Below, one piece after another: positions 1 through 56,008 of a stretch of 56,008 nucleotides of DNA. Made by a program: the position numbers and the translations under genes. The stretch comes from Sphyrna mokarran (Eukaryota). The stretch lies in NCBI GenBank assembly GCA_024679065.1, contig JAGIQG010000040.1:12276001-12332008 (forward strand), written 5' to 3'. Numbering within the stretch: position 1 is the first letter of the stretch; every line of letters begins with the position of its first letter. Below the pieces are notes generated by a model, which was not told the origin of the DNA, searched no databases, and saw only the letters and a program-made list of their open reading frames with translations.

Positions 1-760
1 TGAGCTCCACGCTGTTGTTGAAACGCACAATTGAAATGTTTGTGTCACATGAGCAGTAGCATTCATGGAGAACCACGAGTTTCAAATCAAAATAATAGTG
101 GAAAAATGTTACCCAAATGAGGATATTTAAAAGTTAAGCTGCCATTTAAAACAAGTGAGCTTGAATTGCTTGAAGTGGAATCTATGATCAGGAAGTGTCT
201 GGATTTTGATGCCCCAGTCAATGAGTTCATATCTGAATCCATTTAATCTTCCAACGCAGTTCTGTTTGGAATGAAAGGAACAACAATGGGAGAACATCAA
301 AGATCAGCAAGAAAAGAACACGTTTTATCTTTACAGTCTCCATTAACCTGCTCCATTAATATTCTCAGACGCCAATGCAAGTGCACAAAAATCCCTACAG
401 TGCAGAAGGATGCGATTTGGCCCACAGAGTCTGCACCGACTCTCTGAAAGTGCCACACAGCTCAAGACCAGATGATGGGTGTAAAAGGCTGGTCTGTCAG
501 TGACACCCATAATTAAACACAACTCTGGAGAGGTTTAAGAAGTCAAGGTTGCGATTGGGGGTGGGGGTTGACGGGATGAAAAGCGATGAGGATGGGGCAC
601 TGGGGGAAGAGTCCGTTTGTCTAAATGTATCCAAGTTACTGTTCACTCCACGGGTTAGCTTCAGCGCTGCCTTAACAGTGACCTCGCGGGATCCCGTCAA
701 TGGACTGTGTCCATCACACTTTTGTCTTTCTGGGCAGGCATTTAGGTGACCGATCTTACC

Positions 761-870
761 TCAAAATAACCACACCCTGGCCGTCATCAGGACACTGAAG
801 ACAATGCTCTTGAGAAACAAAATCCTTAGCCCCATCACCGTCAAAGACAAAAAGTTTGTCCTCAGTCGAT
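761..870 (-). CDS. Duplicated TCR TM exon, (D)RLRTNFLSLTVMGLRILFLKSIVFSVLMTARVWLF*
   Basis: Paralogue of 29666-29775, intact frame and splice sites, two amino-acid differences. Confidence 0.8.
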
Positions 871-1341
871 CTGCCAAAATGAGAAAAACAAATGATAGAT
901 CTGGTTTGGTACATATATCACTTGGAACTGAAAAAGAAATGTATAACATTAATGTGTTTCTTTTCCATTATCTAACTGCTTGACTTTTGTCCGTCTGTCC
1001 ATCCTGTCCGCTGTCCTCTGTCCACCAGCCCGACTGTCTGCTGTCGATCTATCTGCATCTGTCTTTCACCCTGAATCTCCCTCTCTCTCTCTCTCTCTCC
1101 CTCTCTCTCTCTCTCCGTCTCCTCCTCTCTCTCTCTTTCTTGCCCCCCACCTCCACCCCATCCCCCGCATCCCTCGATTTATATCTCTCTCTCCCTCACT
1201 CTGTGTGACGATCTATCTTTCTCTCCATCTCATTATATCTTTATCATTCGATATCCGGGTCTGTACCCCTGCCTATCTCTCAGTTATCAATCTTTCTATT
1301 TGCAGTATTTTCCATTGAGAAATGTTGAATAAAGCACATAC

Positions 1342-1389
1342 CGTTTTCTGTCGAGGAATCATATCGACTTTTAAGGCATTTAGTTTGAT
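1342..1389 (-). CDS. Duplicated connecting-peptide exon, (D)QTKCLKSRYDSSTEN
   Basis: Paralogue of 30371-30418 with intact splice sites. No Ig C exon directly upstream. Confidence 0.75.
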
Positions 1390-2904
1390 CTGGAAGGACA
1401 CAAAACAAACTGACTTATTCAGTGAATAAGTGCCATTACTGTGACCATGTTTGTTCTCAATATCACTTCCAATAATATTGTTGTCATAACAAATAGCCAC
1501 GAAGAAAGTGAGAATCAAACAGCACGATTGGATATGTTCAGTTCATTATTCACAACGGAGAAACATTGATAACTCTGCCATTTAGTTCAGCCCAAATCTG
1601 AGTTCAAAGAGTGTAGGTTCGATTACCCATCAGGGATTAAACCCCAGAATCCAGACCATTCCATCGGGGCGGTATTTCACTGTCTTCCGAAGAAGTGGTG
1701 AAACCGAGGCCTGATTTCAGCTCTGCAGTGGATTAATGATATCAGGACATTTCTCCAGAGGAGCGGGATTCTCCAGTACCCTGGTTAGTATTTAATACTT
1801 TCCTAAATTCGGTGATACACCAGCAGCTGCGGATCCTGGACACTGCCGTGAACTATAATGGTTCGCTCTTATTATTTTTATTCACTTATGGAATGTGGAT
1901 ATCGCTGGCAGGTCAGCATTTACTGTCAATCCCTAATTACCCCCTTCAGAAGATGGTTGTGAGTCCCCTGATTGAAACTCTCCAGCCACCGAATCCATCC
2001 CTCTCGGCCTTATACTCACACCCCACTGCCCAAACCCTCTTCAATCCCCCTCCAAATCCCTTCAGCACTCAATCCCTCTAAGTTCTCCCTCCTGCCCTCG
2101 CCTTGGCAAATTCCCACTCCCTCCCTGTGAAAAGCCCTGAGACCGACAGAATGCTCTTCCCTCCCTCTTGCTAACTCCTCCCTCTTGAGGCAGGACCCCC
2201 CCCTTTCAAATTAAAATCAACCACACAGACACAGGGATTTTTATTAATATTTTTCTCTCTGGTTATAGCTCTTGTCCGAGGATTCCTCACAGCAAAACTA
2301 TTTGCTCTCTGCGTCGTCAAAAGTTTCCAAAAGAATTCTCCTTGGAAGAGAGAGAGAGAGAGAAAATAAAGTGAAATTTGATTAAACTCAAAAAAGCTGA
2401 TTGTAAACAATAAAATGCACAGCAAGATCCAAAGACTTGCTGAAATTCACAATCTCACTTGGGTGTGGTAAGGGAACGTTCATTTTCACATCCCTCCTTA
2501 TTAAACCCTGACAAAATGGGAACACGTTTCCAATGAAATCAACTTCCAAATGCCTCATGACTGTCCTGATATTTAATTTATTACAACACATCAAAGCATT
2601 TTGGGGAGGGGCTTTAGTCCAGAGACAGGCCAATGAATTAACACAGGATCCCCCCAATGAAGTTCTCCCTTCTGTCAGTCACCTCTCCTCTGCTCTCCCC
2701 TTCTCTGTTTCTCCCTCTGTCTCTTACATGTTCCCTCCAGATCTATACATGTCTCCCTGCCTCTCTCTCTCTCTCTCTCTTTTCCTCTCTGTCTTGCTGT
2801 CTAATATTATGACGTTGCATATATAAACATCAGTGTGGTGTTTTACAAATATAAATATTGAAAAGTTGCTTCAAAAAATACCCAAAATAACTCATCCGGC
2901 ATTG

Positions 2905-3395
2905 AGTCTCAGCATTGCAGGAACACTGTCTGACTCTCTCCATCTCAATCACTTCCTCTCTCCCTCTCTGAGACTCTCACCCCATTGCTATCCTCCCCTC
3001 TCTCTGTTACTCTCTCTCTCTGAGACTCTCACCCTATTGCTATCCTCCCCTCTCTGTTACTCTCTCTCTCTCTCTGAGACTCTCACCCCATTGCTATCCT
3101 CCCCTCTCTCTGTTTCTCTCTCCCTCTCTGAGACTCTCACCCCATTGCTATCCTCCCCTCTCTCTGTTACTCTCTCTCTGTGTCTCTGTTTCTCTTTGTC
3201 TCTGTCTCTCTGTGTTTTTCTCTCTCTGTGTCTCTGTGTTTCTCTGTGTCTCTGTCTCTCTCTGTGTTTTTCTCTCTCTGTGAGTGTGTTTCTCGGTGTG
3301 TCTCTTTCTCTCTGTCTCTCTGTGTTTTTCTCTCTCTGTGTGTCTCTGTGTCTCTGTCTCTCTGTGTGTTTCTCTCTGTGTGTCTCTGTGTTTTG
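2905..3395 (+). repeat. ~52-bp minisatellite (tgagactctcaccccattgctatcctcccctctctctgttactctctc) plus CT/GT low-complexity tract
   Basis: About 4 tandem units. The same lead-in and units recur at 4938-5175. Confidence 0.85.
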
Positions 3396-4069
3396 ATGCT
3401 AAGGGCCTAGTATTTTCAGCTCTGAGCTGAATCCACAATCTCTGGAGGGAAGATCGCTATACTGAAGGCGTGAGGCCCAATCACTCTGTCTGGTTTTGTT
3501 TTGTAATGTTTATGTTTTCAAACATCTGTTCCCCTTGTTGGGAATCTCACTGCGGTTTGAGAAAAGCAAACACTGATCCCACACTAAACTCCCCCTAACA
3601 CAGGACTGAGCAGAGAGTGTGAAATAGAACTGCTGTGAGTGTGGATAGTTTTTTTTTTAAAAAAAGGAGAGAAACACTCCTTCAATTTCAAATCTTTACC
3701 CTGCTTCTGTAGCATCTAGGACTCCGAGTGAATCTCAGTGTCTCTCACTCTCTGTATTGCTCCCTCTCCCTATCTCTCTGTCACTCTGCATCACTCCATC
3801 TCTCTCTCTCCCTCTCTCTATCCCTCTCCCACCATGTGGTTCATATTAAGGGGTCGTATCACAGAGAATACAAACACTCTTTCTGTTTCTGTCTTGGCAG
3901 AATTAGCAACATTAGTGGATCTTTCCAGACTGGATTCACACAATACAGACAGAACGCTGCCGAGCTCAGCTCAGGTGGGACCGTAATGTTACAATAAGAT
4001 TGAATCTGTAATCATGCAACTGTCTAAACATCACCTGATTAATTTGATTTATTATTGTTACGTAGAATA

Positions 4070-4655
4070 GAATCATAGAATCCCTACAATGCAGAAGGAG
4101 ACCACAGTCTCCCCAGTGTGGTGCCTGTTTGGGCACACATAGGGAGAATTTAACATGGCTGGTACACCTAACCAGCGCGTCTTTCAAACTGTGGGAGATA
4201 ACCAGAGGAAACCCATGCAGACACGGGGAGAAGGTGTAGACACCACACAGACAAAGAACAAAGAACAAAACATGGGAAACAGGCCCTTCGGCCCACTGAG
4301 CCCGCGCCGCCACCCCGATGTTCTCACCTCTACCCGTGATCCCTGTCCATGTTTATAGATCTATGGATTAAAAACCAAATTTGAGACAATTTAGGGAGAA
4401 TTTGTTTTGCCAATTAGCCTAAGAGCACATCTTTGGGATGTGGGAGGAAACCGGAGCACCCGGAGAAAACCCACGCAAGCACGGGGAGAATGCGCAAACT
4501 CCCACAGACACAGGCCCAAATCCATGTATCTGCACAGCACAGCGATAGTCACTGAGCTGTCGTGTTGCCCATCAGAAGGTCCAGGTCTTGCGAATTGAAC
4601 CTGGGTCCCTGGCACTGTGAGGCAGCAGTGTTAACCACTGTGCCACCCTGCCATC
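4070..4655 (-). mobile_element. tRNA-derived SINE copies (HE1-like) with LINE 3' fragments
   Basis: ggaaaccggagcacccgg..acccacgca..acggggagaatg core, ends in ccactgtgccacc (A-box, reverse strand). Confidence 0.75.
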
Positions 4656-4937
4656 AGGGGGACACTGTTTAAAATTCAGGAAGTTCCCATTGAAGATAGA
4701 GATGCAGAGGAATAATTTCTTCTCTCAGGGGGTGGTTAGTGTTTCAAATTCCCTTCCCCAGAGAGCAGTGGGCGTTGGGACATTGAACATATACAAGGGA
4801 GGGGAGGTTTATGGGGGAGACAGGCAGCGAAGAGGAGTTAAGGCCACAGTCAGATCAGTCATGATCTTATCAACTGGGGGAGCAGGCTCGAGAGGCAGAA
4901 TGGCCTCCTGTTCTATGTGGTATCTGTGTGATCACTG

Positions 4938-5175
4938 CCCTCAGCATTGCAGGAACACTGTCTGACTCTCTCCATCTCAATCACTTCCTCCCTCCCTCTC
5001 TGGGACTCTCACCCCATTGCTATCCTCCCCTCTCTCTGTTACTCTCTCTCTCTCTGAGACTCTCACCCCATTGCTATCCTCCCCTCTCTCTGTTACTCTC
5101 TCTCTCTCTGAGACTCTCACCCCATTGCTATCCTCCCCTCTCTCTGTTACTCTCTCCCTCTCTGAGACTCTCATC
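4938..5175 (+). repeat. Second copy of the ~52-bp minisatellite block
   Basis: Near-identical to 2905-3180. Confidence 0.85.
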
Positions 5176-5489
5176 CGCAAAAGGAGATTAAGGCTGGGTT
5201 TGCTGGAAGATGGGATTACAGGGCACAACTAGTCTTTATTTCCCAAGCTGGGACAGATGCGATGGGCTGAATGGCCTTTCCTGCACTGTAACCTTTTCTC
5301 TTCTTTCTGTTAGCCCTGTTGATGGGTGGGACGGAGGAGTGAGGTTGTTTTCAATAAGAAACAAGAAGAAAAATAGAAGAATTTTTTGAGACAAAGCTGA
5401 TTTTTCCTGATGTTCCCCCCGCCATCAAATTGAGATAGCGATACTCCCACCTGCCCCCTGAACCCCCCCAAATACATTTGCCCCAGTGT

Positions 5490-5760
5490 CAGCACGGTGG
5501 TACAGTGGTTATCCCTGCAGCCTCACTGTGCTAGGGACCTGTGGGTCATTTGCACGTTTTCCCCATTTCTGTGTGGGTTTCCTCCTGTTACCTCCCCCAG
5601 TCTGAAAGACGTGTTGGGTTAGGGTGGATTGGGCCATGCTTAAATTCTCCCTCAGTGTTACCCCAACAGGAATGCGGAGACGAGGGGATTCTTATAGTAA
5701 CTTCACTGCAGTGTTAATGTAACCCGACTTATTCGTGACACTAATAAATAAACTTAAACT
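5490..5760 (+). mobile_element. HE1-like SINE
   Basis: gcacggtggtacagtggtt head, gtgacactaataaataaac tail. Similar copies at ~10420-10590, 13330-13610, 25690-26000, 31300-31640 (+) and 21830-22120, 54478-54740 (-). Confidence 0.75.
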
Positions 5761-5764
5761 GGGG

Positions 5765-6770
5765 GTCTAGGTGCTGCTGTGACAATGCACCCTCTTGTTT
5801 AAACACTCTGCAATGCTGAGACTGGGGAGAGGACTGAACAACAGGGAGCAGCATTGCAGCTTCTCTCCCCCCATTGAAACTGGGATTGTTGCTCCATCTG
5901 CTGCACCATCCCCACCACATCCACTAGGGGGCAATCTGGACAATGGGCTGCAGGCAGGACCTCACTGCGCCTGCGCCATAATCTCACCCACCACCGCCGT
6001 CCATCTTGCGTTGCCAGGGGAGACGGCCAGCGGCCATCTTGCGTTGCCAGGAGAGACGGCCAGCGGCCATCTTGCGTTGCCAGGAGAGACGGCCAGCGGC
6101 CATCTTACGTTGCCAGGGGAGACGACGAGCGTCCACCTTGCGTTGCCAGGTGAGACGGCCGTCGGACGTCTTGCGTTGCCAGGGAGACGGCGTCCCAGAC
6201 GCAGCACTCTGGGGGAACTCCACTGCCGCACATGCGCCCAGGCAGTAACATTTTAATCTTTTAATATTTTGAATCTTAATGATTATTATTCACATCCTCC
6301 CCCGTCAGACTTTCGGTTCCTTCTCCATTCGGGAATATCGTTTCTTTTTTATTTTTTTCAATCTCACCCGCGCGGTGTGCTCTGTGAAAATACTAATGCA
6401 CATGCGCGGTTCCGCCATCTGTCTCTTTATAAAAAACATATATTTTATTTAATTTTAATTCCGCTCCCGGCGGGATTTCCGGGTGGGAATTTCTCTCACT
6501 TTCTACATTTCTGAACCGTCGCTTTTCCTCGACCGGGGGGGAGGGGCTGATGGCGACGTCACGACAACATGGCGGCTGTCCCCGCCTTTCTTCCGGACCC
6601 GGATGTTCCACCAACGAGCAGCGGCCGGGCCGGAGTGGGCAAGAGGTGACATTGGGCGGAGCAGCGCCCGGGCGTCTTACAACGGCTCCTGGTGGTCAGG
6701 AAGGGAAACAGCAGCAGCACAGTCTCTGCCCAAAGGCTTCCCCAGTTCAGCTGCTCAGAGACACTGGAAG
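5765..6770. promoter_or_regulatory. CpG-rich promoter-like element with 33-bp tandem array; inverted copy at 53540-54473
   Basis: CCACTAGGGGGCA (CTCF-like, 5921), GCGCCTGCGC/GCACATGCGC (NRF1-like), about 6 x ccatcttgcgttgccaggggagacggccagcgg (5998-6192), ATTTCCGG/CTTCCGG (ETS), GACGTCAC (CRE-like), AACATGGCGGC (YY1). Confidence 0.65.
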
Positions 6771-6881
6771 GGGGAGCCATTGGGTGAGGAAGGAAATGCA
6801 GCCACATATGAAGAAAAGCAGCTGTAAAGATGGAGAAGGGACACTGAGAGGGACATTCTGACAGGTCCACTGATCAATTCC

Positions 6882-7550
6882 ATGTTCCGAGCAGCAATTT
6901 TAGAGGGTCTACCGACTTCGGCTAAGTCTAGATTGGAGGAAGTGGTAGGCCTGGAGTCAAAAAGCTATAGAGAATTCTTAGATCATGTCATCCACGCGGT
7001 AGAAAGACACCGCAAGGAGGAAAAGAATGCAGACAAGCAGCTGAAAGACGTGCAGCGCAAACTTCTCCAAGCTCAGCTGCAGGAAATTAAAAACAAAGAC
7101 AAGCAGAAATTAAAAGAGGACTCCACACCCAAGAAAATTGCACCGATGGTGGCTGACCTAACGATCGGAGAGATACCCACACTACCGCAAGGGAGAAGTG
7201 GAGGTGGAAGTCAGCCCATCATAACCTATAACATTTCTGGTTTCCCACTGTCCATGACTCCAGGAGGTTACGATCCAAATTACCAAATAATTGGAAACCC
7301 CAGAACCAAAGTAACTGGAATGAGAAAGGACAGGGGCAGGGAAGTGGTGGACTACCCTATCAGAACCAGAAGGGACAAAGTCAGGGAAATAATCAAGGTC
7401 AGAAACAGGACCGCCACCTGGTCCTCCAGGTGTATGTTGGGGGTGTGGGGAAGCAGGACATATAAAAAGAAACTGTCCTCAGAACCCTCAAAGACAAGGA
7501 GGGAACCAGCAGTATGTAAACCACCAGGTAATGCAAACACCGCTAAATGA
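6882..7550 (+). pseudogene. gag: Retroviral gag C-terminal fragment (capsid C-term/nucleocapsid)
   Basis: Capsid-like helical segment. CCHC knuckle in a shifted frame. Lies upstream of the protease motif. Confidence 0.75.
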
Positions 7551-7759
7551 CCCCCAGGCGTCCCAAGGACCAGTGAATCATCAGGGTTTCCTATAGGGAG
7601 GCCCAGAGAACCCCGAAATGGTAGGGCAATACGTACAAATAACGGAAACAGCAAACCAGGAACCCATAATTAGTGTTAGAGTAGGAGGGGTCGAGGTCCC
7701 CATGATGATAGATACCAGTGCTACTTGTGTATGCATACAGGCAAAGTATGCAGACCACC

Positions 7760-9922
7760 TTTCCAGATATTACGATAGTGAGATGTAACAGGGTTAATCC
7801 AGCCGACTATATGCCATTACCTCATGAAGGAGAGGAGCATGAGGGTGTAAGAGAAGCAAAAACATTCATGAAACTAAGAAAAGACTTAAAAGCAGAAAAA
7901 CTAGACACAGAAAGGAAAAGAGTACTATATGTTGATGGCTCGTGCTACAGGGATCATGTAGGAAACCATGCAGGTTATGCTATAATTGAACAGAAAGGGG
8001 AGACATTTGAAGTGTTAGAGGCAGAAAAGTGTGAGCAACCTTGCTCAGCCCAATTAGCAGAACTCAAAGCATTAACTAGAGCATGTGAATTGACAGAAGG
8101 GGAAATAGTGGAGGTATATACGGATTCAGCTTATGTGCATGGAGTGTACCACCTATTTGGAGCAATATGGAGACAGAGGGGATTCATGAAAAGTGGAGGA
8201 GGACCAATACAGCACGAAAGTCAAATAAAAGCATTAATATGAGCAATGATGGGTCCAAAAGAATTGGCCATAATCAAATGTCAGGCGCATAAAAAGGGAA
8301 AGGATAATGTTACCAAGGGAAATGCTAAAGCTGATGAGGTCGCCAAAGAAGTATCAGGATGCATCATGACCACAATAGTCCCAGTCGAGGTGAGACCACA
8401 CCCAGGACCAGGGATGGGGAGCATAGATCCCCAACACACCCTAGAAAATGTGGTGCAGTTACAGGAGGAAGCCATGATAGCTGAAAAAACAGTGTGGAAA
8501 GATAGAGGAGCAGTGCAGTGTTAACATGATAGAGTATGGAGAAATGGGGAAGGGCTGATCGTAGCACCTACATCATTACTAACCTTACTAATCAGCGAAG
8601 CACACGGAGTCAATCACTGCGCAAGGGGGGAGGTGACCAGAAAAATAAAGGAGGAAAGATTCTGGTCACCTTACCTGCAGAATTCAATTGATTATATGTT
8701 AAGTCAATGTGAGGTATGTGCCCAGAATAACATTAGGAAAGGTATAACTGCTCCTATAGGGCACATACCAATTCCTGAAGGGCCATTTAAGCACCTATGC
8801 ATGGATTATGTAGACATGGGGAAATCGGTGAGAGGAAAGAGATATATGTTGGTGATAATTGACAGATTCAGCAGATGGATAGAAGCAACACCATCCAAGG
8901 ACCAAGGGTCTGGAACGGTAATTAAATTCCTGTCAAAAGAGATCATTCCAAGATTTGGCTTACCCACTCAATTGAGTTCAGACAATGGATCCGCATTTAT
9001 CGGAAGGGTACTGAGAGAAACTCTCTCAGCACTACGGATAAAGCAGAAGTTTGGTTGTGTGTACCATCCTCAGTCTCAAGGAATGGTAGAGAGGGCAAAC
9101 GGGACCCTCAAGGCCAAAATAAGTAAAATTTGCAGTGAGACAGGGATAAATTGGATTGATGCACTGCCACTAGCACTAATGCAATGCAGAAGTCAAGAAA
9201 ACAGAACCACGCATTTAAGTCCACATGAAATGATGACACGAAGAGTAATGCCGGTACCAAAAATTAGGGGATCGGGAGGCCCTACACTAGAATGGTTAGA
9301 TCGAAGTACAAAAGAATATATACAACAATTAACTATTATACACAGAACTATATTTGAACAGGAGAAGGCCAAGGAGGAGGGGAATCCGGTGGCAGAACAC
9401 CAGATCAAACCTGGAGATCGCGTATATATCAGAAAGTTCCGGAAGCGCTGGGGCGAACCCAGGAGAGAAGGACCATTTGAAGTAATCAAAGTCTCTCCTA
9501 CGGCTCTGCAAGTAGAAGGCAGTACACTGTGGTATCATTTAAATCATTGTACCAAAACAGTATCAGAGATAGAGGTTGATGGAGGAGTTGAAAGTACCGA
9601 AAGCCTGGATAGGAGTAGCGATGAGGAGGAAGGAGAGCCAGGGGAAAGTCCTTCTAGCCAAACACAGGATCAGGATAGGAATGCAGAAATTGAGGGTGGT
9701 AAGAACGATTTTATGTCTGAGTTGGTTGATGATCCAAATGTCCAACCTGATGCCCTTGGCCAAGGCTCAGGAGGTAATGGGGAAAGAGCAGAAGCCTCTT
9801 TTCCCACCTGGGACTTGGGGACCATCTCCCTCCCAGACTTTATTGACTTTATTGGATTCTTTATCAGCAATTTTCCTACTGGGAGAAGACTCAGTGAGCT
9901 CCGCTTGTCCAGTAAGAGATAG
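7760..9922 (+). pseudogene. pol: Retroviral pol 3' half (RNase H-integrase), one frame broken by stops at 8240 and 8522
   Basis: ORFs 7718-8242, 8246-8524 and 8633-9922 share a frame. CMDYVD, SSDNGSAF, HPQSQGMVERANGTLK, GPF motifs. Confidence 0.9.
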
Positions 9923-10720
9923 TGGGGCAGCAGCAAATACACTGGGCACTATGGATGGTAGCTATACACTGAACCCTAAACATTTGAAAACAAACCCTGG
10001 TATTTGTGTTCTGTGCCATTCGAGTGTGGGATTACTATTTCTTCCTGTGTTGTGAGAATGGCGGCCACAATGCTGAGGTCTCATCTCCAGGATACAATCC
10101 TTTGTAAACATAATAGAGATTTTAAGCTGTTGATTAAAATCTTTCCATGCCAATTGCAGTAATGTCCAGAGGAAAGGGAGAAACCAACACTGTTTGGTAC
10201 CAGTTATGCTGCACGGATGTCAGTAAGCTGTCTGAAAGATGACAGATTACTACCAACAGGGCTCCATTCTGAATTATCTGTCAGGGTTATCCCCAACCCC
10301 TTCTCACTCTTCAAATCCCTCACAAAGTAGAGAGACTATTCATCTGTGTTGAATGAGGGTCAATTTTGAGGATTTATGGAAAACTCTTTCCAAAATGTAT
10401 ATCATTTTGCCCCTATCATGGAGCAGCATGGTGGCACAGTGGTTAGCACTGCTGACTCACAGCATCAGGGATCTGGATTCAATTCCAGTCTCGGGTAACT
10501 GTCTATGTCAATTTTGGACCTTCTCCCCGTGTCTGAATGGGTTTCCTTCCAAATGTTCCACTTTCCTCTCACACTCCAAAAGATGTGCCGGATCATAAAA
10601 GAGATTTAAGTGTTTCTGTGTTTGTGCACTTTTTTAAAATTCTGTTCCATCTGCATTCTAAATCATAACTTTTTTCCCTTGAATCATGTCTAATTACAAT
10701 CTTTATTTCCTTCCTGACAG

Positions 10721-11622
10721 TGAACATAATCACAATTGGGACACTGATGAGCAGAAACTGTGGTCTGTCCAAATGTGTCACTCATTACCTGGTGGCCATG
10801 TCAGCGGGGGATCTGCTGGTCGTTATCCTCGACCTGATATTGAGACACATTCCTATTGTTTATTGGAGAAAGTTTTATTTCCTGCTATCAGTCCCCATGT
10901 GTAACATCCACGCTGTCCTGCTTTACGCAGCCACTGACTGTTCTGTCTGGTTCACCGTCACTTTCACCTTTGATCGATTTGTGGCCATTTGCTGCCCCAA
11001 ACTGAAAAGTAAATATTGCACTGAAAAATCGGCGGCTGTGGTTCTGGGAACAGTGACGGTGCTGAGCTTTCTAAAGAACATTTTCTGGTATTTTATGTTA
11101 TTAAAAAGGTATCAGCTGGCGAACAACCCCTGGTTTTGTGGTTTGACATGGGATGTTGTGGAATGTCTGGTCTGGACAATAATTGAGTTCCTCCACAACA
11201 TTATAACCCCATGTGTCCCATTCGCCCTGGTTCTGCTGCTCAATGCTCTCACCGTCAGACACATTTTAGTGAGCAGCAGAGCCCGCAGGAGACTCCGGGT
11301 TCACAGCAGTGGGAAGAATCCTAGTGACCCAGAGATGGAAAGTCGAAGGAAGTGGATCATTTTACTGTTTCTTATCTCAGGCAATTTCATTGTCTTATGG
11401 TCGACATTAATGGTTTATTCAATATGGATGCGGATGTATGGCTTGGGCTCTGAGTCAGTAAGTTTACCTCTTTTTGTTATGGAATTGGGCTTCATGCTGC
11501 AACTCATAAGTTGTTGCACAAACACTGCCATTTATGTTGTGACACAGACTCATTTCAGACAGCAGCTAAGAGATCTACTGAAATACCCCCTTACTGCAAT
11601 TCGTCAACTCAATACACCCTGA
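10721..11622 (+). CDS. GPR139/GPR142-like class A GPCR, main exon (exon 1 not found)
   Basis: ttcctgacag acceptor. CGLSKCVTHYLVAMSAGDLL, FTFDRFVAIC, SCCTNTAIY motifs. Open to stop. N-terminal/TM1 exon not visible upstream. Confidence 0.8.
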
Positions 11623-38860: not shown

Positions 38861-40197
38861 ACATAGAACATAGAACATAGAACATTACAGCACAGAACAG
38901 GCCCTTCGGCCTTCGATGTTGCGCCGACCAATATAAAAAGCAATGCCCCTCCAAACTAAACCATTCCCTTCTCTTCCATATACTTATCAACTAACCTCTT
39001 AAACGCCACCAAACTTGGCGCATCTACAACTGCTGCAGGCAGGGCATTCCACTCCCGAACCACCCTTTGGGTAAAGAACCTACCTCTGATATCCGTCCTA
39101 TAACTATCACCCCTTAATTTAAAGCTGTGTCCCCTCGTGCTAGCTTTCTCCATCCTAGGAAAAAGGCTATCACTGTCCACCCTATCTAAACCTCTAATCA
39201 TCTTATATGTTTCGATAAGGTCCCCTCTTAGCCGCCTCCTTTCTAACGAAAACAACCTCAAATCCCTCAGCCTCTCTTCATAAGACCTGCCCTCCATACC
39301 AGGCAACATCCTGGTAAACCTCCTCTGTACCCTCTCCAATGCCTCCACATCTTTCTTATAATGTGGGGACCAGAACTGCACACAATACTCCAAGTGCGGC
39401 CGCACTAGAGTTTTGTACAGTTGCAACATGACGTTGCGGCTCCGAAATTCAATCCCCCTACCAATAAAAGCTAAGGCTCCATATGCCTTCTTAACAACCT
39501 TCTCGACTTGACTGCCTACTTTCAGGGATCTATGCACATACACACCAAGATCCCTCTGTTCATCAAGACTACTAAGAATCCTACCATTTGCCCTATACTC
39601 TACACATTTATTATTTCTGCCATAGTGCATTACCTCACACTTTTCCACATTAAACTCCATTTGCCACCTCTCGGCCCAGCTCTGCAACTTGTCCAAGTCC
39701 CTCTGCAAACTATAACACCCCTCTTCACTATCTACCACTCCACCGACTTTAGTGTCATCTGCAAATTTACTAATCCATCCTTCAATACCCTCATCCAGAT
39801 CATTTATAAAAATTACAAACAGCAGGGGCCCCAAAACAGACCCCTGAGGTACACCACTTGTCACCGAACTCCAAGATGAATATCTCCCATCAACCACCAC
39901 CCTCTGTCTTCTATCTGCTAGCCAATTCCTAACCCAATTAGCTAAATCACCCTCTATCCCATACATCTGCATTTTCTGCAGAAGTCTTCCATGGGCCACC
40001 TTATCAAACGCCTTACTAAAGTCCATATATACCATATCAACCGCCTTACCCCCATCCACCTCCTTAGTCACTTTTTCAAAAAACTCAATGAGGTTAGTAA
40101 GGCACGACCTACCCTTCGCAAAACCATGCTGACTATCCCCAATCAATTCATTACTCTCTAAATAACTATAAATCCTATCCCTAATTATTCTCTCCAC
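38861..40197 (-). mobile_element. Young 5'-truncated CR1/HER1-like LINE (uninterrupted 413-aa RT C-terminus) nested in an older LINE (~38605-40585)
   Basis: QHGF, YMDFSKAFD, GVPQGSVLGP, FADD motifs; (GTTCTAT)n 3' tail. The older element continues colinearly on both sides. Confidence 0.95.
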
Positions 40198-41195
40198 TTC
40201 TGTATCTTTCCGCTCTACCCTTAAAATATGTCCCCCCTCACCCCCTCACCCTTCCCCTGCCCAGCCTTCCACCCCGAGTTTTAGACTCTCCTACCTTTGG
40301 GAAAATATATTGACTATCTCGCTGATCTGAGTCCCTCATTATTTTATGGATTCCTATAAGAACACCCTCAGCCTTGTACACTCCATAGAAAAGAGTCCCA
40401 CTCTATCCAGCCACAAACCATCATGTGTCCCGGTAACATCCTAGTAAACCTTTTCTACACTCTTTCTCGTTTAATTATATCCTTTCTATAATAGGATGAC
40501 CAGAATTGTACACAATATTCCAAGTGTGAACTTACCAATACCTTGTACAACTTCAACAAAACGCCCTAATTCCTGTCTTCAATGTCTGAGCAATCATAGT
40601 AGACGCGACACAAATCTGTTACTCCCGTGCTGACAGTAATGCAAGAGGTTGTTTTTGACCTGTTTGGTGATTTGACCATAGATTAGGATTCAAATTATAA
40701 TGCCAGGTGATCTCCAAAGAAGAAATGCAACTATTCATCTCCCTGAAACCCATCCCCATTTAGATATTGTGTTTTATTTGCTTTTTCTCTGTTTCAAAAA
40801 AGTTGAAGACATAGCCAGCAGTTTAACTTTCCTTCCATGCAGTTTTCATTAATTTCTGTACATACCCTTGCCCTGTTAGTCCTGACAAAATGCATCACAT
40901 TACACTTTGTAATGTTAACTTCCAATTTTCTACTTCTCTGTCCATTTATCCAAACCTTCTATATCGATTTATAATGTAAGCTTTTCCTCCTCACTATTTA
41001 TTACACCACCAATTTGTGTGATATCTACGAATTTACTTATTATATCCTTTGGATCTCTACCATTCTAATTAAATATCTAATGATTCATTGATCCATCTAA
41101 CAGCTTTCTTTGAATTTTAAGCATTACTTTCACTTTTTGTCACCATTCTCCAGAAATGTCCATCGAAGGGTAAAGATAAATCAACTGGCACCTAT

Positions 41196-41278
41196 TTGGC
41201 ATAACATTCAGTTAGTTCCCGCACCCAAAGTTGAGTTTCTAAGTACCGTCATAGTAATGAGCACTGTGAACAGTTATC
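41196..41278 (-). pseudogene. Pseudo-J segment (KLNFGCGN*LNVMP)
   Basis: KLxFGxG motif with in-frame stops, donor mutated to ATAGGT, decayed RSS (TACTATG heptamer). Confidence 0.7.
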
Positions 41279-41860
41279 AGCAGAAATCTACAAGCGCAGC
41301 AACTTATTCAGATTCCAACCAATATCGAAAATAAGGATACTGGCACGTTCATAAATGTTCATAATGGGAGCTTTGACAACTGCCATCGTATGCGAATAGT
41401 AAACCTTAAAAATTATCTGTCACCAAGAGAGGAACAATGCATCTTATAAAATCCTACAAATATATGCACAGCCAAGCACAAATTAAAAACCAAATTGCCT
41501 CGCTTCGTCCAGTGGTGCATTTACGCAGAATTGTTCTGCTTTCAGTGATAGCTATTTTTGGAAGAAGTCGCTAGATGTTTTTGTGAAGTGCTGAGAGCTT
41601 GAGAAAGCCATGTTATATATTAGGCGTGGCTGAGCAGGAGTCTCTCTCTCTCTCTCTCTCTCTCATTCTCATTTAATTGCATTACAAACAACAATTTCAG
41701 CAATACATCTCCTTGCCAGCTATCAGGTGGGTTTTATGATAAAGGCCAGTTAAATGTTTTAAGGAAACAATCCTGAATTGTGGAAACAATAAAGCTCTCA
41801 TCTGCTCTATCTCAATGCCCAGTGAAGCTGTTCTTTGGATTCCCAATGAGAACTGCTCAC

Positions 41861-41901
41861 CCGTTCCATATAAAAATAGTGTTAATTGAAATAACACAGT
41901 G
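41861..41901 (-). pseudogene. Probable internally deleted J relic
   Basis: CACTGTG heptamer, 34 nt, then GTGAG donor. No recognisable nonamer or FGxG. Confidence 0.3.
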
Positions 41902-41974
41902 ACTGTATGGCTCCATGAAGTCACGGAGGGGAAATAACATGTTGAGTAATCATTATCCAGGATTAGTTACTTAC

Positions 41975-42063
41975 TGGGTTCCACAATCAGCCTGCTTCCA
42001 TTGCCAAAGATGAGCTTTCTAGTCTCTCCATGTTACACGCTGTTTGATTCCATAACCAGATCC
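41975..42063 (-). CDS. TCR J segment A (41975-42035, *HGETRKLIFGNGSRLIVEP) with degenerate 12-RSS (42036-42063)
   Basis: KLIFGxG motif and GTAAGT phase-1 donor. Best RSS reading is GGATCTGGT-12-CAGCGTG. The first germline codon is TAA and would need trimming. Confidence 0.85.
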
Positions 42064-42264
42064 ATTGTGATCTCGTCCACCTCTCTCTGTCCTTCTGCCA
42101 TGTCCCAGCATCGGGAATGAGGGGGATGGGGTGGGGTGGGGAATAGGGGAAGAAGATGGGAGGTAAATAATTGTGTACACTCGGTGGGGATGGAAGGCGG
42201 TGGTGGGGAGTGGTATTGGGATGGTGTTATTGAGAGAGCTTGGCTTTCTCCTGTGACGCTGGGA

Positions 42265-42303
42265 GGTTATTGTACGGGTGTTAAGGGAGATTCAACTAAC
42301 GTG
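42265..42303 (-). other. 23-RSS of supporting V (degenerate heptamer)
   Basis: CACGTTA-GTTGAATCTCCCTTAACACCCGT(23)-ACAATAACC. Confidence 0.8.
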
Positions 42304-42614
42304 GTTCAGGCTTTGCCGACTCAGTCCGCAGTAATAGGTAGCCGAGTCGCTTAGTTGCAGTTCGGAGATCTTTAACTGGCTGATTTTCTCAACAGAATCG
42401 ATAGAAGCAGAAATTCTCCCTCCGGCAGCGTTTTCTTTATTGTCCTCTCCGGAAGTGTCTTTCTGAAGCAAATACTTCAGACCCTGTCCTGGGGACTGAC
42501 TGTACCAGTGCACTGTGTACTGACAGAACCCTGAATATTCACAGCTTAAAGTAACCATGTCATCGGCAGCAGAGATTTGGAGAGGCGGATTCTTGGATAC
42601 CAGGGAAGGAGAAT
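42304..42614 (-). CDS. Leaderless supporting TCR-delta-type V segment
   Basis: Poly-T/CCTGCAG acceptor in phase with the NAR J donor. (D)SPSLVSKNPPLQISAADDMVTLSCEYSGFCQYTVHWYSQSPGQGLKYLL...SDSATYYCGLSRQSLN. WYxQ and YYC motifs, extra CDR1 Cys, no leader exon seen upstream. Confidence 0.92.
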
Positions 42615-44187
42615 CTGCAGGATAACAAAAAAATACACTTTTTTAAGTCTTGCCACTTTTTACCCAGGGATTGTGACAGTTGCAGGATTAGCTCAGTTTT
42701 GTGCGATGTAATTATTATTTTAATTCCAATGGAACGAGATTCACTTACTCTATAAACCAGTGTACAATGAGGTGACATTCTATTTTACACAAATAAACAC
42801 AAATGCACAAATGATCTGTAACGATGTTATTAAACTGGAGAGATTGCAGAAGAGGTTAACAAGGGTGTTACCAGGACTCAAGGACTGAGTTACAGGCAGA
42901 GATTGGACTTTTTCCTTTGGTGCATAGGAGACAGACAGGTGATCTTGTAAAAGTGTATAAGGTCATAAGAGGCACTGATAGAGCGAATGAACTCAATTTT
43001 ATTCCCAGGGTTGAGAATCGAGAACAAGAAGGAATTAACGGGAACCTGCACGGAAAAACAAACTTTTTTTTACACAGAGGGTGATGCATATGAGGAATGA
43101 GCTGCCGGAGGAAGTGGTTGAGGCAGGGACATTGGCAACATTTAAAAGACATATCTGTCCAAAATAAAAGTTTTAGAGGGGAATGGGCCAAAAGCAGACA
43201 AATGACTGAGCTTAGATGGGCATTTTGATCGGCACATGGATCAGTTTGGAACAAAAAAACTGTCTTTTTGCTGTAAATTCTGTGAATCTATGAACACATT
43301 GTCAGCTTAGTAAGAGCTGGTTTAAGAGTGAATTATGAATGAGGAATGATCACATACATGAACAGGAAAACAACAGGTTTATCAGGAATATTCATAGTTT
43401 GTGGAAGAATTGGATTTCATTTATAAAGGGGCAGCATCTACCCGAGGGGCCGAATGTCGCCCTTCCATGCTAAATGATTTTACCATATATACTCGGTTTC
43501 AGCTTCCAGTTTCCATGTTGAGACACAAACTGAGGGAATATTTCATTATCAGTGACGCAATCCATTTCTAGAAGTGCTTGTCAAAGCGTAACCCAACTGC
43601 TCACATCACAATGCACAGCAAGATCCAACAAAAATGATTGTGATTCATCAGCTTCAACGGTGCAGAAACATGCCGAACAACGGTGGCCAAATGTACAGAC
43701 ATTTAATTGAATTTAACACTTTCTGGGAGCCTTCCTTTAAAATCTATTTGTTTATTTTCTGTCAGTATTATGATTGCCCTCCTTCACTTTACATTGAAAT
43801 CTCTAATCAGATTCGTTTCATTTACTTGTTGTTGTTTGGGTTTCTTGTTTCTTGTGTCTTGGAAACATATCCCGAAGTCTTGTACTTGTTGTCAGTTGTG
43901 CTCATTCTGTTCAGTTTCCGCAGTGGTTTTACTGTTACTCACTGGATCTCTGATTATTTCATTTTTTTTCTGCTCATTAACTGACGCTCTCCCGGGTTCT
44001 CTGGGCAGAGTTTTCTCTATGTTATAAATTTTATAGAACAGCAGCAGAAGAAGAGACAATTCGACCTACACAGTTATGTCTGTGTAAATATTCCAGACCA
44101 ACCTCAACCCGCCGTTTTCTAATTGATCTTTCCCATCCAGCTCCCTGTGTCAGTCTGTTCTCCCTCTGATATTTTCAAGTTTTGATG

Positions 44188-44650
44188 TAGAGATGCCGGC
44201 GTTGGACTGGGGTAAACTCATTAAAGTCTGGCAACACCAATTTTAAATCCAACCAATTTATTTGATAGTAAATCTGCTAGCTTTCAGCGTTTGTGCCTTT
44301 GTCAGGCGAATGAGGTGTTCTGGTCTCCAAAAGCACAAATATCAGCACAGACAGTTACAGATTGCTGATTAGAATGTGAATCCTTACACCTAACCTGCTA
44401 TGCAAGTCTTAAAGTGGCTAACAGGAGAGGTTAGAGGGATTACTTATAGCCACTTTAAGACTTGAATGGCAGGTTAGGTGTAAGGATTCACATTCTAATC
44501 AGTAATCTGTAAACTGTCTGTGCTGATATGTGTGCTTTTGGAGACCAGAACACCTCATTCGCCTGACGAAGGCCACAAAGGCCGAAAGCTCACAGATTTA
44601 CTATCAAATAAATCGGTTCAATTTAAAATTGGTGTTGCCAGACTTTACTG
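44188..44650. mobile_element. Penelope-derived long palindrome (~200-bp arms) with hammerhead-ribozyme-like core
   Basis: Arms ~44219-44419 and ~44446-44650. CTGACGA-A-GGCC-acaaa-GGCC-GAAA-GC at ~44563-44590. Confidence 0.8.
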
Positions 44651-44779
44651 ATTTTCAAGTTTTCCCATAGATGCATCAGTACCTGCTGCTCCAAACATTC
44701 AAAATGACAGTGAGTTCCACATCCTGGCCGATATTTTAAATTTTGCTTCTCGATATTTAGATTTTCTCTGAATCACTAT

Positions 44780-46051
44780 TGTCAGGAGGCAGAGGTGGTT
44801 TCTGCAACATGTGATTGTATTATTGAATATTAAAAGTAAGATATATATTTAATTGAGTTTAGTTTAGCATTTCTGCACAAAGTAGGGTAAAACTCTAGTT
44901 AGCATGATATCAAACAAATGTGTTTGCATGTATGGGGTTTTTTGTTCATTTTAAATGGTGTCTGTATTATGCCGAGGGAGTTAATGGCATGAAAAATAAA
45001 ATGCTGTAAAGTAGGAATAGGCTGTTCCTTGGGAACCAGGAGCCACCTTTGTATTAGGAAGGCGTTTAACTGGACCCAAGGCTTTAGGAGATACGCAATG
45101 AGACAAAAAACACCTGCTCTGTCAAAGCAGAAACAATAAGTGGAGTAAGGAGAATAAAAAAATCCCAGATAATAAATAACACATAGTTTTAGAAACCAAG
45201 GAACTGAAAGGAAAACGTTCCAGGACAACTGAACTGAGAGGGGGGAGGGGGGGCAAAGGAACTCGAAACTGAACTATGCACTGATTCTCAAAGTTGAAGA
45301 CGGGACAGAGACAAAGGCCCCCAGCTAAATGCAGAGCTGAACTGCACAGACCTGGTAAAGTTGGCCAGCCAGCTTTCAGATATAATTATAATATTGGTGA
45401 GGCCAATGAAGCGGTATTGGCATGGCGACACACCTCTGAGCTTGTATGGAAACTTGAATGCACATGGGAATTCAAGATAGAGGAATAGTGAAATCAAAAT
45501 GCGAAATTCTGGAAGTGGATCCTTGCTGAAAGTAGAGTAGGCAAAGAATTATTTGGTAGAATTTACCAAAGACATGACTTTTCGAACGTGGGGAATGGGA
45601 AACACTCGTGTCTATGTGAGAGTCTGGAGAGGCCAGTTAGCTCATAGCTTTTAATGATCTGTGGGGTTTTGAGGAGCAATTCACAGAAATTTGATTGTAT
45701 GGTATCTACCACTGGGTATTGGAATGGGGTGTAGCTGAAGACAATGACCTTTTGCTTTACTGAGTTTGCATTTACAGGGTACATTATAGCAAAGATTTAT
45801 TTTGCAATCTGTGTTATCCTTAAAGTCTGTGTACAGTCATGAAGAGTTGGGCTGTCATAGTAAATTGTGTCATAGAAAATTTTTTCATGATTGATAAATG
45901 TTTTTATCTTCTATTATTAAAATCTAATTGGCCATCCAGTTATTTAATTCCCCCCATTGTTCTAAAACAGAAGAATACACTACATTATTTCCAGTCAAAT
46001 TTTCATCTGGGAGCTTCCTATCCAATAGTAACATCAACTGGGATTGTAACA
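44780..46051 (+). mobile_element. Solo LTR (1272 bp) with 4-bp target-site duplication CTAT
   Basis: ctat|TGTCA...TAACA|ctat, no coding remnants inside. Confidence 0.7.
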
Positions 46052-48243
46052 CTATCAGATATTAATAGCCCCTTGCTCCAGACACACCCAAAAATAAATA
46101 ATTTGGTCACATACATCTCATTAACCTGTTCGTTACATGAACCATTTCCATGAATCCTCTTCACTGTTCTCTAATCTCCAGATGTAAAGAGACCCCAGAA
46201 ATTGTTGCGGATTGATTTCTTGAGAAATGCAGAAATCGAAGCAAAATTTCCAACTAATAGAAGGAAGAGCGGCCGTTTCACATTTCAAAGCTACGCCATC
46301 AGTCAGTAACGTTGCAGTTTATCTTCTGCCTCAACAAGAAATTCCTGCGTTGACCCATTCCCCCGGACTATTTTAGTGAACAGATATATAACAAACGCTG
46401 CCTTGAATGTGTTTAACACTGACTAACCACTGCTCTTTGCTGTACAGAATTTTCAGATTCACCACAATGGCTTTGACTGAAGAAATTTCTCCTCTTCTTA
46501 ATCCAAATGGCTGAACTGTTATTCTGAAAATCTGACCTCAAGTTATAGACTCCCCCGCCTAGGAAAAAAAAAACAACCACCTAAAATATGCTTTGTCTAG
46601 TCCTTTGAGAATATTGTAAATTCTAATGAGATCACTCCTAATTCCTCCAACCTCAAATTAAAATCTGGGTCTTCAATCTCTTCACAAAAGAAAATGTAAA
46701 TTCCCTCCAAAGTATGTTGACTTTTCTATAACAAAGGAGACCAAATTTTACACAGTATTCCCGACAGGAGTCCATTTCACTCCGAACTTCCACAAGTCTC
46801 ATTATCAATTCGTGATAATTATATTTTTAGCATTCTCCAGAGATAATCCGACCTATCTCTCCCTGTCGATTAATTGCGTATTGCTTGTTCAAAAAAATCT
46901 CATCACAATTCTTTGCTATTCTCCTGTTCTCCCTCAACGATTTCCACATCATCCCCCTCTCTCAGCCCTAACTTCACATTGAGCTACACTCCATCTTGTA
47001 GTGTGGCACCGTCATCAGACCGAACAGAATAGATTTCCGGCAGATTTAGCAACTGATTGCTTGGCATCTAAGGCACAATGGGCCATGGACAGCAGAATTA
47101 TACTCAGACAAAATCTGTAACCTCATGAGCCAGCATGTCCCCTGCATTGACATTAGCGAACAAGAGAGTAATACTTGTTCAATGAAAGACTTCAGGAGGC
47201 AATCCCAGCAGTATCTCTATAAGTGAGTTGTCAGTCTGCTGAAGATAAAGTTTAAGCAGTGCCAACATTCTTCCTGCACAGATATCCTTTGGATGATCCA
47301 TCTGGAATTCCTCCAGAGATCCCCAACATCAGTGATGTCAGTTTAATTAACTCTACAAAACTGAGCACCGGCTGAAGGTACTAGAACATAGTACTGGATT
47401 CTGCAAAAAGCTATTGGCCCTAAAATATCCTGGCAAAATTACTGAAGATCTATGCTCCAGGACTAACCATTAACGGTAGTAATTTGAACTAAGAAAACTA
47501 AAGTGATTTGTTAAACGGAGGCTATTTAAAGAAATATCGGGTCGAACGTCAGTAAGTTCAGTCACTGATTTCTCTATTAAAACATTCCTTCCGACAGCAA
47601 TAAGTTCATTATTCCTGAGGTCCGTTGTGTCATTTTCCTTTTTTTGTCTCCTGGTTCAGGTATTGAATGAGTCGCTGTGGTTAAATAAACCGGCCGCAGT
47701 GACACTGATCTCAGTCAGCCGGTATTTCATTGACATTCCAGGGCTAGGACTGCAATCTACTGCCCAGGAGAGAGAGCTTTGTGATCCCGTTGTCGGTCTG
47801 GAAGCGACAGCCAGATCTCCCTCTGTCACAGTTAACATCCAGAATGGATTCCGAAGTGTTGAGTGTGTTAAAAGCTGTCAGAAGTGTCAGAGTTCTTGAT
47901 GCTGATGTGCTCCTTAAACCGATAATCATCCAGATTCTCAACTCCCACATCACACCTAACACTGGCACCCCCACCCCGTGCCTCACCACCCTCTCCCCTG
48001 AAGCCTCGTCCCACTATCCCTGTCCCACTGACCGCCGATTCCATCAGCTCTCAAAGAGACTTTCCCCGGGACTGAAATGGAGCCGGTTCCAGAATCACAC
48101 CCTGCTCCCAACTCGGAATCTGTAACGGATGATTTTCCACAGGAAGATTGGATGGGATTGAAACCAGACTGATCACAATGATAAAGTGAAGGGGGACATT
48201 AAACGAGACAGACTGTAACAAGGTGGGATTTGGAGTCACTTAC

Positions 48244-48332
48244 CGGCTGTGACCCTCACCACCGTCCCGGATCCATCCACATCATAATATTTACACAGTG
48301 ACTCCGCCTTCAATCTCCCCGGTACAAAAACC
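48244..48332 (-). CDS. NAR-type J segment (48244-48293, KYYDVDGSGTVVRVTA) with 23-RSS (48294-48332)
   Basis: Consensus GGTTTTTGT-23-CACTGTG, GxGTxVxV motif, phase-1 GTAAGT donor. Confidence 0.93.
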
Positions 48333-48644
48333 ACCGATATCCCAATCTGCCGGAAAACCATCACCAGTCATTGAGAAGTGTCCAATTATTCGGGGGATTT
48401 AAAATCAATAAATAATACTCAAGGTTTTAACGTCTCTGTCGGTTCAAACTGTAATTTTGTGAGGCCCGATCTCTCAGTAAATGGCCGCAGGAAGGAAATA
48501 TTCACTTTATATATAGCAAAAAAAATCAAGGAAAGATGTGAATGGTGGAGATTACAGTAGAAATAATCCCGATCACAGCGATAATATCATCAAACCAATG
48601 ATTCACTCTCTGGGTACTGAGTATTGATAGTGTAATTGTGCACA

Positions 48645-48716
48645 GGTATTTGTTCAGCTTCTTTCCACAGTGACCATCCCATATATTACACAGTGTTACA
48701 ATTCAGCATCAAAACC
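48645..48716 (-). other. D segment (48673-48688, TAATATATGGGATGGT) flanked by two 12-RSS
   Basis: GGTTTTGAT-12-CACTGTG [16-nt D] CACTGTG-12-ACAAATACC. IgH/IgNAR-type 12/12 configuration between a 22-RSS V and a 23-RSS J. Confidence 0.92.
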
Positions 48717-49062
48717 TCGGGGACTGGGTGGGATGTTGGAACATGAATTAAACAGCGCGGAAAGTGGCTCCCAGTTCCGGCTGTGAGCCGAGGATCCCAT
48801 CTGGTGTCAGGGTTTGTAACTGGGATCAGTCATTTCCATTCTCAATTCACCGACAGCACTCCCGGGAATGACAGCCCCATCCACTCACACTCCGTATTTA
48901 TAAACCTCAACATAGCAACGGTGATAATCAGGTCTTATTAAAAATAAACTGTGGCCTCAGGAGTGTGAGGGATTGGCGGGTAGTGGGATTGGGGGGCGCG
49001 GTGGTGATTCAGGGTAGATTAGCTCCGGTTTTCCCTTTGGTTCTGTGAGAATCCGCAAAGAA

Positions 49063-49100
49063 AGTTTTTGTATCGCCGGAAGCTGAGGCCCATCACTGTG
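49063..49100 (-). other. Recombination signal sequence, 22-bp spacer (23-class), 3' of NAR V
   Basis: CACAGTG-ATGGGCCTCAGCTTCCGGCGAT-ACAAAAACT. Confidence 0.95.
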
Positions 49101-49376
49101 TCTTGTACTTGGCTTTACAGTAATAGGTGGCGGCGTCTTCAACTCTCAAATCCCGAATTTCCAGCGAAAATGTATTTCCTGCTTTGTTCACAGACACAGT
49201 AAATCTCCCTCCGTTGGAGATCAGCTCCCTCTCCTTCCCGGGCTGGGTTTGTTTGAAGAATTCGCCATTTACTAAGCGATAACCATAACCATAGAAATCA
49301 CAGGTGATGGTGAGAGACTGACACTCCTTCTTGGTCACCTCTGTCGGGTTTTGTGTCACTGACTGACTGAAAGATC
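49101..49376 (-). CDS. IgNAR-like V segment (NAR-TCR V)
   Basis: TTTCCAG acceptor. SFSQSVTQNPTEVTKKECQSLTITC...GGRFTVSVNKAGNTFSLEIRDLRVEDAATYYCKAKY. 60 residues between the canonical Cys, with no CDR2/C'' region, as in VNAR. Extra FR1 Cys. Followed by an RSS. Confidence 0.93.
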
Positions 49377-49524
49377 CTGGAAATTAAACACAGAGAGTTT
49401 GATGGACCATCAGATCCGAACCACACAACGGGGCTAAAACCCCAAACAGTGTCTGTAATTGGGATGGACTGGGACAGCTTTATATCCAATCCACACAATG
49501 TGGGTTAGTTTGATCGGTACTCAC

Positions 49525-49567
49525 GGGGTAAACAGGCACACAGGGTGAAAACAAGAAGGATTCCCAT
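49525..49567 (-). CDS. Leader (signal peptide) exon of NAR-type V segment, MGILLVFTLCACLP
   Basis: ATG at 49567, hydrophobic 14 codons + 1 nt, GTGAGT donor at 49524. Phase 1 joins in frame to the V exon (..LP-R-SFSQSVTQNP). Confidence 0.92.
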
Positions 49568-50069
49568 CTCCCTGCTGCCCGGAGCTGATGGTTTATGTGA
49601 CGGGGAGCTGGAGACTGCAGAGTCTGGCTGCTCTGGGACACTGGATCTCAGAACTGAACTGAAATACCTCAGGCCTGAACATTGTTAATTTAGGCCACGC
49701 CCATTGTTTAAAATAAAACTCGAGAATGGAAAGGTGACAGAAAGCTGGGAAGATTCAGTCGAGGCTCCACAGTTATCACTGACTCGGAGCTCCCGACCCC
49801 AAAATCTGATCCCGTCACTCCTCTGGGTGTTGTCTCTCAGGGTTTGTGATTGTCCGTCTTTGTCAAAAGTAAGGAAGATACTTATTCTTTTTGTTTCAGT
49901 GTCCAATTGTAGAAATGGAAGTTAGGGCAGTGATATGCTCCTTTTTCTAGATGTAGGAGATTAGGGAACTTTTTAGTGTCCCTGGTAACTATGATCAGCA
50001 GTGTGATCAGCTGCAGTTCCTCTCACACTGCAGGGTTCGTTTGGAGCAGCAGCTGGAAACACTCTCGCT

Positions 50070-51860
50070 GGATCTAGGGTGAGGGAGCCAAATGGCTGCA
50101 AAATTGGTTTGATGACAGAAGCTGGAGGGTAGTGCTAGAGGATTGCTTTTCAAACTGGAGGACTGTGACCAGCAATGTGCCTCGTGGATCGGTGCTGAGT
50201 CCACTGTTGTTTGTCATTTTTATTAATAATTTGGATGAGAAATTTAGAGGCATGGTTGGTAAGATTGTAGATGGCACCAAGATTGGTGGCGCAGTGGACA
50301 GTGAAGAAGGTTACCACGGATTGCAACGGGATCTTTATCAATTGGGCCAGTGGGCTGATGAACGGAAGATGGAATTTTATTTAGATAAATGCGAGGTGAT
50401 CCATTTTGGTCAATCAAACCAGGACATAACTTACTCATTTAATGGCAGGGTGTTGTGCAGAGTTATAGAGCAAAAAGCTCTAGCGGAAACAGGTTCGTAG
50501 CTCATTGAACGTGGAGTCACAGGTGGACGGAGCGGTGAAGAAGGCATTCAGTATGTTTGGTTTAACCATCAGAACCTGAATACAGGAGTTGGAACTTCGT
50601 CTTGAAGTTGCACAAGACATTGGTAAGGCCACAGCTGGAATACGATGTGCAATTCTGATCATCCTATTATAGAAAGGATATTATTAAACTAGAAAGAGTG
50701 CAGAAAAGATTTATTAGGATGCTACCGGGACTTGATGGTTTGAGTTATAAGGAAAGGATGGCGTTTTTTTTTTCATTGGACTGTATAAGACTGAGGGGTG
50801 ATCCTGTAGGGGTTGATATAATAATGGGGCATAGATCAGTTTGATGGGCAACATCTTTACCAAAAGGGAGAGGAATCTAAAACTAAAGTGTGTAAATTTG
50901 AGCTGAGAAGAGAGAGTTACAAGATGTTCCAGAAGGACAATTTATTCATGCAGAGGGTGGTGAGTGTCTGGAACAAGCTACCAGAGGTAATAGTAGATTC
51001 GGGAACAACTTTGTATTTTTAAAAATATTTTGGACAGTTACATGGGTAAAATGAGTGTGGAGGGATATGGACCAAACATGACAAGTGGGCCTGGCTTCGT
51101 GTTTAATAAAAGGGTGGCATGGATAAATTGGGCCAAAGGACCTGTTTCTATGCTGTAATCCTCCATGACTTTATGGCTGCCGAACATACAGGGAGAAGTG
51201 AGTGTGATAGAACTAGCTTCAAGAAGGTGTCACACCACAAGTCCACATCCAGATAGATAGAAGAGTGACTGCCAGGATAGACAGGCATGTATTGCAGCAG
51301 TTTTGTGACAATTCCCTCTCATACAGGTATACCATTTTGGATAATGTTGGGGGAGGGGAAATAGCCTCTCAGGGGAAAATACCAGCAGCAGCCAGGCTTC
51401 TGGCACCATGACTAGTTCTACTGTAGAGAAGGATCGAGCTAGGTCCAAGTGAATGGAAGTCGTAGAAGAACTCGATAATCAGGAGCATAGACATGCGTTT
51501 CCATGGCAGCGAACAACATTCTAGGATGCTGTGTTACCTCCCTGGTTTTAGAATCCTGGGTGTCTCTGAGCAGGTACAGGGCATCCTGAAACGGGAATGT
51601 GAACAGATAGATGTCATTGTCCACATTGGCATTAATGACAGAGGCAGGAAAGGGGAAGAGGGCCTGTGAAGACAATGCAGGGAGTTAGATAGAGCAAGGA
51701 CCTCCGGGGTAGTAATCTCAGGATTATCCTCCGTGCCACATGTTAATGAGGCTTGCAATAGGGAGATATTACAGTTGAATCCGTGGCTAAAGAGTCCGTG
51801 CCTGAGAGAGGACTTTAGGCATATGATTCACCGGGATATCTTCAGACAGCTGAAGGGTCA
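50070..51860 (+). mobile_element. Decayed CR1-like LINE fragments (RT C-terminus followed by ORF1 esterase-like piece)
   Basis: VTSNVPRGSVLSPLLFVIFINNLD; VIVHIGIND. Confidence 0.8.
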
Positions 51861-52269
51861 TATTGGAGGATTGTATTTTTTTCTTGTTCTTATTGTACTT
51901 ATTTTAATATAATTTAATGCAGATGAACCTACTCACAGAATCTACACCAATCTCAGGAACAGTGACAGGTGAACTCAGAGACGTACACATACGAACACAT
52001 TCACAGATACATTCACTCTCAAACCGACACAGGAAAACTCACAGGCACACACACAAATTCATATACAGGTATACACAATCTCAGACAAACAGCTACAGAC
52101 AAACTGGCAGACACACACAAACACATTCACGAACACACACAAACATGCACAGAAAAACTTAGAATTCCACAAACACAACTATCACACAGACTCTCACAAA
52201 CACAGAGATAAACTGAGACAATGACCAGTTGATGTTAATCTCTAATCCACCTGCTGGGAACTAAAATAA

Positions 52270-53130
52270 TGTAAGAACACTCACAACTCCAAGTTAAATT
52301 CCAACAGGTTTATTTGGTAGAAAAAGCCACTAGCTTTCAGAGCGCTGCTCCTTCAACAGGTAAGTGGGAGTTCTGTTCGCAATCAGGGCATATAAAGACA
52401 CAAACTCAATTTACAAAATAATGGTTACAATGCAAGACTTTACAGGTAATCAAGTCTTATAGATACAGACAATGTGAGTTGGGAGAGAGTTAAGCAAGTT
52501 TAAAGAGATGTGCGTTGTCTCCAGCCGGGACATTAAGTGAGATTTTGCAAGAACAAGGAAAGTCATGGGGTTTCAGTTAGTGTGACATGAACCCAAGATC
52601 CCGGTTCAGGCGTTCACATGTGTTTAGAATTTGTCTATCAGTCTCTGATCAGTGATTCTGTGCTGTCATGTGTGGTGAAGGCTGCCTTGGAGAAAGTGTA
52701 CTGAAGATCAGAGGCCAAATGCCCGTGACCGCTGAAGTGTTCCCCGACAGGAAAAGAATACTCTTGCCTGATGATTGTCGACTGATTATCATTCAACCTT
52801 TGTGGTAGTATCTGCATGGTCTCCCCAATGTACCATACTCTGGACATCCTTTCCTGCAGCATATCAGGTAGATAACGTTGGCCGAGTTGCAAGGATATGC
52901 ACCGTGTACTGGGTGGATGGTGCTCTATGTGAGACTGTACCTTTAACACTTGATTACCTGTAAAGACTCGCACTCCAACCATTATTTTGCAAATTGAGCT
53001 TGTATTTTATATGCCCTGTTTGTGAAGAGAACTCTCACTTATCTGGCGAAGGGGCAGTACTCCGAAAGCTTTTGCTACCAAATAAACCTGTTGGACTTTA
53101 ACCCGGTGTTGTGAGACTTCTTACTGTGTT
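52270..53130 (-). mobile_element. Penelope-like element fragment (GIY-YIG endonuclease) with ~150-bp inverted terminal repeats
   Basis: WYIGETMQ.L.QRLN...PVGEHFSGHGH. 52270-52428 is inverted at 52977-53127. Decayed hammerhead cores in both arms. Confidence 0.85.
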
Positions 53131-53539
53131 TAGCCCAGCCCAATGCCGGCATCGCCGTGTCATCACTAACATTATAACAGAAGTTAATCAAAAGTTTGTG
53201 AAATGAGAAAATGTATAAATATACCCCATAGCTCAGAATGGGGGTACAATTGATGATTTCTCTGTTGTCTGTGATCTTTGAACAAATACAGAATTAGAAA
53301 GGTTATAATATTTGAATTGTAATATCTAATAAATAAAGTATCTGGGAACAGAGTGGATTTGATACAGACTGGAAGACAGACTGAGGTAATGAGATTGAAG
53401 CAGCTGTTCTGAATGAATGGTTTTATTGCAGAGAGGGATATGTGGATGGGAGAGAGAGATGGATGGAAAGAAGGAGGGAGGGTGAGATGGATGGAGAGGT
53501 GGATACGTGTGAATGTGAGAAGCTGAAGTTCAAGAGGTT

Positions 53540-54473
53540 TCCAGTATCTCTGAGCAGCTCAACTGGATAGAGCCTTTGGATAGAGACGGTGCTGCTGCTA
53601 TTTCCTTTCCTGACCATCAGTTGTCGCTGTCACACGCCCGGGCGCTGCTTCGCCCAGTGTCATCTCTTGCCCGCTCCGGCCTTGTTGCTGCTCGTTGGTG
53701 GAACATCCGGGGCCTAGAGAGAGGCGGGATCAGCCGCCATATTGTCGTGACGTAAGAGTCAGCCCCTCCCCCACGGTCGAGGGAAAAGTGACGGTTCAGA
53801 GAGGGAGAAAGTGAGAAAAATTCCCACCCGGAAATCCCGCCGGGAGCGGAATTAAAATTAAATAAAATACATATTTATATAAAGAAGCAAGTAGTGGAAC
53901 TGCGCATGTGCTGCAGTATTTTCCCAGCGTACACCGCGCTTTGTTAAACAAAGACGTAATTAAAAAAAACGATATTCCCGATTGGAGAAGGAACCGAAAG
54001 TCTGACGGGTGAGGATGTGAATAATAAACATCAAAATATTAAAAGATTAAAATGTTACTGCCTGGGCGCATGTGCGGCAGTGGCATTCCCCCAGAGTGCA
54101 GCGCGCAGGATGCCGTCTCCCCGGCAACGCAAAATGGCCGCTGGCCGTCTCCCCTGGCAACGCAAGATGGCCGCTGGCCGGCTCCCCTGGCAACGCAAGA
54201 TGGCTGCCGCCGTCACCCCTGGCAACGCAAGATGGTCGCTGGCAGTGGTTATGATTGTGGCGCAGGCGCAGTGAGGTCCTGCCTGGAAGTCCATTGTCCA
54301 GATTGCCCCCCAGTGGATGTGGTGGGGATGGTGCAGCAGATGGAGCAACAATCCCAGTTTCAATGGGGGGAGAGAAGCTGCAATGCTGCTCCCTGTTGTT
54401 CACTCCTCTCCCCAGTCTCAGCATTACAGAGTGTTTAAACAAGAGGGTGCATTGTCACAGTGGCACCTAGACC
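53540..54473. repeat. Inverted diverged copy of the 5765-6770 CpG-rich element (4 units of the 33-bp repeat at 54114-54242)
   Basis: Reverse-complement colinearity over ~0.95 kb. The ORF track gives the same spurious peptide on opposite strands. Confidence 0.92.
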
Positions 54474-54744
54474 TGCAGTTTATTTATTAGTGTCACTAAT
54501 ACGTCAGCTTACATTAACATTGCAATGAAGTTACAATGAAAATCCTCCAGTTGCCAGACTCCGTGTCTGTTCAGGTCCATTCAAGAAGAATTTAGCATGA
54601 CCAACGCATCCGAACGAGCATGTCTTTCAGACTGTGGAAGAAAACCAGAGCACCCAGAGTAAACCCACACAGACACGGGGAGAGTGCACAAATTCTATAT
54701 AGCTGGTGACCCAAACTGGGAATCGAACCTGGCTTCCTTGCTGT

Positions 54745-55270
54745 TCATTGCATGAATCACAAAAAGCTAATAAGCAGGTAAAGCAAGAAATTAGTAAAGC
54801 TATCATCTGAGGGGAATTGCTAACATAAATATGGAGGTTATGCTTCAGTTATCCAGAGCACCAGTGAGACCAGATCTGAAGTATTGTGTACAGTATTGGT
54901 CATCCTGTTTAAGCAAGGATGTAAATGCATTGGAAGCAGTCAATTGACCAGACTAATGCCAGAAATGTGTGGATTATGGGTAAAACTTGAATAGGCTAGA
55001 CTTGTGTCTGCTGGAGTTTACAGTGAGAGAAATTTAATTAAAACATTGAAGATTCTGAAGGGTCTTGACAGATTGGTGTGGAGAGGATGTTTCTTCTTGT
55101 GTGAGAATCCAGAGATAGAGGTCTCCGTTTAAAAAAAAGTTCACACATTTAAAACAGAGGAGGTGAAATATTTTCTTTGAGAGGGTCATGAACATCTGGA
55201 ATGCTCTTCAAAAAAGGCAGTGGGAGCAGAATCTTTGAATATTTTTAAGGCTGATATAGATAGGTTCTTG
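54745..55270 (+). mobile_element. Decayed CR1-like LINE 3' fragment
   Basis: gtgagaccagatctgaagtattgtgtacagtattgg (VRPxLxYCVQxW). Similar fragments at ~13100-14100 and 42820-43290. Confidence 0.75.
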
Positions 55271-56008
55271 GCAGTAGATGATCATCAGCATTATGAAACC
55301 AATCAGAAACTGATTATACATCACCTAAATAAATGTTGTTCGACTGCAGGAATGCTCATGTTTAGTAGTTTGTAGCTTAGTCATGTGTAATGATCATGTA
55401 ATTGAAGCTTATTAATCAATTAACCTGATGTCAAATTGTGCTTCATTATAACATATTAGTATCATGTCACTGGCTTTGTCTGTAATTGCATTTTCATTTG
55501 ACAAGTGTAATATATCACGTGACTGTGGTCCAATGTAAATTTACACTTTTATACTTTAATTACAGAGTCCTGTGGATCCCATCAACTCTGGATGAGCTAA
55601 GATCTGGAACTGTGAACTCATCATCCATTGACAATAACAGTTATATTTGAGTTTCAGGCCATATTGTGTGAAGAAATCAGCTATGAAGGTTCAAACTTCA
55701 GCACTGTGTCGTAAATTAGTTTAAACTTTTATCTTGTAATATCTTAAAAGAAGCACTCACTTTCCTTCACACTCTATAATTATATTTAGTTTGAAAAACT
55801 AAAGGTTTCAGTTTAATTTTTATAGCTCAGAAGTTATTCTGATTCATTAGTTTTGAACTTTTATTAATTGAAGGTATTCTATTGTATTTATATGTGTTTC
55901 CTGCTGTTTCAGCTTTTTTACACTGATTTAATGTCCACCTTCTTTGGATTTCAGATCTGAAATAACTTCATAATTTCTGTATTAGTTTAAGATTGTGTGT
56001 CACTGTGT

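Follow-up and report, generated by a model that had tools for sequence, protein, structure and literature searches.

The window, the whole 56,008-nucleotide stretch analysed, lies at the end of the 12.3-Mb contig C994 of Sphyrna mokarran (C994:12276001-12332008) and holds a complete NAR-TCR-delta minicluster, or cassette, with its own C-delta constant region. Within it, the supporting V and a D-delta are fused in the germline, and the 23-RSS that appears to belong to the V is a D signal, a conclusion of which we are practically certain. The minicluster is a form of NAR-TCR convergent on TCR-mu and carrying a germline V-D fusion, apparently undescribed within the literature surveyed.

Inspection of the minus strand revealed, in order, a leader, a NAR-type V with a 22-RSS, a D between two 12-RSSs, a J with a 23-RSS, the supporting V, J-A, a decayed J, J-B, C, and connecting-peptide and transmembrane exons; all positions given for the cluster are on this strand of the window. 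The NAR V leader exon (49525..49567) is supported by a contig of run X3 (organism C), which skips the intron from 49374 to 49524; the run shows a NAR V-D-J joint as well as the leader splice, neither of them assignable to these clusters. The N-terminal NAR-type V (49374-49101) and its 22-spacer RSS (49100-49063) occupy 49063..49374, the 16-nt D (48688-48673) lies between two 12-RSSs identified by RSS scan (48645..48716), and the J (48293-48244) follows a consensus 23-RSS (48332-48294; together 48244..48332). The signals flanking the NAR V, D and J depart little from consensus, and a NAR-type V with its own D and J (49374-48244), as in NAR-TCR, is present. The same two Vs are paired in homologous gene models of many elasmobranchs. 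The splice acceptor of the supporting V, at 42615, is in phase with the NAR J, and a motif scan found no leader exon belonging to the supporting V itself.

Downstream of the supporting V are J-A, a J-delta-1 paralogue (41975..42063; coding part 42035-41975, FGNG, first codon TAA, weak 12-RSS), a decayed J-delta-3 paralogue with two 11-nt deletions (37770..37867) and J-B, a J-delta-4 paralogue with a 12-RSS and FSSG in place of FGxG (34999..35076; coding part 35048-34999). The constant exon (33277..33579), delimited by splice sites, is a paralogue of the C exons behind D-J1-5, as expected of a TCR-delta constant region, and is 75-81% identical in amino acids to the two translocon C-deltas and 54% to catshark P0069. 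The latter is presumably the catshark row IgWVTCRD of table S1 of PMC12227049, a correspondence taken from its NCBI description. A PDB search with the C exon gave generic Ig-C matches only. A connecting-peptide exon with a Cys (30371..30418) and an exon for the transmembrane and cytoplasmic parts (29666..29775; intact by tblastn), which has the Arg and Lys known from TCR alpha/delta chains, complete the gene. All exons from leader to transmembrane are open and the splice phases, checked by eye, fit. Among named proteins, those of Mustelus asterias come nearest (79-87%). The predicted receptor would have three extracellular domains, NAR-type V-D-J followed by the supporting V-delta with J-delta and C-delta. 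Rearrangement of the supporting V to a translocon D-J-C-delta, which we take to be the way in which the NAR-TCR supporting V uses D, is not what the window offers; because it has its own J and C and no free D, the minicluster is a variant of NAR-TCR.

Other elements were noted in the window. The tail of another, type II-like cluster lies at 294-1985 (transmembrane exon 871-764, minus strand; 97.8% to the C994:10.97 Mb copy), and its upstream part is absent from the adjacent window DNA. Two intact single-exon open reading frames of 317 and 338 residues (10669-11622, plus strand, and 14983-15999, minus strand) are seven-transmembrane receptor-like by eye. LTR-retroelement-like RNase H/integrase frames interrupted by stops lie at 6828-9922 (plus strand), and a LINE reverse-transcriptase fragment is found within the J-C intron at 38956-40245 (minus strand).

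The supporting V exon (42614-42304) comprises a V-derived part (42311..42614), with an intact splice acceptor and a 3' end that appears to be ∼2 nt shorter than in unfused relatives, and a germline joint of 7 nt (42304..42310) that does not come from the V end and may be a D remnant, N bases or a remnant of the V-flanking RSS repeat. The exon is followed by the heptamer CACGTTA, a 23-nt spacer and the nonamer ACAATAACC (42303-42265), with 3+1 mismatches to the consensus; the J-A 12-RSS (42063-42036) has 2+3. The earlier note had placed the V end 268 bp from J-A, with a 23-RSS and a 12-RSS and no RSS-flanked D between them, and both the coordinates and the signals are correct: a relaxed scan for paired RSSs 4-40 nt apart over 33580-49200 returned only the NAR D at 48688-48673. 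Its counts of eight codons past the second Cys (GLSRQSLN) and nine before the J Phe, the first being TAA, were also reproduced. The long germline CDR3 that it drew from them is not supported in that form. The V tail is 24 nt after the Cys codon in all seven fused copies versus 19 nt in nine of nine unfused supporting Vs, and the 27 nt of J-A before the Phe fall within the 24-29 nt of J1 paralogues, so that the long tail is mostly family-typical and only 5 nt longer than normal. An untrimmed V/J-A joint is in frame yet retains the TAA of J-A, and productive joints must therefore trim J-A. A heptamer-like site at ∼41900 followed by YGTG was considered as a J and rejected, as the homologous stretch behind J1 in translocon units A and B holds no J.

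The origin of the joining signal was apparent from comparison with the two translocon units. The 39-bp RSS (42265..42303), which now serves the V, matches the 3' RSS of D-A at 35/39 positions and that of D-B at 32/39, as against 18-20/39 for the RSSs of four unfused supporting Vs. Beyond it lies the D-delta to J1 interval (42064..42264): the 268-bp RSS-to-RSS stretch aligned to the D-A/J1 interval with 195 identities in 238 columns and a score of 242, whereas scores against four post-V regions were -44 to -96 and 300 shuffles gave a mean of -57 and a maximum of -14. Farther downstream the window is colinear with units A and B as far as the C exon, J-A corresponding to J1, J-B to J4 and the decayed J to J3; paralogues of J2 and J5 were not found in the window. 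A search of the genome DNA returned 31 matches, the two translocon units among them. The D 5' 12-RSS was located at three places in the genome, none of them in a cluster, and the D 3' flank at 13, namely the two translocon units, seven fused copies and four type II clusters. The RSS and interval match to D-A, together with a D 3' flank that lacks the 5' RSS in the clusters, indicates that the V is joined to the last bases and the 3' signal of a D-delta.

Accordingly, the domain that the earlier note called D-less does lack a usable D but is not simply D-less, since its V ends at a D 3' RSS and D-J1 interval. The suggestion that the tail is an absorbed D holds in that a D was absorbed, as its 3' RSS and D-J interval attest, but not in the sense of recognisable D coding sequence, and alignment of the tail to D segments gave little: the 7 joint bases match D-A at 4/7, D-B at 3/7 and D-C at 2/7. 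Direct V-to-J joining of the supporting domain is supported as a prediction, given that there is no usable D and that the V ends at the D 3' RSS. The captured heptamer and nonamer match D-A at 15-16 of 16 positions in all seven fused copies; in type II clusters, where the V retains its own RSS, the match is 12-13/16 with a 22-nt spacer in the two of four clusters scored. Conservation in the former and decay in the latter fit the pattern expected if the signal were used in fused copies and disused in type II.

The genome contains 13 C-delta exons, two in the translocon units and 11 in clusters, and the 11 group apart from the translocon pair (96/96). Seven were assigned to the fused type and four to type II, an assignment that includes some fused cassettes with no C in the stretch examined and one C with no V in its stretch. 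The translocon has two D-J1-5-C-delta units (A, C994:3851790-3872511; B, C994:5359689-5381040), oppositely oriented and separated by 1.5 Mb, and the 11 clusters lie 4-8 Mb from it or on small contigs. Contigs C1307 and C1427 carry NAR V-D-J and no supporting V detectable by motif. A third D-delta, at C994:4461981 (L081/L082), has an intact 5' 12-RSS and a shortened 3' spacer and stands just upstream of a 12-RSS J array resembling J-alpha. Tandem [V-D-J-V-J-C] clusters with their own C-delta-derived C are organized as in TCR-mu (TRM); their Vs are not both VH-like with orthology to mammalian TRM, V1 being NAR-type and V2 a member of the elasmobranch supporting V-delta family. The minicluster works like TRM and is not a TRM member.

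In the four type II copies (C994:10973154-10988575, C47, C180 and C1271; L032-L040, L073), the V keeps its own RSS and a 61-bp RSS repeat. This repeat is joined to what is left of a D, which lacks a 5' RSS and whose 3' RSS has decayed, and J1 is the only J that remains. The type II supporting domain is truly D-less, like platypus V2-J2, and type II lost the use of D through a different joint from that of the fused type. These clusters also carry fully germline-joined NAR VDJ exons, located after the rearranging NAR cassette and before the supporting V, one per cluster (C994:10983607, C47:31145, C180:63789) and four in tandem on C1271 (42480, 44759, 47053 and 49895); if they were spliced in, chains with four to seven extracellular domains would result. 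Translocon NAR cassettes also look partly pre-joined: four NAR Vs end in a D-type 12-RSS (VD-J; C994:3397706, 3411382, 3418225 and 3602606) and one NAR J has a 12-RSS in front of it (V-DJ; C994:4003642), so that the germline NAR joins in the locus are four VD-J, one V-DJ and seven VDJ exons. Behind supporting Vs lie 61-bp units in tandem, made up of a 23-RSS and a further 22 nt (C994:3400624-3407263, 3607276, 3899213 and 3998310; also P0021), which form arrays of spare V-type signals.

The fusion is inherited and old. Joint length and the last 7 bases are identical in all seven fused copies. Over 2.2 kb these copies separate into two groups, whose members are 96.6-99.6% alike, with 87-88% across the groups, and they form one clade in the V tree (100/100, 20 rows); a joint common to copies that differ this much was not made somatically in a T cell. 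The nearest twin of the window matches it at 97.9% over 19.8 kb, and some fused copies that reach 99.3-99.6% over 2.2 kb may be allelic or duplicated in the assembly. A contig of run X2 (organism B; presumably RNA) spans 42191-42607 with 39 differences and no gap, which suggests that the fusion is present in another species. When the fused V was sought in other species, near-length proteins yielded one match, which lacks the 3' end, and metagenome scans yielded no locus.

In the protein tree of the V (36 rows; 21 of 33 named proteins retained and all catshark rows dropped), the fused Vs are sister to five Mustelus Vs plus P0021 (97/93); the corresponding tree of C domains, with 3 of 13 genome rows and long branches, carries no conclusion. 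These closest relatives, an ENA protein and Mustelus automatic gene models, not DNA, appear unfused. The end of P0004 is that expected of a V followed by a normal heptamer, P0021 reads through the V RSS and its repeat, and the Mustelus models P0005 and P0068 carry, between the V or its repeat and J, a segment that here lies upstream of the D segments, at a distance of 10 kb for D-B and 17 kb for D-A. Because P0004 and P0021 end like unfused Vs and P0005 and P0068 include sequence from 10-17 kb upstream of D, the fusion would be the derived state, and the comparison points to an unfused ancestor in which V and D stood kilobases apart. At least eight Mustelus asterias gene models carry this C-delta (P0005, P0006, P0009, P0010, P0013, P0045, P0067 and P0068), on contigs of different length and six of them with a supporting V, as does one catshark model among the 9 matches of 95 candidates. 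The amplification of clusters is probably older than the fusion.

The reading that we favor, with moderate confidence, is that a germ-cell RAG V-to-D joint fused the supporting V to the D-delta 3' signal and that the inner domain is finished by one V-to-J step. An ancestral cluster, [NARV-D-J]-[V ... D-J1-5]-C-delta, would have been duplicated out of the translocon; one germ-cell RAG event would then have joined the V, trimmed by ∼2 nt, to a D trimmed to at most 7 nt, deleting the DNA between them, and the V-D product would have been amplified. Both breakpoints are at coding ends, the intervening RSSs are gone and the distal RSS is kept, the deletion ends lying within a few bases of RAG cut sites. 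A single joint of this kind explains both ends at once, the V ∼2 nt shorter and the D reduced to ≤7 nt. Shark germ cells are reported to join Ig genes by RAG with trimming and little N addition (PMC2193156).

The 7 joint bases themselves, to which no P or N bases could be assigned, speak less clearly. Their 4/7 match to D-A has a chance probability of 0.07 (P 0.07-0.20 under drift), whereas they match the nonamer/spacer junction of the V-flanking repeat at 7/7, two nonamer bases included; this is the commonest 7-mer there (6 of 27 units), and a rough post-hoc count puts the chance of such a match at ∼0.6-5%. The repeat match favors deletion over RAG. In a stepwise scheme, which we consider somewhat unlikely, one deletion would have removed the RSS of the V and another would have extended from the 61-bp repeat to the D 3' heptamer, the 7 nt being a repeat remnant with no D coding sequence left. 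Short shared motifs at both putative break points and the repeat-to-D joints of type II clusters are in keeping with such deletions, but two events would be needed, each ending within a few bases of a RAG cut site, several other coding-end joints exist in the locus, and type II, with its different V subfamily and the loss of J3/J4, is not a direct ancestor of the fused type. An ordinary V with its own RSS, left beside J by deletion of D and evolving a long germline CDR3 as a fixed scaffold, would account for the gap without a D and does describe the four type II clusters; for the window it is highly improbable, as the RSS is D-derived and the tail and J lengths are near family norms. An error of assembly, or a V-D joint made somatically in lymphocytes of the tissue sequenced, is likewise highly improbable, despite the contig ending with the window and the near-identity of some copies: the joint is the same in copies from both groups, and the X2 contig runs through it without a gap.

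Under a germ-cell V-to-D joint, T cells would build the antigen-binding tip by NAR V-D-J rearrangement and the support domain by joining V(D) to J-A or J-B, the support domain being predicted to form in a single V-to-J step with one N-region. The inner domain would thus need one rearrangement, not two. A toy model in which trimming and N lengths were assumed gave, from 20,000 draws each, mean CDR3 lengths of 15.9 residues with J-A, 12.6 with J-B and 15.3 for type II (S.D. ∼2.0), against 18.1-18.8 (S.D. 2.9) for V-D-J, and 1,747-2,300 distinct loops against 4,039-5,556. The model illustrates how loss of one N-region could leave about half as many distinct CDR3s, with loops 2-6 residues shorter, a repertoire narrower and not invariant; a supporting domain serving as a low-diversity scaffold, as the earlier note proposed, is a hypothesis.

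Whether the joint arose by RAG or by deletion, the fused clusters could be recent pseudogene-like duplicates, rarely rearranged or expressed, with the real repertoire coming from translocon cassettes that use D-A or D-B. The degenerate heptamer of the window, the weak J RSSs, the in-frame stop at the tip of J-A, the FSSG of J-B and the partial clusters nearby lend this some weight. It nevertheless seems unlikely, given that all exons are open and in phase, the NAR signals lie near consensus, the captured RSS has been kept in the copies that would need it and has decayed in the others, and J1 signals are weak in both translocon units as well. The window copy in particular may rearrange poorly, because it has, with its twin, the poorest heptamer, a weak J-A RSS and a J-B without the first Gly. 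CACGTTA is the most degenerate version of the heptamer, common to these two copies; CAC is critical and other heptamer positions tolerate change (PMC2193808). For 41960-42640 no RNA dataset was listed beyond three small-share runs, and among the joints listed from these on 33200-49600 there was no supporting-V-to-J joint, a result that says nothing on expression.

Three-domain T-cell receptors evolved separately in sharks and in non-placental mammals. The shared trait had been thought to be protein shape, whereas clusters and a simplified second domain were described for TCR-mu. In this genome the shark receptor has followed the same path, and the coexistence of unfused, repeat-joined and V-D-fused states makes it testable whether the supporting domain is selected for less junctional diversity. 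A germ-cell V-to-D joint, if true, would mean that RAG joining in germ cells, described for shark antibody genes, also reaches a conventional V and D of a TCR. A broader scenario, offered tentatively as possible but doubtful, is that carcharhiniform sharks split NAR-TCR into a separate amplified multi-cluster locus, the counterpart of TCR-mu, in which germ-line RAG twice independently removed the use of D (the V-D fusion and the repeat-D joint) and added pre-joined NAR domains. The clusters would then be expressed as a chain of their own, its diverse tip carried by a semi-fixed stalk, and would display the intermediates by which mammals are thought to have passed.

No earlier account of NAR-TCR clusters that have a C-delta of their own, or of a VD-joined supporting V, was found in a survey that did not extend to the primary NAR-TCR papers (Criscitiello 2006 and 2010, Ott 2021) or to Wang 2011, and such an account may exist. 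Wang and Miller 2012 is said to concern a partially germline-joined opossum VH, which is an Ig gene. The literature surveyed also included PMC6795676, PMC10787021, PMC2435157 and PMC3964593.

NAR-TCR is described (PMC5931798, PMC2275272, PMC12227049) as the doubly rearranging TCR-delta of sharks, in a TCR-alpha/delta translocon and using the TRD C, and in table S1 of PMC12227049 the NARTCR rows hold only V or VV. The minicluster shares the NAR-type V-D-J upstream of supporting V-delta, J-delta and C-delta and the three predicted extracellular domains, but has its own J and C-delta in each cassette and a supporting V pre-fused to a D signal. The same table lists, for great white shark LOC121270133 (NARTCR V(gj)V(gi)V), a germline-joined NAR-TCR V: joining is likewise inside NAR-TCR cassettes, and type II clusters have such exons, but there it affects a NAR-type V and not the supporting V, with no own C listed. 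Great white gene models show joined NAR exons too (P0007). In shark IgH clusters (PMC2193156) an inherited partial joint keeps its downstream RSS, as here, but between Ig segments rather than a TCR-type V-delta and D-delta, and germline-rearranged TCR alpha/beta genes are described in catfish (PMC6170632). Marsupial TCR-mu Vmu-j, attributed to retrotransposition, is likewise a germline-joined supporting domain, but fully joined and invariant, whereas in the shark only V and D are joined and somatic joining to J is still required. Platypus TCR-mu (PMC7615758, PMC3457774) has VH-like Vs in [V1-Dn-J1-V2-J2-C] clusters, V2-J2 being joined without a D, which is described as lost. Both receptors have multiple self-contained TCR-delta-derived clusters in which the second V joins J without a D; they differ in their independent origin and in that the second V of the shark is TCR-type and uses the 3' RSS of a D, and limited diversity is shown in platypus and a hypothesis in the shark clusters. 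Platypus TCR-mu is a closer parallel than the earlier note claimed, since the block, one of many clusters, is equipped with its own C-delta.
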